Source: Hormiphora californensis (Eukaryota > Animalia > Ctenophora). From it: DNA of 64,000 nt. Position 1 is the first letter of the stretch. Each line of letters begins with the position of its first letter. The stretch is taken from the NCBI GenBank assembly GCA_020137815.1, contig CM035356.1, positions 7,626,001-7,690,000 of the forward strand. Direction: 5' to 3'. The notes below the pieces were generated by a model. The model did no database searches. It saw only the letters and a program-made list of their open reading frames with translations, and had not been told where the DNA came from. Of this stretch, positions 1 to 64,000 are shown in pieces. The position numbers and the translations under genes were made by a program.

Positions 1-3
1 GAG

Positions 4-93
<90 letters not shown>

Positions 94-290
94 GAGGGAG
101 GAAACAGAGAGAATGATAGAGGGAAGCTGATCAGGTCACGTGTTAGACACAACCAATCGTTAACACTTTTCTGATTAATAGACTGAAGAGAGAGAAAGAG
201 AGGGAGAGAATGACAGATAAATAGTTAGACGGATAGAGAGAGAGATAGATCGAGAGATAGAGAAAGAAAGAATGAACACATGGGTAAAAG

Positions 291-384
<94 letters not shown>

Positions 385-483
385 CCGAAAGGAAGCACAA
401 GTGCATCTAACAGAGGTATCGAAGGGGAAGAAAGTAAAGACGTAGAAGAAGAACATCTGTAGGACCAAGAGTGAAGAGCGACT

Positions 484-545
<62 letters not shown>
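1..545. repeat. (GA)n microsatellite cluster
   Basis: Long GA dinucleotide runs at 1-95, ~294-381 and ~485-545. Confidence 0.95.
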
Positions 546-549
<4 letters not shown>

Positions 550-1632
550 TAAGTGAGAGATATATAATAGTGAGACGGGAGAAAGTGAGAGAGTGACCGA
601 GAGGGGGAGAAAGTGAGAGAGATATAGTGAGTCTCTAAGATACAACTCTCTAAGAGATATATGGCCGTCAAACGAAGATGCTATTGGAGCCAATAAACTA
701 TATATCTCTTACTTTAGTACTACAGCTGTAGAGCACCTGTTGGCACCAATTGAAATTGAGTATTACAGCTAGATTATAGAGACGACGAAGACGTACAATT
801 GCCAAAGACAACCCAGGTCATCGTGACGAAGATGACTGGAAAATAGGGAAGAATAACCGGAAGAATCAGCCATGATCAATGGTTCAAATAGAATACCAAA
901 CAAGATGTGTACCGCGGCGCACAGCTTCACAAAGCTAACACGCAGAAGACGTCTGGTTTCAAAACAGCACGGATGGTGGATGATGGTGTCCCTCGTGAGG
1001 AACCCTGAGCAGCGTATAATGAACTGGATGTTATCGCTCGAGAGAGGTGCGGGGATGAAACTGAAGCAGCAATATGAGATGAACAGGAGAGCATTCATCA
1101 TCAGGGGGGGGGGGGGAGGGCTTCGGGCTGTAAAACACAACCTAGATACAACACGACGAGATGCTAAATATATAAGCATAGCCGACCTAAAACCGAAAGT
1201 TATAAATACACCTCATTCAGATCTTTTTAAAACAACTCCTACACGAGCATTATATCTGTGCATATTAGAATGAAGCATGCTGCTCGTTGTGGTTGGTCAT
1301 GATATAGTGGTGGTAACAGGCTCGAGAGAGAGACGGTGTCTTACCAGCAGGTGCAATGCATACTAAGGTACTCAAAATTGTTACCACCACCAGTTGGGCA
1401 GTTGCTCTTTGAATGTCTCACAAGAATGTCTCTGTTCTGAACAAGTAAAGGATTCAACTGAAAGGGAGTCGACCGAATTCTGCAGCTGTCAAACGAAGGG
1501 TCATATGAAAGCTATAAATATATCTAAAAAGATTAACCGAGAGAAGCTATTGAAACCGTTTTATACGATTTCTAAATAACTCACCCAGAGATAACTCTAC
1601 AGCAACTCTACAGTTGATATCAGATCACTTAC

Positions 1633-1728
1633 CCTGTACTTGTTGCTACTAGGTTGAGATGATGATGAAGATCCTATATCAATGTTGAAAGATCTGATAG
1701 CACCTGATGAAACTGGATCTCTAGGCAT
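1633..1728 (-). CDS. Candidate alternative first coding exon, phase-0 tier (MPRDPVSSGAIRSFNIDIGSSSSSQPSSNKYR)
   Basis: ATG at 1728; 32 codons ending at consensus donor AGG|GTAAGT (phase 0); X-box 119 bp upstream. Confidence 0.55.
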
Positions 1729-1846
1729 GAATGTCACCGCTCGATGTGTAGAAGTGGAAGCAAATTTACTACTTGAAGAATTGAGCTCCCTGATCTTTAG
1801 AGCTATAAAAACTACCTCGACATTAATCATTTTAATGAAGGAGCAT

Positions 1847-1860
1847 GTTACTATGGCGAC
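1847..1860. promoter_or_regulatory. RFX X-box-like motif GTTACTATGGCGAC
   Basis: Matches GTHNYY-AT-RRNRAC; upstream of the 1728 ATG on the minus strand. Confidence 0.45.
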
Positions 1861-2070
1861 CAAGAAGCAGTGAAGCACGAAGGAGACAGGATCGAGAGGC
1901 AATTTTCAAATGAAATATGGCGTCAAAACCTACTACCGTGCAGATCACAGCTGCAGAGGTCTAATGACTATTCAAAGAGCAAGTACTACAAATTCAAATT
2001 AATTGTAAGACTTGACCAATATATAGATTTCGGTAATGTAGGGATATATTTTGGGTCCAGAATGAATCTA

Positions 2071-3090
2071 CAGTCGGACCCCGATTTAGTGGCATCCTCG
2101 GGGGAAAGAAATCCTGCCACTAAATCGGGGTGCCACTAAATCGGGGTGAGCCATATTTGGCCCATAAAAACCTATTTTATGCCCAAAATGCTATACTAAG
2201 ACTAAAGACACCTGTTATATGCAATATTCATGTATTGATGACATGATCATATCTAATTAGAAATAGAAAACTATCAAATAACTTTTTCAAAAAATTTGTG
2301 AAAAATTTTCTAAGTCATACCAGCCCGTCCAATTTGTGTTTCGAATCGGTGCAGCTTCCTGGATGTCCTGTCTAATTAGCAGGTTCGAAACGAACCGATA
2401 CGTGATACCATGCCGAATCGGTGCACCCTAAGCGGGTGAGGAAGTATCAAAATTTCAAAATAACATTTTCTCTCAAAATTTATGGGGAGCACCGATCAAA
2501 GCATTGACAATCGTACTGTAAAATTTTGCAAAAAAAAGTTTTAAAATTTTTTAAAGGTATACCAGCCACGTCCGAATCGTGTTTCGAATCGGTGCATCTT
2601 ATCGCATGTCTTGCTGCTAATTAGACGGTTCGGAACGAATCGAAACGTGATCCCCATCGAATCGAAATTTTGACGCTTGGTGAACTTATGATTCAATGGC
2701 CCCATGGGGATCACGTATCGGTTCGTTCCGAAATGTTAATTAGCAGCAGGACATGCGATAAGATTCACTGATTCGAAACACGATTTGGACGTGGCTGGTA
2801 TTCCTTTGAAAAATTTTCAAAAAATTTTCAAAAAAATTTTATTCTGAATAATGAGTTCAGAGCAAGAATTAAATAGGGAAGAAAATCGAAAAATACTGGG
2901 TTTGACCGGGAATTGAACCAGGGACCTCCAGAGAGACATGCTCGGAGCTATAAACCACTAAGCTACCAAACCCTACTTCCTTTTTCAAAAAAATTCACAA
3001 AAAAATTCAAAAAAATTTTTGGGGGAAAAAAATCCTGCCACTAAATCGGGGTGCCACTAAATCGGGGGCCACTAAATCGGGGTCCGACTG
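2071..3090. mobile_element. Non-autonomous Tc1/mariner-type TIR element (MITE), family A
   Basis: TIR CAGTCGGACCCCGATTTAGTGGC / GCCACTAAATCGGGGTCCGACTG; TA on the left, CA on the right (mutated TSD); subterminal CCACTAAATCGGGG repeats; internal inverted repeat ~2545-2820; no transposase ORF. Confidence 0.85.
2898..2973 (-). pseudogene. tRNA-like (tRNA-derived) cassette inside MITE A
   Basis: Minus strand GGGTTTGGTAGCTTAGTGG...GGTTCAATTCCCGGTCAAACCC: A box, B box, paired acceptor stem, downstream T-run; anticodon loop non-canonical. Confidence 0.65.
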
Positions 3091-3688
3091 CATCACCAAA
3101 ATTTGATACTTTCTAACAGCAAGATTTTAGAACAAACCCTCCGTTTTCCAAACCCCCTCACAATTACTTGTTGAGCACCCCCTAATACTCAACAATCACT
3201 TACTTGCCTAGCTAGACTGTGTGTAAAGGAGGGTTAGAACATAACAACCACTTACTGGGTTTGCGGGTCGAAGAGTTGTCAAGTTTTCCAGTTTAATATA
3301 CCCCACAACCCGTGCAATACTCGCTTTCCGCTGCAGCTTTGGTTGTACTTTCGCCATTTATCAAAATAGACGCAGTGCGAAATGAACGAGAACCGCAATT
3401 CAATCATTAAAAAGAAGATGAGCGGGATGAAGATGGAGAGAGATAGAGATAGAAAGATAGAGAGATAAGAGATAGATGGAGAGTGAAGGCTGGGAAAATG
3501 TTAAAGAGTAAGAAACTGCAGTATAATAGTGAGCAAGATAGATAGATACGGCTACCGACTACTTCGTTCATCATATTGGATATTGGAAGGAAAGTGCTTT
3601 GATGAAGAGATATGGGAGAAAGTGATATGTGTATTCACAAGAGATATAGGACAACTGCACAGCTGCAAAAAAGCTCACGTTTTCGACG

Positions 3689-3702
3689 GTTGCTATGGTT
3701 AC
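3689..3702. promoter_or_regulatory. RFX X-box motif (GTAACCATAGCAAC on minus strand)
   Basis: Exact match to GTHNYYATRRNAAC. Confidence 0.45.
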
Positions 3703-3732
3703 CACTTACTTACAGCTTTGATTATTTTACTC

Positions 3733-3804
3733 ACTCACAGGTCAAGCTCTTACCTTTCAAGAAATATTAATTTTTCTTGAAAGGTAAGAGCTTGACCTGT
3801 GAGT
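3733..3804. repeat. Perfect hairpin, 32-bp arms with 8-nt loop
   Basis: ACTCACAGGTCAAGCTCTTACCTTTCAAGAAA...TTTCTTGAAAGGTAAGAGCTTGACCTGTGAGT. Confidence 0.9.
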
Positions 3805-3849
3805 TAGCTTCAAACACTCAGTAAAATCAAACACACGATCATAACCACC

Positions 3850-3955
3850 CTCACCTGAGTTCTTTTCCTAGCTCCTACACCTTACCTGAGCTTGAGTTCT
3901 TTTCCTAGCTCCTACACCTAACCTGAGCTTGAGTTCTTCTCGCTATAGCTCCTAT
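3850..3955. repeat. Short tandem duplication (~35-42 bp unit, ~3 copies) containing minus-strand donor-like sites
   Basis: ACCTGAG(CTTGAG)TTCTTTTCCTAGCTCCTACACC repeated. Confidence 0.75.
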
Positions 3956-3969
3956 ACTACAGCCCGTAC

Positions 3970-4401
3970 CTGTTCACGTTCCAGTTCCAGTTGTATAAAA
4001 CTAATCATCCTCGCCAAACTGCTCTTCCTCCTCTTTCTCACCGCCACCATCTGCTCCAAACTCGGTTTAATCTGGACCATCTCCAGAACCTCGTCCCCAT
4101 CTTCATCGGTATCATCGTCACTAGGGCAACTAGAACTCCCCCGACCCGAACTGCTACTATCAACCATGAGCGTTACTGTGTTGTTAATCAGACTCGCGGA
4201 GAGGGTCCCGTCCTCAAAAAGAGAGGCTGCGGTTAGTCTCCGGGATGGTCTCCTTGATGAGGTTTGGTTTGATGAGGTTCTTCTACTGGTCTGATTTGAT
4301 GATGTTCGTCTACTGGCCGGGTTGGAAGAGTTCTTCCGGCTGGGTATGGCTATTGTGTGGCTGTTGTTGAAGGAGTTCCGCCGAATTACCGGACACGACA
4401 T
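3970..4401 (-). CDS. Candidate alternative first coding exon, phase-0 tier (MSCPVIRRNSF...RKRRKSSLARMISFIQLELEREQ)
   Basis: ATG 4401; 144 codons; Ser/Arg-rich with several PKA-like RRxS sites and an acidic patch; donor CAG|GTACGG in phase 0; the ORF stops shortly after the donor. Confidence 0.65.
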
Positions 4402-6034
4402 GATATGTACCACTCGATCACTATATTGGTGGTGTGAGGAGAGAGAGGGAGTTATTATAGGGTCGAAAACTAAGAATATTACTGTATGAGCGGTATGCAA
4501 GTTGTGCAATGTGCAGAGAGAATGGGCGGGTGTCGTATTGATACAAGCAGGCAGTTAATTGATTTGTGACAACATTAACAGCTGATTAAGGAGCTGATTA
4601 ATTGCAGTTATAGCATTATAAGTACTGAGAACAAGACAAAGTATAACCGAGAACAACCACCAGAATTCACAACTTTGATGAGTTACAACATGTGCTTTGA
4701 CACAATAAGCTCAAGTGTAGTACGTGTGTGTCACTACTTTAGTGGCAACGTTATTACGAGGGTGGTGTATTGAATTAAAGTGATAATAAGAGATCACTTT
4801 CGTCATGAGCTGTACATTATTAATCGCGAGATTAAAAAGTGTGTCATAATTAAATAAGCATTATTTATCATAATCCCTTTAGATGATTGTTATGTATAAT
4901 TAAGGTTATAGATCATGACGTTTATTCTTTACTTAAAGTAATAGTCTACTAAATGTAAATTTAAACACCTACAAATTTCTTTGACAGCCCAAAGAATTTA
5001 TTACAGAATATTTTACGACTCGTCGAATAATTAAACTACGAGACTGCATAGCGTTTTTGGAGACTCATAATATGAGACTCATATATTTACGGTGCATATT
5101 TTAACCATCACGGCATCACTGCAGTTTATTTAATGACCCTGTTTTGCAGATCTACCGGAAATGCGTAATTTAGAGTATCCTAAAGACCGCGAAATAAGAT
5201 GCACTATGCCGATAAATAATAGCTTAAAGTTAAAGGGAAGATTTTTTGGAATTTCGATATATAATGTGGCTTCACATGAATTGTAACGGACGTTTGACAG
5301 ACACGAAACTAAGAAATTACGTGGTACCTTTTTAATGTGTAAAATGGTTTTCAATAAAAAAGAGAGGGAAAAAGAGAGACACGCTTTCTGGTAATGAACC
5401 TATAAAAAGTGTCATGTCTACCAATTACCAACAATAGCTCTCGAAATTTGGCGAGACAAGTTTGAGATATTAATATAAAAGTTTGATGAATCTATAAAAA
5501 CTTTGACAGATAGTTTCAATTTTTATAGTTTCACAATTTCTATAGTTCTAACTTCTACATATAAGTTACCGAGAGTTAAGAGGTATATACAGACGACTTT
5601 AACCAAGTACTGCAGCCGATGAAGCATATTGATCTGTAGCAGACTCAAAGGAAAACGAAGATGAGCTTCAGGGAAGTGCTCTTTCAATTCCAGGTAAAAT
5701 GATACAGTGCGATCAGAGAATCTCTGATACTACAGTGCGATCAGTTGAATAGTGATCAGAATAACCGTGGAAGAAAGAGAAAAATAGACGGATGAAACGA
5801 AAGAGAGAGGGAAAACGAAAGAGAAAATTAGAAGGGAGTAGGAAGGGAGAGATGTTAGTAAATTATGGCGATCGGAAGAAAATTGAGTGGCAGTTCTTAA
5901 TTAGCCAATCTAGTGCAACACACAGCCATGTAGAATAACGGCTCTCAATCAGATTCCTTTACACACTTCAATCAAGAAGATCATCATATAGCTGTTGATA
6001 ATTGAACTGTGAGCCATGGACATCTAGACAATTA

Positions 6035-6996
6035 CCGCGTGGGCCAATAAAAAGGGAGGGTCTTAAATCTTAGATTTCTCCGGCACCTTAATTCCAATGG
6101 TTCTGAAATTTTGACACAATGTTCATGAGCTTATGCCAGATATGTGTACAGAGTTTCAAGTCCAAAAATGCAAAAATTCATTAATGACCCTAAATTCATG
6201 ATTTTAAGCCAATGTAGGTTTTCTCTATTCGTTTTTTTCCCCGTTTTTTAGGGACCTCTTTTGCACTCCACGCCGGATATGTGATACTGGGTACAACAAA
6301 GGAAATTCGAGACATATTGCAATCTTGCTAACATGATTTTGTAACAACCTGATTACGTTTTTTCTTGCTTACATGGAGGTCACATTACGCTTGTTGTTAC
6401 CAATCAGTATAGGCATTGGTAAGCTTCCATTAGCAAGGTTTCGATTTGCTAATGTCTCAACTAACGGTTTGTTAATGAACTATCGGTTAAATGTTAATTT
6501 ATGCAGTTATTAACGAAAATTTGAAAATTTAAAAAAATTTAATTTTTTTTAATTTAACAGTTTTTCATACCAGAATGAACTTAAATGATTAAAGCATAAC
6601 CCAGCTAGGTTTTGATTTCATCTCTACAGTGCAAATTTCTCATTTTCAGCGAAAATATGTTTTTTGAAAAAATGATCATTTTTAATTCATTAATTTCACC
6701 CACTAAACTTTATTCATTTTCAATGAAATTTCAGATTGCCATTGAAAAATGTTAATACTATTGAGTGGCTGCAATTTTGCGATCCAAATCGACTTGGAAC
6801 AAGGGAAAACCTCCAATTAACTATAAAAAAAAGGAATTTCGGTTCATTAATGAATTTCTGCATTTTTGGACTTGAAACTCTGTACACATATCTGGCATAA
6901 GCTCAACAACATTGTGTCAAAATTTCAGAACCATTGAAATTAAGCTGCCCGAGAAATCTAAGATTTAAGACCCTCCCTTTTTATTGGCCCACGCGG
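6035..6996. mobile_element. Non-autonomous Tc1/mariner-type MITE with ~150-bp TIRs
   Basis: TA|CCGCGTGGGCCAATAAAAAGGGAGGGTC... and ...GACCCTCCCTTTTTATTGGCCCACGCGG|TA; AT-rich non-coding interior. Confidence 0.9.
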
Positions 6997-7750
6997 TATA
7001 TAGTTTATACATGGTTAAAATATTCTGAATCAGTCCACTCTCACTTTAAAGATCTAGAAGTGAGATACCTTAATATGGCGCATCAAATTAAACGTGTGCA
7101 TCTGATATACGATGCTAGATAGTATCTTGGACTATACTTCCCACGATGTAGCTAATATAAATTGTCTGAATAATAAAAATAAAGCGTTATAAGAGCCCAG
7201 TTTAGGTCACCTAATTTGATACTGTGTATGTTGTATCTACAATTTGGCACTGAATTTACCACTTATACCGGGTGACAGACAATTCGTCCAACTATTGCAG
7301 GGCTTGTTCACGTAGCGGGCACGCGAACAGAGGGGCGTGACATGTCCAGTTGCAGGGTGGAACTAGGATGGCCGTCCTCATAAACTAGAAGTCTAATAAA
7401 CTGTCTATTTGCTAGGTCTGATAGTTATGTTTCATATATCAACATGGATATTATATGCAATATCAGGCTAAATACACCCATCTCTAGAGTGGAAATGTCC
7501 GTCAGAACTAAACGTGCATAAACTACACATGAGCACCAAATAAATACCAAATAGGTTTATAAGTTAGGAATGGTTTAGCACGGGGACGGTCCAAAAAAAA
7601 GAAAAAAAAAAGGTTAGGAACATGGTTTCGGACCAGAAGAAGTGCAGAACAAATCAGCAGTGCAATAAACAAGGCGTGTTTATTATGTGTAAATGTGTGT
7701 CGGCTTCAGAAAGACCAATGTTGCGAAACGCTATCTCACCCTGTAGCTTT

Positions 7751-7806
<56 letters not shown>

Positions 7807-9217
7807 ATCACTCTACGCGTCTCTATATATGTTTCTTTCCGACTTTGACTCTCACCAACTATTCAACACCTTATGCAGCCTTCTCCTCGCTATACCCCAT
7901 ACTCATTCACAATAAGTCCCTTGGGTTATCTCTCGCTTTCTCTATTTCTCGCTCTATCTATCTTTATCTCTCTCTCTCTCCAGTATTTTCCTCATCACCT
8001 CGCTCTCTCTCACTCTCGCTTATAGCACGTCCTCTAAGCTTGTCACATAAAGCATGGAGCTAAGACATCCAAGAACGAGACATAACTGTCCCTTTTTTAA
8101 GGAATGCTTGGCAGTTCTAGAGGAATGTTGCCGTTCTCTCTCTGACTCTCAGTACTACCGGGATAACAAGAGGTATGTATGGACGAATTCCAAGGAAAAC
8201 CAGAAGTTTTTATAGCTCACTGCTCCTGTCTAATAACAGAGACCAGAGTGTCATGGGTACACAAGAGAGCTGTTTATTAAAACAGATTACCAGGTGTTTC
8301 TCTCTGTATTCTCTCTTGAAGTGAAGGCTATAATAACCATGCACCATATTCAATCAAAGCTTATTTCAGATATGTTACGAAAGGAAATATATCGTAGTTT
8401 TAGGGCCTAATTGCCATGCCATTAAGAATTCATTTCCCTAACGAATTCCAACTGATTGACTCATGTGCCTCTAAATAATGATATAACTATCAGCGAGGAA
8501 GAAGGCACGGGAATCAACGAGGGGACTACAAGATGCATTTTGCGTAAGCATCAGACAGAGAGAGAGATTGTTACATTAACTAGGAGAGAGAGAGCCTAGC
8601 AGGAGAGATTGTTACTTAAAGCATCAGACAGAGAGAGATTGTTACTTTAACCAGGAGACAGCAGGAGAGATTGTTACTCATCAGACAGATCACGATTGAT
8701 TCTTTATCTTGCATTCTTGCAATCAAATAACTGCACCCAATTCAACGAATCGAGTTGTAATTAATACTTTATTTATATATGACATTTGTTAAACTTCATT
8801 TCCCCGGCGCAGACGTTTGTATTATAATAAGCCCCGGCTGCGAGGATGCTGTCATAACTAACCACACTAGAAGATTACAATTGGATTGGGGCAGTAGAAA
8901 ACGAAGTGACAGAGAGAAAGGAGCACGTGAATCGATTTGCTGAAAGAACACACACGCCACACCCACGTACAGGCTATTCGGTACCAATTAGCCACTAGAC
9001 CAATTCAAAAGTTATGCATATTGCATATAATCTCTCATAAAGCGATCTGTTTTTTAATTGAATGGCCTAATTTACTATTACGACAAGCTCTCACATCAAT
9101 CATCAAGTATAACACATAGCAGCCAACTCGAAGCAAACTGAAAAATGATCAGCGTGGCTATTATATTGGTGAAGAACACATGATAGTCACTGGCAATCAC
9201 GTTGGTCGGCAATGTGA

Positions 9218-9368
9218 GGAACACATCATGATTATGTTGGTGTTGGTCAAGCTGATGAGGCAGATAAGAGGGGCTGGAATTACACATTCCAGGAACACAT
9301 GATTATGTTGTTGTTGGTCAAGCTGATGGGGCAGATAAGAGGGGCTGGAATTACACATGCCAGGAACA
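9218..9368. repeat. ~73-bp tandem duplication
   Basis: GGAACACAT...GGTCAAGCTGATG.GGCAGATAAGAGGGGCTGGAATTACACAT occurs twice. Confidence 0.85.
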
Positions 9369-9660
9369 AATCATGTGTTATAGGAACAAATCATGTGTTA
9401 CACATACATGTGTTTTGTTAGATCAGTGAACCACAACATGAACTAGCCCATTATAATATGACCGCATAAAACGTGCTCATTCCCGCGGGAGGTGATATAT
9501 GGTAAAAACACATGAGGATTAGTAATCCCACGTGGTGACTTGATTCGCTTTTAAATTCACAAGTTTCAGCAACCACGTCGACAGACAAAGATATATGTGA
9601 CTTCATTGAAAGGGCTTGGTTACTATGACTTCACCTTGGTTACATAATGGATACATAATG

Positions 9661-9683
9661 GTTACTATGGTAACTATGGTTAC
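9661..9683. promoter_or_regulatory. Two overlapping X-box-like motifs (GTTACTATGGTAAC / GTAACTATGGTTAC)
   Basis: Matches to the RFX consensus directly inside the intron next to the 9684 donor. Confidence 0.4.
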
Positions 9684-10084
9684 CTGTTTGACTTTCCGAA
9701 GAGGGACAACGGGGCCACGTTTGTAGGGTACAAAGAAAACATTGGGAGCCAGATTCTGCGAGGATCGTTTCACCACTGCCCCATTATTAGGTGTGGTGGT
9801 GCCTACCAACAGGTTGTTTCCCAGATTATTGGTATTCATTGACGTAGTGGTATTCATTGTTGATGTAGTGGTATTCCTTGTAGTGGTATTCATTGTAGTG
9901 GTATTCATTGTAGTGTTACTATTCATTGAGGTAGTGGTGTTCTGAATAGCGGTCTGATGGTTACCCCGCAATGTTGTGTCGACTACTACTTCCTCCAGAG
10001 GGAAAGCTTCCCATGACTTGACCACATGTGGAGATGTCAAAGGAGAGGTCCTCACAACGATAATCTTGGAAACTTGATCAATTG
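9684..10084 (-). CDS. Candidate coding exon, phase-0 donor tier (Thr/Asn-rich MNTTT repeats ... PVVPLRKVKQ)
   Basis: Acceptor CTCTCTATATTTATAG| at 10085; open frame; first in-frame ATG 9926; donor CAG|GTAACC in phase 0. Confidence 0.55.
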
Positions 10085-10396
10085 CTATAAATATAGAGAG
10101 GTAGCTATAATTAATCTTTACAGTTCAAGGGAAGATTATAGTTGAAACATATAACTAATTACGCTCCAGTTACAAATTGGAAACTGACACCAGGTTGGAA
10201 AATGACGCCAGTTTTTAGCTGGGAGACTCGTACTCCTGAAGAACCATGCTGAACGCGTCATCAAATTTCCAAATTTGTAACTGGGGTCATATTCAATCAG
10301 TGGATCAAGATCAAACGAACAAAAGACAAGGACAGAAGTTCGTTTGTTTTAAACAGTGCTGGTGCAAAAACTATGGATAAGCTTGAAAAACTTTGA

Positions 10397-10397
10397 C

Positions 10398-10481
<84 letters not shown>
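10397..10481. repeat. (CT)n microsatellite
   Basis: Direct observation. Confidence 0.95.
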
Positions 10482-10486
<5 letters not shown>

Positions 10487-10976
10487 CTCACTTTCTCGGT
10501 AAGTGTGCACGTGTGTAGATTGCACTTGTGTCTGTATTTCTGTGCTGAGCAAGCAGCTGGGGGGAGTGTGCAGCACTTGTGGGGGAGGGATCTAAACTGA
10601 CCAATCACAATCAAGCAAACCTACCACGTGATTAGTTTAAACCAATCAGAAGAGCGGATTACAATGTCACGTGCGATAAACTCAAGGTGGTGGAATGAAA
10701 TGGAGATCCAAGGATATATGCTGCTAAAGGCCTGATGTGCCAGGGAATATGGAAAACACTGGAAATACTGTGCAATTTAACAGCATGTGCATCATGGTGG
10801 TGGGAGAAAGAGATATCTTATGAGCGTGGTGGTTGTGGGAGAGATATATTTTGCACCAGCTGCGATGTAAATGATGGGGGAAGAGAAAACAAAACATACT
10901 CGATAATGAAGCCAATGACTGTGTGTGACCTAGATGACACAAGATATAGTAGCACACAGCACTTGAGATGTACCTA

Positions 10977-11075
10977 AAAGTTGAAATGAGGTTACTACAA
11001 CAACTCGAAAAGTTGAAACTAGGTTACTACAACAACTCGAAAAGATGAAATTAGGTTATTATACAATAACTCGAA
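10977..11075. repeat. ~32-bp tandem repeat x3
   Basis: AAAAGTTGAAA..AGGTTACTACAACAACTCG repeated. Confidence 0.85.
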
Positions 11076-11517
11076 TAGCAGATGAGTAACAGATAAGGAG
11101 CTACAATATAACAGATCAGGAGCCGATTTCCCTCTACACCTGTTAGCAATTAGTTCCTACATCTATAAAGTCGTAAAGTAGTTAGAAGAAATACATGGAT
11201 GATATGATACATTCATGATGAAAGTTTGAAAATGTTACATTCAGAGGATGTGTTCATATAATATGTTCATTGTTCATGCGTGAGCTCGGCATTCAGCACA
11301 CGACCCCCCGGATAGCATGAAAAAGAATGAACTGGCCCATATCTCATTCTCCAGAGATCACATACTTCTTAGAAATGTGACCAATAATATTCCTAGAAAT
11401 AAGGACAATTAGGACAAGATTACTATTAGGACACCACTAGGACATGATTAGGACACCGTGCTTTGTGCGAGAAGGAGAAGAATCAGATCTGGATATATTA
11501 TGTGAATTGTGCATTAC

Positions 11518-11547
11518 CTTCACTTCTCCGTGTCCTAGCTGGACCAA
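11518..11547 (-). CDS. Candidate 30-nt phase 0-0 micro-exon (LVQLGHGEVK)
   Basis: Acceptor CATTCATTCGTTCAG| and donor AAG|GTAATG; phase compatible with the 16329 donor. Confidence 0.3.
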
Positions 11548-11811
11548 CTGAACGAATGAATGCAGCTTGTTTAGTTCCTTCACCATCCTTCAGATACTAT
11601 ATCCGCTTATGATTCCGCTTAGTATATATCTTTGTCTCAAATCCAGTGATATTAGATGATAGATTGCTGGATACAGGTAGGCACCAGTAGTAGTGGTTCT
11701 CTGTTCTTGGTAGACAGCACGTGGAGGGATGGTGGATCTCAAGTAACAAAATAGCAACTGTGCAGTATCGGAGAGGGGTTATCTCACCACCAGTACCACT
11801 ATCTCTTTTAG

Positions 11812-12052
<241 letters not shown>

Positions 12053-12759
12053 CCCCCCCCCCGGTGATTACACCACCAAGACTCTTGGCACAGCTGCACC
12101 AAACAATAAGCTCCAGAGGAGGCCGCAGGATAATAGGTGTGGCAGCAACCCACAAATTTACCGACAGGGAGAAGAGAGGTCAGAGGAGAGAGGGGAGATA
12201 GAGAACATGCAGTGAAGTAAACAAAGGAAACCTCTGTAAGTAGGATCATTTATGAGATCGAAATATTAGTTATCCATGTCAATAAATTCCATGATTATCA
12301 ATAAACCCGTGAATTCCACCATGCCCCATGATTTGGTTCCCTCATCTCTATTGTGTTTCATTAGATAACCAATTACCAATACGTCAACTAATAATTACAA
12401 CATTTCAATAAATTGTATCAGTGTGTGGTAGCAATTGTTCTACTTCTTCTAATGCAATGGCTTGCCAATTATTGATATATTATACTGTATTTACTTGTGC
12501 GGGGGGGTGGAATGCACCTAAATTTTCAAAGTTCATTGTTAGCATCTCTTTTTAAGTCGTCCAAATTGTTTTTAAAACATTGATCAATCGCGAGCATTAA
12601 CAATTGTGTTTGAAAAGTCTCAGCTATTATTGGATATGTTATTAAGTTGGAGAAGAGGGTGTAAATTCTGTTGAAGATGATATCAGCTGAAACAAGCTTA
12701 CCAGATTAGCACGTGACGTCAGAGAGATAGAAAGAGAGAGAGAGAGAGAGAGATGAAGA

Positions 12760-14002
12760 GAGAGGGTAAGGAGAGAGAAAAGGGAAAAAAGAGAAAATGG
12801 GAAAAGAAGAGAGAGAAAAGAGTGGGAAGGGAGAGGGTCTCTCTCGCTCCCGATCTCCTGTCTCGATATCTCTCTCTCCCTCGTTCCCCCTTTCCTTTTG
12901 GTCTTTTCTCGCTCTTTTTTTACTTTGCGGACTCCGCTCTTATACCCTTTTTCCCGTTCTTTTGGTGCTCAAATTTTTAATCCCCCCTTTTTTTTAGAGA
13001 ACAATTTATTGTTTTTCCACTTTAGTTTTTTTTCCGGGGCTCCTGCATCCCCAAATTTTTTTATCCCCCCTTTTTATTTCCTTTTTTTTTTAATTTTAAA
13101 ACTTTTTTTTAAAAAATTTTTATAAAATTTTTTTTCAAAATTTTTTTAAAATTATATGGTTTTTTATTTATTAAAAGTTTATTTTTTTTAAAAAAATGTA
13201 TTGTTGAAAATTTTTTTTTTCCCTTTTTTTAACAAAAAACAATTTTTTGGGGAAAAAAATTTTTTAAAAGTTTTTTTAAAAGTTTTTTTGGTTTTTTAAA
13301 AAAATTAAAAAAAAACCCGAAAAGGGGGGGCCCAAAAAGAATTTAAAAAAGGGGGGGGGGGGGAAAAAAAAAAAAAGGGGGGGGAAATGAGGAAAGGGGA
13401 AAAAAAACTTTTGGGGTTTTTTAATTGGGGTTTAAAGTAAAAATTTAAAGGGGGGGAAAAAAAAAAAAAAGGGGTTGGGGGGGGTTGGGGTTTTAACCCA
13501 AGGGGGTTTTTTAATCAATTTTTCCAATTTTTTTTCTTTTTCCCCCCACTTTTTTATTTTTAAACCCCTTTTTATTTTTTTCCCAATGGCGAAAATTTTT
13601 TTTCCCTCGCCCCCCCCTTTTTTTTTTTCCCCCCCCCTTTTTTTTTTTTTAAAATTTTTTGCAAATTTTTTATTAAAAAATCAAATTTTTCCCCAAAAAA
13701 TTAATTCAATCTGTTTTTAAAAAATTAACCTAAAGTTTCCTTTAAAACCCCCACAACCCCATAAATCCCATTATAAACTTTATTCATTTTATTTTTCTTT
13801 CTCCCTTTTTCCCCTTTTCTTCCGGAGGGGGGGAAAAATTTTAAGGAAATTTTTTTTGGAAAGGGTTTGGGTTTTTTTTTTTAAATTTAAAATTTTTTAA
13901 AAATTTTTTTAAAAAAATTTTAACTAATTTTTTTTTTTTATTTTTTATTTTTTTTTTTTATTTTTTATTTTTTTTTTTTTTTTTTTTTAAATTTTTTTTT
14001 TT

Positions 14003-14042
<40 letters not shown>

Positions 14043-14660
14043 TTTGGGAAATTCCTTTTCCCCCGGGGTTTTTTTTTTTTTTCTTTTTATTTTCCCCCCC
14101 CCCCCTTTTTTTTTTTGGGGAAAAAAAAAAAAAAAAAAATTTTTTTGGGGGGGTTTGATGAAAAACCCCTTTTTTAATAAATTTTTTTCTTTCCCCCCCC
14201 CCCAAAAAATTCCACACGTTTGACAATTAAATTAAAAAATTGATCAAACCCCCTTAAATTTCCCCCAAAGCTAAAAATTTTTTTTGAAAAAGGGGGGAAA
14301 AAAAAAGGGGGGATTGGGTTAAAAATTAAAAAAAAAAAAAACCCCCCCCAAAAGAGGAGAGGGAAGGAAGAGCGGGGAGGGGGAGGGAATTAGAGGGTTT
14401 TTTTAATTTCTTAAATTTGGAACCCCCCCCCCCCCTTTTTTCCCACTTCGAAATAGGGGATAGCACCCCTTTAAGTAAAAAAAAAATTGGGGCTCTTCCC
14501 TTTCACCATCTAATTTAATGGACTTTTTCATTTTCTTTCAAATTTGGGGATTTAAGTCCCATTTTAAACTTTTCCCCCTTTTTTCCCCCTTTTTTCCCAA
14601 CCGGGGCCCTTTTCCCTACTAAATTTAAGCCCCCCTTTCAGTATGGGGGGGACAATGACT
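12760..14660. other. Homopolymer-saturated low-complexity tract, probably low-quality consensus
   Basis: Almost entirely runs of A, T, G or C with no periodicity; begins right after a GA tract and ends near a foldback element. Confidence 0.7.
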
Positions 14661-14801
14661 GGGCCCACATGACACACACACTTCACACACGCAATTACCA
14701 CGGTACAGTCACTATGGCGCCTGGAGCTGGATTCTGAATCTACTTGTTTTTCTTGCTATCAAAGGATCTACAAAAATTTTCAGGCCCACGCCCCCTAAAT
14801 T

Positions 14802-16217
14802 GGCAATTTCTCATTTGCCGCATACGGCGTCTAGACGGCGTCGCACCGCCGTCTAGACGGTGTCCAGACGGTATACCGTCTAGACGGATTTTGATAAAAT
14901 CAGCTAAAAACGGTACCAAAATTGCTTGAAACGGGTTATAGACGGTATCAGACGGTGTTGCGACGGTATCAGACGGTCTCTAGACGGTACCGTCCCGGTG
15001 TCTAGACAGTGTCTGGACGGTCTCTAGACGGTATCCGTCCAAAGTTGAGACGGCACGTCTGAAAATTGTACCAGACGTTGAGACGTACTTTTAGAACTCC
15101 GTCCGTATTTCAGACGGAGTTTTAAAAGTACGTTTAAACGCAGTCTAAAGGAAAATCGATGAAAGTACCGTCTAAACAACGTCTCAACTGAAGTGTGGGG
15201 GGACACGTCCGGGGCGTGGGAGGTCATACGAAGTCAAAACACGGTGTCCCCCCACACTCCAATGTATCACCCCGTCCGCCTTTTCCACAACATGAACGTC
15301 TCAACTGAAACCGGTCAACATACCGTCTAAACAACGTCTAAACAGAATCTCGCGATTCAGTTTCAAATACCGTCTAGACAACTTCTCCAGCAATTTCGAT
15401 ACGAATACCGTCTAAACAACGTCTAGACAACGTCTTAAGCGAATCCGATACAGATACAGATTCAATAGGCACACATCTACCACTAATTCCAACTGGCATG
15501 GGTAAACCAGAATGGTCTTCAAAAACGGTCGAGTCTAGACAACGTTATTTGAGACGTTGTCTAGACGTTGTTTAGACGGTATTCGTATCGAAATTGCTGG
15601 AGAAGTTGTCTAGACGGTATTTGAAACTGAATCGCGAGATTCTGTTTAGACGTTGTTTAGACGGTATGTTGACCGGTTTCAGTTGAGACGTTCATGTTGT
15701 GGAAAAGGCGGACGGGGTGATACATTGGAGTGTGGGGGGACACCGTGTTTTGACTTCGTATGACCTCCCACGCCCCGGACGTGTCCCCCCACACTTCAGT
15801 TGAGACGTTGTTTAGACGGTACTTTCATCGATTTTCCTTTAGACTGCGTTTAAACGTACTTTTAAAACTCCGTCTGAAATACAGACGGAGTTCTAAAAGT
15901 CCGTCTCAACGTCTGGTACAATTTTCAGACGTGCCGTCTCAACTTTGGACGGATACCGTCTAGAGACCGTCCAGACACTGTCTAGACACCGGGACGGTAC
16001 CGTCTAGAGACCGTCTGATACCGTCGCAACACCGTCTGATACCGTCTATAACCCGTCTAGAGACCGTCTGATACCGTCTATAACCCGTTTCAAGCAATTT
16101 TGGTACCGTTTTTAGCTGATTTTATCAAAACCCGTCTAGACGGTATACCGTCTAGACACCGTCTAGACGGCGGTGCGACGCCGTCTAGACGCCGTATGCG
16201 GCAAATGAGAAATTGCC
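14802..16217. mobile_element. Foldback / MULE-type non-autonomous element
   Basis: ~630-bp TIRs starting GGCAATTTCTCATTTGCCG; 9-bp TSD CCCTAAATT at 14793-14801 and 16218-16226; arms built of TCTAGACGG-type subrepeats; ~115-bp spacer. Confidence 0.9.
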
Positions 16218-16328
16218 CCCTAAATTTATTACCATCGTCCATTCACTACCACATTTCCCAAAGATACAAAATTTCAATTTCCCCAATTCCCAAATTCTCC
16301 CTAATCACTAAAATTTCAATTAACTCAC

Positions 16329-16404
16329 ATCAAGATGATTTCCATTGGATCCATCTTCCCCGGGATGCACCTTTAGTTTCTGCTCCAAGGCGGACTTGTT
16401 CGCC
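16329..16404 (-). CDS. Shared hub exon (phase 2 in, phase 0 out): x-ANKSALEQKLKVHPGEDGSNGNHLD
   Basis: Strong acceptor CCTCCTTCCTTCCAG|G and donor GAT|GTGAGT; 76 nt = 1 + 25 codons; its first G completes the split codon of every upstream phase-2 exon without a stop. Confidence 0.7.
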
Positions 16405-16678
16405 CTGGAAGGAAGGAGGGGGCAGGGGTTAGAAACAGAGACATATACAATTTAGAATCAAGTTAACCTACCCTTATTAATATCAAGAACCCCACCCATT
16501 TTAAACGTTTCAAATTTAAACCTCCAACCCGTATATTTTCAATGAAAGTACTATAAAAGTCGAGCAGTCTGTCAAAGATGTCGTTGTATGGGGTATGGCC
16601 TATCTAATTTGGTTTTTATCAGAATTGAAAAAAAAACAAAAAATTCGTTGCACAAACAAACAATTTTTCAAAACATAC

Positions 16679-17037
16679 ATTTTCTGAACTATAATCTTGG
16701 TTGCCGCTGCCTTGAACCTTGATGACGCCTTAACACTTTTCAAGGACTTATTGCTTCCACCCCTCTCAGTCAGCTCGGAACTACTCCACATGTCCTCATC
16801 ATCATCATCCCCCATAGCAACAACCTCCTCCCCCTTAGCAACGGATTCAACCGACTGAGAGACAGTGAGGATCCTCGGTATCGGGGTTGAGTGGGTGAGA
16901 GGGTTACAGATAACGTCCTCATGAACTCCATCACTGTGTTGTTGCTGCTGCTCAAAGTCTGGTAGGGACGGGACCACCTTGATGCCCCGATGACGAGGTA
17001 ACACCGGAGGAAGAATTGTGCGACGTTTCACTTTCAT
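16679..17037 (-). CDS. Variable first coding exon, phase 2 (MKVKRRTILPP...SRFKAAATKIIVQKM)
   Basis: ATG 17037; 119 codons + 2 nt; donor AT|GTATGT; two X-boxes ~430-520 bp upstream. Confidence 0.7.
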
Positions 17038-17464
17038 GATTTCTCATTGCAATCTCTATCTCTCTCAAATAGCAGCTGGATCTACAGATTATTGAGATAT
17101 GAGAACTGAGCAAGATTCAACTGGATCTATAATAGAGAACGGGAAATAACAGTAGCTAGATCTATAATAGAGGATAAGAAGAATAATAGGCTCTGAGTTG
17201 AAGAATAAGATATACTATTATAGGTGGCAAAAAATATGGGCCTCAAAGCGTCAATCTGTGGCATTCAAGAAGCATTGCACTCTTGTCAACACAACTATAC
17301 AGTTCAGCACTATATGTCACGCAAAGAAAGTAGTAGTATGAAAATATTTTGCATCCAACAAAAGATTTCTCACAACAGATCCAAAGATAGAAAATTGCAA
17401 TTGAAAAAAGTACTGCATCATCGCTAGTGTATGGTATAAGACGCCAGGGGATAGTATTGTACAT

Positions 17465-17554
17465 GTTACTATGGAAACTGTGAGAGTGAACAGGATAAAG
17501 TGCAATACTAGGTAAACTGTGAACAATATTGCGTCATCATGTCTCCATGGAAAC
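17465..17554. promoter_or_regulatory. Pair of RFX X-boxes (GTTACTATGGAAAC 17465-17478; GTCTCCATGGAAAC 17541-17554)
   Basis: Both exact matches to GTHNYYATRRNAAC, upstream of the 17037 ATG. Confidence 0.6.
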
Positions 17555-18292
17555 GATCTATCTAAAAGTGGTGCACGGCCCTCGTGTGGGAGCCGAATGA
17601 GTTGGGGGCTCTCAAACAATCTTCTCCTCGTGCCTCCCCTTCTCTTATATTCTTCGACTCTCTCTGTCTCTCTTTCTCTCTTTCTCTCTTTCTCTCTTTC
17701 TCTCTTTCTCTCTTTCTCTCTCTCTCTCTCCCTATCTCTCTCTATTTCCCCTCTCTCCTTCTCTCCCCACGCGAGAGGCCGGTTGGAGCTGGAGACAGGT
17801 GGCACACATTGCGGTACGACCAACCCCTCATCTAAATAATATGCTGTAACGAAAACCATTTGACCACCACCGGACAGAAATGAGATCTAGGGCAGAACTT
17901 GAATGAATTAGATCGACCTGCATTTGTGGCACCTTGAAGTACCAGTTTTCTACAATAGCAAATGTTAACAGCTGGACTAACGACTGATAGGCGAATCGTG
18001 TCTGAATTATCTGCCTGAAATGCCTGGCGACTATAATATGTAAAAAGGGTCATCTCTGCAGTACTTTGATGGTCTCCAATCCTCGTTCAAACAGGGTCGA
18101 GCTGCATTCCAATCAGTAACCATACATTTAACTAATTCCGACTATTGCAGCTACTCCCTGCAGTTGTGGTCAGAGCACACACAGACAAAAAACATCTGCT
18201 GCGGTGGTAGATTTAATTGTCGAAGAGGAGGCACCAGCTTGGGTGAACAAAATAAAAACTTGATCGTAGCTGGAAACTGTATATAAATTCAC

Positions 18293-18394
18293 CTTGACAT
18301 TTGTAGAAATATAGTCCCAACTAGGATAACTGATAAGAAGACTCTGATTAGGTGCACAGCTGTAAGATGGAGAGGTCGATGTTTTGCACCCCAT
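18293..18394 (-). CDS. Candidate first exon with MGCxxS myristoylation/palmitoylation N-terminus (MGCKTSTSPSY...STNVK), phase 0
   Basis: ATG 18394; 34 codons; donor AAG|GTGAAT; another in-frame ATG lies 15 nt upstream; X-box-like GATACCATGGTAAC at 18402-18415. Confidence 0.4.
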
Positions 18395-20777
18395 GGTAAC
18401 TGATACCATGGTAACCGATACTACTTAGAGGCCTACCCCTAAATGGCCAGACCAAGCGAACTGAGACTAATGTGGGGCAAAACGATTCAAACTGCAACTG
18501 TTTCAAATGGGAGTTCTTGAATCGAAAAAGGGAAAACTCAGGACGGCCTGTAAAGGATCGGACTCCACGATAAACTTCCTGAACCTAACATACATATCTT
18601 CCATGCACCTACCATTGAAGTTGTTTCTTGGCTCTCTTGGTGATCATCGGGGTACTGTCACTGATACACATGATACTGATCCAATACAAGTCTTTTCTTC
18701 TTGAATACGTGGTGAAAACTAGGTTTCTCTTCTTGAAAACGTGGTAGGTGATGAATACTGCTTCAATACGTGGTCCTCCGCAACACTGCTTCAACGTGGT
18801 TAGCTCAATATATATCCGCACAGAACAGCTCAACGGAGGAATATTATAAAGTATAGAATTTGAACCTTGGAGGAGGGGAGGAGCCTCTAAAAAACCGGAG
18901 AGATAGAGCAGGTTGAAGTCTTAACCGGAGAGAGAGGTACTACTGTAGAAGAATCAATCAAAACCGGAGAGAGAGGGAGATAGAGATACTACTAAACCGG
19001 AGAGAGGTACTACTGGAGAGCTGAACCAATCGAATCGAGACAGTGATGATGTAATTATCAAAGGGCATGTACTCGAAAAAGAGCAACCAGACTTTCCCAA
19101 TCAGAATCCGTCTTTAGAGGTGTCTTTGATATTATATATATGGTTTACTGAATATGAATACATACCATATAACTTTACTAATGAAAGCTAGTGTAAACTC
19201 ATTGCAAGTTTTTGGCACACAATTTATACAATCACAAGCGAGTCTTTCCGGGGAATCTGAAAGAGTGGCATGAATCTAGAAAGAATAGGGAATAGGAGCT
19301 GAGCCGCTGAAAGTGCAACTGCAGCCCCTCAAGGTTGGGTGACCATGACAACTATGGCTCATGCAACTATAGTAACTGTAGGTCATCTCAAGGTTGGCAC
19401 AACTGCTGCAGTGGAGGAGAATCAGGTGGAGTATCTCGCCATGATCTCAACACAGAACTGAATTGCAGCATGATGGTCGGAAATGCAGGCCTGCAATTGA
19501 AATGATTGCTTCTTGGAACTTTATTAGGACTACTACTGGTAAAACAGTGCAAGCTGTGCCAATTCCGTACAGTATAAATTGATAGAACTCATTAGTCAGA
19601 TACTAAGATAAAGATTATTGATATCAAGATATATCAACACAGTCCACCACTACTACATAGAAGCATCGACAGACTCTCTTTTGAGCTACAATCATAAGCT
19701 TGCCATGTATATGTCGTCATGATTTATGACCTTACATCTTAAACGGAAACAAACCCTCACGTCTCAGATCTCAATTCACTTACTCAATAAATAGTTTGAA
19801 TGGGCTTTCAATCAAACAGTGTTGTTTACATATATTGTGGTTACAGTGTTGTGTTTTAAAGGACTAGATATTACATATTATTATGTCTGTGAAAGAAGTG
19901 CCATGAACAGATCAGGGGGGACAATGTCCCCCCCCCCCCCCGGAACATGGTGTATGCGTGGTTCAGATATATATTATCCCCCAGCGGCAAGCAGAACAAG
20001 TAAAGAGCAGGGTACCCTATTCAGAATACATCTATTTATTTCGAGAGCTATTATGTACTGCTTGAATTGAGATCTACTACTTAGTGTCAAGCATGGCATA
20101 CAATGCAGTGCAGATGGTATATGAACACGGTATATGTTCAATGAACAGGACGGCCATTCAAGTACCAAGATGGTGGGAGAATAGAACGATACATATAGCA
20201 CTTGGTTGGTTCTGAACCAACTAAGTGCTATACGTATCGTGTGAGTGTGTAGTAGATTCAGCCCGACAACGAAAATATAGCTCAGGTGGCACAGGCTCAA
20301 ATGCAGATTGGATAGAGCGAAGAAGAAGAAGAAGAAGAAGAAGAAGAAGAGAGAGAGAGAGAGAGAGAGAGAGAAACTTATATAGAGCAACTGTTGCAGG
20401 GGGCATAGAAACCTAAAATTTATCACTAGCCCCATGTGAGTGATAACAAGGTTAGTACGGTGTAGCATCTGCAAAAATATTCAGCATGGTTATCATAGTA
20501 ACAGATCGTGATGCATAAAAACAGTGCAACAGTCTTGGTGGGATCCTGGAACTCATCCAACCATTGGGGGTTGAATGGTTGATGCGCTTCAACCCTAGTG
20601 ACCTGCACGTAGTTTTAACTAAATAATACTGAACAATCTTTGGAGTTATGGTATCCCGGTATGTTTCAAATTGAGACTTTTAAGTTTCGTAAGTCTAGTA
20701 TTAAAAAATATCAAAATGATATAGATTAAAAAACATTTCATCATCGATACAGTTAGTTTAACAAACTAAAAACTTAC

Positions 20778-21010
20778 CTAAAACTTCCCGCTGTTTCTCC
20801 CCGGATAAAGTCCACATAATCCTCTAGTAGAATATCTGGAACACTGGTACACGATCCCGCTAGGGGTCTAGCAATTAACGGGATATTAACAGATGATGAT
20901 CGCTGAAGTACCACTGACCGGGATACCCCTGCAGCTGTTGTCGCCATTAGGATAGATGCTGGATCTGCTCCGAGTGTTGTAGTAGGTGGTGGCGGTGTGG
21001 GGGTAGACAT
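20778..21010 (-). CDS. Variable first coding exon, phase 2 (MSTPTPPPP...DYVDFIRGETAGSFR)
   Basis: ATG 21010 preceded by an in-frame TAA and an acceptor-like TCCTCAG| 8 nt upstream; donor AG|GTAAGT; X-box at 21135. Confidence 0.7.
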
Positions 21011-21134
21011 CGGTTATACTGAGGATCAACACTGGCAAGAGACGATATATACATGTGATTATATGATGTGTGAGAGAGATTGACAAAGAAGATTGACGGC
21101 CGGTGTGATGAGAGAGAGCTTGATAAAGGAGCCA

Positions 21135-21148
21135 GTAACCATGACAAC
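21135..21148. promoter_or_regulatory. RFX X-box GTAACCATGACAAC
   Basis: Exact consensus match 125 bp upstream of the 21010 ATG. Confidence 0.55.
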
Positions 21149-22809
21149 GTCCTACAGCTGCCACATGCAGATAATCATCCCTCCCCATCCATCGGTAATA
21201 TTACCAATCCAACAATAATAATAAGCATGTCCAACAACGCGGTATTATATATGTGCCGCCATAGAGCTGCAAGTACTTTACCCGCCGAGGGAGGGAAGCG
21301 GAGGGAGATAGATAGACAGAAAGACAGTGGAGTGATAACATAAAGAAAGACAGAGGAGAGTTATAGATTAAGCATGTTGATAACAGGGCAAGGAATATAG
21401 TCACAATCCTGCCAAGGATGCAATGATCAGATGCACAAGCAGTAAATAATATGAAGACGTTCTCACTTTCCCTAACTTTCTCTCCCGCATTCTCTCTAAC
21501 CCTCTCACTATCTCTCCCCTATTGAGTACTGGTTCTTATGTCAGTGTCTTTCGATGGAAGTTAAGACCATAGTATAACACAATGACATGTATTCGACAAC
21601 TTTGACACCACAAGCAATACCTCAAATTACATAATTCTATCTCTATCTTTCTTTCTATCTATCTATCTCTATCTTTCTAGACCTCCCTCTACATCTCACA
21701 CTATATTTTTCTACTACCCCTCAGCTGTCTGCTTCTCTATCTCTATCGGTTACACTATACCTTTTTTCTTCCTCTCCTCACTAACCATCTATCTCTCTGT
21801 CTGTCTTTCTGTATCTGTCTGTCTGTATTTATCTGTCTCTCACTCTCTCTCCCCTCTCTCTCCCCCTCTCGCTCACTCTCGTTTCGTCCAGAACGGAAGG
21901 CCTCCATAGCAGAAAAGCAGACAACAGAGCCAACAGGACGTGAGGAGGGTAGGAGTAATCTGTGATTAGCAACAAGAGTAACAGCTTCACAATGAAACAC
22001 CTTTCACAAGAATCGTCGAGAATAATACCCTTAGGCTGCCAAGAAACAAACTGGGGTGGGTTGTGCTGTTGCATTATAAAATAAAAAATAATAGTATAAA
22101 CAATACAAGGGGTGGGCTGGGGGAACTGATCCTAAACCGGCCAACAACAATCTAGTCCATTCCATTCCTAGAAATAAACTGTGGAATGAATCACCAATAA
22201 CCATATTATATCACGATGAGTTTTACACAACATGAAGATACGGATGACCTGTGACAATTAGGACCAGGAGGAAAATGTGCGATATATCTGATATCGTTTC
22301 ACCAAATCATTAGCTGGGGCCGGGGGGGGGGGGGACGATCGAGGCCAAAATGTCACTCGTTCTTCAGCACGAAACCTTTTTATTATGGGAGGGTGGTTTT
22401 TGTAGGATATGGATGTTCGGGCGGATTCTATCAGCGTTCTGTTTGGCCTCTTTTCTATTTTCTTCTTCTTCTTCTCTATTCTAATAACTCACTTATCCCA
22501 GAAATGTATTTGCTTTGGAGCCTATCACTGTCGCCGTTAATCACAAATTATGTCTTAAATGTCATTTTTAAGTTGTGTATTTTTCTGTCGAATGTTTGAT
22601 AATTAATCTTTTTCATTACAAACTCAACTGATAATGACGCAAACATTCATGGTGTTCATTTCACACATGGTCGACACATAAACCACATTCTTACCAATCA
22701 CCATGTTCGAAACTTTCCAACATCGACACAGAATCATGTTTCTTACGAAACAAAACCTGATAACTATCCGACCACAACCATATCTCTTCATATAGTTGCA
22801 AATTATGTT

Positions 22810-22882
<73 letters not shown>

Positions 22883-23771
22883 ACAGCTCATGGATATTTC
22901 TTCTGTAACAGTGTGCGGTGTCCAATAAAGAGCTCTATCTCTCTTGTCCCATAACGCTTTCTCACACCAGACGTGGTCTTGTGACAGAGTTTTATTAACA
23001 GTCAGTGCTGCTATTGGGCACATTATATTAAATAAAGGCCGGTGCCTGTATAATTAAGATCTGTGGTTTCAGGCGGTATGGGATTATCACATTTTAAAGT
23101 TGTTATTATCTCTTTGTCGTTAAATCGTTCTTCTGAAGAATAGGAAATCATATGGCAGTCATTCATCTTGTATTTAACTTTAGTTTATTATAGGAAATTA
23201 GCTCATCAGAATTTATAATCTTCCCGTCTACTTGCTCTCTCAGCTCTCTCTTTGATCACTGTGGTAAATTGAACCACTTCGCCGTGAAATGTATGTCCGA
23301 TTATTTACCAAGCTTCCAAATGAGTAGCTTAAATCACTTTAAAATTACCCCAAATAATTATTCTCTTGTCATGGCCTAAAGAGAAAAGATGTGTTCTTCC
23401 AACGTGTTTATCCATTTTATCACATTTTGTGTGCGTGACTTTAAAGTCACGCATACAAAGTCACACACCGCTGAAGAGATTTACAGCTAAAAGCTTGTCG
23501 CTCGCCTTTTCCTGCAAATGTGCAGAAAATTATAATTTTCCTAAATTAGTTCTCCATTTGACGTAGGTCACCAAATTTGTTCTGCTTGATTCTAGAACAC
23601 TTGTTTGCTGCTGATTTTCTACTGATTTTTCGTGTGATAAATACTAGCTTTTAGAATTCAACGATGATGATTTAGATGTAGACACAACTTTCTTCAACTT
23701 CGTTTTGAAACTTCTCTTAATTTTCCTCGCAACTAACATGATTCATCTCAGATTCTAGCAAGATTTGAAAG

Positions 23772-23984
23772 ATGATCAGGGACAACAGCGTAGAGTTCTT
23801 CTCATCTTCATTCTACATCCAGAAGAAGATCATGAAGGAAAGCCCTATCCTTGTCCAAACACCCTCCTACTCTTCATTCAGCCGATCATCAACCGCCAAA
23901 GAACGCCCTAAAACCTTCCGAGAGTTTGTTTCTGGACTTTCAAAAAGCTTGAAAAAGACGTTTAGCTACAAGAGGAAAAACTGA
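23772..23984 (+). CDS. Possible small nested antisense intronic gene, 70-aa basic protein
   Basis: Clean ATG-TGA ORF with non-repetitive composition, acceptor-like TTCATCTCAG ~20 nt upstream, basic amphipathic C-terminus; no recognisable domain. Confidence 0.35.
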   Translation: MIRDNSVEFFSSSFYIQKKIMKESPILVQTPSYSSFSRSSTAKERPKTFREFVSGLSKSLKKTFSYKRKN

Positions 23985-24207
23985 TTAATTTATAAGCGAT
24001 ACTGTTTATGCAAATATTTGCTGGCAAAACCTCTAACGGATAGGATGGATGGGAAGCTTGTTATGTTAAATATCCCATATATGATTGGATATTTTGTGGC
24101 AAGAATGGCAGCTGTTGAGGAGGTAGACGGATGCTCTCAACTGATGGGGCTATGTAATAGCGAAGATTTATTGAGAAGATGGTCGTAGCTTAGACTGAAG
24201 AGAAATG

Positions 24208-24855
<648 letters not shown>

Positions 24856-25540
24856 GTATTCATAAAGAAACATATTATATCAGAGAGTGAGGAGAGGAAG
24901 GAGGTAAAGACCTGCAGGTTTATCCTAATGACATGTGAATCAATCTTCCAATTATCGGGAACATAATAGGGCATTTAAGGTCATACGACAGTGTATTAGA
25001 TACAACTGGCGCGATAGTACAGATCTGATCCCTCGAATGTGATACGATCAACCAAATGTGCCACCAAATGTATGTGGGAGGGTGTCACATTTTCGTCTTA
25101 TTTGCAAATATTTGTAGAATAGAATAAATTAAACAGGAAAAGAGCCAACATATCATGGCTCTGCCATCCTGTACAGTAGGGGAAAACAGATGATCCCCGC
25201 GACTGCCAGACCAACAAGGCTACCGTGTGCCCGTCCTGCCGCGAAACCGATTGATTTGCGACCAAGCACACGAACGGCATCAGTACTGCAGTCTCTACAC
25301 AGGCAGATTTTGGGAACATCGAGACCCACACACTATAACGCACTTACCAGGAATATTTGAAATATGTCACCTCAAATGTCTACTAGCTAGTTGGCGATAA
25401 AGCTGTCTCTGATTGTGCGGCAGGATTTTAGAAATCTGTTCAAGGCACATCCATTGCTCTCAGAATAAGATTAGCTAGTAGTAATCAGTATTCCATAATA
25501 TGATAATAAACGGTCTCAGTCTAATTAAAATGGTACTTAC

Positions 25541-25879
25541 AGAATTTTCCATCTGTTCCTCGCGGAAACTGAAGCATCAACCGCACAGTCTTTACTCCTT
25601 GGTTTCTTGGGCACATCCAAGAATCTCACCCTCCGATCCTCCCCCTCGCCCTCCTCCACAACTTTAATCTCGGTCTTCCCCGGTAGCTCTTCCTCATCTC
25701 CACTGGAAAGGGTCAACTCGATCATCTGTGTTGGTTTAACAGACAGGTCCAGGTCGTTAATATTCACCCCGGAGACATCGGAAATACGGAATGTTTTCAC
25801 TGGTCCCATGATGAAACCCTCGCTCTTTGTCCGTTGACGTCTGCTGCGGGGGTTCGGCCGGATGGTCGGCAAGTCCACC
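25541..25879 (-). CDS. Variable coding exon, phase 2-2 (VDLPTIRPNPRSRRQR...SARNRWKIL)
   Basis: Acceptor GTCCTCAG|G; 339 nt open; donor CT|GTAAGT; internal ATG (MGPVKTF) could also initiate. Confidence 0.7.
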
Positions 25880-28169
25880 CTGAGGACGGTGCTATAGTTC
25901 CGTGATCGGGCCAGGGTTGCTGCTGAACTAGATGAGTGATACGGAGAGGTTTATAAACTAGATGAGAGATACGGAGAGGTTTAGGGCTGCTGAACTTGCT
26001 GGAAGTAGAGGATGTAAGGATAAAACTACAACAAACGGTATTTTATTATCAAACAATGCCCGTTTATAACTGGATAATTAACACATTAAAGAAAATCATC
26101 TGTCTAATAATCGGCAAAAAGTTCAAAAATTAGCGACAGGTCTAATTTTTTTCAAGGGTGTGCCCGATACTTGCATGCATTCGTCAAAATACATGGAAAC
26201 AGGGAGACTGCAAGTTGCGAGGTAAACGGTAAAGAATCAAGCATGTCACAGGGGGGATTTATGGCACCCCTGAGTAGACACATAATGAGACAAATTGGAC
26301 TAGCACGATGGCCGGTGGGGTGGCCGGGTGGAGAAAAGGAAGAGAAAAGGATCATAGAGAACCTCTAGTAATCAAGCAATCATGTACCGCGAAGTTCAGT
26401 TTGCAGAAAGGACTATACTCGAGTTATAGTGGATTGATAAGATTGAAAGGCGATCATGGATATTTCAATTACTCACTACTCAGAAGCTACCGCTCATCTT
26501 AACTCTCATTTCGAAAATTGGCAAAGACATATCTCCTTCAATCACTGCTTGTACCATTTTTCCTTCTACAGAAGGTCTGAGAATATTCAGGATCAAAGCC
26601 TTCGCTTTACCCCTGATCGCTGCCACGTGAAAAACATAATGGGCTGAGTTTAGTCTACATATTTTGGGCTTTGGCTCGCATTATATGAGGGAATAATACC
26701 ATACATACTCTGTTGCTCAACAATAGTATCTACATACATAATGACGGTTTGGCTCTACATAATGAAGGCTAAAACACAATTTCCAACCTAGTAGCCTCGT
26801 CACTTCAGACGAATTCAGCAGGGCATGCTTGAAAAGATCGGTGGACCGTAGTTGCAGCTATCTCGAAACTCTATGATCGTCGTGGCCCAAATTAGATCTA
26901 ACGTAACTCGATCCATTCGATAATCAGCTAGAATCCCAATAGAGCTGTAAAATAATTATAGTGCAGCTGAGAGAAAGAAACTCTGCTCGATGACAGGGTG
27001 GATAATTTTTCATTATTTTGATGTTCTCTCACAACTTATGTGTAACATAGCTATCTCACATCTCTATCTATATCTCTCATCTCATCTCTCTATATGTTCC
27101 AGCTTAGAAGTGAGCCTGGGAAAGAATTAAGAAGAACTGGCAAAACAAACAAAGGGTGACGGAGTGATAGAGGACATTTCATGTCGCATGCTTGATCATA
27201 ACAAAGACACGGGTTATAGCTGCGTAAGAAGAATGAATGTAAACTTGCATATATTAGGGAATCTTTGCAAGAGTTTATGTTTATGATGTGACACGGCTGA
27301 TTGGATAATTCCAATAAAAATGCAACTGAAAACAAAGGGAAGACTGATTGAAAGAGAGATTCAAGAGAGCGAAAAAGAGAGACTAGAAAAGCGCTAGGCG
27401 TGTGCAATAGCGGAATAAAAATCGAAAGGGTAACTAATAACTTTGCTAAGGAACATGGGTATCATAATACCTGAATGCACAACGATATAGTACTGATAGT
27501 GAGAAGAGAAACCGAAAGAGAGATAGTTCAGCTGATAAAAAAGAATATTGGAAGGATGGAAGAAGAAGTACGGCGGCACATTTGTTTCCAAATTATCACA
27601 TCTCGGAAGAGGGAATACCACCATGACACCAGGTGCTAGTAGCTGCTCTGCCAATAATACATGTGTTCCAGTTCTAGACAAGCCAAGACAGAGACACACA
27701 GAGATAGAAAGATAGAGACACACAGAGATAGAAAGATAGAGAAACCTAGAGATAGAAAGATAGAGAAACTTAGAGATAGAAAGATAGATAATTTGTCAAC
27801 ACTACAGGAAAGACACCCGGCTTCCGATACAGAATTATATCGTGTTTAATTCGCTGTCTTCCCCCCTAGGTTGTTAAGAGCTGGGATATATATAATCAAG
27901 CCTGCAGACAGTATAATACAGCTCACAAACTATTTAACAAGACGGCATTCCACTGACTGCGAGAGAAAACTATGAAATATTAGAGGACCGTGTATGTGTG
28001 TGTGTTTGAGGTTTGCATAAATACCAGTACATCTCTAATTGACGTCTAACCGACATCTTCATCAAATCAATTACCACTGGTAATTTACCAGTTCTTCTTC
28101 TCCTAAGAGAGGGTGTCTGGGTGATTAAACCCACATGACGGAACTATTGGAAGAGCAGTTTGGTCGGCA

Positions 28170-28345
28170 TTATGGAGATTGTGAGTGAGTGGCCCCCGAA
28201 GGGGTGGTGATATCAATTACCAGTTAGATGGAGATCGTGAGTGCAATTGAGTGCCCCCCCCCCCCCCCCCCGGAAGGGGTGGTGATATCAATTACCAGTT
28301 AGATGGAGATCGTGAGTGAAGGGGTGGTGATATCAATTACCAGTT
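28170..28345. repeat. Tandem repeat x3 (GGAGAT.GTGAGTG...GAAGGGGTGGTGATATCAATTACCAGTT)
   Basis: Direct observation. Confidence 0.85.
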
Positions 28346-28601
28346 GAAGCACGTCGCACAACAGCTTCCCTCCTCTATAAGACTCTCCTCCCCATCGAGA
28401 GTCCTAGAAGGTTCTTCAGAGATCACACTAAATGTAAAGCGAGTATTCCGATCAATCACTTCGAATGTTTCACTTCGTTGCCGAGTTGCGAACCGGGAAC
28501 ACGCAGCAGCTGCCTTTTGCCCAGGTGTTGGTGGCTTGCTATCTGCCTACATCAAAGGGTAATAACTTTTAAAAACTTGTCAAATATATAATGGTGGGTA
28601 C

Positions 28602-28828
28602 CTATATAACAAAAATAACCAAGTGTGCTGCTGCAGTCCCCTAGTGTGCAAGTTTTTGACACTTTGACAGCAACTAGGTAGGGGGACTGCAGCGTTGGCC
28701 AACAGTGAACCTAGAAATACCTCGGATTTACAGGCGGATGATGGGGGTGTCGGGGTAAGGAATGCGAGGATGGGATCCTCAGTGACACTCGGGGAACGGT
28801 GGTGATCTGGAGCAACTGGATGACTCAT
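28602..28828 (-). CDS. Weak candidate variable first exon, phase 2 (MSHPVAPDHHRSPS...HTWLFLLYR)
   Basis: ATG 28828 with acceptor-like TGACAG| 8 nt upstream; donor AG|GTACCC is weak. Confidence 0.3.
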
Positions 28829-29839
28829 GTTCTGGTCTGTCACAAATTGTAAAACACACGAGAAAGAATTTTAATTATGGCCTGTGAAAGGATATGTGAA
28901 AAAACACTGACGACAGAATCTTGGCTCCAGCTGCGACTACCGAGGAGAGGTCTTGTTATAAGCGGATATAGCCATGATATACACACTACAAATGTGTGCA
29001 GACCAGCTTTGGAAAGAAGAAAGTTTCTATATAAGAGCTGTACGAAGGAAGCTTTTTTTAAACAGCTAAGTCGAGAGCCGATAACAATTTACATGTGGTT
29101 ATTACAACCTTAAATGGTCCATTATGATAGTTATGAGTTCATGTGAAAAGCAATCTCATCGCAGTACGTGAATTCATTGATAACCCATTATAGAGCATGT
29201 GGTAATTCGAGCATTCGGCAAAAGCTTTGGTGATTTTTGTCCTAACCACGAACCTAGACTAAACTCCAATAATAAGACTCTAATAAATAGGACAATCATA
29301 TGGGTTTCTGTGGTTGATGCAGATATAAGGCTGTTATACTGCAACAAGAGCATGAGCATTCGATAATATAGGCTACAAAAATATAGTTGTCTCACTCTCT
29401 CTCTCTCTCCCTCCCCCTCCCTCTCTCTATCTCTCAAGACACACGTGGTGTGTGAAAGGTGGAAAACACGAGAGATATATGCACATTATATGTTCAATAA
29501 TTAAACTCCCGTGCATCACGTCGCGATCAGCTGAGAGATAAGCAAGGTGTGTGTTTATGTGTGGCAGAAAGGAGAGGGAAGATAGAGATCAGATAGAAAG
29601 ATAGAAAGGATCAGAGGGAAAGATATAGCGAGAGTTTCAAAGATAGATCAGATGATGAAAACTCTGCGATGAGATATTATTCAACAACAGCATGCGAGCA
29701 GCGAGCACAATTGTTATCGTAGAGGTCTAAAGACAGTAAATAATGAGAACATAATATGTGATTCATCTGTCAATATCATATTCAATGGTATCGAAGATAC
29801 CTCACACTCTGTTTAGAGGTATCAGAAGGGCTTCCCCTA

Positions 29840-30498
29840 TTTTTATAGCGCGCCCAAAACGTTATACTGAGCACTGAAAAGTTGTAGTCTACACTACATA
29901 GTTCTAGCTAAGGGGTTTGAGCCGCGCACAGGGCCACACCGAGACCAAATCTCGTTACTTTCCTGATTTCTTTGACACAAACAAGTATTGCAGAGCGGCC
30001 AATAGAGCTGGCGGTTTCAAACTTCGTCCGTATTCGGAGGGATAGATTAGCAGTTCAGTGTTTCAAACCAGGTTTAATTTGGCAAAGTAGAAGCTGAGTT
30101 ACAACATGTTTTGTACAAATGGTTCAACTTCAAGACCTTTTTAATTTTGATGGCCAGACCTTTCGAGATAGAAACTTCAAACTTTGCCACGATCTTTGAT
30201 ATGATGTTAAGCATACCTGACCTACTTTTTCAAAAATTTTTTTCATCATTAACACCTAAAACTGATTTCAAAACCAAGGTTCCGGGGATAATTTTTTAAA
30301 TATGAGTACAGAATTATAATTTTCAGACAATTTGGTGGGGAATACCAAAATTTGGTGCATTTTCATTGAGTGGTTGAGGAGCTATTAATTTTTGAAGTGA
30401 ATCAAAGCGGGTTTGTTACCCCTACTCAGGCCGCTTCGCGGCCTTCGTTTGGCGTGCTTCGCACGCCGCGCCGGCAAGGGTGGGGTAACTTCGTTACC
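29840..30498. mobile_element. Putative Helitron/Helentron-type non-autonomous element (left boundary uncertain)
   Basis: 3' end has twin GC hairpins AGGCCGCTTCGCGGCCT (30428-30444) and GGCGTGCTTCGCACGCC (30451-30467) inside GTTACCCC/GGGGTAAC inverted repeats, ending GGTAACTTCGTTACC; no TIR/TSD pair found. Confidence 0.4.
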
Positions 30499-30814
30499 AA
30501 ATTGGAGGTCTTGGAGTTCACGAGCGTGATCACTACATTAAAGATTCTAGAACAAATGGTCTTAGGTTATTCACGTTGTCTTGTTGTCACTACCGATTTA
30601 GTTTGATAAGTTTCCATGCACGCACATACACACACACACACAATGTATCAAAAACCTGCTATAAAAAACAAGACGGATGTCGAATGATAGAATGATGATA
30701 GAATGAATTATACTAACTAATTATCTATTGTATGAAAATACTAAATTTGATGAAGCTAGAATTCAACTGTATGAAGCTACTATTTAGTAAATTATAGTAG
30801 CATGGTAAATTTAC

Positions 30815-31075
30815 CTTGTCTGTTGCTCCATCATAACCGCCTTTACAACAGCCCGTTTAAACTTTAGTGTGCCTGTATTCGTAACGACTTCATCCTCCCC
30901 GGACAAGGGAATACTGGGCTCTTCCGAGGCTGGAGTGAGCAGATTGGTTTCACTGTTGTCCCCGCTAAAATACGCCGAGCCAGGACGAGCGATTTTACTT
31001 CTCTTGCTACTCTCGCCGCTCCAGGTTCGCTTTCCAAGTGTTTTGGGTTCCACAACTGCAGTGGGCTTCTTGGAC
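30815..31075 (-). CDS. Variable coding exon, phase 2-2 (SKKPTAVVEPKTLGKRTWSGE...KFKRAVVKAVMMEQQTR)
   Basis: Acceptor CTCTAG|G; 261 nt open; donor AG|GTAAAT; likely exon 2 of the 31464 start exon. Confidence 0.7.
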
Positions 31076-31315
31076 CTAGAGTGCTCTTATTGGTTCAAAC
31101 AGACTCAACTCTTAGTACATATTAACGTTATGAGAGAGTTTTATTTAGTTCGAATGCGGGTTCAGAGTTTTCCCTCGACAATACAAAATACAGTCAACTG
31201 AATCATTTGCTTTGGTAGTATTTATGAAGGAGCAGTATAAATTGTTATTATCTCTTATGCTCTTTAGAGGAAAAAACATGCACGTGCAAACAAACAAACA
31301 TGTCATAGTACTCAC

Positions 31316-31464
31316 TCTGCCATGGGTATTGACTCCTTTATAAAACTTTCATACTCCTCGAACATGATGTTCTTTCGGGCGGCTGTCGTATCCTGGAGGG
31401 CAGGGAGAACGCTTCTCCGCATGTTTGGAGGGATCGGGCTAGGTACCATAAGGCAGACAGTCAT
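31316..31464 (-). CDS. Variable first coding exon, phase 2 (MTVCLMVPSPIPPNMRRSVLPALQD...KESIPMAE)
   Basis: ATGs at 31464 and 31422 in frame; donor GA|GTGAGT; not in the ORF track (under 60 aa). Confidence 0.65.
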
Positions 31465-34400
31465 GGTGATGGTGAGGTTGTCAAAAGAAGCGGAAAAATG
31501 TGCAAGAGAACTAAAGAGCGGTGGCAGGCTTGTGCATGGTTATTCAATTAAAAACGGATTATTTTTTATATTAAGACCTAAAAAAAGGAGAAATTAAAAA
31601 AATCTAAACTAGAACAGCACATGGACTAATTAATATGTCCCATCAATTAGAATTCTTCGTCGTAATATAAAGTTGTCCAAGCACGTACATCAGTGCTCAT
31701 GTTTGAACTGTTCATACTTTCCGGAGCACAGTGTCAAGCGACTCAAGCTCATGTGTGCATAGTTTTCAATTGCACTGTTCATTCGACAAGTATATAATGT
31801 GTAAACATTATAGAACACATTGATAATATAGGGTGTAAACATTTCCTAGAGCTGCCACCATTAACAACAACACGGCCCAGTAATTCCTGACAATCTGGCA
31901 AAGGAAATCTTATAACACCTACAGAACAACGTATAAAGACAAAACGAGTGTGTTTTCGATACTGCTTGTGTTACACATCTAATATAAACCGATTATAGAA
32001 CTATTATAACACACAGAGCCCCCCTCCCTGCTCTCTCACATCTTATGTCATCTTACAAAGCTATGTAATTAGCTTTCTTTCTATATAATCTATATTGCAA
32101 GTGTAAAGGTGTAAATCTATTCAAAGACCATGCACATAATTGGACAAGGCCGGGGACAGGTGTAAATAAGTGTGTTTGGCGGTCATGGCAAACACCATTA
32201 ACATGGGCTCATGTGTATCTTCGATACGCAAATTGTTTAGGTATCCCTAATGTAATGAGAGCGCTAAATATTCAACTTTATGATATTAGCTTATCACCTC
32301 GGATAAGCTCAGATAAACACCCAGTATTAGCTACCTATTAGTACAGTTTAACCTGTCAGAAGAGGGCGAGCTCAGAGTAATAATTATAAATAAAACTAAA
32401 CTACTGTCACAATGGCTTATTATCATACAACCTGGATTAAAACTCATGTAATAGAGGCACCGGGAGGGGGGCGTGTGTGTAATGACATAATAAATATGTC
32501 ATTATTCAGCATTATTAAATGCTGCAGATGTAACTAATTACTTAATGTACCTAACTACTGTTCCTTGATTGCACAACTTCTTAATTCAACGAAGGCAATT
32601 ATTATTTCCCGCAGCCATAACTTGGAAACCATAAGACCGAGGTAGTAAAGATGCCAAATCTATATTTATTGCTCCAGCTTTAGCAAACAAGATATAGGGC
32701 TCCAGCTTTAGCAAACAAGATATACAAGGCTCCACCTTTAATTGGTTTGGAAAACTGGCCGAGTAAAGTATTTTTAATCAGTCAGCCAACCAGCCACGGA
32801 ATTAGCGAAGCAATACGAACTCTGCTCAGTGCACATCTAAACCTACACGTCTTGACCAAACAAAATCCAAACAAAAACCAAGCACCTGCTGTAAATACTA
32901 AGGACTAAAAACGAACACATTTGGGCTAGTATTCAAGAACACATTACAAGACGTGTGTATAACATCTTGTTTTAAGTGCCAAACTACTGGCGCCCAAAAC
33001 ACTGGGTACACTGGGTTTCGTATCCAAATTTATTGTATGTTAGCCCAAATGGCTCCCTATATCCGCCAGCTTATTCATCAACAACAACTCCTCGAGATAT
33101 ATACACACAACTGCAATGACGTGCAGTGGTACAGGAGGAGGAAACGCGGCAAAACAACACCCCAAAGAAGAAGCGTATCTAATACAAAACTGCAGAGCTG
33201 TGAAGTGTGCAATACTGGATTCTAGGTTGCTGTCTGTGCACCATGTCCAATATGCACTGCAAGTGTGTGTACCACTAATACACAGCTGGTAATTAGTAGG
33301 CCCAATGTTCATTTAGATTCGAGGGTAATTCGTGTGCACCATGGTCCATACTCAATTAACACAATGGCCATTCAGCCTAGCTGCAAGTTATATTCAGATG
33401 ACATACGATGGTACAAGACAAAAGTATAATTGAACCTCTACAAAGACCAAGTCATAAATTGTGCAACTATTGCAGCTCTTGAACAATATATCGGCTAGAT
33501 TTTCTAATGCACTACAATTTAGTTTTACTGGCAAATCTAGCTAGATTAAACTTCCGGGTACCTAGCAGAGAAGAAGTTAGTCCTAGCAGATTTACTAAGC
33601 GATCATCTGTAGATCGATTACTGTAGATCTCTGCATTATGATAGTACTACTGTCATGGTGGTGCTACAATCTTCGAGAGAGCTTCTAGCGATCGAGACAT
33701 CGAGTTGAAAATTTCAAGTTAGCTAACTGTATTTAATACAGCTAGCTACAGCATTGCTCAAACCAAACCAGCAAAGATGAGTCAGTACCTGTAATTACAG
33801 AGCGTCTAGTACTGCATCCAAATCTTAGTATAACCACAACTAAATTACAGTTATAAATGAGTTACATATATGTGATAGGTACTTGAGGGAAATGCAAATT
33901 GCAATGACGAAAATTCAGAATATATGTCAGGCAATAAAATGTGTTGTGCGTTTAGATTTAACTTTATGTTTACCAATAATTATCAGCTATAAATTCTATA
34001 ATTCCTATAGAATGAGAGTCTCCATGCGTAGGATTTAAAAACAGTTTGATAAGTGCTTCAATAATTCTGCGGTTTGAAAACTTTCCGAAACTATAGACAA
34101 CATTTAGCAGCAGCATATTGTAACAATACAACGTACAGGTCTGATATCAAAGCACGTATCGATGTGTGTGTGTCGACCGATGCGTATGCTAGTATGAGAT
34201 TGTGTGATGAGTTCATTAAATGTTCCTTATCTAATACTCTTAATTCGTGTATGATGGATCAATATAATAACGAAAATGAGAGGGAGCTGGGAGAGAAAAG
34301 AGAGGATTAAGCATCACAATTCATTCAAAAATCTCTTTCGTATGAAACATTTCATAGCATCAATTACTTTTCTTTCTCTCTTTTTTCCTCTCTATCGCAA

Positions 34401-34826
34401 TTAATCCCTGGCCCTACTAATTAAGTGATCTTATGATGAGGGAAAAAAATACTCCTCATGTATTTTATGTATCCTAGGATCAAAACAAAAAAGGGTTACA
34501 AACGACAACAACAAGATTCAAGAAAGTATCAATCTCATCAAGGAATGTGAATCTATTGACTATCAGTGATAGTCAATAGAATCACATTGTCACATTGTCA
34601 AATTGTCACTATCACTCTGCAGACACAGACAGTACAGTGCTCAACATATTGAGAGTAATAAATAATACATGGAATAAACCAAGGAGTCGACAACTATAAC
34701 AGAGCTAGTAAACTTAGTAATTCATAGATTATAGGTATTTACTCGTGCCATATGATTTCATTGCGGTGGAAGATCAGTCCACGATTTATTATTGTTCCTC
34801 TCTGAATAACATGTCATCATATAGTA

Positions 34827-34878
34827 ATACAATAATATATTCAATTTGTGGTGCCACAAATTGAATATATTATTGTAT
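34827..34878. repeat. Perfect hairpin, 25-bp arms
   Basis: ATACAATAATATATTCAATTTGTGG-TG-CCACAAATTGAATATATTATTGTAT. Confidence 0.9.
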
Positions 34879-35149
34879 AGATGCCCATCATAATTTGACA
34901 TTACAAAGAGAGCGTGACTAGTACCAGACTACTAGACTACTAGGATTACATGGCTGATATATTTGTAACACAGCTACGACAAAGTACATGTACAAAGGTA
35001 GTGGAACTGTTATAGTCAGTTGTATTGAAAACAAGCAGAACCGCGGTGTGTGTGTGAGAATGTTTAAAACAAGGGTCATGTTTTGTACAACTGCGAAAGT
35101 TGTAGAGTTAACAAGTAGAGAGCTGCACCTCACCACCTGTAGAGCTCAC

Positions 35150-35181
35150 CACCTGTAGAGTAGGTCTTGTACTCTTTCCAT
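35150..35181 (-). CDS. Weak candidate short first exon, phase 2 (MERVQDLLYRW)
   Basis: ATG 35181; donor TG|GTGAGC; donor region locally duplicated. Confidence 0.3.
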
Positions 35182-36229
35182 GAATATCAAACGTGGTGAG
35201 CTGCTTGCTGCGGTATAATATACGAGGTATTTAGCTTTGTGCTTTGTTAAGTTGAGAAAGGGTCAAGCAAGGCGAACCTGGCTAACTTATACATTATATG
35301 TATATTATGCGTTTCTCATAAAGCCTGGAAATAATACAGTCTATATGCTCTCTAACTCAAGGTCCCAAGCCAGTCCCAGGACTCATTAGTTGCTTCTAAT
35401 TTTCCACAAGAGGGATAAGAGCTGCCTCTCCCTCTCTCACGGGGATAGTACTTAGATTGTTGATTTGCCGAACCCTCACAAAGCGTGTGATGTCATTTTA
35501 CAAAATGAAGTGTGAGCTACACAAAGTAGTCGGAAGACCGTGACAATGTAAAAGAGCGTGTTGTAGCAGATTCGAGAATGCAATATAGAGAATGTCGTGT
35601 TGGGGCACTTTTCAATTATATGGTAGTGTTGACATTGTGCTGTAAGGAGGCTGTACACGAAGATAATACCATGTAAGAGAGATACAGCTCTTTGTTCCAG
35701 GGCGTGGAGTAGAACAAATAAGTTGTCGTCAGTGGGTTACAATGACAATTGGGCGACAATCTCATTACAAGATGGCAATTGGGCGACAATAACACCCCGG
35801 TAATCGGAATGTGAATTATATGGTACGAAGATTTGGTGGCACACCCCCAGATGTCGTAGTACAGTCGCTGCTTTTTGACACCACGTCACATTCCTTATAG
35901 AACTCGTCGATGTAGAGATGTGTAGGATCTGTCAAAGCATTGGCCTGACCCATTCTCACGCGAGAACTGTGGTCAGAGCATTGGCCTGACTGTGTAGGAT
36001 TAACTCTGCACACAAACAAAGAACAGCGGTTAAAATTCATTCTCCTTGAACTGCAGCTGGACGTGTCAACAAGCTGGCACAATTTGAATTTATATTATAC
36101 TCCCATATTATATTATGTTGACATGTCAGCTTCATTCTAAACCAAGACCTCTATCGTATTAAGTGGTCTGCAAGCTAGATATATCAGCTCACACAGCTCA
36201 CAACAAATATATCACTCATTCACTCATAC

Positions 36230-36280
36230 CTAACAATTTCCCATTTGCTTAGATCGCCTGCGCCACTCAGAGTTCCCTCA
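36230..36280 (-). CDS. Candidate variable exon, phase 2-2 (EGTLSGAGDLSKWEIVR)
   Basis: Acceptor ATCTTTCAG|T and donor AG|GTATGA; 51 nt; an in-frame ATG (MIISFSEG) lies just upstream. Confidence 0.45.
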
Positions 36281-37414
36281 CTGAAAGATATTATCATGAT
36301 AACATTGTTATAAGTTAAACAGCTCGTTACGAGCTGTCCTGCAGCAAGCACCAGACCGGCCGTTCTCTGAAAGAAAAGGGTCGAGGCGACGAGGCGCATG
36401 CCTGACCCTGTTCTCACTTCTCAGTGCACACGAGAACAGCGGTTGCAGAGTATTGGCCGGACAGCTCGTTGAGCTAGCTCATATATGATTTAACTGTATA
36501 CCTGTAGCTGCTGAGGCTATCACAGAACCCATGACGGCGATGATGATGGGCTGCTGATCCACCGAACACTTCCACCGTGTGGTGGTTTTCAATTATCTGG
36601 TCCGATAAAATAATAGAACTCGGGGATAAACTATCCATCTAGTGGCACACAAAGGAGGGGGATTCAAATCAAAATATTTTAAATAACACTATCAACTCAA
36701 AATATAGAATTGAAGTGCCATCTAACAGATAATTGAGAACTAGCTGTGTGCTGTCTGACACATATCAGTCGTCGCTTCCTATTTAGAACTTGAAGGACTA
36801 AACGATAAACTATATGGAATAGGTGTCAGATAGTCGAAGTGCAGCGAAATAAACTGACAGCAGTTTAGAGAATTACTTCTGAGGAAACATCTTTCCAACA
36901 TAGCTGAATTGTCATATTGGATCCATAATAATATAATTTAAACGGTGGAACTGGAAGGAGTATCGGGAGTGATCTTAGTCTCCTAAGGGCTCTGAACAAC
37001 CCCGGGCAAGGGCCTGGAGAAGTAGCGATAAAAAGAAAACAAATTGCTGTGAGTCTAAAACAGCTGGCAATGCAGTAATAGATACTACTTGTGAGAGGAG
37101 GAGCGGCGGAAGGAGGAGTAGAGAGTGGGGCCAACAAGGGATACCGCGAGAGATTCAAGCGAGCTGGTATAACATCCCACTCTCTCTCCTTCTCTCTCAT
37201 TATTCCTACCCCACTCTCTCCCTCTCTCTCATTATTCCTACCTCCCACTCTCTCCTTCTCTCTCATTATTCCTACCTCTCTCTCTCCATCCCTCCCTCTC
37301 AGAACCAATAACTGATTGACAGGAGCTGAACGCGTGTGTAATCATCAAGGCAAATGTTGGTGTGTGTTAACCGAGATCAGTACTTGGGAATATGTGCACA
37401 ACGAGGATCCATGT

Positions 37415-37428
37415 GTTTCCATGGTGAC
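37415..37428. promoter_or_regulatory. RFX X-box-like GTTTCCATGGTGAC
   Basis: Matches GTHNYYATRRNRAC. Confidence 0.4.
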
Positions 37429-37829
37429 GAAAGGGGGTCTACTACTGTAACATGTGTTTAAACTCCCTCGGGCAATAGAGAACCCACAACAGTGCACGTA
37501 TAATGTATATATCATCTCAATAGGCTTCATCCTAAACACAGATCCACACACACTGCAGTGTGCCAAGATAATTCATTTGCACGTACACGTACACGTACAA
37601 CAACGTGGCGCAGCTCAATGATGAAGGGTGTTTCCGGATACGTGTGCATTATAATATATAACCTTATTAATTGACATAATCCCATCTCTGAACTTACCGG
37701 ATGTAGTCTATGAAGTTGGGATTTGAGAGATGCATCACGATAAATCGATCTCAATGTCAGAGACTGAACTTACTGAACATGTCGATCTGAACTTACCACT
37801 TAGCGAGGTACAGTATAAAACCAACTTAC

Positions 37830-37991
37830 CATTTACCAGATGTCTGCACTACCAGACTATTACTGGCCCAGTAAGTAGCAGGTCCCCCGAACTCCCGCTC
37901 TATCTCCCTAGTTTCCGGGCTTGTTGCTGACGAGCTGGTTGGACTGGCACTCCATGGTGGAAACCTTCCCGTCTGGTGATCCACTGACCAT
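37830..37991 (-). CDS. Candidate variable exon with phase-2 donor (WSVDHQTGRFPPW...VVQTSGKW)
   Basis: 162 nt open; donor TG|GTAAGT; acceptor either CTGTAG| (37992) or a stronger ATAACAG| (38015). Confidence 0.4.
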
Positions 37992-38899
37992 CTACAGTTC
38001 CTTGGTTGTTTTTCCTGTTATAATGTGAAAAAAAAGAGTTTAGATGTTATTTTGTGGATCGGTAGTATGCAATTTAAGAGTGTGGGAACTATACCGTGGT
38101 TGTTCTAGTGGATGGTGATCTAGGTATCCATACAGAAAGACTCCGTTTCTTAAAAGCAGGTTGATGCTGCAGGGTCCCATTGTTGTCCTCAGAGTCATCT
38201 TCAGCAATCAAGTTCATACTAAACTTATCACAGTGAGTTTTAGTAGTTTTAGTAGGTTGAAGTGCATGAACAGCTGCAATTACACAACTCCGCCAAGCTT
38301 GGTCGGAGGGAGGATTCTGTACAAAACATTATTGGACAAAGAAACCGCGGTCGTTTAGCAATAGAAGTAGGTTTACATATAGCATTTAGAAACCCAAGAA
38401 AACATACAAAGATGCATTATAGCAAAATGATTCACAAACATGTGAATGCAATAACTTGAGGAAATACTTATATTATTGTTGAGCTGAGGACAATAGAGAG
38501 TGCTTTCATTATGAGGCACGATATTATCTCGAAATGAAAGAAATAATGCAAATGAATTCAAACATTATGGAAATGCTTTTGGCCAGCCTCTCAAGATCAG
38601 ACGTTCATCTCATAGTCATAATTGAGGGCATATTATAGTGATGAGTGATCATTGCTGAACTGCCAAGTAAACATGAGTAAATTCAAATGTGCCCATCATG
38701 TGCGATCAATTATGAATTTATCTCAAACAAACGCTCTTTGAAACTAAACGATCTATAACAGCTGTGTATTACGTGGGGGTCGCGTGCCAGTCATCATGGA
38801 AGTACAATTCGTGGCTCACTATTCTACTTGATCAGTAATGAAAAGATTCAACGTGCATCACACTCTAGTACCAGAAAGTAAGAGACATGTAGGGATGAA

Positions 38900-38935
<36 letters not shown>

Positions 38936-38972
38936 AGAGAGAGAGAGGGAGAGGAGAGGGGGAGATACTTAC

Positions 38973-39562
38973 TTTGATCTTTTGAAATGTTCCTATCCCA
39001 GAGGGCCATCCTTTCACGGGCCGCCTGTTTTCATTCCGGATCCCCGCACCAAATCGTTTAGTGAGTTTCTGTTTTGTGATAAAATCCGGTGAGGGGGTAG
39101 GGCTGGCACTTTCCCAAGGGAACTATCCCGATTCCCTTAAATTCACCCTGGCCCGCAAGTTCTGAAGGTTTTTAGGAGTGAATTCCACAACCTAGGACCA
39201 CTGGGCCAAAGTTGGGTGTTAGAAAGAGTTTTTTCTTTCTTGACCCTTGCAAAATCAGGTTCCCCCTTCAGCCCATGCCTCGAGGGTTTGGTGGAAGGTC
39301 CATTGATTCTTAGGGACTCTTCTGGAAATCTTATGCTGTGGATTATGAATTTATCGCTCCGCCTCCGTTTAAGTGACATAACCCAGATTTTCCCAAACGT
39401 TTCCCCGTAACCTATCCTTTTAGACCTCATCTTTCGTGAAACCCCCCGGGGCGGGTTCCGGAGTTGTATATCTCCCCCATCGGGGCACATAAAGGGGAGA
39501 GTATTTCCCTCGTCTCCACCGATCTTATGGATGACATTATTCCTGATCCCTCTGCTAAACAC
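38973..39562 (-). CDS. Large variable exon with phase-2 donor, apparently error-laden or decayed (...EHFKRSK)
   Basis: Donor AA|GTAAGT is in phase 2 relative to ORF 39143-39562; four in-frame stops lie between them; surrounding sequence has homopolymer-inflated, low-quality character. Confidence 0.4.
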
Positions 39563-39709
39563 CTGAAGCCCACGGCCCTACGCCTGCCTCTATACTACTT
39601 GCTTGGGGGGCCTCCAGGGAAAAATCTTCAAACCTGAGCCCCCCTCGGAGTTGGTCTTGGTGTTAGAAACCCGCCACTGGTTTGTAGGACGCCTCAAGGT
39701 AGGTAGAGT

Positions 39710-39740
<31 letters not shown>

Positions 39741-40174
39741 AGAGAGAGAAGAGGAGAGAGAAGAGATAGTCAGCGATAGAGAGAGCAGAGAGATGGGGGG
39801 TGAGAAGGTTGTCATTGGGTCAGGACTGATATATAATAACGGAGAGAATACATGGAGTGCATCATATGCACGCGACGTTCGTATTGTTATTTACCGTCAT
39901 CGGAACCAATGAACTTTCAAACTTGAAGACGACGAGCTAGAGACGAGAGCGAAAAGTGCTCTCTTTCTCTCTTCCTCGCGCGCTCTCGCGAAACGCCTCT
40001 CATAGTCTCCTCGATACGAGCTCGGCTCACAAATCAACTCAAAGATAGGATACAAGAGTATAGAGTCTATTTACCGGTTCCTGTGAAGGCGAGACATAAT
40101 ACAGAGTAATCTCACCGCGGGCAAATAGATTGTAAACCTTCAACTTCCTGCTATCTCTCTCCTTTTCCACTCTT

Positions 40175-40259
<85 letters not shown>

Positions 40260-41463
40260 GTATCTCTCTTGATGGTGGCTTGTCCCCGGCATCCTATTTG
40301 CATAAATCGCTCGCCCCTATTATAATTATGGTACCATAACTACACATGTCAGACCTATATCATCGTTCACCACACAATGTGAGAAATCAAAAGTGTACAA
40401 TTTATTGGCAAACTAAAATCATTTTCCGTTTAGGAAACTAAAATTGTTCCACACCTACTACCGTAATTATAGTTTAAAGTTAAACTAGCCAGACATCACA
40501 CACGCCAATCTCTCTTTCTCTGATCGCTGGATTGCCCAGTTTAAAACCGAAAGATATCAAAATGGCTATTTTTAGATTCATCTCATACTTCCTAAATCTA
40601 AGTTTGGATCAGTGCATCATAAATCAGCATAAATGAGCTACAAAGTTCATTAAAAGCTGAGATATATTTTATTACAGTGATATCGGTCCTTTGCAAAAAC
40701 ACAACGGTGTACCAAAGGGGGGGGGGGGGGGTCAGCCGATATTGGCCTTGGATATAATTATGTACCTAAGGAGGAAATTTATCAGTAGTAGTAGCTGCAA
40801 TGGTGTGATTCCAAGCGCTAATGAGTTAGAAGGGGTCGCAACCGATTCTTGCTCGGCCCGACCTTTCACACCTGAACGTTATACACATAACGGAAATTAC
40901 AGCTGTAGCTGAATAAATTCAACATCTAAGGGCAGGATCATCTCTATACTATACTGAATCCGCGGGTAGTTCAGATGGTAGGGGTCTTTTGACATGTCCG
41001 CCCTAAAAGCATTGTGTATTGCCTCTTTCCTCTCACATACTCTCACTATCATTACGTCCTCTCCCTCCCTCTCCCCCGAAGATCTGCAGTTGGCTAGTGG
41101 TATGTTAGCCCCTCAACAGTGTACAGTTTGCTGTATGTCAAGATATGGAGAGGGAGGGAGGGCTCTGATATGGAGAGGGTCAAGGAGTCGGAGAAGGGAT
41201 ATATCGAGAGGTGCAGGGTGCGGATACGAAGAGGATACCATTGTATCCGTAGCCACATTTAACTACCACATCAGTAGCTATTGTGATACTTCCAGAAATT
41301 GGATGGTTGCTATGGTTGCATACAATTGTTGTTTTGCACAAAAACTTGTAATTATAGCAAACACTTCTCCTAAGACGAGCTGTACTGATTGGTTTATTAT
41401 ACGAATGATGTTATGCCGTTATTTTCTGTCACTTTTACTGTCATTATGAAATAAATAGTTATA

Positions 41464-43025
41464 CAGGGTGTCCCATATATTCTGTGGGTCGGTTGGCGAG
41501 CTGTCACGCAAAAACGGTGATAGTTGTGTGAAAACAAACTACGGGAGTGTGCTGGATTAATTCCTTCCTAACTGATGGCTTTGTTTTTAAATTAAATTTC
41601 AAAAGTTCATTTTTCATGAATGAACATTCCTGTCATTCATTCGTGAATTCTGAAATATTGTTTACCTTGAGTAAAAAACTTTTCTTTGGCTCGAAATTAT
41701 CTTTCCAATGAGCACCATAAAAATCAAATTGAAGCACCGGATCGCATGGCAGGTGAGAAAATGCAAATGCATGATTTTGGCCATTCCTGCGACTTTCAAT
41801 CAGCTGTATCACCGCTACTTTCAGTTCAATCCTTTTAAAAGTTTGGGCGAACATTGGTGAAGATAAGATCTTTGCTCACAAGAAAAATCAAGGTCAAAAG
41901 TCAAAGTTCATTTTTCATTTTTGGTAGTTCATTCCACTCATTCAGGAACAAACATCCCTAAAGTGACGAAAAGGTTTGGGTTTTGTTTGGCTTATGTCCT
42001 GAAACGACAGAGAGGTGTAAAAACGTGTTTCCGGGCTAGTTAGTTGGTGTCCATGTGATCATTATGATATCTGACACCTTTGCTGAGCCATAATTAAGAG
42101 ATTTTCTCAAATTCAAACATGGGATACGAGTATTCTGCGATTGGTATCGTGCACCAATAACAAGAGATCCCATAGCACCTCAAAAATTATGATTAGCTAA
42201 ATGAAATGAGTTGATTCACGCTTGAAAATGTTCGTTTAGTCCGAATTTACATTGGTTTTAATCTTTTCAATCGTAAATCAACTCATTTTTAGCTAATCAT
42301 AATTTTTGAGGTGCTATGGGATCTCTTGTTATTGGTGCACGATACCAATCGCAGAATACTCGTATCCCATGTTTGAATTTGAGAAAATCTCTTAATTATG
42401 GCTCAGCAAAGGTGTCAGATATCATAATGATCACATGGACACCCACTAACTAGCCCGGAAACACGTTTTTACACCTCTCTGTCGTTTCAGGACATGGGCC
42501 AAACAAAACCCAAACCTTTTCGTCACTTTAGGGATGTTTGTTCCTGAATGAGTGGAATGAACTACCAAAACTGAAAAATGAACTTTGACTTTTGACCTTG
42601 ATTTTTCTTGTGAGCAAAGATCTTATCTTCACCAATGTTCACCCAAACTTTTAAAAGGATTGAACTGAAAGTAGCGGTGATACAGCTGATTGAAAGTCGC
42701 AGGAATGGCCAAAATCATGCATTTGCATTTTCTCACCTGCCATGCGATCCGGTGCTTCAATTTGATTTTTATGGTGCTCATTGGAAAGATAATTTCGAGC
42801 CAAAGAAAAGTTTTTTACTCAAGGTAAACAATATTTCAGAATTCACGAATGAATGACAGGAATGTTCATTCATGAAAAATGAACTTTTGAAATTTAATTT
42901 AAAAACAAAGCCATCAGTTAAGAAGGAATTAATCCAGCACACTCCCGTAGTTTGTTTTCACACAACTATCACCGTTTTTGCGTGACAGCTCGCCAACCGA
43001 CCCACAGAATATATGGGACACCCTG
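41464..43025. mobile_element. Near-perfect 1.56-kb palindromic Tc1/mariner-type MITE
   Basis: TA|CAGGGTGTCCCATATATTC... / ...GAATATATGGGACACCCTG|TA; ~765-bp arms with a ~35-bp spacer near 42230-42262. Confidence 0.92.
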
Positions 43026-43173
43026 TATATGATCGATTATGATCACCTCCCGATCATCTATTTGAAGCCAAAAACGTCTGTATATAAGTTTGGTGTTAAA
43101 CTAGCTACAGAACACAGAACTGTGGTCAGAGCATTGGCCTGACAGCTACAGAACATTATTCGGGTCTACTTAC

Positions 43174-43331
43174 ACTTCATCCACAGCCTTCTTCCACCGA
43201 TTCCGAACGGTTAGATCCACAATTCTCGGTCCTGGTGTTTCCGTTGAAACAAATATCTCCAGTTCTCGCTCCGCTTTTGTCTGTGGTGAGTCCTGCACCT
43301 CTGCCAACTCCCCATCTTCAGCAGCAGGCAT
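43174..43331 (-). CDS. Variable first coding exon, phase 2 (MPAAEDGELAEVQDSPQ...TVRNRWKKAVDEV)
   Basis: ATG 43331, 6 nt after an acceptor-like/in-frame TAG; 52 codons + 2 nt; donor GT|GTAAGT; not in the ORF track. Confidence 0.72.
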
Positions 43332-44369
43332 GTCGAGCTAGATTTGAACAGATATATAGATTCAAGATTCACAGATATAATATACTTTTGATATACAGAT
43401 AGGTGTTTATCAAACAAAATATGTAATAACAAAAAATATATAGTACGAAGTGTGTAACAAAGAGGAAAATGAAGACTTCAGACATCCGAAGACCGACAAA
43501 CTTGTCAGGGCAGTTGCCATTTAATAAACAACTTATTGACAAATGAGTAAAGCTGTAGAGAGGCCACCACAAAAACTGTGTTATTGCGTTGAATAACTAT
43601 AATAGGGGTGTTAGTTGTTACTCATTGAGTAATACTCAACACGCATCGCAACCGTGACGAGAATTCTAAAGAAGGTCCTATACTAGTTGAACTCAAACAA
43701 ACACCATGGGAGAAAATAGTGTAGTAGTTTGTTGGAATTCGTCCTTACGACAGATGGCTGTCAGTTGGCACCTTTTCCTGTTTTTATTGCCAGCTTCAAC
43801 TAGCTCTACCCTATGAAGTTATTCTAGTTCGGTACCAATTATCAATTCTGTGGAGGAGGATGACAGGACGTCGAAACGGCCAAGAAATAGCCTGCACAAG
43901 CATTCAATAATATTGTATACCGGAAACGCCTGACTGAAACACTGAAACAAGTATAAATTCCAAACAAAGTGGTGAAACCAAAAAGTGGAATTTCTAATTC
44001 AGATCGATATGTATGCAGAAGCCACTATTGATCACAATTGATACGCCTGATTTCAAAAGAACGGATGCATCCTCTGTATATTATTTTAGATCAAATAGTA
44101 GCAATCATTACATGCTTGAGGCATCTTACGCTACAGTTTCATTCTCTCTCTTTCTCCCCCACTCATGCTCTCTTTCTCTCCCCTCTTCCTATATCTATAG
44201 CTCCGATAATCAAGAGGCCGGACAGGATTTGAGGGTTGCATGGTGACACGCGATCACTCCATGGGGTACCTCAGAATATACTACTAGAGGCCCTGCATGT
44301 TATCAGTTGCAGCACATCATGTAGACGAATTCAGAGATAAATTACGCGAAATCATCCACGAGAAGTAGT

Positions 44370-44424
<55 letters not shown>

Positions 44425-45787
44425 GGAGAGAGAGAGAGAGAGAGATCCATATCAAAGAGGGACAGAAATGAGAATCAGATAAATCAACCCACGTCACCTG
44501 ATATATCAGCTACCAATATCTAGTTATGATTAGCAAATGTTATACACATCTGCATCATGGAGACTACATAGTGATATGAAAGTTATCATAGACTTGATGG
44601 GAAGCCTCTGGAGAGATGGGGAGAGAGAGCTGCTTAAGAAAGAGGACCCTCGAGGGAGAAGGAGAGAAGGATAGCGGATTTAGAAAGAGAGACTTGGGGA
44701 GTCAGAGAGGCTTCAGAAAGAGGGAGAGAGTCTATGGGAAGAAGGAGGGAGGAAAGATACGAAGGGATAGGACTGTTCACCGGACGCTGTGTTGATAGGT
44801 TTTCCTGAGCTGGACTTCTAAGCAGGGAAAGCAAACAGGAACTAGTGAACTACATTAAATGATATGCTAGTGCTCTCTAAGTCCATTTTAATGATATATT
44901 GTTCTTCTCTCCAGTATAATATGTACAGTTATTAGTGCGAGTCAGTACGTGCAGTAATGAATTAATAACAGTAGCTGGAACTGCTTTCCACAGATCTGTG
45001 CAACTCGTACACCGGTCCTGTACTTACAAAACTTATGAAAATAACAGACAACTCTTATGAAAATTACAAACAGTAAGATGCTAGATGACCAATTAAATTT
45101 GTTGAAAGAATGGCATTTTCCACGGCTTTGAGAGACCAACTGTTTGAAGCTGCAATAACAAAATCTAACAACAATAATATATGCTTATTAATATCGCTCA
45201 CATATTCCACATAATGGAATAGTAGCAGCACAGATTGCATTTCCTGTTTGTCCAGTATTAGGACCAAATGAAACAAAAGAAGAGACTAGCAAATGAAATG
45301 GAACCTAAAAGTGAAAGTTGTACCTACTGATCGCACACAAGAAGTTCTTCCCCGTTGTAGGGGAGAGCACATGTCGTCTTCGCAGTTAAAAAGCTGAACT
45401 GTCATTCTGTTGTCTGTTTACTACAGGTCTGACAAGAACCACACAGTTGACAGTCGTACTTGAATTGCTCATACTTTTTTAAAAAACATGTGTTCCGTGC
45501 GAAGCGCAGTGTCAGAGACTCAGTCGTACAACACAAGTATGTCTGTCTGATGTATAAATTTTTGTACAATAGGTAGTAGGTACCCCACCCGCCCTGTTGC
45601 AAAGAACAACGACCCGCCGGGACCATGACTCAACAAAAATTTCTGTCCCTGGCTCTCCTTTAGAATTAGCTAAATCAACCCACGTCATCTGAGAGCATAT
45701 CAGCTGCCGATATAAATATCTAGTTATACCCCCGCCAACATCCACAGCCCCCCCCCCTAACCCCCGAATCCAACAATTAGCACATAC

Positions 45788-45967
45788 TTAATTGCTGCTC
45801 TGATCCACGCATCTTTAGTGTTTATCGGTAGTTTCCTAGCAACTGGTTTGGTAGCTGATGCTGCTGGTGACGGAGCTGTTGTTGTTCCTTCTGGTTCTGT
45901 TGTTGTTCCTTCTGGTTGAATTGTTATCACTGCAGCAGTACTGGATTCCTCTATCGTATTGAGGGTA
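45788..45967 (-). CDS. Variable coding exon, phase 2-2 (TLNTIEESS...PEGTTT x2...TKDAWIRAAIK)
   Basis: Acceptor CCCCTATCCTCAG|T; 180 nt open; donor AA|GTATGT; likely exon 2 of the 46654 start exon. Confidence 0.68.
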
Positions 45968-46414
45968 CTGAGGATAGGGGTGCAGAAGGGGTTAAAGACG
46001 TTCTTTCTTCAAGTTTCTTGAGGGTTTTTAGTGGAGTTGTATTATACATGTGATAAAAAAATACACAGTTTATTATGTGACTTGGCATCTCTCTCTAGAC
46101 CACTCCCATGTACATGGCGTTATACACATGAGAGGATAATTTTCAATTCGAAAATAATCGATTTGCTCATAGCCACATACTGCAATAATCTGGCAATGAA
46201 GCTGCTTTTCAAGATGGTCAGATTTTGAATAAAATATTGTACATGACGTGTCGACCATTAAAATAGCTTGGTAACGAAATAAACCCTTCCTTGCCAGCGC
46301 GATACCATTCAAATAGCACCCAAAAACATGTACATACATGACGTGACGACCATTCAAATAGCGTGCACTCATCCCCAACACCAACCCCAACCATCGTGCA
46401 CCCATCTACTCACA

Positions 46415-46492
46415 TGGGTAACGAAATTACCCCTAATGCATCACGTTTTAGCATCTCCGCAGTCCGCAAGGTAGGGGTAATTTCGTTACCCA
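46415..46492. repeat. Inverted repeat with 21-bp arms, related to the 30482-30498 terminus
   Basis: TGGGTAACGAAATTACCCCTA ... TAGGGGTAATTTCGTTACCCA. Confidence 0.85.
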
Positions 46493-46505
46493 GCTCTGCA
46501 CTTAC

Positions 46506-46654
46506 CTTGGGTTCCTCCGCGGCGAGGGAGATCGTTTTGGGGCAGGTTTGATTTCCAGGGGCACGGGTGTACTTTCCACGATAATGGGTGATGTTGCTTT
46601 TATACTGTTTTCTACCAGGGGCGAGATAAATACTGTTCCTGTACTACCGTTCAT
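46506..46654 (-). CDS. Variable first coding exon, phase 2 (MNGSTGTVFISPLVE...PKRSPSPRRNP)
   Basis: ATG 46654; 49 codons + 2 nt; donor AG|GTAAGT; acceptor-like CCTCTTGCAG ~21 nt upstream. Confidence 0.68.
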
Positions 46655-47373
46655 ATCTTGAATTCATGTTCTTCACTGCAAGAGGGGGGAATTCGTTAAA
46701 AGATGGAATATTTTGAGGTTGTAAATGAGTTTGCAATTTTGCAAACTCACATACGAGGTCAATTATGGGCCACCAGGGTAGGGATGGGGGTTGAAAAGCA
46801 AGCAGGGACAAACAAAGTGGACACATGGACTAAGAAAACAACCCAGAGGCCAAAATAAAAACACGTGAGAGGGCTGAAAAATGTCAAGAATTAGGAGTAG
46901 CGGGACTGAGGAAAAACAAACATGGAGTCGAGTAGAAGTACGAATAGAATTTAAACGAGCTATCGAGACACAAAATCGCCCAAACTAATGCCAATATGTA
47001 TGCGGTTACACGTTAATAGTTAACCAAGGAATGCAAATTATAGTAATTTAAATTAGTACTCAATAGTAATTCAATTGGCTCCGGAATTCGCAAGGAGCTT
47101 TTCAAGACCTGAGAAAAAATCAAATTGTTTATAATTATGCAGAATTCGCACCGTCGCGTTAAATAGCTACTCAGAAACGAATTGTGTTAAACAGGAACTC
47201 TACAGAGTGCGATTCAGATTGTTTTTATTTTCACCGCGTGAATAGTAGAGAGAAACTTATATTACAGAGAAAATGAGGGAAAGAGAGGGAAAGAGAGAGA
47301 AAAGGAGGGAGAGAAGGGAAGGATGGATAGAGAGGGAAAGAGAGAGAGAAAGAGATAGAAAAAGGAGAGAGAT

Positions 47374-47458
<85 letters not shown>

Positions 47459-48079
47459 ATAGAGATGAAAAGTAACGCCACATAAAACATGGATAAAAAA
47501 CATATTTTGCTCTCTCAACGTGCACAATTCATCACATGATAAAGGGTCAAATTTAGTTCATTCTGGCTCTGATCCTCGCTGCTCTTTCTCGTCTTTTCTC
47601 TATTTCTCTATCATTTCGACAATCAATAATCTTTAGTTTTCGCTTGAAAATCAAAATGGAAGCAAACGTAAAAGGCAATGACTGTAGAAAATGAAATGTA
47701 CTTCGAAATACAAAGCGTAAAACACGTCTGATAGACTCGAAGGAGGAGTTGCTGGACGAAAAAGACAGAAATTATAATGAATGGTTATTATGAGGGAGGG
47801 GGAGCCACAAAAAGCAACACATACTGACAGGAGTGCTGACAACAGAGAGAGGAATTGGAATTTGGGGGAGGCCTACTACAGAGTTCCCAGTGCTGTCAGA
47901 GCATTGGCATGTCAGTCCCAGCAGTGGGAAAAACCCGGGCCTCTCCCTAATTCCAATATTCCCACGTGCTAAACAAACTCAGAAAGAGAAAGACAGAGAA
48001 CAAATCTACTCTTTCTCTGAAATGTTCCGGAGTGAGACAGGGTCGAGGAAGGCAAAATATTCCGTCCCTTGTTGTCCAA

Positions 48080-48616
48080 GGGCCTTTCTTAACGAGCTGC
48101 ACCCTGCAATTGCACCCTGCAATTGCACCCTGCAATTGCACCCTACAAACTTCTTTCTTAACGAGAGTTTGCACCCTGCAATTGCACCCTGCAATTGCAC
48201 CCTGCAAACCTTCGTTAAGAAAGAAAGTTGTAGGGTGCAATTGCATGCTTCACACGTGACCCAGTCACGTGCCATGTTGATGTGGTAATGCTGTGTGTAT
48301 CAATGCCAATAGGTGATGATAAACAATGCCCCGTAAACCGGGTTTCATGTTTCACTACCCCTCAACTTCCCACGTTCATTGCGCACGTGACTGGGTCACG
48401 TGTAAAGGGTGCAATTGCACCCTACAAGAACCTTTCTTAACGAGAGTTGTAGGGTGCAATTGTAGGGTGCAATTGCAGGGTGTAATAGGTCCTCCTGTTA
48501 CACCCCTACAGGGTGCAAAGACCTTTCTTAACGAGACAGAAAGTGGATTGCACCCTGCAATTGCAGGGTGCAATTGCAGGGTGCAATTGTAGTTTTTGTC
48601 TCGTTAAGAAAGGCCC
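48080..48616. mobile_element. PIF/Harbinger-like MITE with internal 14-15-bp subrepeats
   Basis: TIR GGGCCTTTCTTAACGAG / CTCGTTAAGAAAGGCCC flanked by CAA on both sides (or CCAAG with a 1-bp shorter TIR); arrays of TGCACCCTGCAAT in both orientations. Confidence 0.75.
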
Positions 48617-49888
48617 CAAGAAGACTCCGAGAAATGACACCTTGCGAAACGAAGACACGATGGAATTCTTCATGGAATTAACGCGGTTATATATTTTACT
48701 AGACCATGATAATGGGAATAATGCAGAAACTTCATAAATTCAGTAGGAATATCACGGGAACTAGGAAGTTTACCGGATCACGAGCTTGTTTTTTCAGCGT
48801 GGTAATTAGATAATAGTCACGGGGCAGAGACAGGGGCAGCTCCAAGAACATGATAGTCTGGTGTGTGTATAGCCTAGCTGCTAGTGGGAGGTCGGATTCG
48901 ACTGCATCATCATGCATGATAGGAATAAGGTCCTCGGAATGGGCAACGATCGGTGCAGATACTGGTTTAGGGTGAGTTGGTCATCATAATAATGGCCACT
49001 GAAAGCTTGTCTACTAATCTTATCAGCGATGATCAGTGTATTTATAGAGTCTAAATATATACCTCAAACTGTTACGTGCAACTGATGTAGAACTTCAATC
49101 AACAAGGACAAGTGTTTTATAACTACCACAAGAGGGATGGTGAGAGTGAGTGAGTGAGGGAGAGTGAGTGAGGGAGAAGGGGAGAGAGAGAGAGATGAAT
49201 ATCAAAGGACCGACAACTCCTTCACAAATCATGCTGTGGAACTATTGGTAGATAAGAGTATGAAGCATGATGAAAAAAATATGCTGTATAGATGGTAAAT
49301 GATAAAGATAGTTGTAAAATGAGAGAAATATAGACGGAAAAAGAGAGAAAGATAGTCGGAAAAAGATAGACAGAAAAAGAGAGAAAGATAGACGGGCAGA
49401 AAGATGGTCAAAAGGACGAATAGTACGAAATCACGTCAAGCAAAGGTGTACACAGATCGTAGTGTGTGTAAAATATACAAAAATCAGAGACATCTACTAG
49501 TTTTTTCTTCCTCCCCCTCTATTCTATCTCTCTATCTCTATTTCTCTATCTTTTTTCAACATAACGAGCAGATCAGCAAGCAACAACAAAGCACACTTGA
49601 CAGATGCATCTGTATATTTGATACACACACAAACAGCATGAAAAGAACGTCGACTAAATAATATGTAGTCGACGTTCTTTTTATACAAGAAGCATTATTT
49701 TCATGCCAAACACAATTTATGACATGAGATGGGTATATTTTTAAGACATCTCCTAAAAATCGAATCTTGGCATTCCTCGAATAGTGGGTAGTGGCCCAAA
49801 TGACGTACTGTAACATCTACTGCTGTGCAATTTCCCTGCACTTACACAATGGGTATCTGTGAAGAGTATCTAGCACCAATTGATGAGT

Positions 49889-49987
<99 letters not shown>

Positions 49988-50144
49988 CTCGCTCTATCGC
50001 TCTTCTCTCTCTCGCTCGCGCTCTCTCTCTGCTACTCTCATCTCTCTCTATCTCTCTCTCGCTTCTCGCTCTCTCTTGTCGTCTCTTTCTTCTCTATCTC
50101 GACCTCTAGCTGGAGAGACGCTAGAGTAAGTAGATAAAGTAGTA

Positions 50145-53100
50145 CCCGTGCTGTCACACAACACAAAAAGTGGGGTACACAAATATTAGAGGGTTTTTTA
50201 CCTCAACATTTAGTTATGCGGAATATTTATGATCATAATGATCGAAATGATCAAAATGATTATAATCAAAATGATCACAATGATCAAAATGATCAAAATG
50301 ATCGAAATGATCGAAATGATCGAAATGATTCTGACAGCCAACGTGCATGCGTGGGCGACCAAATAACCTGCATTGTGGGTTTAATTTTCTCGATCGGCAG
50401 ATTCTGCTCTGACCAGCCAAACGTACCATGCGTGGGTGACTAAATAAACTGCATGTGTGAGTTTAACTCACCCAATACCCGCTCCACCGGGTAACATGGT
50501 GGGGGCGAATGAGTCTGCTGCATATGCAGCACATGTGGTACATGCAGCATATCAAAGACCTCCCCCAACGGGGGAGGTCATTGTGAGCATGAAATCCGGA
50601 TTAATTGATTGAAATCTGGATTAATTGATTCATATGATTCATATGATTTGCGTGAAATCATATGAATCATATGGATCATATGAAAGTAAAACACGGGCGT
50701 CATCTCAAGTTTGTACTATGTGTATAACTGCACCTAACTATACCTCGTTTTATATCAAAGTGTCTAAGTGTAATAAGTGAAACATGGGAAATATACAGGT
50801 CACTTGAAATTTCAATGTGTGTATGAAATCCGGATTAATTAATTGAAATCCGGATTAATTGATTCATATGATTCATATGATTTGCGTGAAATAATATGAA
50901 GCATATGGATCATATAAAAATAAAAAAAAAGGTTTTTTAAAAGATATGGACAAACTGTGGGATATCATAGATCATAATGATCAAAATGATGAACAAAATG
51001 ATCGAAATGATCAAAATGATCAAAATGTTGATCAAAAATAACGATTAAAATGATCAAAAATGATGGCCATTAAAATCAAAATGATCAAAAATGATGATCA
51101 TAATGATCAAAATGATCAAAAATGTTGGTCATTAAAGTCAAAATGATCAAAAATGATGGTCATTAAAATCATTATGATCAAAATGATCAAAATTATGATC
51201 AAAATGATCAAGAATGGTGATCAAAATGATCGAAATGATCAAAAATCCGGATTATTTTGATATATATTATTATATATATTATGTCGTGAAATCATATGAA
51301 ATCATATGAATCATATGGATCATATGAAAGTAAAAAGATATGACAACTCTTGGATCAAAAATGATCAAAATGATCTGAATAATGATTAAAATGATCAAAA
51401 ATAATGATCATAATGATCAAAAATAATGATAATAATGATCATAATGATCAAAAATAATGATAATAATGATCAAAATGATCAAAAATGTTGGTCATTAAAG
51501 TCAAAATGATGATCAAAATGATCAAAAATGATGGTCATTAAAATCATAATGATCAAAATGATCAAAATGATCAAAAATAATGATCAAAATATTGATCAAA
51601 AATAATGATAATAATGATCAAAATGATCAAAAATGTTGGTCATTAAAGTCAAAATGATGATCAAAATGATCAAAAATGATGGTCATTAAAATCATAATGA
51701 TCAAAATGATTAAAATGATCAAAAATAATGATAATAATGATCAAAATAATCATAGTTATCATAATACAGTCGGACCCCGATTTAGGGACACCCTCGGGGG
51801 AAAGGCTCTTGTCCACTAAATCGGGGTGTCCACTAAATCGGGGTCAAATAAGGTTAATTTCCTATATCGGGGGAAAAAAATCCTGTCCCTAAATCGGGGT
51901 GCCACTAAATCGGGGGGCCCTAAATCGGGGTCCGACTGTATTATGATAACTATGATTATTTTGATCATTATTATCATTATTTTTGATCATTTTAATCATT
52001 TTGATCATTATGATTTTAATGACCATCATTTTTGATCATTTTGATCATCATTTTGACTTTAATGACCAACATTTTTGATCATTTTGATCATTATTATCAT
52101 TATTTTTGATCAATATTTTGATCATTATTTTTGATCATTTTGATCATTTTGATCATTATGATTTAATGACCATCATTTTTGATCATTTTGATCATCATTT
52201 TGACTTTAATGACCAACATTTTTGATCATTTTGATCATTATTATCATTATTTTTGATCATTATGATCATTATTATCATTATTTTTGATCATTATGATCAT
52301 TATTTTGATCATTTTAATCATTATTCAGATCATTTTGATCATTTTTGATCCAAGAGTTGTCATATCTTTTTACTTTCATATGATCCATATGATTCATATG
52401 ATTTCATATGATTTCACGACATAATATATATAATAATATATATCAAAAATAATCCGGATTTTTGATCATTTCGATCATTTTGATCACCATTCTTGATCAT
52501 TTTGATCATAATTTTGATCATTTTGATCATAATGATTTTAATGACCATCATTTTGATCATTTTGACTTTAATGACCAACATTTTTGATCATTTTGATCAT
52601 TATGATCATCATTTTTGATCATTTTGATTTTAATGGCCATCATTTTTGATCATTTTAATCATTATTTTTGATCAACATTTTGATCATTTTGATCATTTCG
52701 ATCATTTTGTTCATCATTTTGATCATTATGATCTATGATATCCCACAGTTTGTCCATATCTTTTAAAAAACCTTTTTTTTATTTTTATATGATCCATATG
52801 CTTCATATTATTTCACGCAAATCATATGAATCATATGAATCAATTAATCCGGATTTCAATTAATTAATCCGGATTTCATACACACATTGAAATTTCAAGT
52901 GACCTGTATATTTCCCATGTTTCACTTATTACACTTAGACACTTTGATATAAAACGAGGTATAGTTAGGTGCAGTTATACACATAGTACAAACTTGAGAT
53001 GACGCCCGTGTTTTACTTTCATATGATCCATATGATTCATATGATTTCACGCAAATCATATGAATCATATGAATCAATTAATCCAGATTTCAATCAATTA

Positions 53101-53549
53101 ATCCGGATTTCATGCTCACAATGACCTCCCCCGTTGGGGGAGGTCTTTGAATCTGCTGCATGTACCACATGTGCTGCATATGCAGCAGACTCATTCGCCC
53201 CACCATGTTACCCGGTGGAGCGGGTATTGGGTTGAGTTAAACTCACACATGCAGTTTAATTAGTCACCCACGCATGTACGTTTGGCTGTCAGAGCAGAAT
53301 CTGCCGATCGAGAAAATTAAACCCACACATGCAGGTTATTTGGTCGCCCACGCATGCACGTTTGGCTGTCAGAATCATTTCGATCATTTCGATCATTTCG
53401 ATAATTTTGATCATTTTGATCATTGTGATCATTTTGATTATAATCATTTTGATCATTTCGATCATTATGATCATAAATATTCCGCATAACTAAATGTTGA
53501 GGTAAAAACCCTCAATATTTGTGTACCCCACTTTTTGGTGTGACAGCGG
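50145..53549. mobile_element. 3.4-kb palindrome / foldback element with AATGATCAA-type 9-bp satellite arms
   Basis: Arms 50145-51766 and 51939-53549 are reverse complements apart from small indels; ends (C)CGCTGTCACAC / GTGTGACAGCGG|TA. Confidence 0.8.
51767..51938. mobile_element. 172-bp MITE of family A at the palindrome centre
   Basis: TA|CAGTCGGACCCCGATTTAG...CTAAATCGGGGTCCGACTG|TA; same TIR and subrepeats as 2071-3090. Confidence 0.9.
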
Positions 53550-53567
53550 TACTACTTTATCTACTAC

Positions 53568-53741
<174 letters not shown>

Positions 53742-55432
53742 AAATACATTGGAGATATACAAGGATGTGTGGGGGTGAAGTTGATTAGCCAACATCTACT
53801 TGTTGCTTGAAGGACACCCATGTGTATTTATAGTCCCCGGCCTCCCTTTCGGTAATCAGATGTGTCAGATAATACTCTGACGCAATGAACCAAGAATTGC
53901 ATTGAGGGTAATGCAGGGGGGGGGGAGATAGACAGTTGAGATGAGAAAGATAGAGAGAGGGAGATAGAGATAAAGGGGTACAGAGACAGAGAGATTATTT
54001 AGCTGTTTTTGGTAAACGATATTGTTCACAAATCGTAGTATGTGATCCCATCAGAAGAATATCTGGGTGTAGCTAAATGGCTTCAAAGTTGAAGGGTATA
54101 ATGTCTAAAGAATTGAGGAAGTGAGTGAGCACAAACTATTCTGATTAAATAATATTTGAAAATATTTAACAAAAAGAGAGGCTGATATAGATTGCATCTT
54201 GCTAGTGCTAATTTCTAAATACAACAGTTTAAAGACTTTCATCTATAGCGACTATAATATCATGAATATACCCCATTCAAGTGATAGAGATCGTTTGAAA
54301 ACTTACAAAATTTATAATTACGTCAATCACAACAACTTGCTTGATAGATCATATTATTTAAACACACAAAGGAGAGAAAATGGTGGTATCCGAGAGATAA
54401 AAAAGGAAGGAAAAGGAAAACATATATATATATATTTAAAAAGAAATAATTAGATATATCCAGTGTTTCATGTTTGTGATTAAAATGAGAGCCATATATA
54501 TATATATATTATATAACAACACGTGTACGTGTTAATAGGATCACAAAAACCAAGCAAGTTGTAAGAATTGTGATTGCAAACCAGTAAAAAATATATATTT
54601 CCATGTCATAAATATTGGTAAAACCGCGGAAGGTCGATCTGATGAATGACGATTTGTACACAAGCAATGATGTAAATTGGGACGAAGCTAATTACTATAT
54701 AATCAGTTAATTACATTGGGAAATGAGTTTTGATCGAACAAACTAAATTAGATTCAGAAGATGTCATCATTGAATAATGAATTATCATGCAGCGAGTTTC
54801 CGAAGTCCGAACAAATAATCATTGAATAAGGATCGACTGATGGTTTATTAGCCGCATATCAAAGAGGAAGTTTAGTTTTCTCGTTCCGGCTGGAGAAAAC
54901 TTCTCACACTTTCTCACGGATAATCATTTATGCATTAATCAAATAGGTCTACTAAATAGAAATTATCTTACTATAACTAGTTGCTGCAAGTTACAAAACA
55001 CATCGCTTCTGTTTTTACTGTAACCAATCACTTGTAAATTGTAATGCAACAAATCTTCAAACGCAGACTGTAGTCAGGTACTATTTCTTTATCATAACTA
55101 CTTTACTAGACGCGGGAGGGAGAATTATTGCCTTTACAAATGTAAAAGAGGGTCAAAACATAACAAGGAGAATCATTGCCTTCAAAGGATTGATTTATTT
55201 TCATTAAGAGTCAAGATGAGCCAATGTTTAGAGCTGCAATGTTTAGAAAAGGAAGGAATGCCGCCCCTCCTGGTCAGAAAGGATGATTTCTAGCTTGCAA
55301 TTCACATGCAACGAATAAACGCAATTTCTTCTAGTGGCCCCGCTCTCGAGGGGGGAAGGACAAAGCACCTGACTAATAACCGTCCGTCGAGCAAATGATA
55401 CAATGACGCGTACTACATCTTACTCTCTGTCT

Positions 55433-55492
<60 letters not shown>

Positions 55493-57799
55493 AGAGAGAG
55501 AGAGAGAGAGAGGAGGAGAGTACTTTAATAGAGAGTCGAGTAGAGAAGACTAGATGAGACCCCTTTTAGGAGCGGCGCCGAGATCGTAGGTCTATCTCGA
55601 ATCTGCCGGGAATCTATCTGATAGCTTCAGTCGCCCCTCAGATCGCTCTCTCATCTAGCTCTATCTCTCTTGCTCTCTCTACTCTCTCTTATCTCTAAAA
55701 GGGGGCGTTTCTCTTCTCCGAGAGTAGAAGATCGCGTTTTCTCGTTGTGATCGAAGAGGATTGTCTCCCTCATTACTCAGCTTAACCTTCAAAATAATCA
55801 TGGAATTACAAAAAGCAATGTTGCGATTCCGCTAATTGTAGTTTTGATCAGAGCTGCGATTACAAGACTAGACATACATGGCTGGGTTCCGTTAATGCCA
55901 AAGTGTGAGCCAACCAAAACCGTTCTGGAGTTGTTAAATTGTTATCTAGGGTAGTCTAATAGGCTGAGGAAGAGTGAGAGAGACTATTTAAGTGAGAGGA
56001 ACCTAAGAGAGGGGAACCTAAGAGAGGGAGACCTAAGAGAGAGAGGGGAAAGTAACGGATCGTTGCTTGCTATTTCCAGATACTAAGATAAGACATGATG
56101 AAATGAATTTAAGACAAATTAGCACGCATATAATGTCAATCTGAACTCATCTATCACACGGGTCATGAATAATTGTGGCGATGTCCTTTAAAGAATATAC
56201 CTTTTTGATAACATTTTGATTTTTGAGAACATTCAATTTTCATTTAAATGTTTCAATAGAGCTGAGAAACTCTATGGTTTACGTGTTTTATATTGACGAG
56301 AGTCGAGAGTGTGATCAGAATTATATATGACGAGATGAAGTATTTACCATCTAAGAATCTTTATAAGAGACGAATAATATTTCATAAAACTGAAATTTCA
56401 GTCGAGGGTTAGGCAGTTTGCGTCCTGAGCCCGCATCTGATGCATGTCTCAGAATGTGCAGAGACTATGAATGGAGAATCATTGGCAATCGTCGCGTGAC
56501 GAATCGTACCCAGAATGTACAAGCGAAGGAAGGGATGATCATTGCCGATCGTTTCAGTAGAGCTGTAGTAGTCTCGCAGCTATTGCCGGTTCACAGTCCT
56601 GATGGACATGTATAAGCGGGTAACCCGTATTATGATTGGTTTCGGGTTTGTGAATAGATCCTGATACAGCATATATACTATCAAGATGATGAGATGAGGG
56701 GGATGTGACAGCTGTTATATTGATCCAGATTCCGATCTTGCAAGGTAATTGGGAAATATAGATGAAAATTCAGTATGTCTTTCAATATGCCAATATGGCC
56801 TCATGCATAATAATAATAATTGTATCTCAGTGAACTGAATATGTATAGGTAATGATATTTCACCCGACAATCCGACATCGTGCAACGCGACTCTATATCT
56901 ATCACTGATTGTTGAGTAAGGGAGATCAGTGCAGAGCGATCAGCCTATCAGTGAAGTTTATTGCAGTAAAACCTCACTGTTAATATATCAACATTGCTTA
57001 GGGTTATAACTGCAGAAGGGGAGGGATGTAGTACTAAAGTACAGACCCGTCAAAGTCAATAAGGGCCAAAGGACTGGATAAGTCTTTATCGGCTTCAAAA
57101 AGCTGTGCTTCACATATTGTGATGAACTGGCGGCCGGTGAAAAGAAGTTTACCCTGTTCTAATTCACAGTTCGCATACCATCAGTTTGTAGAACTATGTG
57201 AATTGCTGGACCGGGCGACAAGTGGTGTTAAATGCGATGAAAAGTTGTTGAGTAAGGGGTGATAACAAATGATAAGCCGGACTTTAGGTCAGTTATAATA
57301 TAGAGAAGTAAAACTGGATAGTATGTAGATGTGTCTAAGAATCCAAGATACCTGCAGATCTGCGGTTTAATTCTGCACAGGGCGGGGTAAAAATAGCAAA
57401 GTTCCTCTCTGCATCAACAACAACAGCTGAGCTAGTTATGACAACGTGTGAAAATATTACAGTTATTATCATTCTTATATAGCTCTCTCTCTTGAGTTTT
57501 CATAATTTTCCCAGCGAACTGTTTTCAGGTGTGATCGGAAACTCGTTCTAATCTCTTCCACTAACTATCACGTCCTATTTTCTCTCCAGCTCTGATGAAC
57601 CCTAGCTCTCATGTCACTTGATCTCTAATAATAATTTTACTTAATCTCTAAAAGCGTATCTCTAATAGTATTAATCTCTAATAGTAATCGTAGTATAGTA
57701 TCGATCCCATGTACGGAGATGGTCTTCCGCAATCCCACGTTCTGCGCCTGTCACCGGGATACTTCTTCAGTCCCATCTTACCACATTGTGCGTGAGAGT

Positions 57800-58092
57800 G
57801 AGAGATAGAGATAGAGAGAGAGAGAGAGAGGAGAGAGAGGTAGAGAGAGGCGAGGAGATAGAGGAGAGAGAGTGAGAGAAGGACGAGAGAGACGAGAGAG
57901 AGGAGAGAGAAGAGGAGAGAGAGGAGAGAAAGAATGAGGGGAGAGAAGAGAGAGAGAAGAGAGGAGAGGAGGAGGAGAGAGAGAGAGGAGGGAGAGAGTA
58001 GAGAGGAGAGAGGAGAAGAGAGGGTGAGAGGGAGAGAGGAGAGTAGAGGAGTGAAGGAGAGGAGAGGAGGAGAGGAGAGTGAGAGTGAGAGT

Positions 58093-58166
<74 letters not shown>
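57800..58166. repeat. Degenerate (GA)n / purine-rich tract
   Basis: Direct observation. Confidence 0.9.
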
Positions 58167-60807
58167 TATGTACGTGATTATGTTGATAACATACAAGCTC
58201 GAAAAATATGAAACAACAGCAAAATGAAGTCACTATTCAAACTGCAAAAGTAAAATGACGGATCCTGTTTTTTCCTGAAGCAATCTGCTTGACGGCAGTT
58301 CTGCTACAAAAGAAGGTCGGGAGCCAATTAGAATGACACATGTTATGTGAGTCATACTGCAGTTATACTACATGGCATTGGCCATTGAATTGAGACTTAA
58401 ATGGCAAATTAGGGTGGTAGACTGATTGGGTATTATAGACAAGTTGGATAGATTGATCAATTCTTACGACAAGACCCACCCTAGTACAAATATTATGTTG
58501 ACCTTTGTTAATTGACAAGTAGCAGTAATTGATCCTAATTACCCTTCACTATTGCAAACATGTGTCCGTCGCTTGAGAAAACAATCCGTCACGCAAATGC
58601 AAGCCATCCGCAGGATTGCTATAATAGGATCCAGATTGTCAGAGTTTCTATTATTTTCTCTGATACAATGTGAGGCTAACAAACAGTTATCCGACCAACT
58701 GTCTACTATAGCTATTGCAGGATCCACTAGAACTCTTACATTTACATCTGAATGACATTAGGACTCGGACAACTGTACATACTACATCTTACACGCAAAC
58801 TGTCTGTTAGTATGTACCTACACTTCAAAAACACTAGCTGGTTGCTGAGTAAAGGCCGGGTGGAGAACGATATAATGAATTGGTGTATGTTGTTTTGGCT
58901 AACAACCCTCAGAGATAGCTGACATCAACAAACTTAGTACGAGGGGGGCACAACTGGACACCTGGGTACCATCTAACAGGTATTGAAGAGAAAGGGTGAG
59001 GGAGACAGAGAGAGTAAGGGGTTGAGAGAGAGAAGGAGAAAAGAAGATGGTGATAGTACAGAAGTGACTAATGGTAAAGATGATGCTCAAGGTCTGGTAT
59101 GTGTATTATACACAACAGCTGCACGGAATGACGAGAGAAGCAGGCAGGAAGGAGACATAGAGAATCCTGGGGGTTTGAGTCGGGAGAAAGAATTAGAGAG
59201 TAGGTTTATCTTAGACTATAAATGCATGTCTATAGACAATATAGACAACGATATATCGCTGTAGTATCAATGAGCACTTACCGACTGTGAAAATACTGCA
59301 GTGCTTCCATTCTTCATTCCTCACTTATCAGAGCATTGGCCTGACAGTTCCTCACTTCACGCTCCAAGTTCTCCGAGATGATAGACATTCATGAAGTCTT
59401 GCCAAACGATAGCTGAACCATGTGTTACAACGCATTCGTCACTTCAAAGTCATGGCTTCAAAGTGAATACTGAATAATTGTTTTATAAACAGAAGGCGAG
59501 GGAACTGAAGGATTCTACGATATACTGCAAGGTGTTTCTAGAGCCTGATAGGACCTCCGAGGAGAGATTGGAAAGGAGAAGAACTCTACAGACTCTGTGA
59601 TTTGAGAGTGTCACATCCTGAGGGACGTTACGTGATAAGACGTGGAGTGATTCAGTGTGTGTAGAACTCCGGGTGTTGCCTGTTATAGCGGGATTTTCCT
59701 GCGTTGGCAAAGCCCTTGATTGGGTGTGTGTAAATATTTGGTTTTCATTGTTTTCCGTTCCCTTTCTAAATTTTACCCCGATACAAAAAACAGTAATTAT
59801 TTAAGTTATTTCATACCGTATACCTTGCCATGCTATTATAGCACGCGATACTAAAGCACACTTTTTCAGCTAGATCAGGCTAAACATGTGCTTATATTAC
59901 CCGAGCGCTACGTAAAGTGTGCATCCCGTTACAGTAACGCGTTATACCGTTTCTCCACTGCAAGCAGCCGTGTCAAGGATTTAGAGACGAATTGTATGTT
60001 GACCTAAGAACCCTGAATCACAGACTCAAGGATTTAGAGACGTATCCCTGTTAAGAAGGGATCAATGCAGGAATACTGTATGAAGGACCTGGGAGACGCT
60101 GTGATTCGTTGGTTTGATGAATTTCCTTAATTTAGAATTGACATACTCGAGGAAGTTGATTTAAAAAATGGGGCGAATCGTTTTGAAACCAAAGATTGAG
60201 TAAAGGAAGGACCGAAAGTGATGAAGAATCGGGGAGACTGAGAAAATAATTATTTGTAATCTTAGTTCTCTTTATTATTATTATTATCATTATCTCTATC
60301 TTCATTATAGAGAGAAATAATTCTTTTGTCACGCGTGAATAAGGATATCCGGAGAAAGGGTGAAAGAGAAGTAGCACTTCATTTTGAACCATTTCCCCGG
60401 GCCCAATTGCTTAACCAAAGAACTTGATAGATTGCTCGTGAACCTGTTTCAATGTCACCAAGTACAATTTACATCAGTTTGTAGTTGCCGGATCAGCACT
60501 GCATCTCTCAGCTTTATCTCTAGCCTCGGGGGGGGGGGGGGGTCTAGCCTCGCTACTGCATCTAATTTCTGCAATCCAATCCTTGGTTTGCTGCTTTTTT
60601 AAATTGCCGGCTCTTATATATATACACAGACGTTTGGTTGTCAAGCAGTAAGGGACGCAGGTGGTAGATTGCCTCAAAATATACATTGGGAATCGCTTTC
60701 TGAATTTCAGAACTATTTTATGAACATAGGTCATAGTGCAACAGCCAACAAGCCCTTCTTTTATAGATAAGAGCAAACAACTACATAGCCGATATAACTC
60801 TGTGAAC

Positions 60808-61044
60808 ATGGCCCTCGTGTTTACTGTAAGGGTTATTTCATTGGTTTTAATGATGTACGTCATGTCACCTGAACCAGCTACTGAACCTGAATCGAACTGT
60901 GAAGTTGTTGAAGTGAATGGCTACCTACACGAACAGTGCGGTGTGAGAAATGGTAAACAGTTATTCAAGTGCCCCTGGTCTGGGTCAGATAAACTTTACC
61001 ATTTACTTACTGATAATGAAATAAATAAATACTGTGAATATTTT
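60808..61044 (+). CDS. 5' part of a Cys-rich LDLa-domain receptor (GRL101-like LDLa-LRR-GPCR family), signal peptide MALVFTVRVISLVLMMYVMS
   Basis: Hydrophobic N-terminus followed by a Cys-rich ectodomain ending ...NKYCEYF at the insertion site; the frame resumes exactly after the duplicated TGTGAATATTTT at 62478-62489. Confidence 0.75.
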
Positions 61045-62477
61045 AGGATAATGTTTTAATTATGCACTGAACTGCTGTAGACATCACCCACTCACTTCAC
61101 CCACACACAACACCCACACACATGACCAAGCCTGTACGACAGGTTATTGATCACCGGCTGTATTACAGCACGAGAGAGCCGTCACTAGTATCGTGCAGTG
61201 ATCCGAGGATCATGATAACAATTAATATGACGTGATCAACTGCTATAGCCCAACTGTTCATTCTGAGAATTCTGATACAAAGATATTATTTGCCGTACTG
61301 ATATATGAGGTAACTCCAACCCCCCAGTTTCATCTCCTTGTTTAACATGGGAGTTACCAAGGGAATCCACTGAGTTCGATTAATCTAGGCACATACCCAC
61401 AGTACTATTCGAATTGGCGTATCTTTATATCAGGAATCTCGGATAGCAACAATCCTTGTGTTTTATGAATGAACAGTCAGGCTATAGCAGTTGATCACGT
61501 CATATTAATTGTTATCATGATCCTCGGATCACTGCACGATACTAGTGACGGCTCTCTCGTGCTGTAATACAGCCGGTGATCAATAACCTGTCGTACAGGC
61601 TTGGTCATGTGTGTGGGTGTTGTGTGTGGGTGAAGTGAGTGGGTGATGTCTACAGCAGTTCAGTGCATAATTAAAACATTATCCTTGATACGTGAGCACT
61701 GCTGATAATAAGAGCCCTGTCTATACGCCTAATCTGTTCAGATAGCAATAAAACACAAGGATTGTTGCTATCCGAGATTCCTGATATAAAGATACGCCAA
61801 TTCGAATAGTACTGTGGGTATGTGCCTAGATTAATCGAACTCAGTGGATTCCCTTGGTAACTCCCATGTTAAACAAGGAGATGAAACTGGGGGGTTGGAG
61901 TTACCTCATATATCAGTACGGCAAATAATATCTTTGTATCAGAATTCTCAGAATGAACAGTTGGGCTATAGCAGTTGATCACGTCATATTAATTGTTATC
62001 ATGATCCTCGGATCACTGCACGATACTAGTGACGGCTCTCTCGTGCTGTAATACAGCCGGTGATCAATAACCTGTCGTACAGGCTTGGTCATGTGTGTGG
62101 GTGTTGTGTGTGGGTGAAGTGAGTGGGTGATGTCTACAGCAGTTCAGTGCATAATTAAAACATTATCCTTGATACGTGAGCACTGCTGATAATAAGAGCC
62201 CTGTCTATACGCCTAATCTGTTCAGATAGCAATAAAACACAAGGATTGTTGCTATCCGAGATTCCTGATATAAAGATACGCCAATTCGAATAGTACTGTG
62301 GGTATGTGCCTAGATTAATCGAACTCAGTGGATTCCCTTGGTAACTCCCATGTTAAACAAGGAGATGAAACTGGGGGGTTGGAGTTACCTCATATATCAG
62401 TACGGCAAATAATATCTTTGTATCAGAATTCTCAGAATGAACAGTTGGGCTATAGCAGTTGATCACGTCATATTAAT
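61045..62477. mobile_element. 1433-bp insertion with 12-bp TSD made of a 484-bp unit (422-bp inverted copy + ~2.1 tandem copies)
   Basis: TSD TGTGAATATTTT at 61033-61044 and 62478-62489; unit starts at 61467, 61951 and 62435; 61045-61466 is the reverse complement of 61748-62169. Confidence 0.85.
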
Positions 62478-62489
62478 TGTGAATATTTT

Positions 62490-64000
62490 CTGCCCACAAA
62501 ACGCTGCCCAAATGACCCGGGAGTTTACCAGGCATGCGGACATGATGGTTGTTCAGTGTACAGAGAACTGAACGGGACAACCCTCCTCTGTGGAACGTAC
62601 ACCTGCCAACATAATAAGTTAAATTATGTCTATGGTGGTAGCTATGGTGAGAAGGTAGCTCACTGTGAACCTAATTACCATTGTGACGGGGACTTGAACA
62701 TGATAGGTTGTGATGGTATAAGATGGTGTGATGGGGTATGTGGTAGTTGGTGGAACTGTGAAGATGAGTCATACTGTAACGGTGTTCAGTATGGTGTACA
62801 GTGTGGGGACAAATGGGTGCGTCCTCGCTTGATGTGTGATGGCTATTCAGATTGTCCCAATGGAGAAGATGAAATTGGGTGCTTCAATTGGACTACTGCT
62901 GACCATACCACATGTATTACTAAGCGGGGGACTAAACAACGTATCAAGATCCAGCAAAGTATGCGGTGCTTCAGGCCAAAATATTCAATATGTACCAATC
63001 GGCAGGATCATACCAACTGCAGTGATCCTGATAGAGTTGCAATGCAGTGTCTGTCAGAGGGATACCCAACAAACATTTCCATCTGGGGATACTGTGAGGG
63101 ATATGAAGATCTTTGTGATGATAATTACAATAATAAGTGCTTAGAACCTGAACTGGGGTGTACTATCCATAAAGGACAAAAGTGTGATGGACACGTTGAT
63201 TGTAAATTTAAAACAGACGAAATCTGCACAAGTCTCACTAACATTAGTTGTGTTCGAACATTCCGATCACAGCACATGGAAAGGAATACTCCACTCAGGA
63301 TACCATTGGAATGGGTTATGGACGACCAGATTGATTGCCTGGATGGGACAGATGAAGATCCAGACCAATGGAAAAAGTGTGTATCAGGAAACATCACCCA
63401 TTACATAGATCCCGAATCGGATTGTCAGCAGGTCCTCCTATGCCCGTCAGGAGACAAATTTGGGAAATTTATAGATCTTGCTAAACTTTGCGATGGAGTT
63501 AAAACGTGTTCTATTGAAAACGAACTTTGTGCAGCGGTCAATAATTTTGGAATTGAAGGAGTTGCTCGCACCGCTCGTATTACAAATAATGGTCAGCGGA
63601 TACTGCTACCTTGCGTATCGGGAGGAAGTGAGAACTCATCAAGCCAACTGACTAACTGTACGACGATAGAACACAAGACCGGACTCGCACAAACAGTTCT
63701 TGATGTCCAGAAACCTGTGATGATCATACTACCCAAAGAAAGGATAAACTGTTCACATTTGTATGGAGAAAACTATGTGTATGCGGCATGCAACAAACGT
63801 TGTCTGGATGCTGAATGCCCTCTCATCGATGTACCTGGAGACACTTGTCACAACAAAGTTGAATACAGAGTCCGAGCTCTCACAAAGAATAACACGCTAA
63901 CAACCTTGCTGAAAATCGAAAACGGTACAGAATCTCACAAGTACGACAAACAGATTTTCCCATGCGTCAACAAAAATTGTGTCCGATATGCAGAAGTATG
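62490..64000 (+). CDS. 3' continuation of the LDLa-rich receptor (open to window end; missing from the ORF track)
   Basis: Uninterrupted frame LPTKRCPNDPGVYQACG...CEDESYCNG...MCDGYSDCPNGEDEIGC...KCDGHVDC...DDQIDCLDGTDE...YGENYVYAAC...FPCVNKNCVRYAEV; CDGxxDCxxGxDE are LDL-receptor class A motifs; LRR/7TM parts would lie beyond the window (inferred). Confidence 0.85.
   Translation, partial: MPTKRCPNDPGVYQACGHDGCSVYRELNGTTLLCGTYTCQHNKLNYVYGGSYGEKVAHCEPNYHCDGDLNMIGCDGIRWCDGVCGSWWNCEDESYCNGVQYGVQCGDKWVRPRLMCDGYSDCPNGEDEIGCFNWTTADHTTCITKRGTKQRIKIQQSMRCFRPKYSICTNRQDHTNCSDPDRVAMQCLSEGYPTNISIWGYCEGYEDLCDDNYNNKCLEPELGCTIHKGQKCDGHVDCKFKTDEICTSLTNISCVRTFRSQHMERNTPLRIPLEWVMDDQIDCLDGTDEDPDQWKKCVSGNITHYIDPESDCQQVLLCPSGDKFGKFIDLAKLCDGVKTCSIENELCAAVNNFGIEGVARTARITNNGQRILLPCVSGGSENSSSQLTNCTTIEHKTGLAQTVLDVQKPVMIILPKERINCSHLYGENYVYAACNKRCLDAECPLIDVPGDTCHNKVEYRVRALTKNNTLTTLLKIENGTESHKYDKQIFPCVNKNCVRYAEV

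What the first reader, a model, noticed from the sequence alone, without database searches (positions are those of the whole stretch)
61033..62489. Receptor gene disrupted by a TSD-flanked insertion made of inverted plus tandem copies of a 484-bp unit
Seen: a 12-bp TSD (codons CEYF) brackets 1433 bp. Removing the insertion restores one continuous signal-peptide/LDLa ORF. The insert is a 422-bp inverted segment followed by about 2.1 near-identical head-to-tail units, and the inverted segment spans the unit junction, implying a circular or multimeric template. There is no TIR, poly(A) or ORF. Known: partial tandem plus inverted structures with variable TSDs occur in Penelope-like elements, non-LTR retrozymes and twin-primed retrocopies. 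I could not find a canonical hammerhead core (CUGANGA...GAAA), though the unit has several hairpins (e.g. GGTAACTCC/GGAGTTACC). Inference: a very recent insertion of a circular RNA/DNA-derived element, possibly a new family.
Basis: partly seen in the sequence, partly recalled or inferred. Interest (0 to 1): 0.7.

Follow-up and report, generated by a model that had tools for sequence, protein, structure and literature searches.

The report
Ribozyme-free Penelope-type repeat in receptor gene
A 1.4-kb insert made of back-to-back copies of an abundant, non-coding 484-base repeat breaks a receptor-like gene of what is probably a comb jelly; its layout matches that of Penelope-type jumping genes, so it is likely a small passenger copied by their enzyme, but it lacks the self-cutting RNA that similar animal repeats carry.

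Summary
A 12-bp duplication (61033-61044 = 62478-62489) brackets 1433 bp: a 422-bp inverted arm plus two 484-bp units and 43-46 bp of a third. Removing it restores one ORF that homologues align across. The unit is not unique: it is a high-copy head-to-tail repeat in two samples of one organism, and four gene contigs there stop matching exactly at the left border, as an empty allele would. The copies in the insert share letters that are minor in the family, so they come from one template. Partial tandem, head-to-head inverted 5' copy, short tail, 8-12-bp TSD and self-complementary sequence at the inversion point are the published signature of Penelope-like elements (PLEs). Here the two arms meet where the unit's main RNA stem pairs (reached by 0.5-1.9% of random position pairs). 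No hammerhead, HDV-like or Rfam ribozyme was found, so it fails the retrozyme definition. A circular template is possible but not shown. Best reading: a young insertion of a ribozyme-free, non-autonomous PLE passenger. The autonomous partner, RNA expression and fixed start points were not shown.

The parts
60808..61044 (+). 5' part of the host ORF (hydrophobic N-terminus, codons 1-79), receptor-like cysteine-rich family
   Evidence: homologues align across the empty site
61033..61044 (+). left copy of the 12-bp target-site duplication
61045..61466 (-). inverted arm, 422 bp, unit positions 282->484->1->219 read on the - strand; outer end = unit position 219
   Evidence: 100% complementary to 61748-62169
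61467..61950 (+). unit 1 (484 bp; position 1 = 61467); two altered letters at 61478-61479 next to the inversion point
61470..61490 (+). 5' strand of the predicted main stem (unit 4-24), directly at the inversion point
   Evidence: pair probabilities 0.55-0.98; junction test
61717..61740 (+). 3' strand of the predicted main stem (unit 251-274), 7 bp before the point where the inverted arm begins (unit 282)
61951..62434 (+). unit 2 (484 bp)
62435..62480 (+). start of a third unit, 43-46 bp (tail-like); the last 3 letters are shared with the TSD
   Evidence: (family D2)
62478..62489 (+). right copy of the 12-bp target-site duplication
62490..64000 (+). 3' part of the host ORF, open to the window end
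   Evidence: 28 homologues, best 79% identity

Best explanation
The insert is one young copy of an abundant, non-coding, ribozyme-free 484-base repeat that is likely copied from RNA into DNA by the reverse transcriptase and endonuclease of a Penelope-like retrotransposon of the same genome. Shown: TSD, two head-to-head arms, family abundance and head-to-tail form, one template sequence for all copies, complementarity at the arm joint. Inferred steps: (1) a + strand RNA holding several units in a row is made, more likely by read-through of a homogeneous tandem parent copy (about 0.55) than by running round a circle (about 0.35); (2) the endonuclease nicks the two strands 12 bp apart in AT-rich DNA; (3) the bottom-strand end primes at unit position 43-46 (3 letters of homology) and copies 2.1 units back to position 1; (4) the second arm, 282->219, is made either from the top-strand end priming at position 219, or by the first cDNA folding back on itself; (5) in both cases the joint forms because the cDNA of unit 4-24 is complementary to the cDNA of unit 251-274, the two strands of the RNA's main stem; one of the two altered letters next to the joint is the one that this pairing would template. 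The result truncates the receptor-like protein at 83 residues.
For: Layout equals the published PLE signature: partial tandem, adjacent inverted 5'-truncated copy, 30-40-bp tail (PMC8557442 passages); head-to-head inverted repeats with palindromes at the joint, TSDs of 8-10 bp, cis sequences sufficient for mobilisation in trans (PMC3846280 passages); both strands cut and extended, AT-rich ATT target, start without homology (PMC11167929 parts 1-2 of 4). Both outer ends are 3' ends of the + strand unit, as target priming needs. Unit is a family: 4804 and 1163 contigs laid in X1 and X4, summed depth 16,000-51,000 over the unit against 15-50 on 62507-62744 in X1, joint 62480->61997 in 4 of 4 runs. 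Letters at unit 57, 163, 164, 375 are the same in all three copies, 223 in both that hold it, and differ from the majority in the runs (at 163 the other letter holds 28203 of 28424 depth in X1). Four gene contigs in 3 of 4 runs stop matching at 61044 with 6-18 unaligned letters, none of the listed ones bridges. Joint complementarity reached by 0.46% of 20,000 random pairs, 0.5-1.9% over four window sizes. Circular fold z -4.1 (+) and -4.3 (-) against 30 shuffles, beyond 8 of 8 control stretches (+0.95 to -3.08). The family majority has a C-UUCG-G loop and a G-U-tolerated variant on the + strand. Naiad PLEs lack canonical hammerheads and are listed for two ctenophore genera.
Against: No autonomous partner was found or could be sought: no genome is held, and 56 window ORFs gave no RT or GIY-YIG hit. 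The two outer ends lie at unit 43-46 and 219, so the insert has no terminal inverted repeat, unlike the canonical PLE figure, and they are 173-176 nt apart rather than 30-40. Position 1 as the natural 5' end is only weakly favoured (21 of 242 rotations fold as well). The majority letters improve the - strand fold (5.6 kcal/mol) more than the + strand (2.1), so strand assignment rests on the tetraloop, one wobble site and arm orientation. One of the two altered letters at the joint matches neither strand. The gene contigs differ from the window by 4-8 letters plus gaps and their unaligned letters were not shown, so they may be paralogues; the runs may be of another population, in which 'minor letter' means less. 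RNA expression is not shown.
Confidence: 0.7

Rival explanations
1. The family lives as a covalently closed 484-nt RNA, closed without a known ribozyme (by a host ligase, back-splicing or an unrecognised self-cleaving motif), and the PLE enzyme runs round that circle from both ends of the cut. This differs from the best explanation only in the template.
For: All copies share the same minor letters; unit joints are seamless in both arms; compact fold on both strands; a 514-nt contig in X9 closes on itself and run X7, filed as RNA, holds the wrapped unit at depth 912 with no gene cover; retrozymes of 170-400 nt are circular RNAs (PMC7229834 passages).
Against: No hammerhead core on either strand, also with the majority letters; no HDV-like fold by a relaxed descriptor; Rfam gives 6 matches, all far below gathering. 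A tandem array in DNA gives the same closed contig. X7 being RNA is a guess by the tool. No predicted helix crosses the 484/1 joint, so the fold does not need a circle.
Confidence: 0.3
2. The unit is a satellite DNA; an extrachromosomal DNA circle or array fragment was captured at a staggered break by repair, with a fold-back switch.
For: Head-to-tail joints dominate in the runs; fold-back at a self-complementary stretch can occur on DNA.
Against: A clean 12-bp TSD without loss of target letters; both 3' ends point outward; RNA-type features (UUCG loop, wobble); layout identical to PLE insertions.
Confidence: 0.1
3. A SINE-like passenger of an ordinary LINE, inverted by twin priming.
For: 12-bp TSD ending in TTTT; 5' inversion.
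Against: No poly(A) or simple-repeat tail; no homology between the top-strand end and the RNA at position 219; the arms overlap by 422 bp of unit sequence and the direct arm is multimeric; ARAGORN and Rfam find no tRNA head in the unit.
Confidence: 0.07
4. Assembly or amplification chimera.
For: No listed contig bridges flank and insert; the window has other long inverted repeats and a poor-looking poly-T stretch near 13,100-14,100.
Against: A chimera would not duplicate 12 target letters and leave the frame restorable; two of the other inverted repeats look like ordinary foldback/MITE elements, one with its own 9-12-bp duplication; the runs do not appear to hold the window's allele, so no bridge is expected.
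Confidence: 0.03

Closest known systems
Non-autonomous Chlamys PLEs such as MRC1 and Chlamys-N4 (PMC8557442 section 10; 10.1101/2022.05.23.493040 passages)
   Same: Non-coding, multicopy head-to-tail insertions, young, partners lack canonical hammerheads
   Different: Green alga; those share 3' ends with a known autonomous partner, which could not be tested here; microsatellite targets there, an AT-rich exon here
Animal non-LTR retrozymes (PMC7229834 passages; 10.64898/2026.07.22.740005 part 1 of 5 and passages)
   Same: Small non-coding tandem unit, low GC, highly self-paired, TSD longer than 4 bp, abundant; proposed PLE passengers
   Different: Defined by a type I hammerhead in each unit, absent here; 484 nt is above the 170-400 nt range given; circles shown there, not here
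EN+ PLE insertions of Adineta vaga (Pen2a, Pen3a; PMC3846280 passages) and Naiads (PMC8557442)
   Same: Direct repeats plus head-to-head inverted copy, tail, 8-10-bp TSD, self-complementary sequence at the inversion point
   Different: No ORF; the inverted arm crosses the unit joint and ends at another point than the direct arm; the complementarity is a long-range stem (4-24 with 251-274), not a local palindrome

Membership tests
Non-LTR retrozyme | Type I hammerhead in each unit | tested here: not met
   No CUGANGA on +; the one on - has no GAAA; 3-8 variant cores not followed by stem II and GAAA; majority letters add a GAAAC but no core or cleavable triplet in place; Rfam none
Non-LTR retrozyme | Short non-coding units in tandem, multicopy, TSD over 4 bp | tested here: met
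Non-LTR retrozyme | Expressed as linear and circular RNA | tested here: inconclusive
   One run filed as RNA (a guess) holds the wrapped unit; contigs cannot show strand, level or circularity
Non-autonomous Penelope-like element | Partial tandem with adjacent head-to-head inverted 5'-truncated copy | tested here: met
Non-autonomous Penelope-like element | Variable TSD, AT-rich target, no poly(A) | tested here: met
   12-bp TSD, AT-rich; one insertion only, so variability not seen
Non-autonomous Penelope-like element | 30-40-bp tail between two fixed start points; inverted repeats at both ends | tested here: inconclusive
   43-46 bp of a third unit fits a tail, but the other arm ends 173-176 nt away; contigs could not show ends of other copies
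Non-autonomous Penelope-like element | Sequence shared with the pLTR or 3' end of an autonomous PLE in the same genome | not testable with these tools
   no genome held; none among 56 window ORFs
HDV-like / twister / hairpin ribozyme element | Ribozyme fold | tested here: not met
   Rfam at E up to 10; own HDV-like descriptor 0 hits on the window copy, both strands; weak descriptors can miss divergent motifs
tRNA-derived SINE | tRNA head with A and B boxes, A-rich tail | tested here: not met
MITE / Helentron-type passenger | Terminal or subterminal inverted repeats, fixed short or no TSD | tested here: not met
   no TIR, 12-bp TSD; family features recalled, from no call

The most novel reading that the evidence does not exclude
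A ribozyme-free circular RNA retroposon: a 484-nt circle made without any known self-cleaving motif (or with a new one), abundant in a comb jelly, reverse-transcribed round and round by a hammerhead-less Naiad-type enzyme, with the RNA's own main stem deciding where the two arms join.
Probability: 0.25. Interest if true: 0.75.

Novelty: new member of a known kind. Interest (0 to 1): 0.42.

Why it matters
It extends retrozyme-sized Penelope passengers to (probably) ctenophores, for which two searches found no description, and suggests the hammerhead is dispensable for this way of spreading. It is young enough to break a coding exon while other alleles seem empty. With hundreds of copies, the family allows a direct count of start points and inversion points, an open part of the PLE mechanism. 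If circles exist, either a new self-cleaving RNA or a ribozyme-independent route to circles is in reach.

Tried and rejected
Whole-genome copy search: no genome held; no second copy in the window. Exact 22-base pattern: 0 matches in metagenome and viral contigs; an 18-base pattern gave 8 loci, all 18-20-base chance matches. Fixed start at unit 219: first read into, then withdrawn, because the loose letters shown there are the element running on and the other records' letters were not shown. A shared CATA(A)TTAA motif before both arm ends: 9-17% of random pairs do as well, rejected. Plain closeness of positions 1 and 282 in the structure graph: 5.6-11.5% of pairs, weak. A degenerate three-way hammerhead using GAAAC at 221 and GUC at 33-35: pair probability 0. 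Absence of TTTT on the + strand: 5% of shuffles, only a hint. Parts of the gene without cover in the runs prove nothing. Of 24 runs listed, 6 were laid (X1, X2, X4, X5, X7, X9); the tables were cut (263 and 89 loose-end rows unseen). From the supplement of PMC8557442 only two metadata rows were seen; its ctenophore Naiad sequences were not compared with the unit. Supplements of the two bioRxiv papers were not seen and may list related repeats.

Full report
Observation. The sequence is as described. A 12-bp repeat stands at 61033-61044 and 62478-62489 and cannot be extended. Between lie 1433 bp: 61045-61466, the exact reverse complement of 61748-62169, then 61467-62480, which is two 484-bp units and 43-46 bp more, differing only at 61478-61479. 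With position 1 at 61467, the inverted arm runs 282->484->219. The empty site reads as one frame of 582 codons from ATG 60808; 7 of 28 homologues align across it with clear margins on both sides (P0002, P0003, P0006, P0008, P0017, P0023, P0026; one stretch of P0007 also crosses it). The filled allele stops at residue 83.

Host. The best homologues are EukProt models labelled sb/346xxxx, 79% at best. I recall these labels as Pleurobrachia gene models; no call names the species, so 'comb jelly' is an inference. Three homologues scanned carry LDLa domains, one also a 7TM domain; the window's own part has no Pfam hit. The gene belongs to a large family.

The unit is a family. Fourteen runs hold half or more of its words, six of them from one organism in two studies. 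On 61997-63000, 4804 (X1) and 1163 (X4) contigs were laid; summed depth in X1 is 16,000-51,000 over the unit and 15-50 over 62507-62744. The tool warns that this is no copy number; overlapping short contigs inflate it, so I take it only as hundreds of copies or more. The head-to-tail joint is in 4 of 4 runs; in X9 a 514-nt contig closes on itself. A 396-nt contig in X9 matches 44 letters and its loose ends resemble the neighbouring unit sequence, which suggests a diverged sister family. On 60760-61110, four gene contigs (X1 record 5, X2 record 13, X5 records 30, 31) stop matching at 61044 with 6-18 letters left over; none listed bridges into the insert. That is what empty alleles give, but the letters were not shown and the contigs differ from the window by 4-8 letters plus gaps.

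One template. The window copy differs from the majority in the runs at unit 57, 163, 164, 223 and 375 (other letter 99%, 91%, 92%, 63% of depth in X1 at the last four; position 57 from loose ends). All copies in the insert share the window's letters. So one sequence served for about three units: a circle, or a homogeneous tandem parent. The runs may be from another population, which weakens this point.

RNA features. The unit has no ORF. It folds better than shuffles as a circle on both strands (z -4.1, -4.3; eight control stretches +0.95 to -3.08). On the + strand the majority has a C-UUCG-G loop and pairs better at 163-164 and 375. No ribozyme was found: Rfam gives 6 weak matches far below gathering and only a tRNA elsewhere in the window; no hammerhead core with or without the majority letters; no HDV-like fold.

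The joint. Both outer ends are 3' ends of the + strand, as target priming needs. The right end shares 3 letters with the target, the left none. The arms meet at unit 1 and 282. The 30 letters after position 1 are complementary to the 30 before 282 (stem 4-24 with 251-274); 0.46% of 20,000 random pairs score as well, 0.5-1.9% at four window sizes. The test was chosen after seeing the stem and rests on one insertion. Of the two altered letters at the joint, one matches the partner strand and one matches neither. Two routes fit: priming from both target ends with annealing of the two cDNAs, or fold-back of the first cDNA. Whether 43-46 and 219 are fixed start points could not be told from contigs; my first reading in that sense was wrong and is withdrawn.

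Comparison. PLE insertions are described as partial tandems with an adjacent inverted 5'-truncated copy and a 30-40-bp tail; Naiads lack canonical hammerheads and are listed for Beroe and Mnemiopsis; non-autonomous Chlamys make multicopy head-to-tail insertions (PMC8557442: passages, section 10, two supplement rows). Adineta PLEs have head-to-head repeats with palindromes at the joint and 8-10-bp TSDs (PMC3846280, passages). A lizard PLE cuts and extends both strands in AT-rich DNA, starts inside its RNA without homology, and does not need hammerhead cleavage in vitro (PMC11167929, parts 1-2 of 4). Retrozymes are defined by their hammerhead (PMC7229834 passages; 10.64898/2026.07.22.740005 part 1 of 5 and passages; PMC4209133 part 1 of 4; PMC7761336 passages). 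So this works like a retrozyme or MRC1 but is not a retrozyme by definition; membership among non-autonomous PLEs is met on layout and untested on the partner. Searches for a ctenophore description and for this joint mechanism showed none in the listings; the library lacks most subscription journals. Earlier notes of this scan describe the same two-armed layout in other animals, with and without ribozyme; they are leads only, and none holds this sequence.

Verdict. A real, young insertion of an undescribed repeat family of a known kind. PLE-driven copying 0.7; circular template about 0.3. Interest 0.42: the layout is published, while the lack of a ribozyme, the likely host group and the stem-guided joint are the points worth following.

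Noticed in passing
window 41460-43029: Foldback/MITE-like element, 742-bp arms 99% complementary around 86 bp; ends TATACAGGGTG, resembling a TA-target DNA transposon (family likeness recalled)
   Followed up: partly
window 14802-16217: Foldback element with about 640-bp arms and a 9-12-bp flanking duplication
   Followed up: partly
window 49987-53699: Large palindrome with about 1.8-kb arms (96%) built of 9-bp ATGATCAAA-like tandem repeats
   Followed up: partly
window 6033-6998, 2280-2841, 48131-48613: Further short inverted-repeat elements
   Followed up: no
window 2897-2973 (-): tRNA-Thr(TGT)-like sequence, weak score 34 bits
   Followed up: no
window about 13073-14091: Irregular poly-T/poly-A stretch that looks like low-quality sequence
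   Followed up: no
window 60868-60891: Short stretch in the host gene's N-terminal part with much higher summed depth in all four runs: a motif shared by many paralogues or a repeat
   Followed up: no
run X9, record 25, on window 62235-62278: 396-nt contig that looks like a diverged sister family of the unit
   Followed up: partly
window 59973-60045: 20-bp direct repeat, 53 bp apart, upstream of the gene
   Followed up: no
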